Below are positions 1-64,000 of a DNA stretch of 64,000 bases, in pieces. The stretch's first letter is position 1; the number at the start of each line of letters is the position of its first letter. Source of the stretch: Vermamoeba vermiformis (lineage: Eukaryota). The translations under genes were made by a program, and so were the position numbers. The stretch is taken from positions 1 to 64,000 of the forward strand of contig JBEWZL010000302.1 of NCBI GenBank assembly GCA_045837725.1, in the 5' to 3' direction. The notes beneath the pieces were generated by a model. It made no database searches and was not told the DNA's origin. It worked only from the letters and a program-made list of their open reading frames with translations.

Positions 1-2023
1 TCGAATTCGGTCGTTCTCGGACTGCACCTTTTTGGATCCTTTTCGTGGCTTTATTCCAGAAAAAGACTTGTAAACTTTTTGCTGCCTGTTTGGAAGTGTC
101 AGTGTGGTCATCAGATAGTTCTTTTCCTACTTACTTTTCCTTGATCTCCTTCTTGACAGAGTCATTGAGATCAGAGCAATCGATCATCAAGTCCAGCGGC
201 AATGCCACAGCAGAATACCCGGAGTCAGCGTATGGAGTTTGATTCGAGTGCCGCCAAACATTGCTGCCGGCAAAATACATCTTCACCGCTGCCAAACTGT
301 TTCTGTTGGAGTTGAACTTTATCATCGAACTCTTCAAGCAACCGATGCCCAAGTTTGGGAAGGACTGCACTGAAGCTCCTAGCGGAACGGAGGGATCGTC
401 CCCTTGTTCGAAGTTACGATCGTTTGGGATGAAAAGCTTCGAAAAAGATGATATTGAAGCATCGTTCACCGAGGCAACAAAGTTGGGGTTCCAGATGACC
501 GAATGAGTCTGCTTCGCACTGACGCTCCTGTGCAACTTAGGTATGAGCAGCAGCCTTCACAAGGGTTACAAGCGTACCTGAGAGTAATTGCTATATCCTG
601 GTAGAATTTGGTGCCTTCGAAATATTCATTCTCCTTGTCGCATATCTCGTCGACTTCGAACACACTCGACACGTTGTTCATGAACCAATTGAACTCGGAG
701 GCGTCTTTCATCACCTCTTTACCGCCGAAAAATTGCACCACAAAGACGACAGGAACCCTGAACAGAGGTTGAGAAAACGGATGTAGATAGGCTTTTTTCT
801 TTCCGTACCTAGATCCACGAAAGTGGAATCGTGACTTAAGCTTTTGAATCTCAGTCAGGCAGTCGGCAGAAACCGTCTCCATCCTCCTGACATCTTGATT
901 TTCGTTTAGGTGCTCCTCCAAGTCATCCCAAATGCCAATGTCTTTGGCAGCATCGGAGTTTTTGATCCCGGTCAAGATGACATCCTTGTAAAACGCTCGG
1001 AACATAGAAGGCAACAGCGAATCATGAGACTTCCAGCCCAGGAAGCAAGCATACACGTCATTCTTGCCATCCACGGCCCTGATCAAAAGTGGTTAGAACT
1101 GTAGGGACTAGCAGCCACTAGCGAGAACATACCCAATTTTTAGGTTGGCGGTTGTTGACAATGAGGACCCTGCCCAATCACCCTTTATCTTGTCGGCAGA
1201 AGCACCGTACTGAGGATGGATGTACAGACGAGGTAGCCTACGGAGCACTCCCAGAGTGTCGGTGACGATCGAGGTCGCATCCAAATCCATTCGAGAATGC
1301 AAATCAACTTTTCCTTTGAGATCAGGATAGTGAGCAGCTGCACCATAGTACGTTGTGCTATTGAAAAACTCCATAGGGTTATTCGGGAGGTCGGAAGAAT
1401 CGGACACTTCCTTGTAATCCTCGATCAGGTGTGCCGAGTAGACGGTCGGCCTGCAGGAACGAGTTTGCAGCATTGAAGCAAGCTCGTCCACCGTTGCTTT
1501 CGGCAAGGAGCAACCCGCCAGAGATGGGATAACGGTGTTGAGGCTAGAAAGTTGTCAATCAGAGTGCTTGCAGCATGAGCAATCTGTTTGTTGATTACCG
1601 TTCCACTTTGGATAGAAAATTAATTTGCTCCTCTTCTTCCATGTTCAAAAACCATTGCAGATTGGAAATGACTTGGTGTTGCCTAACAATGCTCACCATC
1701 TTGTCAAATGAAACAGCCTCAGGGGATGACAGTTCCTTCATTGCAAAAAAATTAGGATCCAGGAGCTGTGTCTTACTGATCTCTGTTACCTCTGACCCTT
1801 CCTCTTCAGCAATCGAGTCGTTGAACTGGAACAGGCAGTCGTCCCAGGGACTCGACTCTGCCTCGTCGACCAAAAGCTGCTCATCATTCGACCAGTCAAT
1901 GCTGCGCTGCCGCTCCGAACTGGACGACAGCTCATCATGGGGATTGGAATTGGGAATGTTGTCGCTGGACATCTCGGGGAGTCTGCTCATTCTCCTGTCG
2001 AAGAAAAGCATCAGAAATAGCAT
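1..2023 (-). CDS. Large orphan protein, spliced, 3' end beyond window edge
   Basis: ORFs 1595-2023, 1108-1506, 466-1086, 131-535 and exon 1-85 join in frame through four GT-AG introns (...KVER/LNTV..., ...NLKIG/AVDG..., ...ITLR/SVSAK..., ...EIKEK/QQKVY...). Frame stays open to base 1. Confidence 0.75.
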
Positions 2024-2084
2024 TCTCCCATTTTTGTTTACAAGAACTCTTTATAAAAAATAATGTATAAAATCAAGGATACAA

Positions 2085-4070
2085 TCATTCAGACAGATAA
2101 GCGGGGATTCTGCTGGCGTTGACCGTTTCAAACAGTTCAGGCTGCAACATGTACGTCTTTCCTTTGTACGACACCACCCGATCCTTGGCAGATTCGATAT
2201 GCTTTTTCCAAAGCTCATCAAAGCCTTTGCCGATTTTCTTGGCAATCGTCGAGAACGACAGGTTGCAGAAAAGCAAAGCCGGGATCCTTCGTGCAGCTGC
2301 CTCAAACTTGGTGCAATTGTGCTTGAATCTGGCAGGGCAATGATTATCAGTCTGGTTTGCTGTTAAACCTAGCAATGCTTACCTTCGAAAAGAGTTGCAG
2401 GATCCAGTCTTGTCCTTTGTGTCGAAGATCCGAGCCTGAACAAATGTCGATCCCTTGAGCTGCCAAAATGCCTTGTTCTTGATCACTGCTTGGTGAAGCT
2501 TTGCATTGACCTCTTCTTTTTTCTTTTGCTCAGTCATTGAAGAGCTCCAATTGGCCTCACATTCTGCCCGAATTTGGGACTGCCAATGAGTGAGAAAAGA
2601 ACTTAGCGCGAACAATTTCATTTTGGTGGCTATCTAGAAAAGTGCAACATAATTAGTCAGGTTGCAAGCACTGAAAACTACCTGATCCACTTACTTTCAC
2701 GCTCCTGTCATCCCGGTGCAATTTTGTGAGGTCTGCAGCAATGCTTGTGAGATAGCTATTGTAGTCCGCTTCAGCAGTCTTGCATTTGAACCAGGCGTTC
2801 AGGAAGGAGCGATCCACCAAATCAAAATGATCTGAAGAAAGAGCAGCATCCACCTCAAAGGTTTGCGACGACTTCATCCCGTTTACGAATTTTGTGTAGG
2901 CGGCATAATCGATAGAGCAGTCGGAGAGCTTGTCGAGAAGCGCACCAAAGTGATCAACTGTGTCAAAAGATTAAAAGGGGACTATGACGTATCTATTGAC
3001 TCTTAGCTTACCCTCAGGAGTTGCTGGTTTTGCTTGCAACTCCTTTGCTGGAAAGATTTTCTGGGGGGCAATATCTCTTTGAGCAGATGGGGGCTTGGCT
3101 TTCTGGCTAGTCTCACACTGAACGGCTGGCGCGCAATCTTCTTCGTTTCCAGCGTGGTCCTCGACGGTTACCACCTGCGGAGGTGCCTTCTTGAACAATT
3201 TGTCCATCATTCCCTGACTCAGCTCAATTGGCAACTCTCCTTCAACCATTGCTGTCGAAATGGGTTGAGCCAGTGCAATGCAGCAAAGCACAAACAAACT
3301 CACCGATGAAGAGGTTCTCTTCGTGCTTGAGTGTATCTGCCAAGAAGCCACCATTGACAAACCTAGCGGTCAGTGCAAAGCCGTTCTTGACAAGGTAGTT
3401 GACGCACTTGACTGCCTTGCGAGCTGCTCCTATAAAACATTTGAGTAAAATTGCATGTACCTTCGGCTGCTACTCACTGGACTCTGTAGTATCATCAATA
3501 CGCTCCTTTCGAGCCTTCTTCTTCTTTCCGGCAGGGGAACGGTCATTGCCTCGACTGTCTCCTGCTTGGTGGCCCATGTCATCCGCTTGGGGTTCTTCAC
3601 CTTGCTCCACCAATGCCGTGCCATCGTTTGGACCGTCCCAGACATCCACCTGTCCTTCTAGGTTGTCTGATGCTCTTGAAGGCACATCATCACCATGGTG
3701 CTGAGACTCCTCCTCTGCCGATAGAGACAGAGCCTCGGCGACCTGCAGTGTGACAATGCATTAAACAAGCTGCTTTTATTGAAGGCAATGCGATTATTCG
3801 ATTTACCTTAAACCTCTTGGCCGGTCTCTCCGAGGACTCTTCATCATCCTCGAGCACCCTCTTCCGCTTCTTGCCTGCTTGGGCCCAATAGGACTGAGCG
3901 TCTGCAAGCTGCTTTTCGGAGTACTCCAACTCTCCGTAACTAAAATAAATCGGTTCAGATGATGGTTACAACCCCAGTTAAAACACTTACTATTTTTTAA
4001 CAAGGGCTCTCAAGTCGCTCTCAGACCCCCATGTCTCTCCAGCTACTAGGGCAAGGTAAAAAACGCACAT
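2085..4070 (-). CDS. Orphan nuclear protein, about 8 exons
   Basis: Exons join in frame via GT-AG introns (e.g. TCC A|gtgagt...atag|GA GCA removes the apparent stop at 3470). NLS-like GKKRKR...PAKRFK and KKKKARK. Stop TGA at 2085. Start codon uncertain. Confidence 0.7.
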
Positions 4071-4552
4071 CCAAAGGCGGGAACTTTTTGTCGGTTGGAT
4101 TTTTGGATGCGGATTTTTACTCCAAAGACCGACTCTTCTCCCTATAATTAAATCTATTCTAGGCCCTGAAGCCTTTGACAGCCTCGGCTCAATTAATGAG
4201 ATTTGAGTGAGAAAAATAACAATTTTGGATTTTGAATCCTGAGGTCTTGCGTGCTCGGATAAAATTTTATCGACCAAGCCTACATAATTTTCCTTTCGTG
4301 TAATTTTATCAGTCATTACTTACGTAAATCTTTCAAAAGTTGGTGCGTGGTTGTGCGTACTTGATTTTCGGCAAAAATAACGGTACAAAAAAAGCGCGCT
4401 ACTGGCCATTGGTGGGTAAGCCAAAAAAGGAAACCCTTGTCTTGGGCAAACATATTGAATATAAACACGACCATTAGAAGGTGGTTTATTTATGTAACGT
4501 ATTTTAATGCGTTAAACAGAATGCACTCAAAGAAAGCATCCAGATCCTTCGT

Positions 4553-5064
4553 TTACCATTCGTGCAATTTGTCTCCTCGGATTCTTCTGGCCAATTGCAT
4601 ATCCTTTGGCATTATAGTTACTCTCTTGGCATGGATGGCTGCCAAATTGGAGAGCTCCAGCAGAGTGACGAGAAATTCCTCGGCCGATTCCTGCAAGGCG
4701 AGCATTGCATTTTTCTGGAAACGAAGATCCGTCTTAAAATCTTGGGTAATCTCTCTGACCAATCTGCAGAAAGGAGCAAAGGGCAACAGCAGGTTATAGG
4801 ACTTTTGGTACTTTCGGATCTCGCGAAGAGCAACTAAAGGTAATTATTAAAAAAATTAATTCAAAATATTAGCAAATAAATGATTATAATTAAGTATTAG
4901 TTATGCTAAATTATTTTCTTCAATATCTTACCAGTCCCGGGTCTAAATCTGTGCAGTTTTTTAGCGGATCCCTGCGGAATTTTACTGCGCTTCTTCGGCG
5001 CATTGTTCTTACGTGGAGCCTTGCCTCCCGTGCTTTTTCTTGCGTGTTGTTTCGTTCGTGCCAT
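4553..5064 (-). CDS. H3: Divergent histone H3 variant, one intron (4834-4931)
   Basis: [84 protein letters not shown]...[28 protein letters not shown]. Unmistakable H3 tail and histone fold; AATAAA downstream. Confidence 0.95.
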
Positions 5065-5117
5065 ATTATTACATGTATTAAACCGAGTTTTTGGTTAGTT
5101 TATTTTTTGACCAGATC

Positions 5118-6099
5118 ATGGAACACAAAATCAATTTTAGGTAAGCATTAATAGAACTTTATTTATTAATAATAATATTTCAATATAATTATTAGACAAG
5201 TGGGCAACCCAGATTTATTCGATTATTTTTACCTGGATGCAGCCCGGCAAGAATTTTTGCTCACTATCAACGGTGCTGCTAGAATCCTTGGCAAAACTAA
5301 GTTTGCATGGATGAAAGCAGCGAAGAAAGGTAATAAATTTAATTTTAAAATATTATTTATTTCTGATCTGATCATTAACCAGATCCCGAGTACGCCAGCA
5401 TTGTCGTGGAAAATGTTGCCATTGATTGGTTTGAGGGGGAAAGGGTTGACGGCAATGCTTTGCGTGCCAAGTGGATCAACTTGCAAGGGTTGAACAAACT
5501 CGTTCCCTTGTACATACGAAACAAAAACTTGAATGCCGTGTGCAGTGTGTTGACGTAAGTATTGTTATTCTTTATTTTAACTTATCCACAATTTTTAGTG
5601 AGCAACTCTTCACCTTGGGACTTGAAAATGTTCTCCAAGTCCAAATAGACACCGAGAGCAATCGAGTAAAGGTAAGTCGTATCATGCATTAAATATCCAT
5701 TTATTAACTTTTGTACAGTTTTCACTGGTTGACGACCTTTCCAAAGCCTATACTCCCTATCAGAGGCCTCCTACTGAAGTTGAGCTGCTTCCAGATGGAG
5801 TGGAAGTGCTCAATTTGGTTGCCAAACGCGTTGACGAGCTCACAGATAACTGGCTGGCTGAACAGTATCTAACAGCTGACGATAAGGCTTTGCTGGATAA
5901 AGCCCCTGATTTGCCTTTCGATGATAGGTGCCGTCAGCGGTTGCGCAATACCATTGCCAACCTCTTTGCCTCCTTCTCTGAGGAGGAACGAAGACTCAGA
6001 ACCTTGCGAGCAAGTGACACTGAAGATGATGAAGAGGATGAGGAATCAGAAGAGGAAGAAGAAGAGGAGGACGATGACGAAGACTATGGTGGCAAGTGA
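5118..6099 (+). CDS. Orphan protein with possible BRO-N-like N-terminal domain and long D/E-rich tail
   Basis: Five exons in frame: MEHKINFR|QVGNPD...LTINGAARILG...|...KWINLQGLNKLV...|...|...DTEDDEEDEESEEEEEEEDDDEDYGGK*. BRO-N likeness is by motif resemblance only. Confidence 0.7.
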
Positions 6100-7584
6100 C
6101 CATTCCAGCTCCTCGGTGGAGGAGAAGTCAAACGATGAGTCTTCTGTTGACTCTATGGATATTTATTAAGTATGAAATATAAAGCATCTTTTCTTAATTT
6201 AGCTTACCGATTATCATCTTGGAAATGCAACGAACAGCTTGCTTTTGCGAATTGCCACCTGAATAACGCTTTTCAACTTCCGCCACCGATCTTTGCTCAT
6301 TGTGGGCAATCAATTTAAGATATGCTCTTGATATAATTAGTAATGGATATTGGTGAATAGAGAGTTACTTACCAGTTGTTATTCCACCAAATCCAACGAT
6401 CCCGTATCTCGAATCGAAAACTTTTTTGCTTTTACGGCCTTAATTGATGTTTGCTATTAATAAAAGTAATTAAAATATTATAGGGATATATTTTAATACG
6501 TCTGCAACTTCAACAATTGCAGATTTGACCCGGATCAAAAAATTGATCAGGACCAAAAATTGATAGAAAATCGATATTATTATTTTTTTAACGTGTAATA
6601 TGTTATTTTTATGCTATTCTAATATAATTTATATGAAATTAATCATTAAAAGACTTACCAGTCGCAAAATCCAAAAAAAAAATTAAATCTGGCTTGCATT
6701 GGAAAAAAAGTTTTTCTAGTCTGCTGCTAGGTTATTTAATCTCGTGGTAAATTACACCCCACGAGATTTTGACCCTTTGTGCCCCTCTGTTGCGGCTGCA
6801 TTGGATCCCGGGATAGAAATACTAACGGCCACAGGTGAAAATCCTCCCAAAAACCGCGAGGGAGGATTTTACTGGAACGCACTTTTCTCGGTTCGGCGGT
6901 TTCCAGTATTAAAAGTAATTACATAGCAATGATCAGCGACGTTTACTCTATAACGTCAATTGTTTTGAGGCCAATTGGTAAGTGTTTTTAATAAATTTTT
7001 ATTCGGTTGCACAAATTCGTTTCTAAATCTGGCAACGCTGGATCAAAGATTAAAAACCTTCAAATTTAACGCTTCTTTTCACTTCATTATATTATATTGA
7101 CAGTAATTAATACTATTATGCTTCTCCCATCGCTATTCATTGCCTACTAACATGTGGGCAATGAAGCAGATCCTGAATCCGAAAATTTTTGGCTTAATAA
7201 TGACTCAGTACAGTTACTAATACGGTGAATATCTACTAAACAGACTGCTTTTTGCATCGGCAACGTGATTATTCGTTTTTGCTCGGGTGTACGTACTTTG
7301 AACTTTCTCATCCCGAATCTGCAACCAAACTCGCTATCAAAAAATTGATAACACTTCAATATTTATTCCCATTGCATTTCTGATCATTATTTTGCATTCA
7401 GGCAAGTCTAAAACTATTTTGCCCTGAATCCCAAGTCGTAACCACAGGTTTAAAACTCTAAAGTATCAAACAGATAGCTTTCGCTGAAAGCAATGTGATT
7501 AATCGATTATTTAACTTTGCTCAATAGGTCTACACGAGTTTCCAAAGCTTTCATTTTTTGTTTTTCCCAAAACGTAGCAACACA

Positions 7585-8220
7585 ATGGACCACCGCCTGA
7601 AGCTCTTCTCCAATATGTAAGTGCTTGAATTATCTAATTGTACATTATTTAATGCATAGTACAGCCCGCCCAGAGACCCTGGTGCACCTTGCATACTGCT
7701 TGGACCCCGCCGTGCATCCACGACTGACGATACTCCCTCAGCACCCAGCAAGCGCCGCAAGTACGAGCAGGTAATAGGAGCTCCTCTTTAAACACTTCTT
7801 AACATCTTTTCGTAGCCTTTGTTGCCGATCATTCCAAGCCAGGTAATCCTCCCCAGGATTGCCTTGTTATGGAGTCAGTCATTTGATTCTTCACCTGGTG
7901 GGTGCCAATGGAGCCTTGGATCACTACGACTTGTCAGCCGCAATTGTAAACATATCTGCGACGAATACTTGTTGGATCGAGCTGCTTCGCTGGGATCCGT
8001 TGCTGGAATGGTCAAGCTCTCTGGCCTGCGCTTTCAGCCCACCAACAATACCTGTCGCTTGGCTGCTGCTCAAGGGCACTTGGAATGCTTGGTCTTTGCC
8101 TACTGCAACCTTTACGTTCCCTTGGAAGATGCATTGAGCATTGCTCAGTCATCAGGCTTTGTCCACATCCTTGCTTATGCCAAGAAAGCTGCATGGCCAG
8201 TACCCAAGAAACTACAATAG
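7585..8220 (+). CDS. Small F-box-like / degenerate ankyrin-repeat protein
   Basis: Three exons: MDHRLKLFSNI|PPRD...PSKRRKYEQ|PLLPIIP...LRLVSRNCKHIC...TCRLAAAQGHLECLVFAY. AAxxGHLECL is the ankyrin type also seen at 16945-18187. Confidence 0.65.
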
Positions 8221-8346
8221 TCATTATTTCTGTTAATGCTTAGTAGCACACACACACACACAGACGTAATGCAGCCAAAATGCAATAAACAGGTTTCTTT
8301 CACCAAGTGCAGCCTGTTTGATACACTTTCAGTCCATCCAAGCAGC

Positions 8347-8690
8347 GGGGCATCCTCCACGGATGATACCTTGTGTATTCACTGGTCCTTGTGGGGGAGG
8401 GCGTCCGCCATGGAGGACGCCCTATGTATGTGTTTGTCTAAGCAGGGGAGGGCGTCCTCCATGGAGGACGCCCTATCTACTTATCCGTGCCGGTCTGAGT
8501 GGGGGAGGGCGTCCTCCATGGAGGACGCCCTATGTACGTGCCAGTCTGAGTCGGGGAGGGCGTCCTCCATGGAGGACGCCCTATGTGCATGCTTGTCTCA
8601 GCGGGGGAGGGCGTCCTCCATGGAGGACGCCCTATCTACTTACCCGTGCCGGTCTGAGTCAGGGAGGGCGTCCTCCATGGAGGACGCCCT
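8347..8690. repeat. Array of 26-bp palindromes AGGGCGTCCTCCATGGAGGACGCCCT
   Basis: Copies start at 8347 (degenerate), 8398 (1 mismatch), 8449, 8506, 8557, 8608 and 8665. Periods 51,51,57,51,51,57. Spacers are mutually related and form a duplicated 159-bp higher-order unit. Confidence 0.95.
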
Positions 8691-10047
8691 ATGTACGTGC
8701 CCAACTGACCTCAAAACTCCCAGCCCTAGCCCTATTACCAGTATAATCACGACTGGCTTGATTTCTGTTAATAGGGTCAATCACTGTTGATTCTATACAC
8801 TAGTTGCTCACCTTGGTCCTTGTTCTTGAATGGGTTGAACTGGATCTGCTCGTGGCTGAGCTTGATTGACTTGAGGGGCCTGATTAACCACCATTTGTTG
8901 AGCGATTGGTTGAATTGGAGCTACTGGTTGAACTGGAGCTACTGGAGCAGGGAGAGGCTGAGAAGTAACATTGGTGTTTGACAGGTTGACACTTGACATG
9001 TTGACAGTTGATGTCTGGGCTTGAACAATGCCACTGCTATTAATAGTGTGTGCAGTACCAACAACTTTGGAAGATGAGCAATTGCCACAGGTATTGCAGG
9101 AGCTTTGTGAAGTAGATGTTCCAGTGCCACTGATGACATGTGTCAAGTTGACACTTGACACTTGCGGATCAATAATGCCACTACAAGAACTTTGCTCAGG
9201 CACACAACTAATTATAACATTGTTGATTATTACTTAGTCTAGTTATACTGACAAAGGATCAACTTGATGATACTTACGGTGGAGTTCGTAAATCAGCAGC
9301 AATTTGACCTGCTATCTTTCTGACAGTGTGCTCTTCACGTACTTGACCCTTTGAAGCACTAGAACTGGGCCAGGATGCAAACATCTTGGACAGCTCAACC
9401 TATAAAAAATTAGCAAAAAGTTGGCTTCGTAATGGTCAATACTAACCTCTTCTTTTGCAGCAACAGCAGGGATGCAAATGGAAAGGTGGTTGAGCATTTG
9501 TCTCTTAAAGTCAGAGTCTCGAGTGAAACATGCACTTTTGCACAAAGGGCACTGGATCAGATTGAGTCGAAGCAACTCATTGAGTCGTTGTCTCTTGCTT
9601 GGTGAAAGAAAGTCATCATCCTAGGTTAGCATAGTTAGTATGTGCAGCTAAATGAGAGTACTGATGTGTTTGCGCTTTGATCCAGCTGACCGAAGGTCCA
9701 CCTACATAATGATTGGTTCAGAACACCACTAAAATAGTGATTATATCTTCTCAAATTTTGTTGCAACACCCTTCATATATATGACATAACTCCTGGTTAT
9801 TCAAATAATTTTGATGGGATTTACTTGTGTTAATTCAAGAATGTTCCCATGGCGACCTGCAAAGCTGCAAATAAATTCAACCTAACTCCTAAGAGCAACT
9901 AAATACAGCTGCTGTCATTCCTTTGCGCAAAGAACTAGGATGTTGGTATAAATTTACCCCTGCTTCACTGATCCACTGATATTTGCACTCAGTAAACCAT
10001 GGTGAACAAGAACCAGCTCTTACCTCGTTTGCAAATGAGGTATTCAT
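8689..10047 (-). CDS. Orphan protein with C2HC-type zinc finger and S/T/Q/P-rich C-terminus
   Basis: Exons PSKRQRLNELLRLNLIQCPLCK...MLNHLSIC, ORF 8808-9203, and last exon 8764-8689 ending in TAG at the edge of the palindrome array. 5' exons not fully resolved. Confidence 0.55.
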
Positions 10048-10176
10048 GTTGGATAGACAAAGTTGAAAGCAGTCAGGATTCAGACGCAAACAAAATGGTT
10101 TTGACAAAATTTATTTTCCGCAAAAATTTTACCCAAAAACTTGGCCAAAATTTTGACCGACAAATTTTTGGCTCTT

Positions 10177-11258
10177 TTACACAAGACCAGTATTAAGTGC
10201 TGATTTTATACCACTGTAGTCGCCAAACGGCATTACTAAGCACATTCCACGGCCGTAGTCTTGGCCATCGATGTGTGGCTTTGATATTCCCTCCATATTT
10301 ACAGCCATAGTTTTGAACGTCTCAGTGATGGCACGAATATCACCGTTAACTAATTTGAATCGCTTTTCTAGATTTTCAAAGTGTCGTTCAAACAGCGTGT
10401 CCACGAGTTTAAACAGGCCGATTCTCTTAAGTTCGTCAGCAAAGTCAGCCATTCCTTTCACAGACCGAAGAGATGCAGTAGATACAATGCCTTCTCTTCC
10501 ACCCAGCGGAGTCCAAGCGCCGACATGATAAGACCACGTGTTGATTCCCCCGCGCTCGTGTTTCACAGGTTCCTTTGGATTTCCGTAACGGTCCGTGCAA
10601 AGCCCTTTACGGAATTTAGCCATTGCTTGTTGCACAGCATCGATAACATTATCAGGAATTGCGCCCTTAATAACTTTAAGCAAAGTTCGGTCTTGTCGCG
10701 GGATCCCGGGCTCCTTCCATAAAACTTGCTTGTCGCCGTCGATTACAGTAAATTTTGCAATGTCAAATCGATCTCCATACACTATTGCTTCTTCTTGAGT
10801 TCCCTTCCATACAGGAACTCGGTGGATCGTTAATCGGGAAAAATAACGATCTGCTCTAAAATAAATTTTGCATTAATTATTATAATTAATATATAATATT
10901 CTTACTCTGAATCTCCATCCTCCTCGCAGTCACTCACATAATTGACCGAAAATTGGTCAACATCGCTAACACTAAATTTTTTACTTAATATTGCATTATT
11001 AATAGCCAGTATATTTTTATTAATCATTATTATATTATTATAAATTAATTATTAACTTGCCTCGTCACTACTTGAAGCTCATCTGGAAGATCCAACAGCG
11101 GTGCAGATTCATTTACCAGACGATACAGTAAGCAACGTGCACTCTTAATGATAAATAAAATAAGCACTAAAATTGCAATATACATCATTTGTGGTCGACG
11201 GCCCGATCTCGTAGATAAAATGAACGGCAATTTTTTGGACTTTAACATATAATATCAT
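10177..11258 (-). CDS. TET/JBP-family 2OG-Fe(II) dioxygenase-like protein, apparently lacking its C-terminal part
   Basis: RGGINTWSYHVGAW...FKTMAVNMEGISKPHIDGQDYGRGMCLVMPFGDYSG matches the TET/JBP-type N-x5-6-HxD-x2-D...G-x-Y/F-x-G pattern. Upstream exons splice in frame, one via an AG|GCAAGT GC-AG intron at 10972-11060. No exon with the distal His and 2OG-binding Arg found. Confidence 0.7.
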
Positions 11259-12291
11259 GGAGTTAGCTTTGAATTTTTCTGCCACCAAGGCTATTTTTTG
11301 TATGTGATACAGATGCAGCTAAATTTTAATTTTTTGTGATTTTTTACACTTGCAAGCCACCACTGCCTGTTTTTCACAACCTTTGTACCCAATTTGGAAT
11401 AACTCATTTTTTTATTTATTGTTCTTGGCAAAGGGTGACTCAGGACAATTTGGACTGCCTTGAAGCCATCATGTCACAGTCTCCAGCGTAGGCATAACAG
11501 ACCAAAGAGACAAAGCAACCTGCCACCATTAACCATGTAAAGAAAAACTAACAATCAAGTAGTCAGAGTCAACATTGGTTCCAGGAAAGAGGTAAAAACC
11601 TAAAATAGTAAGGCAATTATAATAAATCAATTGAAATTTTGTTATGAATAAGTTTCATTGGCAATTGCTTCTTCCATGTAGACACAGAGTGTGTTTTCAT
11701 TTAATCTGCTTGTTTATAATTTGTTTTCACTCTCTATCAAACTCTTGATTGCTTCGCTGCAGACAAAGTCAGATCTTACAAAGCAACAAGGGGTACACAG
11801 ATTTTACAGAGAAGTAATCTCTTATTGTGCAACCCTCATGCATTTCTGGCTCCTGGACTTCACAGAAGAACCAAAAAAACCCAGGGCTTAACAAAACTGT
11901 TTTTTTGGACAAACTAGATTTAATTTTCAACTAGTATTTCACAACCCAGCACAACCAATAGAGCTTGATGTAAGGGTTGATTTGGAATGCTTATTAGTGC
12001 TGTTATAACATAAGAAACAATGCCATGCAAGCCCTCAATCAGCTTTAGTAATATTTGGGCACCAGGGCAGCAGACCAGCACCATCTATAGACATCATAAA
12101 AGTTTATTTCAATATTTCTAGTGTCAATTCAACTTCATAATACTTAGAAAGCAAAATTTTTTGATAAATCCTTATTTGAAAGCATTGTAAAGATATGAAT
12201 GGTAGGTGAGAGCAATGTAGAAGAAATACAATCCACCTGCAATAAACAAATGTACGGAAGAATAAACATTTATTTCTACAAGAGAATTGCT

Positions 12292-14106
12292 TCAATTGTC
12301 TTCAAATTCAAATTCCAGCTGGTGTAAAGCAGAAAAGGCAGCTTGATACACTTCTTCTGATATATGAGTTTGAAGCTGTTCCAAATAATCAATACAATGT
12401 GTCACTTCAAGATCATTCTGCACTACATCAAAGTAGCCATGATCTCTGCTGGATGTAAACAGTTTATCAATGGCTTTCAAAGCATCCAAGAGCACAGGAA
12501 TTGTAACACTGGTACTTTGCTTAAATAAGAATGAAAAATATGATAATGCTCCCAATTCTACCAGCTTTTTGCATTGCTGTGCATCTCCATCAGAGATCAT
12601 ATTGACAACAATGCACAGCAATCCAATTTCAACATTAGTTATGCTGGCATTAGGGATTAGAATAATTGGCATCAACTCACTGTCAAGCAATAGTTGAATG
12701 CAAATTGGATTCGTGGCCAAGTTAGCTAACAAATGGTGTGTTCTGGCACGAAGATGTCTATTTGGGCTTTGTAAGAACACTTTGCATGTACCAAATAGAT
12801 TTGGATTCGTCATTATTTCGGTGTCTGTTGTAGAGTTGCCACAGAGACTAATGGTGTCCAACAATTTAAGACTCGCCATTTTAACATTGGTATCGTCGAA
12901 CGATCTGTGGTGGATGTATTAACTGGTGAAATAGTTCGATTCAAAAACTTACAAAAGGTCGACAAGTCTGCTACAGACTGGCTTGATTTGTTCAAGCACT
13001 CTCTCTTGCACGATACTTGACAGCGCATCGCACGCTGCTGCAATCTGTTCGTGATCCGAGCTCGTTGCAATGATTTTGAGTATTGGTGATATTGCTGGCT
13101 CAAAAACATTCAACGCACAATTTTTAAAATCGATTAACGACAAGACTCGCAAGCAAATGACAGACATCTTCAGAATTACACCGTCAAGAGCCAATGTGTT
13201 GATTATAGTGCGTATGAGCTCTTCGTTGTTGACTACTTTAGCCGAAATCCCCTTGAGAAGCAATTAGAATTGAGCGCAGTGCACCATAGTCAACGTACCT
13301 TCTTTTGTCCCGACAATTGATTCGATAAACCCCACAGAGCACTGTACTTGACATCACGCGACTTTGTAGTCATTATTAGCTTGATCAGCTTTTCGGCGAA
13401 TTTAACGTCAGGATCAAAAGCGAGCACTTCAATACTGGCTATCTACATTGGTATTAGGCTAAGATTCAGTCATTAAATGTCTTACTTGTAGGGTTGGACA
13501 ATCGTGCACGTCTACAAACTCAAGTATTCGAGGCAGAATTGTGACTGTAGCAATTGACTTCGCGATCGGATCTGGCGTCACACCGTGTGCATCTAATAAA
13601 TGTTAGCACAACTCAACTAAAGTCACCAATAGTACCTGTTTCTAAAATACGGCTCAAATGGCATACAGCCCCGATATTTTTGTTTCTATCGTTTGAGGCT
13701 ACGTCTACCGCAATGTTCGAAGCATCCAGCGCAAATTGATTTCTTCGAAGTAGTGCTATGAGCTCACTCTTTGTAATTTGCTCCGAGGCATAATATAAAG
13801 AAAAACCGGCAGCTTGCCAAGCCGTTTTGGAGTGAAACTGCCGCCAAAATCTGCGTTCAAATTAAAAATAATTTAAATAAATCACGCAAAATTCCTAAAT
13901 TATTAAAACACCAAAACTTACGCTTTAGATGCTGCAGCAAGGGTTAATATCAATTTAGCGTTTGAAAAAACGAGCTTAATGAATAATCCAAGCAGATCGT
14001 CCACTTCAAACCATTGCACCGTGTCGCTCGAGGTTTCCGCAACCTTTATCCGCTTATTTGGTTCATCATGTTCACCTTCGCTGATATGTGAATGAGATCG
14101 CTTCAT
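12292..14106 (-). CDS. F-box-like N-terminus fused to importin-alpha-like ARM repeats
   Basis: C-terminal IDYLEQLQTHISEEVYQAAFSAL resembles the importin-alpha terminal ARM; ARM-like LLANLA and ACDALSSIV. N-terminal DDLLGLFIKLVF...LTLAAASKA/RFW is F-box-like. Confidence 0.65.
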
Positions 14107-14377
14107 TGCGGAGCCTTTCTTTCTTGCTGGTGCTCTATCAAAAATTTTTACAGAAATTCAAAGAACTCCGTTTTGACGCGGAACGTCCAGTAAAGGGACA
14201 CAATTTAAAATCCTTGCGAATATTACAAAAGTACCTCATAATCAATCGGTGTTGCCTTAGAAAGGTGCAGCGGATTGCCTGGCGCTAGAAACTCCTACGA
14301 AGTACACGAAAGAAGGGTATGCGTCTCTAACTGAAATTTACAAATTGGTATGTTTTAACAAGATTAGACTTGCTGGC

Positions 14378-16713
14378 TTAGCGGCTCTTGTAGCGCTCTT
14401 TCTTGATCTTCACTCGTGTACTCAACGAAGCTCCATTTAGACTACGCTTTTTGCACATGTTCACCGATAGGACAAACACCGATGTGAACACGATACAAAA
14501 TGACACAGAGCCAATCAGAGCTATTAAGAAGTAGGTCTTGAGCTCGTGGTTGAAACTAACTTCAAGCTGATCTATTCGTGCCATGAGTAGCGCTACATTC
14601 TTGTTAGCTTCTTGTCTACTTTCTTTCGTCTGAATTGATCGACATTAACAAGTGCATGTGTAACGATGACGAACTCTAAGACTCACCAGCAGATCCAGCC
14701 TGTCCTTTTGTCTCTCCACTTGAGTTTTCATTTTCGACATGTGCTTAATGATCTTCTCTAGCACGTGCTCGAAATGCGTCGAGTAATGCGTGTGAAGGTC
14801 CTTGACGTAATCGCCAGTGAGCTTGAGTCCGCTTTCAAGTTGTTTGACTGAGAACCAATTGTTAGATGATGCAACGAGGTAATTCAACGAAGGAAGCTTA
14901 CTTCGATCAACGAGACTAGAAAAGATGTTGTTCGTTTTTAGTGGCGCTTCCTCGGTCTTATTCTGCTTTTTAAGCTCGCTGCCTGGTCCCTCTTCAATCT
15001 TTTGATTGCGCTCGTCATCTTCATCGTCGTCGGTCACTAGAATTGCCGTCGAAACATGAGGCTCGAGCGGCGCTTCTTGCTTGGACTCGACTTGGCCTTC
15101 AGTCTTGTTGGGCTGCTCGACAATTGCATCGTCAGTTCCTTGCTCTACATGAGCATTCTTAGCCTCTGGAGGTTGAGGGTATTCAGGTCGCGTTTGTTTT
15201 CTTAGTAACAGCTGCGCTAAATCTGCGCGTATTAACTCCTCGTCATCTTCGTCGCCAATCTCGTCGCCGCTCTCGAATAGTGACTCGCCATCCAAGTTCT
15301 ATCGAAAGAACACATTACATAACGACCTAAATACGTGATATTGCAAGTACTGACCAAGAAGTCCTCTTCTCCATCGTCATTGAGGTACGCATCGGCACTA
15401 CTTCCGTTAGGTGACTTCGTGCCTTCAGTAGTCGCACCGACCTTCTTATCTCTGCTCGAGTCATTTTCAAGTTCCTGCTTCAACTGTTCGACGAGTGTCT
15501 GACCGTGAACTTTGACTTGCGAGATCGGGCAGTAGAACTCATTGCCGTAATGCGTCAACATCTTGATCTTAATGTACCTAACGAACAATGATAAATTAAC
15601 ACTCATTGCTCACTTTCAGCTCTCTTTGCTACGTACTTGAACCACGCAAGTTCAGGCAACTGGTAGTAATGTAGCTCGCGACTGTTGGGCGCAGTAAAGT
15701 TTCCAATCACTGCCCATTGTGTGACCTTAGTTAACGTAGCCTATTGTTAGCGAATAGCACTGTCATAGTATAAACACGTTAGACTTACCGGGTATCGATT
15801 GGATCCGAGCACTTGGTAGTTCTTGATGACCGAGCTGAAATACTCGTACGTGCCGATGGCTATAATATCGATGCCTATTTCTTCACAGAGCTCGATAATG
15901 ACGTACTAGTAATGATATTAGATTCGCGTTGTAAATAAATTGCTGTTAAATTACGCACCTTGGACTTGGCCGAACACGGATTCAACATGTACCTGTCTTT
16001 AGAGCTGGATAATATAGCTCCCACTTCCTAGTTAAACCATGTTTAGTTATAACTCGTGCGAATTTGAGCGGAATGAAAATGGTACGTACTCTGGCTTCGA
16101 TGTTAGATCGCAGCACTTTGGCACCACACTCCGCACTCGCAAAGTTAAATCGTTGAGTATTAGGCTCACGATTATTATAAGCACTACTAGTGCTTTGTAT
16201 TCTGCTCTCGATTGGTTGAGGAGCTGCGGGAAAATCCGCACGTTGTCCATGACTTTCCTTATGCTGGTTATTATTTACATTATCAAGGTCTTGATTATTG
16301 AGGCTAATCTTCTCTTTCGTAGCGTCGTGCTGAGATGCGTCTTTTTGTTTGTTTCTTGCATAATTCTCCATTGACTCAAATTCTACACTAATAATAAGAA
16401 AATCTTTCTTATATACAAATTTCTAATTACCGATTTTTTGTGGCCTTTCCTTTTGACAGATCTGATTAAATTTGGCGATCGAGAAAAATTTGTAATAATC
16501 CGCGGCAACGCAGATGGAATTATTTATCCCCCTCTGTGCAACAATAATTAGGCGCGTTATATTATAATAATCAACAAAATTGCTTGCCTTCACTCCCACG
16601 TCAGCATCCAAATCTGCCGTCAAAACTGGAGTAAACAGAATAACAAGGATGACTACCGAATTAAATAGTGTCGCTATATTAATTCTATGACCGGCTTCGT
16701 TTCGCTTCTTCAT
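14378..16713 (-). CDS. SLP1: Mid-SUN (Sad1/UNC-like) domain membrane protein, SLP1/SUCO family
   Basis: RFNFASAECGAKVL, IELCEEIGIDIIAIGTYEYFSS, RYIKIKMLTHYGNEFYCPISQVKVHG, LKQLE; N-terminal hydrophobic segment and C-terminal TM. Confidence 0.85.
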
Positions 16714-16944
16714 TGTGACGTGTTGTTGTGGTCATTTTTGATGCTTCTAATAATTAATTCAAACTTCGGTTGAAAGCAATAATCGAGATAACGCGTTATG
16801 ACGTCGCAGTGGACTATTTAATCATATGGTCCATGTTGAATTTCAACGTGACTGACGAGACCAAAAGCAGCTTCGTTTGAAAGAAACGCCATCCACCGAA
16901 ATTGATATCTCACGAGTTGTAAGAAGACCAACACTACTGTAATT

Positions 16945-18187
16945 ATGTCTGACGAGGAATTGCTGGACTTATTTGATGCAGAACCGGTTTACAATTATAA
17001 AACGGTGCCTAATCCAAAAGATGATTTTGCGGGCTTTAAAACGATTCAAATCACAGTATGTCTTGGTTTTAATTTATTTAATTATCAAAAATATTCTCAT
17101 GATTATTCTTAGGCCGATTTAAATATCGTGTTACCGTCGGAGCTGTGGATGTCGATCTTCGCTTTGCTTTCGGTGGAACCGCACCAAGTGTGGTGGAGAA
17201 TATTATCAGAAGTATCGAAGCACATTAATCACTCGCTCAAGCTGTATTTCAAACGGATCCAATTCTCTCGATTTAATTCAGCAGCAACAATCGCTGGCTA
17301 TTTAGCTGGCGAAGGCTACCTTCAATGCCTCCAATATGCACATGAAAATGGCGCCCGATGGGACGTGATTACATGCATCAGCGCTGCGCAGGGTGGTCAT
17401 TTATCTTGCTTGAAATACGCGCACGAAAATTCTTGCGAGTGGAACGAGGTGACATGCTACTACAGTGCTGCCAATGGTCACATCGAGTGCTTGAAGTACG
17501 CGCACGAACAAGGGTGTGAGTGGACCTTTACGACTATATTTTCTGCGGCCAAGAAGAACAATCTCGAGTGCTTGAAATATTGCTACGAAAACGGCTGTCC
17601 GCGCAAGCCCGAGAGCTCATACCATTATTATGACCAGAATGTCATGTCTATTGCAGCTGGCAATGGAAGTCTTGAATGCCTCCAATACTTGCACGAGCAG
17701 GGCGAATATTGGGACGAGGCTTTGCTTGCTGTAATGACAAGGTTTGGTCATTTAGACTGCGTAAAGTACGCTATCCAACAAGGTAAGATTCTTTCGATCA
17801 ACATCTTCCTCGGGTCTAATTGATGCACGTCTAGGCTGCCCCTATAACAAAGAAACAATATGCTCTCATGCTGCAGATGATTTGGAGTGCTTGATCTACT
17901 TCCACGAGCAAGGACATCCGTGGGATATTGCAAGTTCTGAGGCAGCGCGACAAGGGAACATTGATTGCCTAAAGTACATTCACGAACACGGAGGTGCGTG
18001 GATTGGTGATGAAATAACTTTGGCGTATCGATTCAGTTCGCTGACGTGTCTCATGTACGCATTCGAAAACGGGTGCCCTGTGCCAGCAGATCTGTGCAGC
18101 AATCGAGGCTACTATACACCCCAAGAAATCATTGACTATGCGCATTCTAAAGTCGAATGTACTTGTCCTCCTTACATTTTAGAATAA
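16945..18187 (+). CDS. F-box plus ankyrin-repeat protein (AAxxGHLxCLKYAHENGCxW type)
   Basis: LPSELWMSIF F-box-like start and about 8 ankyrin repeats; two GT-AG introns. Confidence 0.9.
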
Positions 18188-18221
18188 ATAAGTTTTATCT
18201 ATCTACAATAGGTACACGAGC

Positions 18222-19377
18222 TTAATGCTTGAAGGGTCCCTTCTTGGTAATAAACAAGACCAAGAACACAACACCAACAGCGAGGACAACGACAACAGCA
18301 ATGACGATGCCAGCGATGGCGCCACCAGAGAGACCACCGTTAACAACACCAAAGGAAGGATCGTGTCTAAATCCGTTTTCAAAGTGATCGTAAATCACCC
18401 ACATGCCCTTGCTATCATCACCGTTGTCAGAGTTCAACTTGTTCAAAGAAACGGAGAAATTTCTGCCGCTGGGGTACTCGATAGCGGTGGTGTTAATGGT
18501 GAAGAAAGCGTTGTTGTACTGGACTGCATCCGAAGACTACAATAAGCAATTAGCGAGTTGTAACAATAAATAGTAGATCCACTTACAGACTGAGTGCCAT
18601 CATTTTCGCTATCGCTACCAGTATCTTGCGAGTAGCGGAAAAGAAGAACCAACTTGGCATCAGATTGAGTAGAGACCCATTGGTAGTTGTCAACTTCGAC
18701 GTCAATTTTACCGTAGAGGGTACCATTATCAAAAGTGACACGATTTACGAATCTAAGCGTCGATTAGTAACTGGTTAAAGGGGTTAGGTCGGCGTGCGTC
18801 TCACCTCAACATTCCGTATTGGAGAGTATTGCCATGCTTTCCGTTATAAGAAGTGATGTTGAAGTAATACTCGGTGGTGTTTTCTGTTGTTATGTGAGTA
18901 GTCTGCCGATAATTTTCACTCTATAATGAAATTTACCATTATCAATCTCGACGACGGATGACCACTCCCAAGATTGGCTGGGCAAAGCAATGTTAGACTT
19001 TCCCAATTTCGTCAAACCATTTTGCCCAGTTTCGGCTTCAAAAAGCTAGTAAAAATGCGTTAGCCTTTTTTGTTGTTGGGATTGGATGTCATTATTCTTA
19101 TTTTCGGCATACTAATTTTAGTTACTTACTTGTTGAAAGCGCAATTGGTATTTGTTTCCAGCGTCAGATTTGGAATAGAAAGTGTAGGTGGGCACATTGC
19201 CATTTCCGGATACAGAGATGTGGAAGTGGTCATTATCGTACTCCCAATTGCCTTGACCACCTTTAGCTACAAACGGAATTAATATTTAATTAATTCGTAA
19301 CGTATTTAGATCTAATACGTACCAACTGCAACAGCAGTCAACGCGAGTAAAACAGCTAATACAAACCACTTGTTCAT
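18222..19377 (-). CDS. Type I membrane protein of unknown function
   Basis: Signal peptide MNKWFVLAVLLALTAVAV, several spliced exons, YDHF...HDPSFG then TM GAIAGIVIAVVVVLAVGVVFLVLF and short basic tail. Confidence 0.75.
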
Positions 19378-19856
19378 TGTTGGTAGTTGTGCGCTTCTTC
19401 TAAACTATTTAATAAATAAAACGAAACGAAATTGCAATTTAAACGTGTCAAAAAAACTTCGGCACGCAAGCCGACAATCGGTTGGCCAAGATTTTTCCTG
19501 CCGAAGCTGTGCCGACAAGTAGATCTCAACAAAAACTTAATTTACCCGTGTGTTTACAAACGTTTGACAGGTGTAATTAGATTATCGGCACCAATCTCCT
19601 AAATTTATGAGGTTAAATTACAAAAGCAACGAAAGTGCACATCCAACGCATCTCGACTCAGTTGAAACCAGCCAAAAAAAAATTAATAAGTTGTTTATGA
19701 CATTTCAACCGTTTGCATAAATGGCGCGGAGCTCAAAAATTAAAAGTTCGGAACGGATTTGAAATAAGTTTTGGTAACCTGAACTAAACACAACACAACT
19801 CACCCCTTTTTGCAAGAGTACCTTCATTTTATCGAACAACAATACATCAACATCAC

Positions 19857-22800
19857 ATGGCCTCTAGAGGAAAAAGAAAGGCTGTCAGCGAATCTGGTAA
19901 GTGCCTCAAAATTTATTTGGCAGCGTCCCATGTGGAAATTAACTATTATATTATTTTTAACGTACCTGAGTCGAGCTCTGTTACGATGTGTTAATTTTTG
20001 ATCTAGTGTCAAAACGCCCGCAAAAAAAACAAAAAATCGAGGAAAATGCGTTGTTTGACCTAGTAGACCCAAACGAAGGAGTAAGCTTTAAATAATACAT
20101 ACGCAAATTTTCTCCTTAAAAAAAATTCCTAAAATTGATTGCGTTTAGAGGCAACCTCCGAAAGAGGGCTGGATCAAGCTCTATGAGAAAAAATTCTTTG
20201 GTAAGCATTACGTACATCAAATTATGAGCTCACATTAAAAACAGTTTCGGATTTTCCTAACTATCGTTGCGGGCGAAACACAGCCCTTGATCCGAAACAA
20301 GTGACACTGTTCTTGTGGGAAAAGCTCTCAGTTTATTCAGGCGACAAGATGGTACGTTGGAAACTAACATCATGGCGCGAATATTTGCAGCTCTATTATT
20401 TCTTCGAAACATAATAGATTTTTGGCGCTAACTCCCTTGCAGGTATTTGTCCTGTCAAATGGGCAGGTCTATTATTCCTCGGACAATAGAAGCGATTGGA
20501 TGGCAACTGAGGTAATTTAAGCCAATCATAATTGCCTTCTAATCTAACCACGAGCAGTTTCCATACTCGGCCGACTTTGATCTGTTCAAGGCTGTGTTCA
20601 GTGGCACAAGTGGTCAGATTACATGCACCTACTACTACAACGTTAAGACGTATGTATAATTGATGATGATATTCTCAACGTAACGCAATCTGCATTAGGT
20701 TTGAAGATCTGATCCACAACAATAAAGTTGTACCGCACAAGTTCTTCATTTTCAAGCTCGTCAGCCACGAGATTAGAAACAAGTTCGAAATCATAACAAA
20801 GTAAGTCCTTGATAATGATGTTAAAGCGCTTAACGGTCACAGTTTGGACCCCAAGATTGAGCCCGTCGCGACCCAGCCCGTAGTGGCAACTAAGCAACGC
20901 AAGCCACGAAGACATGTCTGGTTCGACAACCAAAACACAGCGCAATTAACTAGCGCCGAGGTTCAAGCACAAGAGGCTGAGAACAAGCGTTTAGAACAAG
21001 AACGCGAGCAACGTCTCGCCGTTAAAAGTCTCTTTGGCCGCGAGCTGAACGAAGCTCACATCCCTCTTGTAAGTTATTATAACAATAATTAATTATCGAC
21101 ATGCTGATAAAATTACAGAGATGCAATAACCCTCAAAAACAACCGGATGGACTCAAGTTACAGTTGTATAAGTACCAGTTGGATGCGCTGACGTGGATGA
21201 AGATTGTTGAAGAAGATTCAGTTGCTTTGGGACTCAAGCACAGCACATTAGTACCGTGGAGGACTGGCGAGACGAAGATATTGTTTAATCTGATGGAGCA
21301 GGAATTCGTTGAGCCAAGCACAGAAAAATTACAAAAATATACAAAGAATTTGAAGCCCAAAGGTGGTATATTGGCAGATGAGATGGGCCTCGGCAAGACG
21401 TTGTCAGTATTGGGTCTTCTTTTGGCGCACAAGCACGATCCAAACAAAGTCGATTTGACTGCTGAAGAGGACACGAAATATTTCAGAACCAAGGGCACGT
21501 TAGGTAATGAACTATTTAAGACTTGGTGTACGCATCGCTAATAATTCAAATCAGTTATTTGCCCCAATCACCTCGCCAAGCAGTGGGCCGACGAGATTAA
21601 AAAACACACCGAACCAGCTCTTACGACGATCATTATCACCACGAAGGCTGAATATAAATCGTACTCGTACGGTGATATTCTCAATGCAGGTGCGCACATT
21701 CGGACGTACAATTAGGCCCTGTACTAACCTTGGATCCGTAACAGACGTGGTTATCGTTTCATTCCAGTTCTTTAAGAATCCAAACTACTTTTGGTTCACG
21801 AAGCAGACGAAGAGCAAGACAGTGACCGAGAAGTCTTTGAGTCACCGTGAAACTTGTCACAAGTCGGCCTTGACTGTAAGTTTCGAGCAAACTACATAAT
21901 GCTATCGTACTAATGCATTAACGATAGAGAGTCAGAAAATCGGCTTCAGGAGGCTTACAGATCTACGGTGCTGCGCTAGAGCACTTTCATTGGAACAGAA
22001 TCATCGTCGACGAAGCACACGAGATTCTAGACGATAAGTTCTACATGGGTACGTCCGATAGTACTATGTCCCTTAATTATAGCTGTTAAATATTCCATCA
22101 GGTATGTTGGCATTGTTGAGATCCAGTTATCGCTGGTACGTCACCGGCACTCCATTCCCTAATGCGTAAGTACTAGCATTGCCCTTTTTATCACCGCTAT
22201 TAACGCTTCAAAGCGCGGCTCTGTTGGGTGCATCAAAACTGATCGGACTCAACGAGGAATTTGGTGACATCGACGGCATTGCGAGCTTGGAGATCGTACC
22301 AAATGTCGCTGAGAAGCCAGTCTTCGATAAAGAACTCAACTTGTATTCGCCGCTCAAAGTGTCAGACACGATGTCCAACGCTGACATTTTGTACTGCCGC
22401 GTCGCCCATCGTGCGTACAGACGATGGTCATTGTTCGATTTGATGATCAACAACTTGTTCTGGCGGCACACCAAGGTAACAAAAACATCACTTTTAATTT
22501 CATTTTCTGGGCCAACAACTGACACTATTGTTCAGGTCAGCACAAAGGGCGAGTTAACTATCCCAGCCGTAGTGGAAGAACTCATCTTGCGTGACTTTTC
22601 GGACGTCGAGCGTGCGATGTACGTGAACGCACTCAAAGAAGGAAGTGAAAGTAAGTCATAACCTTGCCATTACCCTCTTTCAAGTGTTCTAACTATTGCC
22701 CGTAGTGCGACTTCGTCAATTGTGTTGTCACCCGCAAGTGAGCAGCGAAGACCGAAAGATTTTAGGTGAAGAGACCCAGAGCCTTGATGAAGTGCGCGAC

Positions 22801-24761
22801 AAAATGATCAAACACAAACAAGTACGTTAGTCGACAACACTGAATGTACAAATCATGTTGATTCTTTTTTAGGATATTAAAAACAGCCTTGCGGAGAAGA
22901 TTGCCGGTTACGAGAAAGAAATTGAGGACGAAGAAACTCGTTTAAAGATCAACTCGCTGTTAGGCACTGATTTTAAGAAAGCGGCCGAACTAGCAACAAA
23001 AGTGGCAAAGGCCTATGTTAAGAAGAGAGAGCTCGAATACCTGGCTCGTAAAATTGAGTTCACCGCTGACGAGATGAAAAAGCTGTTCGACTCGGAGTTC
23101 AGAAAGTTGACCAAAGAGCTGACCGACAATCAAGTTCGTAATATTCAAGCGGGCATTCAACACTTGAAGGGCAAAATCAAACAAACTGAGAACGAGGTGA
23201 AAGCCAACGACAGCATGTTGTCGTACTTCAAATCAACGGTAAGAACCCCTTTGCTCTCCAACGCACGCTCAAATGTTAACCCTTCGTTACGATAGATCCC
23301 TAAGAGTGAAGACGTAAAGAACGAAAAGCCGAACTGCGTCATCTGTTACGAGGACATTAAGGAAATTATAATCACTACATGCGGTCACATCTTTTGCGGT
23401 AAGTTGTCTTCATTGAGGACGCTATTCCCCCATTTCTTATTCTACCTTGTTGTAGATACTTGCATTAGATCAGCGATTCAAACTCAAGCGCGATGCCCGA
23501 TGTGCCGAACGGCATTGAGCGAACAGGACTTGCAAAAGGTCATTATTAAGGCCTTGGAAGAGCTCGTCGAGGGTGACGAAAATCCAAATCTACCGCAAAG
23601 CAAAGAATTGCTCGAGTTAGTGCAGAAGTACGGCACGAAGATGGGCAACTTGATCTATTACCTGCGCAATCTTTGGAAGAAAGGACCGAGCAAGGTCATT
23701 ATCTTCTCGCAGTGGGATCAAATGTTGCATCGAATTGGCGATACTTTAGAGGTCAACGGAATTGCAAGCGTTTACGTTCGAGGGTGAGTATGCCAATATC
23801 CACATAAATTAAGCACACGCTCACTCTTATTACAAGCAACGTGATTTCACGAAACAAGGCCATTCAAGCGTTTAAAGCCAAAGAATCTAAGGCAAATGTC
23901 ATCATGTTGTCGCTTGACAATGCCGCTTCAGGAACCAACTTGACCGAGGCATCGCATATCTTCTTGATGGGTAAGTCCTCCTTGATTGAGAAAGACGTAC
24001 TAATGCCACCAATCAGATCCTGTCTCTGGCACCAAAGAAGAAGCTCTCGCCACTGAACGACAGGCCATTGGTCGCGCTCATCGATTGGGCCAGAGCTCGC
24101 AAGTGACAGTCGTGCGCATGATTATCAGTGAGCGCCTTTATCGACAAAGCTTAGTTCGTACTAACTATTTTACAGAGGATACCGTGGAACACGAGTTGTA
24201 TTTGCGAAACTTTGCCGCAGACGACAAAGACACAGCCGTAATTAACAACGGCGAGGCTAACAACACTAACGTAGCTAATGGTAAGTTAAATGGTACCTAA
24301 GAGACGTACTAATGAGTTAAATAGGTGAAGAGAACAACCACAATAATGGTGAAATCCATGATGTTGTACCAATGGAGGTCGAAGAGAAAATTGCGCAAGA
24401 TGAAGCGGAGATCAGTGATGCAATCTCGAACTTTGCCAAGAAGAGACGCGAAGCTAAGAAAGTTGAAGAAGAGAAAGCACGCGAGAAAGTAGACGAGACC
24501 ACTGACAATGCTGATGCGGACGAAGACGGCGTGAAGACCCCCGAGATCAAGGAAGAAGAGCTGTTGTACAAGACGAAGAGTCAATTAGAACGAAGTCCGT
24601 CCAAGCTATTAGGCGTGCGAAGATTGAGCTCTTCGTTTAAGAGCCCATTGATTGTGCGCTCCAATAGTTTGACGACTTTGTTGGCGAACAACAACAACAA
24701 CTTGACCACCTCGTCTGATGAGATCAAAGAGCTATTAAGCAAGAACGAGAACTTGAATTAG
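19857..24761 (+). CDS. SNF2-family helicase with RING finger (Rad5/Rad16/SHPRH-like)
   Basis: GGILADEMGLGKT, RIIVDEAH, RWYVTGTP, LRQLCCHP, RING CVIC...CGH...CPMCR, KVIIFSQW, GTNLTEASHIFL, QAIGRAHR. Confidence 0.92.
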
Positions 24762-25015
24762 ATTATGTGGCTCTTGGCGGATGCGGTGTCGCATCTGCTC
24801 GGTTAGGCTTTATTATTCTGAGGCAGGTAAAATAAATTGCCAATATATTATTAAAATTACTTTAAATTCGCAAGCGTGACCCGGTAATTATTGCGAGGTG
24901 TTTGGATGAAATTTAAACGAAAATGGATCTAATTTGTCGTCGCAAAACTATTTCAGACGGAAATAACCTTCTTCTGCCATTAATATTCAATCAATTACCC
25001 TACATACAACAAAAA

Positions 25016-25975
25016 ATGCGCAGAGTTTTAGTTATTACAAGCAGTGCAAACGAACTTCAGCTCCAAAGTGGCAAGAAGATCCCCACCGGCTTCTTTCTTT
25101 CGGAGGTAATTGTACCCGTCGAGAAAATGCGTGCAGCAGGCTTTGAAATTCACTACGCCAATCCTTCTGGAACTGAACCCTCGATGGATCCGTTCTCTGA
25201 CAGCCGTGCTTGGTTCAAGTTCAAGTAAGGCTCTTAGCAGTAAACAATGGTGTTTAATTTGAATAATATTCTTAGGCGAAGCGAGTATGAGATTGCAAAG
25301 CGAGATCTTGAGACCGAAAAATTGGGAACACTCGGATCCCTGCACACACCTTTCAGATTCGATCAGATCACAGACGAAGATCTCACCAAATACGATGCCA
25401 TTTATATTCCTGGAGGCCACGCCCCTCTTATGGTACGTCGAGCATACTGCCAAAGAAAAAGCAACCCGAATAATAGTTCTTTTAGGACTTGTCAAACAAT
25501 CCAGAGCTGGGAAGAATCATTCTCCACTTCCATAACAACTCAAAGCCCACTGGTATAATCTGCCATGGCCCCGTTGCATTGATGTCAACTAGATTCGCGG
25601 GAGAAGGTAAGTACACTTTTCCGACTGCGGCGGAGAGGTCTAATTGATCATCAATAGGAAAATTCGCTTACTCGGGATATAAAGTCTCCTGTTACTCCAA
25701 TTTGGAAGAAAAACTGAATGAGTACATGTGGTGGGACCGCGTTGTAGATAAAATGGAAGATCAGCTACGTAAAGAAGGCGCTTTAATCACAAACCGATGG
25801 CCGATGCTCCCCAATGTAGTTATTGATCGCGAACTCATTTCAGGTACGTAGTGCACGTGCTCATCTGATAACGAAGCACTTTCTGACCTCTGTTTTAGCT
25901 CAAGGGCCAACCTCAGTATGGAGATTTGGTGACACGCTGGTGCGCGAGATAACTCGAAGAGCAATCGAGTCTTAA
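25016..25975 (+). CDS. DJ-1/PfpI (Hsp31-like) family protein
   Basis: RVLVITSS, TGFFLSEV, DAIYIPGGHAP, GIICHGP. Confidence 0.9.
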
Positions 25976-26136
25976 TTGTAAGGACGCCAGTGTCTGTCCA
26001 AAAATAAAAAGACATACATTTTTCCGCAGGAGATATGTCCTTTTTGTGGCCACAGCGCCAATTTTGCTTTGGCTTGAGAATTGTTCCAACTTATTCTTTA
26101 ACAACGTAAACAACAGATTGTATTTTTATAAGCATC

Positions 26137-27851
26137 ATGGGTGATAAAATGGATGTATCAGCTAAGATCGGCATGAGCCTCGATGACCTAGCGAAGAAGG
26201 AAAAAGGTAGACCATCGCCAAAAAAATTGATAGTGCAGCAATTTGGTGCAATTAATTATGCATATATAATGTGTTGTCACCACGAGTGAATCTATGACAA
26301 TCAGAATTTTTCGTGCGAATGCAGTTTTTTTGCTTATATTATAAATTCACCTTTAATTCCCCAGGAAACAGAAAAAGCGGTGGCCGTGGCGGTAGCCGTG
26401 GTGGTCGCGGTGGTCGTGGCGGCAGAGGTGGTCGCGGTGGTCGTGGTGGCAGAGACAACTCTGATCGCCCTCGTGGACCTCGTCGCGACAGAACCAACTC
26501 TTATGAATCTGGCGTAAGTACATTCGATCGAGCGACCTGACTTCAGTTTAAATTAAACCATAATTTTTGGACTGCACAGAAACAATTCAACCGACGAAGA
26601 TCTTCGTCTGGCCGCGCTGATGAGGGTCCTTGGCAACACGATAAGTTTGGTTCTGAAGGAAGAACTAACGAACAACGCAATAATACTAACGCCGGAAGCC
26701 GTCCTCGCGGTGAAGGCAGAGTTAAAATTACAAACCTCCATTACACTGTTATGGAACAGGATTTGCAAGTAAGTCCATCTCGGTTTGCAAAAAGTTAAGA
26801 CACAAGTAATTAACGAATATCTCCGTAGCGTTTGGTCGCAGATATTGGTGGCTTGATCTCTTGCAAGGTCTTCTTTGATTCTGCAGGTCGCAGTAAAGTA
26901 AGTTGAAGATGTGCAATTCTTGCTAGTCCAAAAAAACGAATACTAAATTATCTTTGAATAGGGAGAGGCTGAACTCGTATTTACCACTCTTCAACAAGCT
27001 AAATCAGCCATTGAGCGTTACAACGAAAGGTACTTTTCGAACATTTTCATAAACCACTTGCACGTGTTTCTAATACCCGTTAACAATCCTCTAGGTAATC
27101 TATCATTCAACTTTATGTACCTTCATTATATTACGAGTTCTCCGAGCCGGTAACGTGCAAAGTAATACGTTCTCCGTGTTGTTTGAACCACTCAGTGGAC
27201 CGAGAATGAGGGCTGATTACACGACCCCGTTATTCGCTGCTGAGGTTCGCTTCGATCGCATGGCCCTTGCAGTATTATACGTCAGTCCAGTTCCATCGAT
27301 TGTGGAGACGTCCATTAATATCTGCAGAGTCGCGTCTTGCGTATGGAACGTAATAACGCTTCAATAGTTTCAAATGACTGACCACAAAGACAATTCACGA
27401 TTATAATAATACTACTTGTCTAGCAACTTTGTATTGATATAGCACGTGGATACAACTAATACTCAGCATTTCAACTATCGGCTCGGTGCTCAAAGTTTTC
27501 AGCTTCGAACCGTTCGAGATTAATTGACTCATTCTGTACAGCTCTGTGGAAGGCATGAAGATGCAGATGGAACTTGGTGAAGCCCCTACCAGACGCCCTC
27601 GCGCTAGCTCAGACTCCGACCGTCGTGGCATTCGCAGACTCGCTGGACGGTAAGTGTACACTAGTTATAATTACAAGACCTTAACTAACAATAACGTTCG
27701 CAGCGTCTCACGTGATGGTGACCGCCGTGGTGGCTTCCGTCGTTTGGGTGGAGGCCGTGGTGGTCGCGGAGGCTCTCGTGGTGGTGGCCGTCGCTTCGGA
27801 GGAGGTCGTCGCAATGGTGACGACAACGTGCGCATCTCCGTTCGTGTTTAA
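26137..27851 (+). CDS. ALYREF: ALYREF/Yra1-like mRNA export adaptor (RGG + RRM)
   Basis: KIGMSLDDL N-terminal box, RGG repeats, WQHDKF, VKITNLHYTVMEQDL, FDSAGRSKGEA, AIERYN. Confidence 0.8.
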
Positions 27852-27995
27852 ATAATTTGCTCGCTTTTGATGCTTGTGTAGCAATAAAGACTTTGTTTAA
27901 AGAGACAAATGCAATTTTGGGAGAGCAGCTGTACGGCTAGTAATTACAGTGGACTAAAACTATTTATAGAGTAGAACAAATACTATGTACTAACT

Positions 27996-29241
27996 TTAAT
28001 CCTTGAGCCAAGGCTTGTTTTCAGGATCGTTCTTGCTCTTCCACTCAGGATAGTTTTGAGCGGCCTTGTGGAACTTGGTGACGATCTTAGGAGCCAATTG
28101 GGTCATGAGCCAGTTAATAATACCGGAGGGAATCCAGCCCTTAGGGTCAGATTGCGAGTAGTACATGAAGTGAACGCCTCCTTCAGGACGAACGCGCATC
28201 AAATAACCGGTACGGATGGAGATGCCGCGAACGAAATTCTTCTTCTCGGGGCAGTCAGGGTGAGGAACACTGTGGTTCATAATGATATATTCACCTAGAT
28301 AATCAATATTAGGCCTGATAGTAAAGAAAGAGATCAAGTGGCCACAAAAGGGCCTTCGAGGATCCGCTAACGGAGTGAATTCTAGCGTACATAATAGCGA
28401 TAAAATGCAATAATTAATTTGCCATAAATTCCGTTTCAATTCCGCGACAAACTACTCGATCTGGTAGATGTTCCCTTTCACATCTGACTTACCCTTTTCT
28501 TTGTTATGTCTCCAAGCACGTTGGTTGCAAAAATCTCTGTTAGTAATACCAGTAGGCATCTTAGCAGAATAATAGCCAACTACAGAAAAAAAGAAAAGTC
28601 TGTTAGGATCAGATTAAGCGGATGTAAGGCGCTAATGTTTGTACCTTCGTTGTGGGGATCCAAAATTTCAATAACCTTGCCTTCAATCATGTTTTCGTCC
28701 CATTCAGCGCGATACTCATGATCTAAGCAAATTAATTAATTAATTTACGGTTTGTCTTAATAAAATTACTGTTCTGCGCAAAGTATTATTTGCATAATTA
28801 TCCTATGCATTGATAATATTTGGTAAATATATTTAGTAATTCGTAAAAATTGAAAAATTTCCTTTCCTCGATGCAGCTGGGAAAGCTAATTTATCCGTGC
28901 TTATATCTGTTGGTATTAAAGTATTTGCATCGATAGTGCATCATTATCCACATTATAATTTACATTAACAATAGAAATTCAAAGCAAAAAAGTTGCAAAT
29001 CCGAATTAATTGAAATACAATCCTTACCGTGGAGAGTATCGTAGATCTGATCAGCAGTAACATCTTCAAAGAATGTAAAGACTTTAACGGCATGAATCTT
29101 AGAATCAGCAGTCTTCTTCTTGTAGACTGTGGTTCCGTTCTTGTCGAAGATCTTCTCCCAACCTTCAGTATCCTCAACGCGCTTGACAAATTCGTCAAAC
29201 TCTTCGTCTTTCATCAACTTGTAAGTGGGTTTTTCAGCCAT
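27996..29241 (-). CDS. START-domain lipid-transfer protein (STARD10/PCTP-like)
   Basis: IYDTLH/DHEYRAEWDENM, NRDF, FVRGISIRTGY, SDPKGWIP. Confidence 0.9.
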
Positions 29242-29707
29242 GATGCAGTGCTTATGTGCTCTTTTACAGATGTGCTGTGATAAAAATACGAAAATTTAGT
29301 GCGTGTTTTTAACCGAAACACATCGTCCAAAGAATCTGATTATTCAATGCAGAAAATATGGATAAAATACGTAAATTATGGCTTCGTTGTGCGTAATTGA
29401 AAAGATTCTGGTGATCAAAAAAAACCGAATTCGGCATCTCTGCTTACCTGCGCAACTTAGTAATGTAATACAACTATTTTAAACAATGTAAACCGCCAAA
29501 GAGAATAAACAAGTGAGACTTGACACTTGTTGTTTCGCGTTAGCTAGATGTTGAAAAAAAAAGTTGGTCAGAAAACTCGTGTGAACGATTCTCCGTTCCG
29601 ATATTACGCAGTTACGGTAACACGTCACAAGTACATAAAACAATCGTTTAATAATTAACAAGGAATAAAGCTTTAAACAAAGTACGCATGAACATTTCGC
29701 GATCCGC

Positions 29708-30915
29708 TTAACCAGGGAACTTGGTAATTAAAGAGGTACCCAAGGCATTGAACAATTCCTATAAATTATCATTAGTCCCGTTGCCAGTGTCAAGCACAAC
29801 AAGTTCATACCGGAATACCCTCGCCAGTCTTGCTAGATACTTCTTTTAATGGGCAGTCTTTGTCGCGTGCAAAATCATTGGCTTGGTTGCTTTGAACTTT
29901 TCGTCTGGTAAAGAATACGGTTAAAATCATTTTCGTATAATACCCGTCAATATTAATAGTCTTACTTGTCTTTCAAATCGCTCTTGTTACCAGCAAGGAA
30001 AATAATGCAGTCAGGGACGTTCTTCTGTAATTCTTGGTACCAAGACTGTAGAGCCTCAAAGCTTTCCTAATATGGTAAAAACGAATAAATACGAGGTATC
30101 AATACCGCTATTGAAGTTAAGGCACGTACTGAATCAGTAATATCGTAGACCAACACGGCTGCATCGGCGTTTCTATAATACATTGGTGCTAAGGCTCTAT
30201 ATCGTAATTAAGGAGTCAGTAAAGCCTATTTGAAGCTGCAAATGCGGAATAATTGCGAACGACACTTATTTTCTTGTCCTGCTGTGTCCCACATTTCGAA
30301 TTTAATTGTTCTGTCATTTACGGTCATCATCTTTGTCAAGAACGAAGCACTATACGATTAAATCACATTAGCACATGGTCTTAAGCGAGGCGATTGCCTA
30401 ATTAGGCAAACATACCCGATAGTAGCTTCAGCGCCGTCTTGGAAAGTGTCTCTGCAAAATCGCAATGTGATTGAGGTCTTGCCGACGCCAGACTTGCCCA
30501 AGAATACGACCTTAAAGCTGTTTTTTACTTGTTGTTGTCTTTGGTTGTTGTTCCAGTTTAAATTCGGCTCTGGTTGCGAAGCTATGAAAAGGGAAGATCA
30601 GATTTGATAGAAATTTTCGCAATTCTAGCACTAAAGCGATAATTTTCTTCTACAGTACTCGTTATTAATTTGTAAAAATCCTTGTAAATGTTTGCGAAGT
30701 ACAATCGGCTTTTAGTCCAATATTCCATCCACACACGTAATTATTTAAAACGGAAAATAAACAAGCAATAAGGATAAATCATCCAATTATTTTCATATTT
30801 TAATGCATATGTATCATACTACCAATATTAGTGATATTTAAGCAGATGTAACAGAAAAATAATTATAAATATTGAAAAACTTACCCTGCTTTTTGCCACC
30901 GTCACAGCAACTCAT
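29708..30915 (-). CDS. Rab5/21/22-like small GTPase with N-terminal MSCC and no C-terminal Cys
   Basis: [35 protein letters not shown] (needs AT-AC intron 30204-30269), GNKSD, VSSKTG; ends ITKFPG*. Confidence 0.9.
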
Positions 30916-32097
30916 TTCTGCATAATACAAGCATTATTATTATTTTCCACGTAATATATAAGTGATGAGTCTAGTTTGTGAGCAAGGAACTTGTAATTTC
31001 CTCGGATCGTCATTCGAACGTGCAGATTACGTCACGAATGCTAAGCTCATCGAAGATATTTGTCGTACCTTATTATTCTTTAAGTTATTGCACCCTAGTG
31101 GTAGTTATTTGAAAATTGCGTATTAGGAGTTGGTTTTTCGCACTTCTACTGGAGCGATATGACCTGACCGTTATGAGTCTCGCCAAAAAAGTGATATGAC
31201 CCAAACATAGGCGATGATTTTCACCCGACACTTCCACTAACAATTCTGGCGAGGGTTGTGTTGCTCGGTCTAACCATTTGACATCAATAGAAGCTTATAA
31301 TAATGTACAAATACACAGCCATCGTATTTACTTTTCTAATCTGCTATTCGACCGCATCTGTCCCACTCCTTGCTTGGTCGAACGGGTAATTATTATAGTA
31401 TCAAATTAATATTGTGCATATATCAGTGCAATATTGGATGATTCAATTAATTTAGATAATAACTAACAGCACCTAAAAATTATTGCATCTAGAACTATTA
31501 TTAATAATTGTTCTATTACAGTTATTTCAGTGGCAATAACGTTCACGTTCAAGGAAGTGTTTCTGTAAATGATATTGAATTTTTTTTGAATGCTTTGACT
31601 AGCGGTAACGCCAAACAAGTATGTACACGAGGACATCTACATAATATCACCACCCAGCATCAAGAAAAAATTATTAAGCAGTAGAAATAGTAGAAAATAA
31701 TTGCTAATAGCGATAACCAATGTTAATTTAGGCTGAATCATCATTGACTGCCCAATTGAGCAAATCCAATCCCGATCTTGTCGTTTTGTTTTTGGAATCG
31801 GAAGTAAGTATTTACACTCTACCAACGTACTATAATAAATTATAGCAAATGGCTATTCGAACAAATCATAATTTATCATTCTGAAAATTGCCATTAACGT
31901 TCGCTTTTTTCCCGATCCCTCCCTGTAATTTGACGATTTGACTTACCCTATTTTTCTTAGTTGAGCGCCGATCAAGTTTCTTTCTACAGTGGTGCTCACG
32001 GTCAATCAAATGGCCACGCTCTTTCCAACTTGAGAGTAAGTTGTGCTGTCGCAATATTTTTTTTTTGACGTGGCATTAACCCTATTTGCAGCAAGCC

Positions 32098-33131
32098 ATG
32101 GAGTCACAGACTTCATTTGTTTCTACTAACTTCGCTGTTGGTACGTTGGACTCGATGCCTATATAATAATGTGCGGTACTAATAAGCTGTTAGATGGCTC
32201 TTTGGACGCCGCTCTTGCTCGCGTTAACGCCAAGGTCGTCAAGGCTGTAAAGTTGGGTGACGTTAAGGTACCTTTAAGTTTCGATACTACCTCGACCAAT
32301 ATGATCTTTGCTAACGATATGTGCGTGTAGAAGGCTTTGTCTACTTCACCCAAGCTTTTGGTTGTTGAATTGACCGCTACCGCCGCTGATGTTGAGGCCA
32401 CTTTTACTGCTCACGGTACGTACTTTCTAATGCGCTGTACGGGTTGATACTAACAATACGGGTAGACCAACTCATCTCTGAGGTTATGGCCGCTGTTGCC
32501 GAAAAGGTTCAAGGCTTCGTTGCTGTCTACACTGGCAAGAGTGATGTCACCGCCCACCTCGATGTTGAATGGGTAAGTACTCTGAAATTTAACCATACCT
32601 TAATTAGATTGTTAATATGATGGTAATAATTGCAATGACCTGAAAAAACCCTGTTGAACTTAATCACTGACAATTAACAATCGAAAATTTTTTGGACATC
32701 CAGATTCGGATCTGAAACCTTAAAGGACTTATTTTAATGTTATTTGTTTGTACAGGAGGTCGCATTCGCCAACTACATGATGGAGGTAAGTATTTTATCA
32801 TTGAGAATATAAGCTCAAACTTTTACTGATCGCATCTACTTTAGGAAGTCAATGGCACCGTCACTAACGGCACCAACACCACCACTAACACTGACTTTGG
32901 TTTCTTGCACTACTTCCCTGGTGGTCAAATCCAAAACATCATTATCGTCATGTTGTTCATCGCTATTGCTTTGTTGGGTGTTTGCTTGATCGACGGCACT
33001 CAAACTCATGACCGCTTCGCCGTAAGTCCAATCATAACGAAAGTACGCTTGTGAGCATATATTAACGTAGAATTATTATTTAGGAACCTGGCCAAGTCTT
33101 GAAGAACAAGGAGATCAGCGAGCGAGCTTAA
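32098..33131 (+). CDS. V-ATPase accessory subunit Ac45/VOA1-like membrane protein (tentative)
   Basis: Seven short exons in frame; AVYTG motif, TM IIIVMLFIAIALLGVCLI followed by TQTHDRF, similar to the Ac45/VOA1 tail. Confidence 0.55.
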
Positions 33132-33259
33132 ACGCTGAAGATCCATTTTTGGTTTACGAAATAAGCCAATCGACTATTTTATTTAATTTAATAAACAATT
33201 TGTTCAATATTATACATTTGTATACTAATAATTACATTTTGTATTCGATCGAGGACGAT

Positions 33260-35331
33260 TTACGCGATCGAAGTCAAATCTCTTCCTCGCGGAGTCGTAG
33301 GAGCAATTGTAGTGCTCGAATTATCTATATTGCGCGAGTTTTGATCATGAGAAGACTTGCTCGGTGGTTGAGATGAGGGATTGCGGAATAAGAACGCCAA
33401 GGCGGCAACGGATAACATGGTGACAATGTTGATTAGGCCTCTAATGGTCCAAAATACAGTTTGATCTACGGAATATGGCGGCTGAATTGTTTGAACAGCT
33501 ACGATCAATAGACAAATCAAGCTGAAGCCGGTGAGCATCATGGCGACTTGGAGCTGATAATAAAATGTCAGGCAGTTTTAAATCTATTCAAAGTGCATAA
33601 CCACGTTAATGCAAAGATAGTAATATATTATATGATACTCTATAATTCTATTACGCGAATTGAAGGCTACGTACTCGTCTGGTCACGCGTTTAGTTTGGA
33701 TTGCCTTGTCATAGTTAGCCATGGCACGGATCAGCAGAATGCCAATAATAATGAAATAACACGCCAATAGCTATCAAGAAGCGTAAGTGATTAATATTAA
33801 TAATCGAGATGTGGCGTCATCTGGTGCTTACCCCGAGCAAAGAGACGTAAACATATTCTAAAATTCTATAAATTTGGCTCACACCGAGGCTGGTGGTTAC
33901 AAAATAGAGAACGAAGCAGGCCTAAATATTAAATTATTATTATTATGTAAATAATATTTTTTCGTCTTTGCTTACCCCAAAGAACACTAACAGCGGCACA
34001 AATATTTTGACACTCTTAAGCTCTTTCCTCTTTTTTGGAAATACGAGAGAGGACCTGGAATTTAAATTACTACTTTTTTGGCGGGATTCGGATCAACTTC
34101 GTCGTCTTACCAATACAAGGCGATGAATGTGGCCGCAAATATAACAAACACTATTCCAAGAACGAGTGTTCCAGATATTGGGCCCATATTGAACGGGTGC
34201 ACGAACAGGAAGATGATAGTCAGGATCCGCTCGATTATCATCGCTGTTACATTCCATTAATGACGCTCTTATAGATATTATTACATATGCACTTACCGAT
34301 GCAGCTCAAAAGTAGCAAAATCAACGCGATCTGCGAAATTGCAGCAGTTGATTTTCTGAAGTAGAGTCGCAATTGTACTGTTACAAATACTAGCGCTCCA
34401 ACATCGCATAATAAGCATATAGATGTTAATACTATTTGACCAGGCGAACGTCCGGCGTCTAAAATTGGACTAGAATCTTAAACAATTAAATTTAGTTCGA
34501 TTTATTGATCGCCGATTAAATTTCAGAAGCGGATTCGCCTTACCTGAAATTATTTGTCCCGTTATGGAAGTATTCGCTTGCAGGATAATTTCCGTCAACT
34601 TAACTCCGTCCTAAATATACGAAGATTATCAGAAATTTTGAACCTTACAAATTGAGCAGTTGAAATTGAAAGGCTATTAATTACGTACATCGCGAGAAAC
34701 TAAGAGTATGGCGATGTCAAAGAATTGGTAGTCAGCGCCAGCTTTCAAATAAGCTCGTCCTAGTTCGTTATCTTGAAGGATAAATACGACGCCCTATTTA
34801 CACAGAAACTGTCAATATCAGTGCACATAAATTAAATTTTAATAGACGCAATCACTAACATACGAAAGATTCTGTCAATTTAATACGCATATGTGCGAGT
34901 AAGAGTATTATTGGGTATTATACTGCCAATATTATTCATTCGGAGCTATTTCTATTAATAGATCTTACTTTTTTTCTTTATTTTTTAATTAATTATCTTG
35001 CTATTACCTCTGCATTCGCATTTTCGACGTTAATAGCTCGTGCACTAAGAGTATCTTGTACTGCTGAGGTTGTGCATACTGTAGAGGCATTTATTACAGC
35101 GATCTTGCCAGATAAATCGATGGATAGCGGTGAACACGTATCATAATCGTTTAGCAGCTCGAGTTCTGCTGTAATATCAAACGGAAAAGCTCCGAATACT
35201 AAATAGGCGCCTGGAAACGATATATCCGAAGAAGATCCGTTCGATATTCTAAGCGTCGCAGTTGCCAGCGTGAAAAAGGATAAATATAATAGGGTTGCGC
35301 TACGAAAGATCTCGTTATTAAAGCGCCCCAT
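33260..35331 (-). CDS. PA-domain multi-pass membrane protein (receptor-like)
   Basis: Signal peptide, CSPLSIDLSGKIAVI (PA domain), then several TM exons and S/T-rich tail. Confidence 0.65.
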
Positions 35332-35881
35332 GTTGTTTACTGCACGAAATAATGTTTCGTTTGGCAACAATTGCATGTTACATTTTGTCTCACTCCGAAG
35401 TATACGGGACACGTCCCGTGAATCTTGAACGGTCAGGATAGCAATTACATAGTAATATCAACCACAATCGAGGTTCATTTTCGGTCAGGCTATTGAATCA
35501 AGTATATTGTACGGATCGGACGAAGCGACACGGATGAATTTTTTCAGATCTTGACCTGTATTGTGCCTCAATGTGGAAACCAAATAGACAAAGTATCATT
35601 GTTATCATATCGACGAGTTATGAAAAAATCGAGAGGGGAACCGGATAGCCCGCGGAGGGATCCGCAAAATCGTTAAATTGGCTAAATTTCGCCACTAATT
35701 TAACTTTGCCACTACCGTTTTTCACCAACTATTATTGCTCTAATTATAGTAGCAGTAAATAGGAGGCCCGAACATGACTGGGACACGAGCAATCGCCGGA
35801 TCTAAACTTGATTAGAAGGAAGATAGCGTCAATTTGCCAAAGAGTTAAATTGCTTTAAATAAGTATAATTGTTTTTTACTA

Positions 35882-37505
35882 TTACGCCCTCAGACCGACA
35901 AGTTTCTCGCTGAGCTCCCACAATCGTGAAGCTTGCGTGCTGTCCATTGAAATCGGCGTGCTCTTCTTAATCGCACAGTCGCTGAAATATTCACCGCCTT
36001 GATTGACAATGTCGGGGGACAACGCGCAGTGGAGCGTGGTCTAGCGGATCCATGCATTAGTAACAACCAAATGATGACATATTGAATAAATAAGGATATT
36101 ATTACGTACTTGAGCGCCTTGATAGGCCGTCTTGGAGAAAAATCGTTGGAGGAAGAGGAATGGTTTAAGCCACTCTGGAACCAAATGACGACCCAGTTCA
36201 GTAACGACTAGAGCAAATAGCTGTTAGAATTATATCAAGAAGATCGTATTAAAATCAAAATATCATCGCGATAGATTTTTCTTCTCAAATTCCTAAACAA
36301 CTTTGTTTTGCGCCAAGAGCACGAGACAGAAACAACATTTGCTTCTCGCAAATGAATAAAATAATTTCCGAAAATATGGTAATATCATTGACGCGTAACA
36401 TAATGGTAAGCACTGACAATCGAAATTATCGCATGACATGTTGGATCGGATCTTACTTACCAACACCAGGATGAAGAGACACAGCCACAATCTTTTTGCC
36501 TTGCTCTTTCATTCGCTTATTAAGTTCTTTAGCGAACAATATATTTGCAAGTTTGCTTTGGCCATAAGCGACCCAACGAGTGTAGCCGCCCTTCTCGAAG
36601 TTCGGATCGTCAAAGCGGATGCCGGTCTTGGCGTAAGTATGCGCCATAGATGATAATACGATTACTCTAGCACCGTTTTCGTTGATTAAATTGTCCTTGA
36701 GAAGCAGATTGGTCATTAAAAAGTGCGCCAGGTGATTAACTCCGAATTGGAGCTCGAATCCGTCTTCAGTCTTCGTAAATGGAGGTGCCTAAACAAATAT
36801 TATAATACCATTAGTAACATTTTCTCGATATTTCATATCGATGTTTCATTTAGACTCGTTTTGGATCCGGATGCGATCTTGCGTACCATTACACCAGCAT
36901 TCTGAATGAAAATGTCAATCTTCTTATTGTCAGTTCTCTTTTTATAGTCTTCGACAAAGTTTCTAACGCTCTTTAAGCTAGATAACTCGACGCAGAAATA
37001 ATCGACGGCGTTGTTGTGCGTTGCATTTTTAATTTTAGCAACTGTCTCGCGACCTTTCACGTCATCTCGAACAGCTAATAAATAATACCGTAGTTAATTT
37101 AATTATTCTCGTCCTAAAGCTGCATAAATACGTTCCGAACGCGGTAAATCCGGATACATTAATAACTTACTAACGTAAACTTGAGCATTTAATTCAGCCA
37201 AAAACTTTGCGGTCTCAAGACCAATACCAGTATTAGCACCAGTGATTAGCACGACCTATTCTTATTATTAATAAACTAATTTCCGGATTTGGTGCGGTAA
37301 TTTAATTGTTACCTTTCCTGTCAAGTCAGTGCGGTACTGATTGACTCCTCCTTCGAAATACTACACTCAACGTTAGTTAAATAATTAGTTACATGTGGTT
37401 AATTACCTTTCGAGCCAAGTAGAGCAACGGAGCTGCAACTGCAGCAGCGGATGCGACTTTTGTTTTCGTGTCAAGATTGTTCCAAAGCTCAATAGCCTTC
37501 TCCAT
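35882..37505 (-). CDS. Short-chain dehydrogenase, RDH12/13/WWOX-like
   Basis: ITGANTGIG, IQNAGVM, FGVNHLAHF, AYGQSKLAN, LHPGVV. Confidence 0.92.
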
Positions 37506-37970
37506 TGTTGTAACTAGTATATACTCAATATGAAAAAAGATAATCAACGGTTAGCGTCACGCGCTATATTTTTCTCGTCGGAAAAAAAAGATTACGATCC
37601 GTAAGAAGTAATTCTCCGGCTCTGAGAATCAAAATTTCTGAGGTCGAAACCAGCACTAAAAGAGATTTAAACGGTCGACGCGAATTCCCTTGCGTTTGCC
37701 GAAAACAATGATATTTTTCAACTTCGGTGGATCTGGCTTTTGAAGGTGACTATAAAGGTACGCATATCAGAACTCTAATAGAAACGATATCATGAGTTAG
37801 TTAACAAGTTGTTTATTCCCCACCCAAGTTATTATTTTACAAATTATCCCAGGTAATGTACAATTAGTCCCTTATTCCCACTACCCTTCGCAGATTGAAT
37901 ATCAAAATTGTTTAGTTTGTTTTGTTGAAAATTGTTGTTGAATGTGATGAGGGTGTTCAATAGCGCCTAA

Positions 37971-39654
37971 TTACGCTTTGAACACTTTCATTGTCGCGCG
38001 GACTTGAGCTCGGCACATCGGACACTTGGTAACTTGTCCGTTGGTAGCGCAGCCTTGACAGAGACACAAATGACCGCAGTCTTGGATCGCGTAGCACGAT
38101 TCTTCGCACAAGCAGATCACGCACAAACTAATAAAAAACCGTTAGAATATGCCCATAAATAGCGATAGAAACAATTAAATGTGTCTAAGTCATCCGTGAA
38201 AAAATTAAAAGTGACACTTTTGACACTTGATGTCACTCTAACAATAGTGCTTCGCAGGATGTAGTAATTGTAGCTTCATATAATAACACTGATATATATA
38301 GACATACCCTTCATCTTCTTTAGCCTCACTGTTCTTATTGGCGTTCGAATCTGGTCTCGGAGCAGCACATTTGTAGCACACTGTTCGCGAGCCAAAATTG
38401 GAAGCACCACATTGACAGTTCCAGTCGCCAGCGAACTTTGCTTGTTGCGCTTGGGGAGCTTGTTGTTGAGGTACGTTCGTATTTACATTATTAGCTCCTG
38501 GCCTGATAATTCAACGCGTTAATCTATCGGATCCACAAAAAACAAAAATTGTCAAAAATAAGTTTAAACGAAAATTGCTATTTCGTAGTATTAAAATACC
38601 TCATAGAATATTTGCATCATAATTTTGACGAATAAATAAGAATTAAAATGAACTAGAGGAACTTACTTTGCGGCACGACATTTGAAGCAGATCTGACGCG
38701 ACGCAAAATTGTTTTCATTGCATGCACCGCACCGCCAATCACCAGGCTTCACACTAACTCCACCACCCATATTTACACCATTTGTATTATTGTTGTTCAC
38801 TCCACCCACACTTTGTCCCAGATTCACCACTCCACCAAACGGATTCGTGCTTGGATATTGCACGTTGTTGTTGTAATTAACATCCACGCTTACATACGCA
38901 CTAAACGGATTAGTGCTATTAGCGAGTGGCTGATTCACGCTGTTGGCAAATTGATTCGCGTTCGGTTTGGATATACCACATCTGCAGCCTAAATGATAAT
39001 TAGATGTTATTGCTTAGGCAATAGAACTTGCAATTTATTTATGTATAAATTATATACGCTACTTACGGTCTTTAGAGGCGAAGACTAAGCCGTTACATCC
39101 GGGACAGAACCAGTCTCCTGGCTTTTGCATCGGATGCGATGCCTATAAGTAATTTAAATGATTAATATAAAGCTCGCTGATTGTATTTATAACAACGATC
39201 AAAGCGCTAATAGATTAGTTGCGAGTAGATGTGGATTCGACTCACCTGTTGTTGTTGAACTTGCACCGGTGCGTTATTGGCTCTAGGCTTAGCAGTATTG
39301 CATTTACCACAGCCTGTATATATAGGTTATCAAGTTAGAATTAATTAATTGTTTACTGGAATTGAATACGTACGATCCTTTGATCCAAAGCAATAGCCTT
39401 TGCATGAAGGACAGATCCAATCGCCTGGTTTCATTGTTGACGCGTCGCGTACTTGTCCACATCGGCATACTGAAATATTAATAATTCATTTGGTGACGAT
39501 TAACAATTATAAAAAACAAAGGGACATCGTGAGATCTGGATTTCTAAACATCTTTCGTAAGAGATATGTAGAAAATAGGTTACTTACCACCCTTCGAGCC
39601 AAATACTCTATCAGAGCAGCTAGGGCAGTACCAATCGTTGTTAGGTCGTTGCAT
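37971..39654 (-). CDS. Protein with five RanBP2-type zinc fingers and C-terminal RING
   Basis: Repeated (P)GDWxCxxC...FxS...C motifs; CVIC...CGHLCLCxxC...CPMCR. Confidence 0.88.
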
Positions 39655-40362
39655 CTTGTAAAAAGTTGTTTCTTGTTAACCGTTCAGGTGATCTTGCTTA
39701 TTTTATGTTGTAATGTAAAAGATATGTTGTTTACTGTTTGTTGTATATAACCCAAATGATGTTGCTGATATTTTGGGCTTTTATTCCCTGAATCTGGCAG
39801 CCCTGGAAGATTAGTTAAGAAATAGGAATGTCCCTTTCATTGGTCAGCTATTTTCAGAATTGTCCCTGTTCGATGAAGAACAAAAAGATACATTACAGAA
39901 CAATTTTAAGACGCGAAAGATTCTTTTGAAACGTTTGATTCGCTCCATCAGCAGTAATTGAAACAGATTTACCAGCTATGGTCATAACGATGAGACATTC
40001 AGATTGGTTATTTTTAGATATTTGTATAAATTGGCTGGTGAATGTTTAGCATCTTGTTTTTGATTACACGATAGATTCGGTTGTGCTTTTCTTTAAATGT
40101 AGATGTGTGCAAAAACAAAAGTGTTGACACCTGCTGACAAAATTTACAATATGCTGTCTTCTCGTCTATGCATAATTACAAATTCGAATCCTGAGCAGTT
40201 TTCTTTTTCAACGAAACGAAATCCAGCACAATTTTCTATTTCAACGTTTGTTTGCGCGCTTCCAAAAATCATTCTAACAACAGCTGCACGAAGTAGTACC
40301 ATACATCTACATATATATTATCACTTTGTGCGAAACTAAACAAGCAAGATCTAGCTCAAAAG

Positions 40363-42049
40363 ATGTCGGCCATTCCAGCAGAAAAAAAGTCATTAAAAAT
40401 AGCAGTATTAGAAACAGACGCACCAGACGAAGGAGGAATACTGCGCACAACATATGGCACATACGGTAGGTCACGAATTAATTTTGTTTTGAATAGATCT
40501 TGATATCATTAAAAATTAACAAGCTTCACAAATATTTATTATAATTAGTTCGTTTAACGATAATCAACGCATTAAACACAACCCGACAATAATTACAATT
40601 TTGTCTATCGAAACAATTTATGACTTTGTAGCCAACAATGGCTAGATGTCACGCGCAATTTTGATTTCCGATCCAAACCGTAGATCTAACTTAATCATCG
40701 TACTAATATCTTTCTTATATGTAGCTGATATGTTTAAAGCATGGCTCACACGTAGTTTCCCTTGGTTAACTTTTGAAATGGATTGTTTTGATGTACAAGA
40801 ACTTAAGTACCCAGAAGATCCAACGCTGTACGATCTTTTCATGATCACTGGTTCTCGGGCATCAGCATATGAAGGTAAATAATGATATTGATTCAGTCAT
40901 AATTGATATTGCTGAAATACGCGGGCTAAAATCGGATCAGATCAATGCAATTTTAGAGTTGAATTTTCTAATAGGAAACTTCGTCAAATTTCTTTAGTCA
41001 CACTTACAGATGATACCCAATCTATAATATCTTTTTAAATGGAATATCAAAGCGTTTTAGCTTAATTTTGATCGGATCCAAAAACATAATAATAACCGTC
41101 GCTACAATTCTTAAAAACTGCCGGTAGATGAAAGCATCCGGATGTATATCCGTATACCTCCTTTATATCGATCGTCGTTAATAGTGTCCAACGTATACTA
41201 ACGCCATTTGTACGCAGATCAAGAATGGATTCGGCAACTCGAACGTTTTATTCAAAAATTGGATCAGTTGAAAGCCAAAATTATCGGCATCTGTTTCGGC
41301 CATCAAATAATAGCTAAGGCACTAGGCGGCGAGGTAATTAAGAACCCTAAAGGCTGGGAAGTCTCTTGGAATCAGTTCGATCTGAACGAGATGGGTTGCC
41401 ATGTTTTCAACTCCAGCACGCAGAATAGGAAGGTCAATTTGTTTTATAGTCACCAAGATATAGTGAGCAAGTTACCACCCGGAGCGATAGGCATTGGTGG
41501 CAACAAGCTGACTGAACACCAAGGTAAGATCGAGTTCCGGAGGTACATCCGACTTTTGTGTGCGAAAGAGAAATTTAATTAGCGAGATTGCTAGATTCAC
41601 TACATGTAGAATCTTTTACCTATTAATACTTTCGAATTCACTTACCGAATGTGAATTGAATGCATTAGAACAAAACTCGACGAAATTTCTGCTTAAATTA
41701 ATTTAATCAACGTCCATTCTTTCAGACTAATATTAAATTAATCCATTTATTCAACGTAATATCAAATTTAATTCATTTAAACGCAATTAGCAAAGCATAT
41801 TTTCTTATGTCGTAGATCCAATCTATTAACGTTATTTTTATTTGTTGCATAGCAATGGTGAAGGACCATAATATCATCTCGTTCCAAGGACACCCTGAAT
41901 TCAACAAAGGTATTATGGAGCTGCTACTTGCCTCAAAAGAAGCCGCGATCCCGGCAGAACTTCATAGAAAGGGCATGCAATTGCTTGATTTCCCGACGAG
42001 CGAGGTCTGGTTGGCACAAAAGAGCTTTAGATATTTGAACTTACTGTAG
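40363..42049 (+). CDS. Class I glutamine amidotransferase-like protein
   Basis: KIAVLETD, MITGS, GICFGHQ, FQGHPEF. Confidence 0.9.
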
Positions 42050-42347
42050 GATATATTTATTGGTGTATTATAACCCATTTTTTGGTTCGATTTTTTTTAG
42101 CTCGAACGATCCAGCGGAACTTCAATTTGTACAGAGATTAAACCTTATTTATGATTTTATTTATTACATATATGAATCACATTTCTATGTTAAGCTTTAA
42201 AGTCGTTATGCTGATCTTGGTGTATTTTTTGTGGTCAAAGTCTTAAGACCACAGTAAACGTATTGACGACAAATATTAATTTGCTTCGACCAAAATTACT
42301 GTATAATAGCATATAGTACCACAACTGACGCATACTCAAGCTTTTAA

Positions 42348-43710
42348 ATGGCAAACACAGACTATTTCGATCGACAAAAGAGGATTCCAGAATGGAACCA
42401 GGAATTAATCGAGAAGCAGGTAAAATTCGAATTAAATTAATTATTGGATAATTACTGAATGCCGTAAAATTGTAACAGTAACTAAGCGAATTTGAATTTT
42501 TAACCAAATTAATTTTTTGTAATTTAAAGGTGGCTTTCTGTTTGGGCGTTGGAGGTCTAGGCACGTCAGTGGCACTTAATTTATGTCGATTAGGCGTCAA
42601 GAAAATTTATTTGCTCGACAAAGACGTTGTGGATCATCACAACCTGAATCGTCAAGTCTTATTTAGTAAAGATCATATTGGCAAATCTAAGGTAAATTAC
42701 AGCAAAGACTATTCGTACTATATTATAGCAATTATTTAATTATGAAGCTGGATCGAGAATAACAACATTTTTAATTTAGGTTCAAAGTGCTTTAGAGACG
42801 TTGAAACAATTGCACAATTTGCGAACAGAAATAGTACGTATGATTGAGATATATTAATATTTTATTATAGAGGATTAATAGAGTTAATTAGGTACCGATG
42901 GACATGGATGCGCTGACGAATTGGGATCAAGTCGTCAAAGCGAGTGAAGACTGTACAGTGCTGTTCAATATGATCGATGTCGGTGATTATTTTGACGCCG
43001 CGGTGCAAAGCTTAGCACTCGTTAGAGGCATTCCTATGGTCCTCGGTGGAACTTTTCAGGTACCATTTCGTTCACTGAAAACGACACTACAACACATCTT
43101 TTACCATATTTAGTAATACAATCTCGGACTCAATGACGCCTAGTGGCTAAAATAGTTCTATTTTTAGACCATTGCTACAATTGACGTGTCCAATCCCAAG
43201 GGCAAGCCGTGCTGGCTGTGTCTGAGTCCGTTGAGCGACCAATCCATTCTCATGCAACTCTTGCCTGCAAATATTACTTCACTGAAATCCATAGATTTCA
43301 TCCCACGTGACGCCAAACCAGTCGGCGCGTCGACAGTCTACGTCGCATCAACCTGTGCGAATTTGATGACGTCAGTGTGGGTGCAGTCCCTTCAGGGCCA
43401 AACAGTGCCCAATCGATCAATTTTGTACTTCAACACGATGGAGATTGACAAGTGGGTCATTGAGCCCGAGGCCAAGTGTTTGTTTTGCGCGGACAAGACG
43501 AGCACTGAACCCACGCACGAACACACAGAACTTACTACAGAAACCAAGTCTAACGAACAACATAATGATGATAAGCCCGTTAGTGAACAAGTGCAAAGTG
43601 TAGTTGAAGCAGATCCGGAACAAATGCTAGGTACGGTATTATTGTTGAAATAACGTCAAAAGAAACTAATTCTTGCAGAACTTGAACGAGAAGTACCAAC
43701 CAAAGAATAA
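42348..43710 (+). CDS. ThiF/MoeB/E1-like adenylyltransferase
   Basis: YFDRQ, CLGVGGLG, DKDVVDHHNLNRQ, PCWLC and CLFC zinc ligands. Confidence 0.88.
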
Positions 43711-43958
43711 CATAGCCGTTGAATAGATGAAATGTAATATTAACAAAAACACAACTTAAAAACGTTCCGTTTGTACGGCCGTTAGTCTGGTACGTTTTGA
43801 AGTTTGAGCAAGCGTTAAAAGCCCCAAACAGGTTAAAATATTATTGTAACGGTATATGATCCAAATAGAAGTTTATTAGAGTATTATTGGTTCAATACAA
43901 AAGGCTTATTGAACTGAAATGACTTCGCGGGGCATTTGGATCATGTCCAGAAAGGAAT

Positions 43959-45156
43959 TTACTGCTTCTTGCAGTCATCAGGAGTCTCGAATGAGAAGGC
44001 TAAGTAAATCAGTAGTTAAGGAGTAATAGCACTTAGAAGTAATAGCAATAATTAATCGGGATCTGAAAATGAACTTCAGTTTGGGAATGAGATCTGTCTT
44101 GGTTAAATAAGGATACGATCACGAATGCCTTCTTGGATGTTGACGTAAGTGACTTCACCTTCGAAGCCGTATTCCTTGCCGTGGTGAGCAAGAGCAATAC
44201 CCCTAAGAAAAGTTCAGCAACGGGAGACCAGATGCGACATGTTTAAATGTTAATAATTATGAACGGTGCTTACTTGATGGGGATGCACTTCTCTTCAGAG
44301 ACAGAGACCTCCAAGAGCTCTTCACCTTGACGAACGTCAAAGAAGTAAGAGTGAGCCTTCAAAGCACCACCGAGAGTGTAAGAGAACTCGTGAGCGGCAC
44401 CATCTGTAATAATGATAATGTATTAGGACTCGTTTGAAGGGTAAATCGGCCATTAAACTTGTGGATCAAAGGCGTAACGTTTCATGAAACAGATTTGACT
44501 TACCAGGAACGCAAGCCTCACGCATGAAACCACCTTCGGTGAAAGTGCAAGCACCAGTTTGGGCGTTGATGCGGTATTGTCTCCAAATCTTGTTATCCTG
44601 GGACAAGCGGTCAGTCACATCTGTCAATTTCTTTGCGATCGGAAAGTTCGTGCGTAATTTGCTGCGGAAACAATTTTAACACTAATAAACTAATTTTATG
44701 CGTGTGTATTATCTATTTAGTACTAATATTATATTTAAAGACTTACAGGGCTCATCTTTTCAATCAAAGTGAAAGCAATGCGCTTGTCTTTGTTGATGAG
44801 ATCAGCGCCAATGTCGACGCGCATTCTCTTGGCGGCAAAATCGTACATAATGTACTCGTAGAAAGAAGCGTTTCTAACAGCAGAGTAGCCGAAAGCTTTT
44901 AAAAATTAGTCAGATTCGCCACTAAGATATTTTTCAGAAAGTTAAGAACTAGTTTAGGCTTAAAAATCTCAATTAACAGTTGCTTGCGATATTTACCTTC
45001 ACCTTCCCATCTCTTGGGGCTAAATTCGAAGATAAAAGTTAGAACTCCGGAATTGACAGATGTGCAATGCAACAGCGCTACTTACGTGCAGCATCCAGGG
45101 CCAGCAATGGCAACAGCAACGACGGCTGCGAAGACGACGATGAGAGTCTTGATCAT
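43959..45156 (-). CDS. Ependymin-related secreted protein
   Basis: Signal peptide then GCC/TPKRWEG, YEYIMYDF, CIPI, GIRDP...FETPDDC. Last intron (44000-44116) is U12-type. Confidence 0.8.
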
Positions 45157-45439
45157 GTTTGTGGTAAATGAAGCGGACCTAAAGAAAAAGAACCTAAAAA
45201 TCTTGGCAGTTTTATTTGCCGGCGGCGAAATCACACGGTAATTATCTGCCTGATAAATGAATTATCTATAAGCACGTTAATATTATGCTTCCCTCGTACC
45301 TAATATCCTGTCAGAAGACGACCGTCCGTCGATTGGAACTTTTCTATTTTTAGAAGCGGATCTTATTTGGCCAATTTATCTTAGCTGATGGTATTGTAAT
45401 GTAGGATAAATATGTCCTGTTCGCTTATTTTTTATCATT

Positions 45440-47133
45440 TTATGCCGAAATTAGCTCAAATACAGTGAGTTCAGGATCGCAAAACAATCTGATTGGTGGA
45501 TGCGTCGCCAATCCTCTGTTAGTATACAACATATTAACGCCACCATCTGGTCGTTTGACGGCATGTAAGCCTGAAGTCTACACAATGAATCATGATTAGT
45601 CATTTGTATTGCGAAAACTCGTCCAGGGTAATCTTTGCAAGTATTTTTCTCCGCTTACCCATTCCCAATGCGTTACTACGTAGAAATGTTTCGCGATCGG
45701 TCTAAATATGCCTCTGGAAGATTTTAATTAGGATTTTACCAAATAAGGAAATCGGTATGTATTTTGAGGTACGTACTTCAACGGTCCCGAATGTTCGTAC
45801 AACCAGACTAACAGCGGCAAGATCGGCTTTTTCGTGAAAGGCCAACAGATTTGACCACCTGTGAAGCAATTGCATGTCAAAAAACAATAAAACTTTAAAC
45901 TTAACTAGTGACACGTGTCACCGTTAGGTGATAATGACACGTGTCACACTAAAGTATCTGTACAGGGCGCCAGTGATATAGGGACTCTGCGTCACTTCAC
46001 TGCGGTAGAGTGTTTGACACGTGTCATCGTCATTTTTGCTAAGTGAGGCCGTACTCATTGTTATAAACGTACCATGCGTGTGTCCCGACAATATCAAGTC
46101 ACAATGATAATTTTTCAATTTTTCAGCGCTGTCTGGATTGTGCGACAAGACGATACGAACAACAGGCTCTGAGGTCTTAGACGATGATAATTCTTCTGAT
46201 GTGACTGGTGGTACGTCTTGCATTGCCTTATTTAGATCAAAGTCTTGCGGGTAATCTCCGACTCCAACCTGAATGGGTGACTGTTAGCGGATGTGCTCCG
46301 AAAAAAAGTTGCTATTTTGGTTTGTACGTACGATTTCGAATCGGATATTGTCTAGAGGGAATACACGCTCATTAACTAATGTTTTGATACCAACGTTGTT
46401 CAAATTCTTGAGAATAATGTCTTTTCCTTTTTGGCCATCTGAGTTTGAATGAGGTCAGTCAAGTTAAAGGCGATAGAAGAGGTATCTATGGCTAATTACC
46501 TTTATAATCGTGGTTACCTAGTACCGCATAGATGCCATATTGAGCTTTAAGTTGTTTGAGATATTTTTCAGCAAATTCGATTACTGGATCTGCTCGCAGT
46601 TGAACAAAATCACCTAGTACCTCGATATTAGCAAAAAATTACAATAATAAATACAGTTAATTATACCTGTTAGAAAAATAAAGTCTGGTTGCTCTTGGTG
46701 AGTAATTTCGATAATTTTTTCGATCAGCTTTGGCGAGATCCGTTGTGGAAAGGGTGGGAAGTCGTAATGAAAATCAGATAAGTGGACTATCTTTAATCTT
46801 TGTTGTGATGTACATTTTTCTATAAAGAAATCAGTTAGCAATAGTGAAAACTTTGATCCTCCACGTCATCAAATTTAAATAATCCATTAAAATTAGCAAA
46901 AATAACGGCAATTAATTAAATACTATGAATATTATATTGGCTGAGCTGGAAATTTGTTATAAAGCGGAATGCGTACCTAAATTACGGATGGGCAATCGAA
47001 CTCTTTCAATTCTCAACTTGCTTGGAAATAACAGCTTTAAAAATAAAGCTATAAATCCAGCGATCGCTAAAAATATTCTTTTTACGAGCGGCTTTTTCTT
47101 TGGTTGCTTTGATGTGGATCCGTAGCGTTGCAT
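45440..47133 (-). CDS. Calcineurin-like metallophosphoesterase (YkuE-like)
   Basis: HLSDFH, TGDF, GNHD, LSHNPD, SGHTHGGQ, TNRGLA. Confidence 0.9.
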
Positions 47134-47343
47134 CTCGAACTAAAAGCGGTTTCTGAATTGTTTTGCAGCGCAAAGCGAGCTTATAATACAATAAATATTA
47201 TATAATACAAATATACAGAGGTATTGTGGTCTTTTGGGCTAAGATCTTAAAGATAAATTTGTTTCAATAATTTTGTCGCGTCATCAAAGAGTACACAACA
47301 CGTAGCACTTTTTGATTTGTATATTTATAATAACAAGAATATA

Positions 47344-48704
47344 ATGAGAAAGTTTTTGTTATTTTCAGCCGTTATTTTGTTGATAGCTGCCTCTTGGGCT
47401 CAAAGTAAGTTTTAATCAGGATCCGACCCAATTAATTTATTTACAGTTATAAAATATTAATTGCGAAGATCGTGGCAATATAATATTAAATATGCCATAT
47501 AATGATTAATCAGATATTGAAAGAATTATTTATTTTCGTAAATTTGAAAAACCTTATAGAACGGTAGAATTTAAGCTAGTCTACTCGATACAATCAAAAA
47601 ATTAAATGAAAAAGCAATTTAATATTATTTAGTTAATTTCGCGCGAAAGACAAATCAGCAGAAAATTCGATCCTTTTTTTAGATCGCGAATCCAACAATG
47701 CTAACCGTCATTATTTAGCTACATCCGAGGCAACTACAGCTGAGCCAGTAAGTCCACCAGAGGCATCCACTACACCTCAAGCTGAAGCACCTAAAGCTGA
47801 AACCGCTCCTCAATCCGAAACACCTACGAGTAACAACAGCTCTTCGGATTGCCATTCATTGGGATCATGCAGTGCATGCGCTGAGAAGAGCGGTTGCGTC
47901 TGGTGCGAAGAGAGCAAGACTTGTTTTGATGGTAAGTTGTACAACTCGATCCGACCGGATTTGTTTGTCTATTTCCTAATGCGCGTAAAATACTTCAAAA
48001 TATGGTTCATGGATATTAAGGGTTCTTTATGATTACTCAATGATGTTTTATAGGTAATTTCCTTGGTCCCGAAGACAAATCTTGTGGATGGGAGTACAGA
48101 TGGAACTTCTGCATGGCTCCGACTCGCATTTTGTTGTTAGTTGCAGCTGGCGTCGTTGCTCTTTTATTGTTGTGCATTATTATTTGCATATGCAGGTAAG
48201 TTCGGTCGTATTCTAAGCGAGTTTCGTTCCGTTACAAATTTACTCGGATCCAAATCCAACCTTCTTTAGAATAGAATTCCAAAATAATTGCACCTATGAT
48301 ACTCTATATAAGTCTTGAGGTATATATACTGATTTTCTCTTCAGATGCTGTTGCTGCAGTGGTCGCAAAAAAGGTTCTAAGGGCTACGAGAAGTTGCCGC
48401 AAGAGCCGAGTCAATACGAGATTGATGCTATTGAAACTGGTAGCAGACATCCAAAGGTAAGCTATATATAAAAACATAGTACTAAATAGTCAATTATTGA
48501 ACAAAAATTACTGCCTTAAATTTCTGTTTTGAAGCCGGATCGAGTCTCAAACTTAACGCCGTTTTAACATAATGCTGAACAATATATTGTGCTTATAATA
48601 GTATTAATATTAATGTTATACAGACTGATGCTAAGCGACGTGAGTTGGAAGAGAAGTACGGTAGATCTTTCGGTCGACGAACTCACCAGCTCAGCGACGA
48701 ATAA
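47344..48704 (+). CDS. PTTG1IP: PTTG1IP-like PSI-domain membrane protein
   Basis: Signal peptide, CSACAEKSGCVWCEESKTC, TM followed by Cys cluster, C-terminal RRELEEKYG. Confidence 0.75.
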
Positions 48705-49012
48705 TATCAACAATTAGCATAATGAGTGTTAGTAGCATTCATTATGATATATTTAAGTCAATAAAGCCTCCAGAAGGGTTTTTAATGAATTCGGCTTAAG
48801 ATCCCGAGCTCTTTACTGAGCGCTCAAAGACGCTAGATAGTCTGTAAGTACCTTATATTATTATAAAGACGATGCAATACAATCTTAAGCTTATTGTTAT
48901 CAATTTATCGACCTTCGAGAACTCACTTTAGCTGCGATCCAACGTTGATTATGAAACTAAATCGAAAGTACTAGAATTTAATTTATTTATAATTTATTGG
49001 TATATTTACAAA

Positions 49013-49858
49013 TTAAAGAATGATACAGTTTCCACCAGCAGCGCGCGAGGCTCTAAGCTCAGCTTCGTCTTCAATAATTATACTTTGTCGCGCCAAATCA
49101 TTGCAGTACTCGACGGCTTCTTTAATGCCTTCCATAGTCTTAGCTGAGCATTCTAAATACTTCATAGCTTTAATTTCTTTAGCGACAGCTTGTCCTTGCT
49201 TCGTTGATACTGGCTCTTGGTTCTTTTCTTTCAACCTATTGATCGTATCCGGATCTGTTCTTAAATCGGATTTGCAGCCGATTAAGACTACTGGAATGCT
49301 TCCGCTAGTTCTTTGCTGAATTTCAGGAGCCCACACGGTGCGCACGTTTTCTAACGACTGTGGATTTCCGATCGAGAAGAAAACGACAACGATCTGCGCA
49401 ATCGAATAAACAGGTAGTCGAAGCCTGTAAACAAGGTGTTATTATTACGAACATTTCGTATCATATTTAATTTATTTACCGTTACTGGAAGTCTTTGTTT
49501 TAATTTTTTAATTAAATTATTTTCGAAATTGAATTAGACTTACATTGGAGCAGCGCGACGAGATGGAGGGTCTTCTTCCATCCAATCGACATTCACTGGG
49601 GCATAACCAGGAGGAGCACAACGGAAGGCTTAAAATTACATTACTGGTAAGCAAGATCACTAAATAATTTATTTTTTATTATTATTATTACTTACGAGCA
49701 AAGTTCCATTGCCTGTCATAATATTGATCAAAATTTGGCGGTTTATCGTCTCTATAAGCCATCAGCATCGCGGTCATGCCAGATCCGGCATCTCCAACCA
49801 TCATAACCCGCTTCAACGGGAGTTCCGGTTGTGGGTTATTAGGATTATTCCGTTCCAT
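49013..49858 (-). CDS. Rho-family protein with degenerate G1-G3 motifs (pseudo-GTPase)
   Basis: VGDAGSGMT, LRLPVY, FSIGNPQSLENVRTVWAPEI, GCKSDLR, Rho insert, ECSAKT, CAAX CIIL. Confidence 0.85.
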
Positions 49859-50783
49859 TGTGGTTTGAGGCAGAAAATAGAAATATTAATAACCAGTAAA
49901 GCAAAGGCCGTTAACCATACTACGGAGATAAAAAATGAGATTTTTTTAGTCTTACTCGTTAAAATTTCATTTCTGGCTTTACAATAAGTTCGGAAGCTTT
50001 ACAAGCGTGCTTTCCTTATGAAGCACATTGGCTTCGTAGCCTTCATCACAAGTATGGAAAACTGAAGATCTTAACATTCACGGCCGTAGCAGCTACTTAA
50101 CATAATAATTTTGAATTATCGGTCCATGTCTCATCACCGTACAGCAATTATTTCAAAAATTGTAGAACAACGGATCGGTGTTATTCTCCAACTGCAATCA
50201 GTAAGGGTAAAAGACGGAATTAAAAATATAAATTCTTTTCTAGCTATTTAGCTAAAGAATAATCAAGTCGTAGATAATGTGCTGCTAGTTAAATTAAAGC
50301 AGTAAATTTGGATTCTAGCTGTCTCGTAAAAACGTTTTTGCAATGTGATTCTCTCCGGAGCGCTGGTTACCGCGGTAAAAGTACGCGATATCTTATCGAC
50401 TAACATTTTTCTATCGAATATTCTAGAAAATGAATTAATAAGAAGCAACAAATGGAAGGAGGAGCTGGGCCGACCAAAACGGACATGCCTATTGACCTTT
50501 CCGATCTCTCGCTGATCTGCTTAACTACTGCATGAAAACTAAAAATAAGAAGGCATTTTCTGCACGAGCACAAAAAGGAATCATGCTTCAGAAGGCAAAG
50601 AAAAAATTTGCCGAAATCAAAAATAAAAAATATAGGAATAGGCGAATTATTCGTTGCTGCTGCAATTACCGTCGCTATTCTTTCATTTGATTGCGGACCG
50701 ATTTTGGACTCAATCTTGTAGATCAGGTTTTTTGATGCTCTTAGGCATTAATAGCGATTACTAATATTATAACATGCTTTCAG

Positions 50784-51322
50784 ACCAGTTTTTTTCTTTC
50801 GATTGGTTTTGCAATTATCGTGTTGGCTGATATTTTAATTCTCGTGTCTGGCTTCAAACTGGCAAAATCAGCTAAAAACAAAGAAATGACCGTAAGTACT
50901 AAAAAAATTAACGCGATATTCTAATAAAACGCCAGTTTTAAGCCAAATTTCTGGATCGGATCTAATATTTTTTTTTGTAGTTGGTCACCAAGGGTCCATA
51001 TCGCTTAATGCGTCATCCAATGCACGGTGCATTTGTTATATTTATTGTCGGAGCATTTATTGTGCGATTGAATTGGTTTTTTGACCTGTTAATGCTCGTC
51101 AGTTGGGCGATCGGTTTGCTCGAATTGCCTAAAGAAGAAGAGTCGCTTGTTTCATGGTACGGCGAGGCATATATTCAATATAAAAGGAAAACTGGAGCGC
51201 TTTTGCCGTGCCCTGTCCTCGATTGCGGAGTTTCAAAGGAAAATGCAGCGTGGATCGCAGAAAATCGTGTTGACACGCAAGTTGGATTACTTCCCTCGAT
51301 GACAGAGCTTGAAGATGATTAA
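50784..51322 (+). CDS. ICMT/phospholipid methyltransferase-family membrane protein (last two exons; 5' structure unresolved)
   Basis: LVTKGPYRLMRHPMH, EEESLVSWYGEAYIQYKRKT. Confidence 0.7.
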
Positions 51323-51720
51323 AACAATTGTATAATATAGCTTATTGGTACCAATAAACGAAAGTTAAATTCAGCCAGGGTTGGATCGTAGGTTTACCTA
51401 CGTAAATTATCAAGCCTTATTAATTATTGCTGCCCGTTTATTATTATTTATTTGAATTTAATTTACCTTGAATTTAAATTAACTCTGCAACACAGCACAA
51501 CTACATGGGAGCCCCAATAGACCAGACCAGACTCCGTGCCCTCGAATACGTACTAATGCCGCCTTTACTCTAACGGATGGCAGTTCAACCAACAATCAAC
51601 AGGCTCTGGGAGACCACTCGAAGGCTTAGATAGACTTGGCTTGGGCGACACTTCTCAGCCTGAAGTTGTACGGATGCCACAATTTTCCTGCGGTTGTTTC
51701 TTAAACACTTCAGATCGCAG

Positions 51721-54575
51721 ATGGAGCAGCACTATTGGTTATTTCTAAATTTACCGCTCGAATTGAGCTTAGAAGTACTCACTGATGCTGGTAATAAGGC
51801 CATTACGAGTATAGCTTCCCTCAACAAAGCGCATCTCGATTTATTTAATAAACCAAACGGACTGTATCAACGTCTAGTTGCTAGAATATGTAACAATAAT
51901 ATGCAAGGTAATTTCAGATAATATTTAGAATCGATATTTCGGCTGTGATATAAATTTACAGGCACATCCAAAGTATCTTCGTTTTTCTCGTTTAATTTTT
52001 GCATGACAGACGGTTAAATTGATTTTTATCATTAATAGGTCTTATTAAAGAGGATTTTGACTGGTATCGCGAGTTTAGAATCGTGTCATATTATTACGAT
52101 CAAATTCTCAACAACTCGGTCGTGGATCCAAGAGACTTGGAGAGCTTGAAAACCGCTTTTGCCATAGATGAATCGGTTAAAGTACATTAATGATTAATAT
52201 AGCATCGATTGGGCCCTATTAACCTGTTTTTCTGCTCAAGTTGTTGGACGAAGAAACTTATTCCGGTAAACTGCTGATCCAACAAAGCCAATTGCCTTTA
52301 TATCCCCTTCCAATAGGCGACTATTCAACAGCATATTATGAAATCGAATTGGACGAATATTTTGGCGAAGAGTAAGTAAAATTCAATTTTTTTCGGTACA
52401 TCCGTTGCGAAGAGTCAGTACATCTCAATTTATTCATATAATTGATTTTAAATATTAAATATTGATATTAACATGATTAATAGGGAGATAATCGCAGAGG
52501 TTTGTGTCGGAGCGAGTTTACATGGAGCGATCTCACTTCCAGGGCATGGCCGCAATTCATTTGCTTACAATAGTTGGGGTTCAATGACAATAGAAAGTAC
52601 TCACAGTTGGCGTGAAGAAAGGTTTAAGAGTTTTGATATTGATTTGGGCGAAATTGGTACGTTTTAAATTATAATTTTTTTTTAGGTCAAAGATCTGATT
52701 TATTTTTTTCAGTTGGATTTGGCATTAATTTCAAAAATAATTCAATTTTCTTCACATTAAATGGAGAATTGATATTTGAAACGAACGAGACGGTATTTGG
52801 CAAACCTTTATTGAATTTAAAGGCGCTTCATGCGCACTTCAGCGTCGAACTGATAAAAAAAGAAAATGATGCGGAGGAAATGCGTAGAGTGACTCCTATA
52901 GTCAATTTTGGAGACGATGAATTTGCATTCGATCTCGTGAAATATCAGCAAAGTCATTCAGCCAATCAAACAAATTCTCCCCAAAAACACCGATTCTATT
53001 CTGACGTCAGTACGTATCAAATTCAATCTGCAAATTTCGAAATTTCACAGTTGTTCCACTTACATTGAGACGCGATATTTGCAGATTAATGATTTGAACT
53101 AATTTTTTCGACTTTGCAGTTGCGGATCACGTTTTGGCGTACCCTGATTACGAAACTATCAAAGTATACGAAGAAGATCCAGAACGTATTAACCAATTAA
53201 TCGTTACACCTGTGGATTTCCCGTCAAATGTCAAAACAGAGGGAAAAGCGGGAGCGCATGGACTTGACAACTTTTTGTACGGATTGCTCTTTCTGAGATC
53301 TGCGTACCATGATCTAGCTGATGGAGAGCGAATGGAAGATGAGTTCGACAAATTAAAACAAAACATTGGTGTCCACTCCATGGTATATGAATGCGATAAG
53401 TAAGTACAAATCGGAACTAACAACAAAAAAGTGACACTTTGACACGTGTCAATGATATTTTTCACGTGTCAAAGATATTTTTACTGTACTTTTTTGCCGT
53501 GGTGTACAATCAACTGATTTTTATTGACAGAGGAAAAGACTATTATTCAAATAGTTTAATCCGTGAGTTTGGATTTGGAGATTTGATCGCTAAAGAAGGT
53601 CACGACGAATTCTTTCAGCCTCGTTATCGGAAGTTCGCGTGGGAAATTTGTGACGATCTGCTAAGTTTGATCAGAGGCCACTGTTGGACTATCGTTTGGG
53701 GCGCTTTTATCGTAAGTCTTTCTTTCAATCTATCGTTATTTCACTATAATTTAAGAAAAAAAAGTAATACCATTATATTAGGGCCAAAATGAATGGTCAG
53801 TCGCGGTTTTGTGCTATCGGGTCTATAGTAAGAGATCTATTTTTTTTTGTTCGGCGTTAGTCAGCTAGCTGACTTTGGTTATATTCAGCATGGCAGTATC
53901 TAATGAGCGAAGAGAACAAAGAGATGGATCCAGAGGTCGCCGAGGCTGCTAAAAAACTATTGTCAAAAATTCTGAGAATTGAAGAACCACAGACAACGCC
54001 AGAATTTATCGAATTTGACGTCGCCTTTTGTCAATATTGCTTGTCGTAAGCGTTAATACTACTATTTATATAATATAGGCTAACAACTTATCCAGAACTC
54101 TTCGCTGGCTAGCGATCAAAACTTTGATCCAGGAAAGATCGGTCGTTACACGACGACAGACGGCAAAAAAATTATCGAATCTTAAGGTAAATATGCTGGT
54201 TATATTCTAAAATTCATAATTACATCCTCACATTACTTTTTCTTTATGAAGAAACTTTTCGGGCCTTCCGATCCCATCATCAAAAGGTGTCTTGCAACGA
54301 TGAGATTATTGGCTCCTCCAAAGACTAGTACAGATGATAATTATGATGCGCCCTTGCAACGCTTAGCAATGCGATTTTTTTCTTCCAAGCGTAAACGAGA
54401 TAATGACGACGAGAAAATGGATGTGAGCAAAATCGATTTTGGCAGTGAAGAAGAGCTGCTCAAAGCACGCATATTCGATTTTATAACAAAAGAGAAGATA
54501 TTTGGCACTTTAGAAAATGCGGAGGACGACTCTGCCTCGGGTTCAGGATCGGATTCGGAGATCGAACTTGAATAA
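51721..54575 (+). CDS. F-box-like + SPRY-domain protein
   Basis: FLNLPLELSLEVL; AYYEIEL, LPGHGRNSFAY, VGFGINF...FFTLNG, VNFGDDEFAFD. Confidence 0.75.
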
Positions 54576-54812
54576 ACAGTTTCGGATGTTCCAAAATATC
54601 TTAAATCTGAACGGTTTAATTGTTCACACATGTAGCCATCAATATGATGTTGTATTATTGAAAAAGTACGAGTAAAATTGAAATTTTTCTGTTCCTTTTG
54701 CGAATATTGTCAGAACCATCGCAAACAAAACGAGGCGGCTGTAAAATGAAATTTTAAGTTTATTTATTCATAATGAAGTTAAAGAATACTTCGATAGCAG
54801 TTCGGGACCGTA

Positions 54813-56756
54813 ATGACGAGTATTAAAGACAAAATTATTGGCAGCGTGATCGGATTAGCTGTTGGTGATGCTTTAGGTGCGCCTTTAGAAGGTAAATATA
54901 TTATAAAATTATAATATTATCATATATGAGTAATTCAAGTTGAATAAAGGGTCACAAAGGAAGACAAAAAAATATTTTTATTATCTTATTTTTTGATATT
55001 TAATTAATTAGGGCTCTCTAGCGACATTGCGCGTGAAAAAATCGAATTAAATACTGGGAAAAAATCGATCGATTTTTGGAGCGAGCCACAAGAGAATTGT
55101 GATAGCGAGTCAGAAGAAGAAACAGCCTTAGATTTCATGGAGAATAAATGGGATGTGCCTGGAATATACACAGATGATACGCAATATATGTTATGCACAA
55201 TACAATCGATATTAGAGGTACGGATCTGATTTGGATAATTACGTAGTTTGGAGATCTAAAACGTAATTTTTTAGACTGGCAATTTCGATGCTGATAGAAC
55301 TCGAGATGTATTTGCAGCTTTAAGGCAACAAAAAGGACCAATCAGCGGCTTTGGATTATTTCGCGGAACTGGTGAAGTAAGTCAAAAACTCCACATCCGT
55401 TTAAAATTTCTATTAGTTAGCTTATTTTATTTATTACGTAGACTGGTCGAGCGGCTATAGAAATGATGGTTAAAAAAGAAAAATCACAATTATGTGGTCA
55501 ATTTACTGCAGGTAACGAACGAGATCCGCGATCGAATCCAAAATTTCAAAAAGTTAATCGTTCTATTGATAGGAAACGGCGGTGCGATGAGAATGGGTCC
55601 TTTAGGGGCATATTATAATAATAATGAAAACCTATTAATCACCTCAGCAATTGAAAGTTCCTTATTAACGCATCGAGATCCGCGAGGAGTTTCTGCAGCG
55701 ATTGCAATGGCCTTAGCAACAGCTTATTTATGCAATTCAGATGGTATGAGTCATAGTATATATTACTATACTAATATTAATTCGTTTTAAAGAGGATGAA
55801 TTTAGCGGCAAAGAATTCCTGATCCACGTAGCGAAGAAATGTCGCGTAGCAGAGGCTAAATTACTAGAAAAATACTCTGAATATTTATTATTGCCAGTAG
55901 ATAAGGTAATTTCACTAATATTAAGAAAAATTTAAGCCTTCGGGCGAGATTTAGGATCGCATCCAAATCTGTTCCTCTTTTAACCAATCTTAACAATAGG
56001 ATTCTAGTCGAAAAGACCCTCATGCTAATATTAAAGTCATTCATCAATTTTCTGACGCTATTCTGTGGTGCTCAACAATCCTGCCGCACGGATTCAAACG
56101 CTGCGCCAAAGACATTGGTAAACGAGCGGCAATAATTAAATCGGCTGGTGAAGATTTAAAGAAGAATATAGTTAAAGAGATGCATCCTAATGGCGGCTTC
56201 GTATTTTGTTCGGTTTTAACGGCTCTCGTTTGCGCATCTGTTTTCGATGACTTTGCTGAAGCAATGCAAAGCATTTTAGAGCTTGGAGGTGATGCTGATA
56301 CGTAAGTACTAGTAATATAAAATATACTATTATGCTTTTTATCAAATTCTATGGTCACTATTTAGAGAAATTGCCAGTACAAAAACACATCCGAAGTTGA
56401 ATCCACTTGCAGTGGATCAAATGACCATATTTTAGTCATAATAATATTATATAATAATCTTATGATTTATTATTAATGTTTCAAAGCTAATTTTGGGGTT
56501 TTTTTTCAGTGCTGGATCCATGCTTGGTTGTCTCATGGGTGCACGACTAGGCTACAGTTCTATTCCTGAAAAATGGCGCGAAAATGTTCTCAATGCCAAG
56601 CCCTTGTATGATACCGCTCAACACTTGGCTGAGTTAGCTACAAAGACTGACAAAGTGCTTGGAACTCCGTGCTGCGAGATCCACTCACTGCACCATTTGA
56701 TTGACATGGAGTGCTTGAAATACGTTGATAATGATGACGAACAAGAAGATAATTAG
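54813..56756 (+). CDS. ADP-ribosylglycohydrolase (ARH/DraG family)
   Basis: GLAVGDALGAPLEG, YTDDT, GNGGAMR, THRDP, GGDADT. Confidence 0.92.
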
Positions 56757-57819
56757 TATGAATAGAATGCTGGAGTGTAAATAAAAGACGATCTTTTCGT
56801 AAGAATCGTTTTTGAAAAGTTTTACTTAACGTGTTTCTAAACGTACATATTGTTAGCTCATCGAACAATACGGAGACGGCACTAACAGATTGAGATCGCC
56901 TGCAATTTTATTGTACAGACGGAATAATGCACCTCCGTGTCATGCAGCAATTTCTAGGATAAATTTCGAAGAGTTTTTACCCGCAAAAGTAAAGAATAGT
57001 TGTTGAATACCGAATTATTTGGAAACCTTAACAACACTTCAAAAACAAACGTCTTTGACGCCAATCAACAGTCGTTGCTTCCATCTTCGCGGTAGATCCA
57101 TGGACCCTCAACTTGAAGAGAATTGATAATGGGCACAAACCACCATTCAAAGATCCAATTTATTCTGTCAGAGCGACCGTTAGTGAGCTTTCTGCTGAAG
57201 GCTTGGAGTTCTCGGTCCTCAAGGCGCTTTCGAACGTAATGCTGTATTTCACTTGGAACAGCACTGGTGATAATGTTTCTGTTTTCTTCGACGTTTATGT
57301 GAGCTGCTCTCATAGAGGGGATTAGAACATCAACTTTAGAGCGATGGGGAGTTTTATCTGTGTTGGTAGAGTACTTGACCACAATTTCCATTCTTGGTTG
57401 TATATTCGAAGTGAGCTTTCTTGTGTGTGAATAGTTCTTTGTGAGTAAGTTTGGAATGTTTGTGGTTTTATGGCTGGGCCTCACGAGGGTGTTGCACTAC
57501 ATATTGGAAAACTTGATGAAATCTTAGCTAAGATTGAGTAAAGGATCTCGCTGACAAACAAATATTGCAGCAAAACTCAACCAAATCCTAATCTAATGGC
57601 CAGAAATTGAAGATGTGATTCCCAACTTTTGATTATTTCAAAATGCTACCAATTTAAGCAGACGGAAAAGTAAGAACGACGAATGTAAGTATTTTTAAGG
57701 GCAGGGGTGTAGTATCCCCGGGATATAGTACCTCTTGTGCAATTTCCTAAAAGTTTCCATCACTTGCGTGAATAAAATGAAATTCACTTCATATATCGTA
57801 AATGAAAATTTGACTTCAT

Positions 57820-59781
57820 TTAGTTTCCTTGGTACTGCGCGAGTTCCACAGCAAAAGACAAGGCTAATTTAGCAAACTCGAGACTGTACGACATATCGAG
57901 CTTGTCAACAGTGTCTTGATCGCTGTGCATGTACGGATTGACTTGGCCGTTAGGTCCAGCTTCAGCAGTGCAAACATCGGGGTAACCGACTGCATACCAG
58001 CTAGCGTGATCGCTGCACGCGTAACCGCACGTGTCAGTGGTGTACGGCAATGAGGTGTAGGTCTGAGTCAACGTCTAGAAAAATAACAATTAGAACAACC
58101 AGATCTAAACGGATCAGAACCTTTAAGTCGTCTAATAGGTACGATTAGGATTGAAATAGAATATAGTATAGTTACTGGTGATATCATTAGAAAATTGAAT
58201 GTACGGTGGTGGTAAGATTTGTAAGCGTCAAAAATTGTAATTCGCGAGATCCGATGTTGCGCGTACCTTGAGGAAGTTAGTAAGTGGCTGATTGACATAA
58301 TCTTCGAGAATAGTGATCTGCTTGTCGTTGCCAGGGGCTACGTAACCGCTCATTTCAACGTGATAAACACCAGTCACGGGGATATTGTTCTGTTTGTAGT
58401 AGTTCGCGATGTCTTGGCTGCCCTTAAGACCGACTAAACGAACACCAAAATGAGTATAATATAGTAAAAATAATGATACTATGACTATTGATATGATATT
58501 TAAGTAAGCTTACCTTCTTCGGCAGAGTAAGTCATGAATTGGATGGTTCTGTTGAAAGTTTGACCAGATGCGACTAAAGTACGGAAAATCTCGAGGACGT
58601 TAACGACGCCACTGCCTAAAGTAAGGTATTAATACGTATTTGAGAATAATAAGGTTAAAAAAAGAAAATAATAGCGAGTATTTGTCAGACACTGCGGTTA
58701 TGCATCAAAGCGAACTCAGATCAGCTCCAATAGCAGTGAATTTGATAATTATCATCATATAAATACTAGCTACTAATTTCCATAATAAATTTGCTGCTAA
58801 ATTTCTAATTTTTAATCGCCGCGTACCGTCGTCATCGGCTCCAGGAGCGCGATTAGTTTCAGGGTTGCCCCTTTCGTTAATGGAGTCCTCGTGAGCACCA
58901 ACAATAACGATTTCATTGGACAAAGGTCCGTTGCCTAATTAGGAAAACAAGACGGTTAGATCGAGGTTGAAAAATTGTGGGATGTCGAGAGAACTCCGTT
59001 CAAAGAAGCTATATTTAAGAAATAGATATTACCCTTAATAGTAGCAATGACAGAAGGTTGAGCCCAAGCGTGGTTAAAGAATTTAACTTCAATGTCTTTG
59101 CGACCAGCAGCGAACTTTTCGAATTGTTGCTTGATCCAGGTAGCAGCGGCAACGCCAGTATCGGATGTGTAGTACTATATGTAGAACATTATAAGTATAT
59201 TCTTATGATAAACAGTTAAGCCAAAAGTGTTTCAAGCTAGTCTGAATGAAGTTTCGGATGTGACGGCGATTCATCCAGAAGCTTCTTTAAAGATAATAGG
59301 CTATTAAAAGTTATTATTATAATATACGTACTCTATTCTGGAAAGAAGACAACTTAGTGTCATAAGCCAGCAGATTTGACGCTTTCATCTGCGCCAACAA
59401 GGGCATAACGGTTGCTTGTTGAGAAGGTTGAGTAGGAAAATCTCTCGCGACTTGTTTATGAGAAGGCACATCACGATCAGTAACGTCAATATAACCAACT
59501 CCCTTGCGGCCCAGATCGCGAGCTGATCAAAAAAATTAGAAAATTATTTGGAAATATCTTGATTAATTAAAAGAAAATCTTCGATGGATATAAATATGTG
59601 CACGTTGATTAAATATTTACACACCTATTTGACGGGCTTCAGCGTGGGTAGTCCAAATTACAGTATTTTCATCAAATCTGGCTTGGATTGGCTTTGTATG
59701 GAAGTCTGATAGGCCCTCCTTTGCCGCTACGATGCAGGCGATGGATAAAATAACACAAATGACTTCAACTGAGACCTTCAT
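57820..59781 (-). CDS. M28 family secreted leucyl aminopeptidase
   Basis: Signal peptide, [41 protein letters not shown]. Confidence 0.93.
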
Positions 59782-60032
59782 TGCTGATCTGTTTGAGTGA
59801 CTGGACCTCGTCATAAATTTATTCAGTTTTCACGTTCTCTTTCTGACCCTGGCAAAATGTACTACAATTCATGTGTATGGAGAACTATAAGGACTTGTAT
59901 ATCATAGTAATTTAGAAGGAATTGACTTGTGGCGGAGATCATACCGGCTGGATTTGCGTTCAAGAATGTTGAAGGCGAAGCGAATAGTCGTAGAATTAAG
60001 TATAGAATGGTTTTTAATGCTGAACGATCTTA

Positions 60033-62968
60033 TTATGATTTATCTGACTCCTTTGTATAATGCCCGTTAACATTTCGTAACGAGCTCGATTTTTTCAGTT
60101 TGTCCATTCTCTGCTCGCCATTATTATTATTATTATGATTAGTGTTGATATGATGATCTAGATTCCTAGGACTAAGAGAGCCGGCTACATTAGTCACCGT
60201 ACTTCCATGCTGATTATGAGATCCTCGTTCGGATTTGCGTTTTTCTTCTTTCGGCGAAATTTCGCTCTCTGTTAAGTCGTATTCTTTTACGGCATATTCA
60301 AATTGCGTAAATCTCTTGGCGCCACCTTCGCTCGCAACAGAGAAGAATTGATCCAGATGCGCACTCGTGTTGAAAGGTTTGTTCAGTAGCAAAGTGTTCA
60401 AATATTCCATAATATTATTGGCGCTCTTCCTTACTTTATGCGATGTAAAATTATGCACTAAATTCTTTTTTGGCGGCTTTGGAATTTTAACTCCAGAATT
60501 TCCGTACGCTACATGCAGCTACAAAACAATCCGAAATTAATACCAAATCATATAAAAACTAATTATAGATATAATATACATCTATTGATAGTATTTTATT
60601 AAATTTACCTGTTCTGAAAGCTCGACAAAATGTTCGAATCTTTTGCTGACCGCTCGGATCGGCTTAACGCCACGGATCAGCAATATCAAATAAATCTATA
60701 ATAATACTATATTAGTATCGTGGCCGGCAGTATTAGTATTAATTATAGTTTGATCGTTGTATAGACTTACTAGGAAGTTTCCTTCAACTGGATGATTCAC
60801 GAGTACCGCTTTGCGAATTTCAACGCGCAATCTCATTTGCTGTAAGTATAAAGCAGTTAATAAAACGATAGTATAAAATCAATACTGTTTAAGTCAATAA
60901 TGACGGTATACATAGTATTTTAACTAAGTTTACGAAAATTATTTTCAAGATAATGGATCGAGCTATGGATGCACGATTGGTGGTGTTTTTAAAAATGAAA
61001 CATATTTCAATGGTATTGGTAATGATAATGTTATGCATAATAGAATTATTTGAGTTGAAAAGTCTTAAAAATTTGGTGCATGCACCCACTTACGCGTTCA
61101 AAATCGACTTCAGCGTTCTGCTGGCATTCATGAATAAACCGCACAATGCCCTTAAATTGCACCAGTGAGACTTCAATGTCTTTTTTGTCCCAATTCAGAT
61201 CATTTGGCACGCGGTCTTTCCACGCTTCTAAATTCGAGATCATGCGTTGAGGTCTGTGACATGGCAGCAGCAAAAAGTCTCCTAATTGGCGTTGTCCAAG
61301 CACTGAATTATTTTCGGCTTTCTATATGTACACATGTTAATATTATGGTTTAAATAGAAATAAATAATCAACTTCGAAATTGAATTTTGCCAGATCCGCT
61401 TTCAATTATTTGATTTTGCTCAAACTTATGAAAAATGTATATTGTATTGTACGAATGAGTAATATTAGGGATTGACAATAAGCATAAACAACGGTCGCAA
61501 CGAGATCTGATGTTCGTATTCAATTTAAGCTTAATTCGTACCTTAATCCAATTTCTGAGCTCTGGATGCGCAAAAGATTTTTTCAAATCAGCCAAACAGT
61601 CTTTTGACACTGGATATTTCTTCATATATTCGACGTACGTTGAAATATATTTTGAGACCTAAAAGTACGAATTAATTAAAACCGATCAATAAGAGCTGGA
61701 GATTTTTAAATATGAAGATAAGATCAGATGGGTGATATATTTGCATTAATTAAATTTAATATTTGAAATTTTTGTAAATTTCGTAACGGATGCAAAAGTA
61801 TTTTTAGATCTGATCCGAAATTTGGCTGTGGAAAAAGTATATAGAGGAATAAATGGATACTTACGATAGCCGCGAATATAGGCTGTATTTTTAGACCAGG
61901 TATCGTTGAATATAATTCAAGATGCGCGATAAATTCTTCCGTGATCTCAATGACTTGCAAAATATTGCCAAAAATTCGTTCAATTTTTTCTTTAGGCACC
62001 AAAACTTCGTCTGTTTCACTAGCGTGCCTCAGTGGCTCGTAAAAATGCTGCAAAAATCGTTAATCAAAGCGAAAAAAATTCGATCCGGTCAAATTGTTTT
62101 TTCAATTTGATTTCAAATTAATTAACCATTAATACAAATCGATATTATAGGTAAGATTAATTATAATTAAGCTATGTAAACTCAATTTAATGAAAGTGTC
62201 ACTTCAATTTTCTATTTTTGGAGTGACAGTATCTTTTCATTTAAATTCAATTGGATCCACCTTAAGTAATTGATCTTCCGCAAAGATACGCTATAGACTG
62301 ATAATATTACTTACTGTAATAAGCAAATTAAGATCTGCATAATAAATTAACTCCGATTCGAGGATTTCTCGGCGCCACCTGAGTTTTTCTTGAACGGCTG
62401 GATCTTGCACATTCTGTTCGTCAGCAGCTGCATATTCTTCATTTTCGTAATTATTACTGCCAGAACCATTTGCAGCATTATAACTAAGCTCCATTTCGAA
62501 AGGATTTTCTGCATCCACCAAATTTTCGTTATTATGGTTTGTATCCTCGTCATTTGATAGTGAATCGGTACTTTGGCGCTTAATATCTGTATAAATACGT
62601 TATTAATCAAATTGGAAATAGCGTAAATTTAATTTTAAATTCACAACCGAAAATCAATTCAGCGATCTGCTCGAGAAATAATTAAAAAATTGTGAAAGTA
62701 TCGCAAAATAATTAAAATACTATATTTAAGTGCTGATTATACCTCTATCTACAAGTTTGGGCATTAGATCGGGTTGGATCGATCCTCTTAACGACGGCGT
62801 GGTTGAAAGTGAGCTTGGATTATCCTCGTCATAGTCCCACCCCTCAAAATATAGTGATGAACTCATAGACGAAGATGATTCCACTGAGCTCCTTCGCGCT
62901 GCAGCAGCTCTTCGGAGAAGTTCCTCCATCTGGCTAGAATTATAAGAAAGATGATTCTGACTCGTCAT
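60033..62968 (-). CDS. RhoGEF (DH) + PX-domain protein
   Basis: REILESELIYYADL, IFGNILQV, FLLLPCHRPQR (DH); SKRFEHFVEL, IPKPPKK, MEYLNTLL (PX). Confidence 0.75.
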
Positions 62969-63246
62969 TTTCGCAAAATAAATAACATAATACAATAAAA
63001 ATAAATAAAAATATTAAATAATACAAGGTGTGGTATATAATACAATGAAGCGCAATAAATGACGTAAGATGACAAGATTTTTTAACGAACAAAAATCTCC
63101 GGTTAAATCTCACTTGAGCTCACTAGATAGGTCTCTAAGATACAATTCACTCAATGTTAGTTAATAGACACGACTATTGTCCTAAGGCCTCGCGTCAGAG
63201 CTCGGATCCAGGAGAGTGGATTTAGATTTGGCTTGGATAAGATCAA

Positions 63247-63983
63247 TTATGCTAAAACTCCAGCGGAGCCTACTTTAGGCACAATAATATGGAATTATAG
63301 TAGTATATATTATATTAGAGTATAGTACAATGTCTTATAATTGAAAATTAATTCAGAAACACAGCCCAGATATTATAAAATAGAATAAATGATTAGATGT
63401 CGCCGATATATTTAATATAAATATAAAATTATTGAATTAAATATTTGGATTATTTATAATCGTCACACCGTTCTCCGTTTCTGCGTTTATGACGTAAGCG
63501 CGTCACAATAAGGGTAAAAAATTGTAAATAGATAAGTTTTTATCTGATCAGTTTGCCGCGATGGCGTTAACTTCGTTGTGATGGCGATTAACTTGCCGTG
63601 ATGGCATCAAACTCATTCAACATATATATTGCCGTGATGGCCACAACCTCACCGTGATGGTGATAACATTGCTGTGATGGCAAAAGACACCCGGTGCACC
63701 TACAGCCGTGATGGCTTTGACTACACTGTGATGGTGTTATCCTGCCGCGATGGCAGTATGATCTCCGTGATGGAGAAAGTGTTCACCGTGATGGTGACTT
63801 CATAGTAAACCCTTGTAATGTAATAATAAAACCAGATCTACTGCTGCAGATCAACACCTCATAAAATACCACTAATATCTTATTGTTATGATATTATGGT
63901 GTATTATAAATTATATTGTACATATTATGATGGATTTGAGCTATATTGGCCAAAATTTAGGCTCCGCTGGAGTTTTAGCATAA
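63247..63983. mobile_element. 737-bp unit bounded by perfect 26-bp inverted repeats (MITE-like)
   Basis: TTATGCTAAAACTCCAGCGGAGCCTA at 63247-63272 and its exact reverse complement at 63958-63983; AT-rich non-coding interior; TSD ambiguous. Confidence 0.55.
63553..63797 (+). repeat. Array of 11 mini-hairpins, core CC-GYGAT-GG with co-varying outer stems
   Basis: ATGG of each core at 63561, 63581, 63601, 63637, 63657, 63677, 63711, 63731, 63750, 63770 and 63791; spacing mostly 19-21 bp. Confidence 0.9.
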
Positions 63984-64000
63984 AACGTCTTGGATATGAA

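Follow-up and report, generated by a model that had tools for sequence, protein, structure and literature searches.

A TET/JBP-family gene fragment of Vermamoeba vermiformis, broken within the last intron, and evidence for an intact version in the species

A 64,000-nucleotide stretch of Vermamoeba vermiformis DNA (contig JBEWZL010000302.1, positions 1 to 64,000; hereafter the window) carries on its minus strand a reading frame that resembles the first part of a TET/JBP dioxygenase and stops short of the catalytic end of such an enzyme. This raises the questions of whether the frame belongs to that family, where the rest of the gene lies, and whether the break is an old relic, a recent event or a fault of the assembly. 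TET/JBP enzymes write and erase oxidised methyl-bases in DNA, and NgTet1 and other small members with a single domain serve as models and in the mapping of 5mC; genes of the family have reportedly been catalogued in diverse protists by Iyer, Aravind and colleagues. Our analysis leads us to conclude that the window holds a genuine TET/JBP-family gene fragment, broken in the last intron, and that an intact counterpart is present in the species. The DNA around it is eukaryotic, with short GT...AG introns and ordinary host genes that include an H3-like histone-fold ORF, ankyrin repeats, and SNF2, RING, SUN, START and Ras-family domains; a sigma-70/terminator scan, inapplicable to a eukaryote, gave a chance-level result and was set aside. 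The features that the argument needs are the following:

10906-11027, minus strand: candidate first coding exon (MINKNILAINN...EEDGDS), with ATG at 11027-11025, predicted donor GA/GTAAGA, ending with two bases of a Glu codon
10856-10905, minus strand: predicted 50-nt intron (GTAAGA...TTTTAG), whose phase fits the main exon at 10855
10212-10855, minus strand: main exon, with the N-terminal helical part and the first strands of the TET/JBP double-stranded beta-helix, up to FGDYS plus G
10258-10281, minus strand: KPHIDGQD, the HxD iron-binding motif (His 10273-10275, Asp 10267-10269)
10188-10211, minus strand: retained first 24 nt of a phase-1 intron (GTATAAAATC...TACTG), read from the sequence, the intron position being shown on DNA in the metagenome loci L001 and L002
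10177-10209, minus strand: read-through tail IKSALNTGLV plus stop, made of intron remnant and flank, without TET sequence
10188-10192, no strand: breakpoint with a 5-nt overlap (CAGTA on the plus strand, TACTG on the minus strand), 24 nt into the intron, placed by the departures of contigs of the DNA run X1
10113-10168, no strand: weak 13-nt periodic A/T-rich stretch (the "CAAAATTTT-rich" DNA of the earlier note), 4.4 copies with 63% matches, upstream of the next gene
10024-10047, minus strand: putative first exon of the next minus-strand gene (MNTSFANE/GTAAGA)
11148-11258, minus strand: ORF MILYVKVQ..., formerly proposed as a first exon, unsupported as an exon or as ubiquitin-like

The minus-strand frame at 10177-10872 is open for 231 codons, with no internal stops (stored as P0001). 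Two readings of the earlier note were borne out here: KPHIDGQD is present as an HxD motif, and the frame runs through PFGDYSG (FGDYSG at 10210-10230) into GTATAA, a probable donor that matches the position of a phase-1 intron of the family. The split falls one base into the Gly codon, the exon ending with the G at 10212 and the intron starting with GT at 10211-10210. A cryptic 38-nt intron (GTATAA...AAAAG) was rejected, as it leads to a frame without TET similarity. There is no Met in the ORF ahead of the conserved region, and homology to its relatives begins near residue 29-34; judging from the DNA alone, the exon opened by the ATG at 11027 is a candidate for the first coding exon of the gene and would join the main one in phase. 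A different first exon, MILYVKVQ...YEIGPSTT, had been suggested for its faint resemblance to a ubiquitin-like start. That suggestion had to be abandoned: the ORF matched no Pfam family at E values up to 10, nothing ties it to the gene, and it lies beyond 11156, where an X1 contig departs from the window. Three RNA runs with the same species label gave zero reads on 7501-13500 and hence have no bearing on expression or splicing.

An exhaustive HMMER search of 1.84 billion representative proteins recovered 22 relatives of the window ORF at E<=1e-3, 8 at E<=1e-10 and 3 at E<=1e-30, and of the 214 candidates from a word-indexed search, one proved to be a relative, P0002 (64% identity). With the main exon, E values were 5.9e-29 for the full-length homologue P0006 and 2.8e-21 for P0008. 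Nineteen of the relatives found by HMMER were aligned (alignment A1), in which N192, H200, D202, D205, G209, C211, P215 and G217 are invariant, the HxD residues His200 and Asp202 thus being shared by all 19 sequences; 18 of them matched the Pfam family Tet_JBP (PF12851) at E<=1, the best at 3.6e-16. The Tet_JBP profile search that the earlier note had proposed as a check was run against a gathering cut-off of 34.9 bits. Seven of the eight C-terminus-bearing homologues cleared it, with 37.3-59.3 bits, the remaining one, P0014, scoring 31.8, and the truncated homologues P0002 and P0003 gave no Pfam match at E<=0.01. The window fragment scored 13.7 bits (E 0.036, profile positions 59-119 of 164), below the cut-off because the C-terminal third of the domain (profile positions ~120-164) is absent from it.

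Searched against solved structures, the A1 profile found NgTet1 (5cg8, 2.1e-9; 4lt5, 3.3e-9) and CcTet (8jkk, 3.8e-8; 7vpn, 3.9e-8), and the next match was PiuC at 0.033. A structure model of the full-length P0006 (pLDDT 83.6, pTM 0.83) placed CcTet at the top of a Foldseek search (E ~5e-13, TMq 0.70-0.74), followed by NgTet1 (TMq 0.68, TMt 0.59) and then CMD1, while generic 2OG oxygenases appeared at 3e-7 and worse with TMq 0.42-0.54, among them AlkB, PHD2 and a viral prolyl hydroxylase (from 3e-7 on, TMq 0.42-0.48). The family profile, the fold matches of P0006 and the C-terminus-bearing homologues over the cut-off therefore identify the clade as TET/JBP, and the window ORF is a member of this small, divergent clade of TET/JBP 2OG/Fe(II) dioxygenases. 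The earlier description of the gene as TET/JBP-like thus stands at the family level. The fragment by itself stays under the Pfam cut-off, its own model is too poor for a fold comparison (pLDDT 56.2), and its exons are predicted from sequence, points that count against our account of the gene. That it comes instead from another type of 2OG/Fe(II) oxygenase (prolyl hydroxylase or AlkB-like, for instance), and not from a nucleic-acid oxygenase, is scarcely credible, for although the isolated fragment reaches just E 0.036 to Tet_JBP and 4 of the 19 family members also touch 2OG-FeII_Oxy_3 (best E 1.2e-4), TET structures lie 5-7 orders of magnitude ahead of PiuC, AlkB, PHD2 and collagen prolyl hydroxylase in the profile and fold searches.

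The closest described counterpart by profile is NgTet1 of Naegleria (PDB 4lt5, 5cg8, 5cg9), which like the clade is a small single-domain TET/JBP protein of a free-living protist with the HxD...H...R arrangement, and which is bound to 5mC and 5hmC DNA according to its PDB titles. It was the best profile match (E 2e-9, profile positions 122-240) and superimposed on the P0006 fold with an rmsd of 3.4, yet structural alignment gave just 16% identity, the complete homologues of the clade are shorter (from 227 aa, P0006), and ~58 residues are missing from the end of the window copy. CcTet of Coprinopsis cinerea (PDB 7vpn, 7w5p, 8jkk) has the same catalytic motifs and comparable scores (Foldseek E 5e-13, profile 4e-8), but shares 13-14% identity with the clade and is 415-430 aa long. 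CMD1 of Chlamydomonas (PDB 7cy4-7cy8) has the TET/JBP fold (Foldseek E 4e-9) and acts on 5mC DNA by its PDB titles; it differs in being much larger (858-872 aa, TMt 0.17-0.18), and, again by the titles, it works with vitamin C. By analogy with NgTet1 and CcTet, the intact enzyme of the clade would oxidise a methylated DNA base, with 5-methylcytosine as the likeliest substrate.

The point at which the window frame fails is one that its relatives share. Complete homologues continue after FG.Y.G through GG(D/E)L, PGD, F.S....H.N and R.S..FF. Five of the seven closest proteins (P0002, P0003, P0004, P0005 and P0007) stop 3-14 unrelated residues past the same Gly, at 7-14 residues in P0002, P0003, P0004 and P0007, and the tails of these five are likewise unrelated to each other. 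The residue that follows the Gly is K, T or I, whose codons start with A, as read-through of a G/GTA donor would give. A metagenome scan with a closer alignment (A2) found two loci, L001 and L002, whose contigs carry the P0005 gene. There the exon ends ...TAT GAA G/GT, the intron, of 46 nt, closes with ATACAG, and the exon behind it runs GA GGA GAC..., translating to GGDLVFYELGIRFRLNPGDIIFFKSKTLLHGNSPVKEALSRHSLTFFTHQRDFHLQDN and a stop; this last exon (GGDLVFYELG..PGD..LLHGN..RHSLTFFTH) is a 63-codon open frame with ~59 coding residues. The database ending of P0005, GTSN and a stop, is the exact read-through of the 46-nt intron, as shown on the DNA. Together, the DNA of these two loci and the relatives that stop past the same Gly establish that the clade has a conserved phase-1 intron right after FG.Y.G, and the tail IKSALNTGLV of the window frame is a read-through of the same kind as that of P0005.

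Behind that intron, the last exon of the clade (~60 codons) encodes the strand with GG(D/E)L, then PGD, H.N with the third iron ligand, and R.S..FF with the 2OG-binding Arg. The earlier note had seen no exon for the distal His and Arg, and within the window this was confirmed. A tblastn search with 23 family proteins gave no credible match beyond the main exon: most alignments end at 10207-10246 and that of P0009 at 10351, and those of P0012 (10195) and P0002 (10180) extend into the read-through tail. Two other sets of tblastn matches were rejected, the best of the remainder (E 0.018) belonging to the non-TET tail of P0016 and the weak ones at 62374-62436 recurring just because the queries are interrelated, with no TET-like ORFs there. 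An HMM of the C-terminus (61 positions, 12 sequences, filters off), applied to all stop-to-stop frames of at least 12 codons on both strands, reached at best 8.7 bits in the 64-kb window (E 0.23, at 53443-53514 on the plus strand, which is the wrong one), and gave 86.5 bits on the homologous exon of L001/L002, the positive control. The CAAAATTTTG motif occurred once in the window against 0.49 expected.

The distal His, the third iron ligand, is found as H.N in 12 of 12 C-terminus-bearing homologues and in L001/L002, but neither the ORF nor any of the six frames of the window encodes it. The 2OG-binding Arg of R.S..FF, carried by 11 of the 12 C-terminus-bearing members of A1 (P0008 has Q-F-S), is absent from the window as well. 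What is missing corresponds to residues 170-227 of the P0006 model, that is, five strands together with His198 and Arg210. Without the third iron ligand and the 2OG-binding Arg, the window copy cannot be an active oxygenase. Its product, of ~255-270 residues and ending IKSALNTGLV, would be devoid of five of the nine strands modelled from the strand before HxD onwards and of two of the four catalytic residues; it would be unable to bind Fe and 2OG productively, making this copy a null allele.

Evidence on the break itself came from X1, a DNA run with the same species label that holds 0.92 of the sampled words of 9000-12000; its contigs were placed on 7501-13500, with 8 of the 158 pieces listed. 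One contig matches the window from 10188 rightwards and has 255 unlike letters to the left, another matches up to 10192 and has 255 unlike letters to the right, and a third departs from the window at 11156; the contig over 10188-10473 has its end at precisely 10188. The alternative branch at 10188, of which 30 letters are seen, reads on the minus strand as an intron end, TTTGTAG, followed by GT GCC GAC C. Added to the 24 retained nucleotides, this branch gives an intron of 45 nt, compared with 46 nt in L001, and it continues in phase as Gly-Ala-Asp, where the family has G-(G/A)-(D/E) and P0012 has G-A-E; among the 127,940 30-mers that the window yields, just 42 have an AG with such an in-phase start. 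Looking in the window for the three alternative 30-letter ends, with up to 3 mismatches allowed, gave no match. The presence of the intron end and exon start in contigs of the same species therefore implies that an intact version of the gene exists in the species.

Depth and variation in X1 bear on how many copies are involved. Coverage over 10188-11075 was 255-277, against 318-362 in the flanks. A minor variant contig within the ORF (10474-10566) accounted for 126 of a depth of 326 and showed 5 differences in 93 nt, two of which change the protein (V to M, R to H), the other three being synonymous, and one in the left flank (9328-9420) accounted for 116 of 333, with 7 differences in 93 nt. 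Such similar minor shares (~35-39% of depth) in the ORF and in the left flank are more readily explained by two haplotypes or strains, rather divergent from each other, than by an additional paralogue. The proposal that the gene is a truncated relic was therefore right only in part: it is truncated, but the lack of internal stops and the proper intron end and exon start carried by X1 contigs are at odds with an old relic. This copy appears to be either a deletion allele of recent origin or a fault of the assembly.

We favour a real polymorphic deletion, in which the alternative branch would be an allele of the locus seen in the window, and give this reading a probability of about 55%. A microhomology-mediated event is proposed, since the two sides of the joint overlap by 5 nt and DNA reads of the species show the gene continuing intact. 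On the minus strand, 10212-11027 would comprise the first and second coding exons of a gene that encodes a small TET/JBP Fe(II)/2-oxoglutarate dioxygenase with a single domain, and a deletion between two TACTG pentamers would have taken away 21 nt from the end of the intron together with the final exon and the 3' end. The stump of the gene, cut 24 nt past the donor, would then abut the region upstream of the minus-strand neighbour, whose putative ATG is at 10047, and the deletion would be polymorphic or heterozygous in the species. Several observations count against this. Among the 8 of 158 pieces listed there is no read or contig spanning the window joint at 10160-10188, and just 30 letters are seen of each alternative branch, so the meeting of the branches and a complete last exon are presumed. 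Moreover, the window and the sole X1 contig there disagree at 10063, 10086 and 10092, so that X1 may not be the source of the window; the departure at 11156 is a second, upstream difference between the two forms that a simple deletion does not explain.

Part of this evidence would also suit an assembly artefact, in which the intact gene would be the only one in the organism and the assembler would have dropped the segment between the TACTG repeats or misjoined contigs. The lack of a spanning piece among those listed agrees with it, and the three mismatches to the sole X1 contig hint at consensus errors or at another source. We regard an artefact as unlikely, however, considering that in a de Bruijn assembly an X1 contig ending exactly at 10188 implies two continuations in the reads, that a depth of 586 in the bin 10101-10300 is more than the two listed pieces explain, and that an overlap of 5 nt as clean as this is characteristic of biological deletions more than of misjoined long reads.

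It is quite unlikely that the intron was broken by a balanced rearrangement (inversion or translocation) or by a long insert, with the last exon surviving in the same haplotype outside the 64-kb window. Such an event would account for alternative partners on both sides of the joint, and as the three alternative ends are not in the window (up to 3 mismatches), these partners must be elsewhere or deleted. Yet the left flank is an ordinary neighbouring gene, neither a transposase in 40 ORFs of the window nor terminal repeats around 10188 were found, the depth of both flanks follows one and the same pattern of two haplotypes, and a gene split in this way would be equally inactive unless trans-spliced. 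For the same question the earlier note had offered inserted DNA that splits the gene and leaves its last exon beyond the window; the exon is indeed absent from the window, but an insertion is less economical than a deletion, and we consider it a doubtful explanation.

The chance is slim that 10188-11156 is a dispersed partial duplicate, a pseudogene copy of an intact paralogue from which the loose-end contigs derive. The departures at 10188 and 11156 do bracket the TET-like segment, and the clade is multi-copy in databases. Against this, the depth of the segment is not raised (255-277, with 318-362 in the flanks), and the alternative continuation of the left flank is unlike the window beyond 11156, which leaves no simple empty site. 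A polymorphic deletion hence remains the reading that we prefer.

Some observations were made on the surrounding DNA. The periodic stretch at 10113-10168, between the break and the putative ATG of the next gene, includes a GGTCAAAATTTTGGCC hairpin. Inside the ORF at 8221-8790, a 51-nt tandem repeat (8394-8701, plus strand, 5.8 copies) has a perfect 26-nt palindrome, AGGGCGTCCTCCATGGAGGACGCCCT, in each unit and translates on the plus strand as repeated ...GRASSMEDAL...; X1 contigs depart at 8746/8747, just past this repeat, so that its copy number or flank may be polymorphic. The histone-fold ORF of the H3 type lies at 4553-4843 on the minus strand (Pfam Histone, 4.9e-33) and is divergent, perhaps representing a variant H3 of centromeres. 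On the plus strand, at 17113-18187 and 7816-8220, are ankyrin-repeat ORFs in which a unit ...CLKYAHENGC... recurs, with an Ank_4 match of 6.7e-19 for 17113-17823; the ORF at 7816-8220 is ankyrin-like by eye and had no Pfam match at E<=0.001. A multi-exon gene at 21089-24300 (plus strand) combines an SNF2-related domain with a C3HC4 RING finger, an architecture like that of Rad5/Rad16.

Fungal TET/JBP genes are carried by or adjoin DNA transposons, among them Kyakuja, Dileera and Zisupton, as described by Kojima (2025, PMC12730594). Unlike those transposon-borne genes (KDZ and others), the window gene has ordinary host genes as neighbours and no transposase beside it: none of the 40 ORF translations of the window matched a transposase family of Pfam (E<=10 in one scan, E<=0.001 in two others), no terminal inverted repeats bracket the gene, and the 3.1-kb contig of the L001 homologue has no long second ORF. 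Longer, fused forms were absent from 894 candidates, a result that is weak evidence, and 67 pattern matches in viral contigs included no relatives. A bolder reading, to which we assign low odds, is that the clade consists of undescribed minimal, intron-bearing TET/JBP dioxygenases of free-living microbial eukaryotes, not linked to transposons, and that the window shows a natural null allele segregating beside an intact one. The complete forms start at 227 aa, and the clade has just 22 detectable relatives in 1.84 billion representatives. On this reading the truncated half-enzyme, if expressed, might be a catalytically dead DNA-binding competitor of intact paralogues.

As a broken allele, the window copy says little on function. 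What the window does appear to show is a fresh structural polymorphism in a TET/JBP gene, which calls for caution against judging the TET complement of the organism from this assembly alone. For the family, the finding concerns a clade that is rare in databases, lies at or below the Pfam threshold and is systematically truncated by gene callers. The catalytic C-terminus is missing from the records of five of the seven closest database proteins, as shown on DNA for P0005, and knowledge of the conserved last intron makes the real proteins reconstructable from their own DNA.

Follow-up and report, generated by a model that had tools for sequence, protein, structure and literature searches.

Eleven short palindromes with a constant core in a ~740-bp insertion-like unit beside a RhoGEF/PX gene of Vermamoeba vermiformis

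The locus and its repeat array

The DNA analysed here (the window) is a stretch of 64,000 nucleotides of Vermamoeba vermiformis, positions 1 to 64,000 of contig JBEWZL010000302.1 in assembly GCA_045837725.1. It contains many exon-sized open reading frames (ORFs) with Ras, RhoGEF, PX and ankyrin domains, and four ORFs of at least 200 aa under the bacterial code. Pfam placed RhoGEF and PX in the minus-strand ORFs 61727-62059 and 60036-60518, and the gene is referred to below as the RhoGEF/PX gene. Its splice joints in RNA reads were CT..AC, that is, GT..AG on the minus strand. Two RNA-seq sets with the same species label (X16 and X18), a transcriptome that is probably from a close relative (X7) and a metagenome (X4) were mapped to positions 60000-64000 at a likeness of at least 90%. 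RNA depth over the RhoGEF/PX gene reached the bin 62948-63081 and was zero beyond it in the exon mapping; X7 contig pieces over the 5' exon covered 62743-62909 and 62896-63046, reaching 63046. A unit of about 740 bp starts approximately 150-190 bp upstream of this RNA-supported 5' end, and an array of short palindromes lies within it, about 470-510 bp upstream of the transcribed 5' end.

The ~740-bp unit has the array as its central block, is bounded by inverted repeats and is flanked by direct repeats (Table 1). It carries no appreciable ORF, the longest ATG-started one being 42 aa. Its 40-nt inverted-repeat arms are 85% complementary, with the outer 25 nt perfect, and their local alignment scored 58, where shuffles reached 37 at most. 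A small palindrome is present within each arm, and TA is found immediately outside both arms. The 11-nt direct repeats match at 10 of 11 positions, a level reached by 0.475% of 20000 random size-matched window pairs (P ~0.005); they sit 4-5 nt outside the arms and do not abut them. The possible mobility raised in the preliminary description of this DNA thus gains a concrete setting, as the array lies within a unit that has such bounds and flanks.

Three smaller features of the unit may be noted. The TGACGT/GCGTCA pair reported upstream of the array is present as a 16-nt palindrome, while its promoter-like role is a label given by that description. The AATAAA hexamer, placed about 30 bp past the array, was located 28 nt after it. 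A terminator-like stem-loop is not significant, one being found against 0.5 +/- 0.8 in shuffles, for what is a bacterial-type pattern in eukaryotic DNA.

Table 1. Coordinates of the features at the locus, in window positions
Feature	Position	Strand	Remarks
5'-most RNA-supported exon, RhoGEF/PX gene	62743..63081	-	RNA depth, X7 contigs
Left direct repeat	63232..63242	+	11 nt, possible target-site duplication
Left inverted-repeat arm	63247..63286	+	40 nt
AT-rich internal segment	63287..63490	.	without ATG-started ORF of at least 30 aa
16-nt palindrome TGACGTAAGCGCGTCA	63491..63506	.	5-bp arms, 6-nt centre
11-unit palindrome array	63553..63797	+	15-nt unit: 5-bp arm, GYGAT, 5-bp arm
Array units 1-6	63553-67, 63573-87, 63593-607, 63629-43, 63649-63, 63669-83	+	
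Array units 7-11	63703-17, 63723-37, 63742-56, 63762-76, 63783-97	+	
GYGATGG core starts	63558, 63578, 63598, 63634, 63654, 63674, 63708, 63728, 63747, 63767, 63788	+	cores span 63558-63794
AATAAA hexamer	63825..63830	+	AT-rich surroundings, no RNA 3' end seen
7-bp stem-loop followed by T-rich stretch	63835..63852	-	terminator-like
Right inverted-repeat arm	63944..63983	-	40 nt
Right direct repeat	63989..63999	+	11 nt; window ends at 64000

A motif scan found GYGATGG 20 times in the 64-kb window, where 9.35 +/- 2.8 were expected, and none of 100 shuffles reached 20. Eleven of these cores, all on the plus strand, make up the array; the other nine are scattered over both strands (compared with 9.35 expected for the whole window). 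The spacing of the eleven (20, 20, 36, 20, 20, 34, 20, 19, 20, 21) is exactly that claimed earlier, and every stem listed at that time was found again. In each unit, 3-5 complementary bases flank the core. The loop is GTGAT in nine units and GCGAT in two, only its second position varying, and both versions begin with a GNRA-type tetraloop sequence.

Column conservation was taken from an alignment of eleven 29-mers, one per unit. Invariance is complete in six columns (G-GATGG) and almost complete in a seventh, the C that stands two positions ahead of the loop; the mean column identity is 67%. The GG of the right arm is kept in 22 of 22 positions, and the CC of the left arm in 18 of 22; this asymmetry fits a GYGATGG recognition core. 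TRF reported a 20-bp repeat (15-nt palindrome plus a linker of ~5 nt) for the first 2.7 units only, with 77% matches, and internal blocks of 39 and 54 nt are repeated with 61-76% identity. Consequently, the linkers, which had been called unrelated, are partly homologous. It follows that the array is a tandem repeat of 20-bp period in degenerate form, which grew via duplication of blocks of two to three units. Unlike a plain minisatellite, it does not consist of head-to-tail copies in uniform decay: TRF recognised 2.7 copies, and an invariant core contrasts with linkers of which little is left.

Arm pairing, covariation and strand preference

When the two 5-bp arms of each unit were compared, 51 of the 55 arm cells formed a standard pair (92.7%), against 75.8 +/- 3.2% in shuffles, and none of 500 shuffles reached the observed value. 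Sliding the pairing partner by 1-3 columns left 29-76% of the cells paired. From the loop outward, pairing was 100, 100, 100, 91 and 73%. The pairs were C-G in eight units and U-G in three at position 1; C-G in ten and U-G in one at position 2; G-C in seven, A-U in three and U-A in one at position 3; C-G in five, U-A in three, A-U, U-G and an unpaired cell in one each at position 4; and U-A in six, A-U and C-G in one each and unpaired cells in three at position 5. Positions 6-8 were paired in just 1, 4 and 3 of the 11 units (9-36%), so that the limit of the stem at 5 bp is sharp. Read on the plus strand, the cells that depart from Watson-Crick pairing include five T.G and no A.C, all five having the T in the 5' arm. 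The earlier statement that stem deviations are T-G alone holds for these five; there are also four true mismatches (T-T twice, T-C and C-T), at stem positions 4-5.

Both sides of a pair had changed in 10 cells, compared with 2.4 +/- 1.5 in shuffles (0/500 reach). Since the units are paralogues, a compensated hairpin counts twice once it has been duplicated; the arms of units 5 and 11, for example, are identical. Two measures robust to relatedness gave no significant result: pairs changed on both sides numbered 3 against 1.7 (92/500 shuffles reach), and further pair types 9 against 6.9 (21/500). Hence the claim that simple duplication cannot yield such covariation was overstated, because copying an already compensated hairpin copies both arms.

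The relatedness of the paralogues was also got round by counting private events, that is, changes not shared with any other unit. Private transversion-type double changes were found in unit 10 (stem position 3), unit 7 (position 4) and unit 8 (position 5). In a star-tree simulation of 20000 runs, with the observed arm substitutions fixed at 31 or 34 according to which ancestor was assumed, 1.4-3.4 compensated cells were expected; the 10-12 observed were reached in no run. For at least three transversion-type compensations, P ranged from 0.0001 to 0.096 across the transition shares (0.33-0.8) and ancestors assumed. It is very probable that some process has kept the arms complementary, the statistical case being moderate and not overwhelming. 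The described constancy of an asymmetric loop, with compensating changes in the short arms that carry it, is borne out by the paired cells and by the simulation.

Such a process may be purely mutational. On this account the array would be a neutral relic, a functionless and decaying 20-bp minisatellite whose palindromes are made and repaired by replication template switching, a hairpin priming synthesis of one arm on its partner, while duplication of already compensated blocks multiplies the apparent covariation. We regard this as rather unlikely. The degenerate repetition of 2-3-unit blocks and the relatedness-robust measures, which are not significant, agree with it. According to PMC8794818, template switching can fix stems in one step with the loop retained, and the U.G intermediates that it predicts carry their pyrimidine on the 5' side. 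The array is alike in its compensating arm changes, its retained loop and its wobble cells: the T lies on the 5' side in 5/5, matching a path from C-G over U-G to U-A that intrastrand template switching would complete. The same source grades the evidence for maintenance of short stems as circumstantial. Template switching is moreover a mutational process and not an element; it leaves unexplained why a core of 7-9 nt is invariant in eleven units whose linkers are mostly unrecognisable. The sharp boundary of the stem is a further point against neutrality. CpG decay is not a general driver, and was rejected as a general source of the T.G cells, as CpG is not depleted (observed/expected 1.10 over the whole window, 1.18 over 62100-64000), though it may contribute locally.

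Strand preference was assessed from the wobble cells and from predicted folding. The 5:0 wobble bias has a P of only ~0.03, one-sided. Folded alone as plus-strand RNA, 11/11 units formed the pentaloop hairpin (-2.7 to -7.7 kcal/mol, sum -52.3). As minus-strand RNA, 8/11 did so (0 to -8.3 kcal/mol, sum -48.5), two units widening the loop and one staying unfolded, and as plus-strand single-stranded DNA 10/11 (-0.8 to -4.9 kcal/mol, sum -33.0). The fold of the whole plus strand was better than that of shuffles (-89.5 kcal/mol, z = -2.94), whereas that of the whole minus strand was not clearly so (-75 kcal/mol, z = -1.21). The minimum-energy fold, however, retained 2/11 local hairpins on the plus strand against about 6 on the minus strand. 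The plus-strand preference is real but slight, and the tolerance of T-G on that strand noted earlier stands as a mild bias.

These plus-strand properties are those on which an RNA interpretation would build. In it, a plus-strand transcript of ~300 nt, non-coding or part of a UTR, would act as a scaffold or sponge and offer up to eleven pentaloop hairpins to an RNA-binding protein. A loop that varies at its second position only and has a GNRA-type start, the palindrome upstream and the AATAAA downstream accord with it as well. The retention of only two of the eleven hairpins in the plus-strand optimum speaks against it, as does the modest P of the wobble bias.

Transcription and relatives

Zero depth was obtained for both X16 and X18 in all bins of 63484-64000, while the RhoGEF/PX exons were covered ~1-25x. 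The bin 63350-63483 had a depth of 0.31 (X16) and 0.14 (X18). The X7 transcriptome had no contig past 63046, leaving the array uncovered although the neighbouring gene was covered. The X16 and X18 reads come from a strain that is 5-10% diverged, 207/261 and 209/277 of them, respectively, being 90-95% alike to the window; intergenic DNA of that strain may miss the mapping threshold, or the insertion may be absent from it. Both libraries appear unstranded, with similar depth for the two mate orientations, and their type may lose short or non-polyadenylated RNAs. The silence of the reads is a mild argument against an abundant polyadenylated transcript over the array.

No Rfam family was found in the window at the gathering score. 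Three matches at E up to 10 were at chance level (E >=1.8) and were rejected, two of them being Dictyostelium snoRNA families whose 17-19 bits fall below the gathering score of 80. Outside the array, the window shows no excess of hairpins with the same loop (5 vs 2.9 +/- 1.9 expected). With the silent reads, which weigh little as they come from a diverged strain, the best Rfam E of 1.8 and the plus-strand optimum, the identification of the array as an RNA, put forward in the preliminary description, gained no support, and we consider the scaffold or sponge RNA improbable.

A second copy of the unit was not found in the 64-kb window, in which the 20-mer core of the inverted repeat occurs in the two arms only and no other similarity within the window rises above chance. 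Exact matches to this 20-mer numbered 0 in metagenome and viral contigs, a search that diverged copies would escape. The X4 water metagenome yielded low-coverage pieces of the same organism spread over the whole 4 kb, among them an identical 151-nt piece (63163-63313) that spans the left inverted-repeat boundary. A widely shared element, as small metagenome shares might have indicated, was rejected since the X4 pieces are from the same organism.

Viral contigs were searched for three GTGATGG at a period of 19-21. The 69 loci found were period-21 or other coding-type repeats, none with paired arms. A stricter three-unit pattern matched at least 120 metagenome and at least 119 prokaryotic loci, and there was no look-alike among the matches listed. 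The nearest of the matches listed (L091/L163, L189, L132 and L173) were rejected as plain minisatellites with constant arms. A literature search of partial coverage returned nothing relevant on a GUGAU pentaloop or on such a hairpin array. The single locus, the lack of relatives in these searches and the lack of RNA are also in keeping with a neutral relic.

Likeness to known systems and interpretation

The terminal inverted repeats, the small size (~740 bp) and the lack of coding capacity of the unit are those of a MITE or other non-autonomous TIR element. They are shared with the TA-flanked Tc1/mariner-type and with the Mutator-type MITEs, these superfamilies having TA and long target duplications, respectively. 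Either the TA outside both arms or, alternatively, the 11-nt flanking repeat would supply the duplication. The two readings are mutually exclusive; this conflict and the gap between the 11-nt repeat and the arms count against the mobile-element reading favoured below. An internal array of hairpin units was not found described for these families in the partial literature coverage.

Bacterial REP/BIME sequences and integron attC sites form arrays of short palindromes in which structure is conserved above arm sequence and which dedicated enzymes recognise in single-stranded DNA form. They differ from the array in being prokaryotic and longer, and the prokaryotic matches listed above held no look-alike. 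Rows of short hairpins or motifs, in which an exposed motif stays constant and the spacers vary, are also known from the bacterial sponges CsrB/RsmZ, which present GGA-containing loop motifs to CsrA/RsmA, and from eukaryotic repeat-bearing lncRNAs, e.g. the Xist A-repeat. These are demonstrated transcripts with known protein partners, whereas the array is known from DNA alone. Unlike CsrB/RsmZ, it has the loop GYGAT, belongs to a host with GT..AG-spliced genes and matches no Rfam family at the gathering score.

Among eukaryotic elements, HINE/DINE-1 and Cg_HINE/pearl are described in PMC4067079 and PMC7492417 as non-coding, with inverted repeats near both ends that are sometimes palindromic, with a central tandem-repeat/palindrome block, and as often near genes. 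The position of the array between the two arms resembles HINE/DINE-1 as defined in PMC4067079. The subterminal repeats of HINE/DINE-1 and Cg_HINE measure 11-13 bp, compared with arms of 25-40 nt in the ~740-bp unit, and the central repeats of HINE/Cg_HINE are microsatellites or monomers of ~140-180 bp, compared with the 20-bp hairpin units found here. HINE/DINE-1 elements are further characterized by a palindrome after the 3' repeat, TT insertion and no target duplication. In the ~740-bp unit, 5 nt follow the right arm and then comes the flanking direct repeat, and the sole stem-loop pattern lies inside the unit, unlike the 3' placement given for HINE. No Helentron partner of the unit is known.

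The location near a gene would also allow a role for the host. A transcription factor with GYGATGG as its target would then bind the eleven units as duplex DNA; brought in by insertion, these units would form a homotypic cis-regulatory module, i.e., an enhancer or silencer ~470-510 bp upstream of the RhoGEF/PX gene, or one serving an unseen gene past the window. The position relative to the RNA-supported 5' exon, the invariant and asymmetric 7-nt core with its better-kept right GG and the ~20-bp spacing, which is close to two turns of a DNA helix of 10.5 bp per turn, would all suit such a module. A monomer reading the asymmetric core, however, gives no reason for co-varying arms because it needs none, and a symmetric dimer on duplex DNA is unsuited because it would conserve the half-site sequence and not complementarity. 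GYGATGG is, moreover, not enriched elsewhere in the 64 kb. We hold the host module to be very unlikely. A chain of TGATG stop-start mini-ORFs was rejected: it works at the exact period of 20 only, periods of 19, 21, 34 and 36 disrupt its reading frames, and the encoded peptides show no relationship.

The reading that we favour, tentatively, is that the array is a protein-binding module of repeated sites, carried by a mobile element and working at the DNA level; we infer the mobility, the protein binding and the action on DNA rather than RNA, whereas the anatomy of the locus with its inverted and direct repeats is directly observed. HINE/DINE-1 and Cg_HINE offer a precedent for such a plan. The ~740-bp unit would be a MITE-like, non-autonomous DNA-transposon insertion, promoter-proximal to the RhoGEF/PX gene, and the array its central tandem-repeat module. 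The units would serve as candidate binding sites for a nucleic-acid-binding protein that serves the element (a transposase, a Rep-like protein or a host factor) and that would recognise GYGATGG, the invariant core. The arms may have been kept complementary because the site is shown as a small hairpin when the plus strand is single-stranded DNA; alternatively, template-switch repair may keep restoring the palindrome. That something binds the core is suggested by its invariance and asymmetry while the linkers drift. Whole-unit homogenisation and neutral drift are disfavoured, since the core is invariant against a mean column identity of 67%. Arms that change yet stay complementary point either to a single-stranded hairpin form or to a mutational process that restores palindromes.

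Several observations weigh against this DNA-level module. One copy is known, and multi-copy status is the defining property of a transposon. The arm covariation has no obvious role in it, as cut-and-paste transposases bind double-stranded DNA. The eleven units lie in the interior in one orientation, whereas known transposase-binding subterminal repeats lie at both ends. DNA hairpins of 5 bp are marginal at the energies given above. The covariation is not significant by the relatedness-robust measures, and P for the transversion-type events extends to 0.096. Finally, an inference of DNA-level action from RNA silence is weakened by the X16/X18 strain being only 90-95% alike. A transposon with a central repeat block is still the most economical home for the array, although its repeat unit differs strongly from those of HINE/DINE-1 and Cg_HINE.

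With low probability, the locus represents an undescribed kind of eukaryotic element, in which mini-hairpins with a fixed GNRA-like pentaloop and freely co-varying 5-bp stems are read in single-stranded form on the plus strand. Such an element could be an RNA, borne by a mobile element and binding protein at many sites, or else a eukaryotic equivalent of the bacterial single-stranded DNA hairpin sites of REP/attC type that serves a rolling-circle (HUH-type) or replication protein.

If the units are structure-specific sites, they would provide a compact protist example of a constant loop on interchangeable stems, would direct attention to an unknown protein reading pentaloop hairpins, and would mean that a mobile element has delivered eleven such sites beside a gene. 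If the array is a neutral minisatellite, it would be a clean case of palindromes kept complementary without selection, and would bear on how far covariation among paralogous repeats may be trusted as evidence of RNA structure.

A candidate Tet/JBP-like ORF and other repeats and ORFs

The coordinates of the features are collected in the table. Pfam search of the 231-aa ORF gave no match at E values up to 0.01, and a single homologue (64% identity) was found among 5.8 billion proteins. In the Atlas clusters closest to it, PF12851 (Tet_JBP) is present in 31–63% of members. The ORF may encode a divergent Tet/JBP-like dioxygenase. The tandem peptide repeat, which has about six copies of a unit of about 17 residues in two overlapping open frames, is a coding-like or minisatellite repeat. 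Nucleocytoviricota and green algae account for most of the Atlas clusters nearest to the ankyrin-repeat ORFs, a hint at giant-virus-related ankyrin families in the genome.

Features and their coordinates
Feature	Location	Strand	Remark
Tandem peptide repeat	window 8221-8790	+	
231-aa ORF	window 10177-10872	-	Tet_JBP-bearing Atlas clusters nearest
Ankyrin-repeat ORFs	window 17113-18187	+	
Plain 20-bp minisatellite, GTGATGG core	L091 707-940 and L163 11249-11480		eukaryote-like metagenome contig

A metagenome look-alike of the array core

Among the metagenome matches listed for the three-unit array pattern, the minisatellite at L091 and L163, on a eukaryote-like contig, has the array's GTGATGG core. 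Its arms pair weakly and are constant in sequence, and its likeness to the array was judged coincidental.

Divergence of the RNA-seq runs

Over 60000-63081, RNA-seq runs under the same species label differed from the window by 5–10%, exons included, and most of the reads placed there were 90–95% alike to it. Reads of two such runs (X16 and X18) joined 60500 to 60609 with 18 additional letters in between. The RhoGEF/PX gene may have a micro-exon here, or a replacement specific to the strain. The species label of these runs seems to span clearly diverged lineages.
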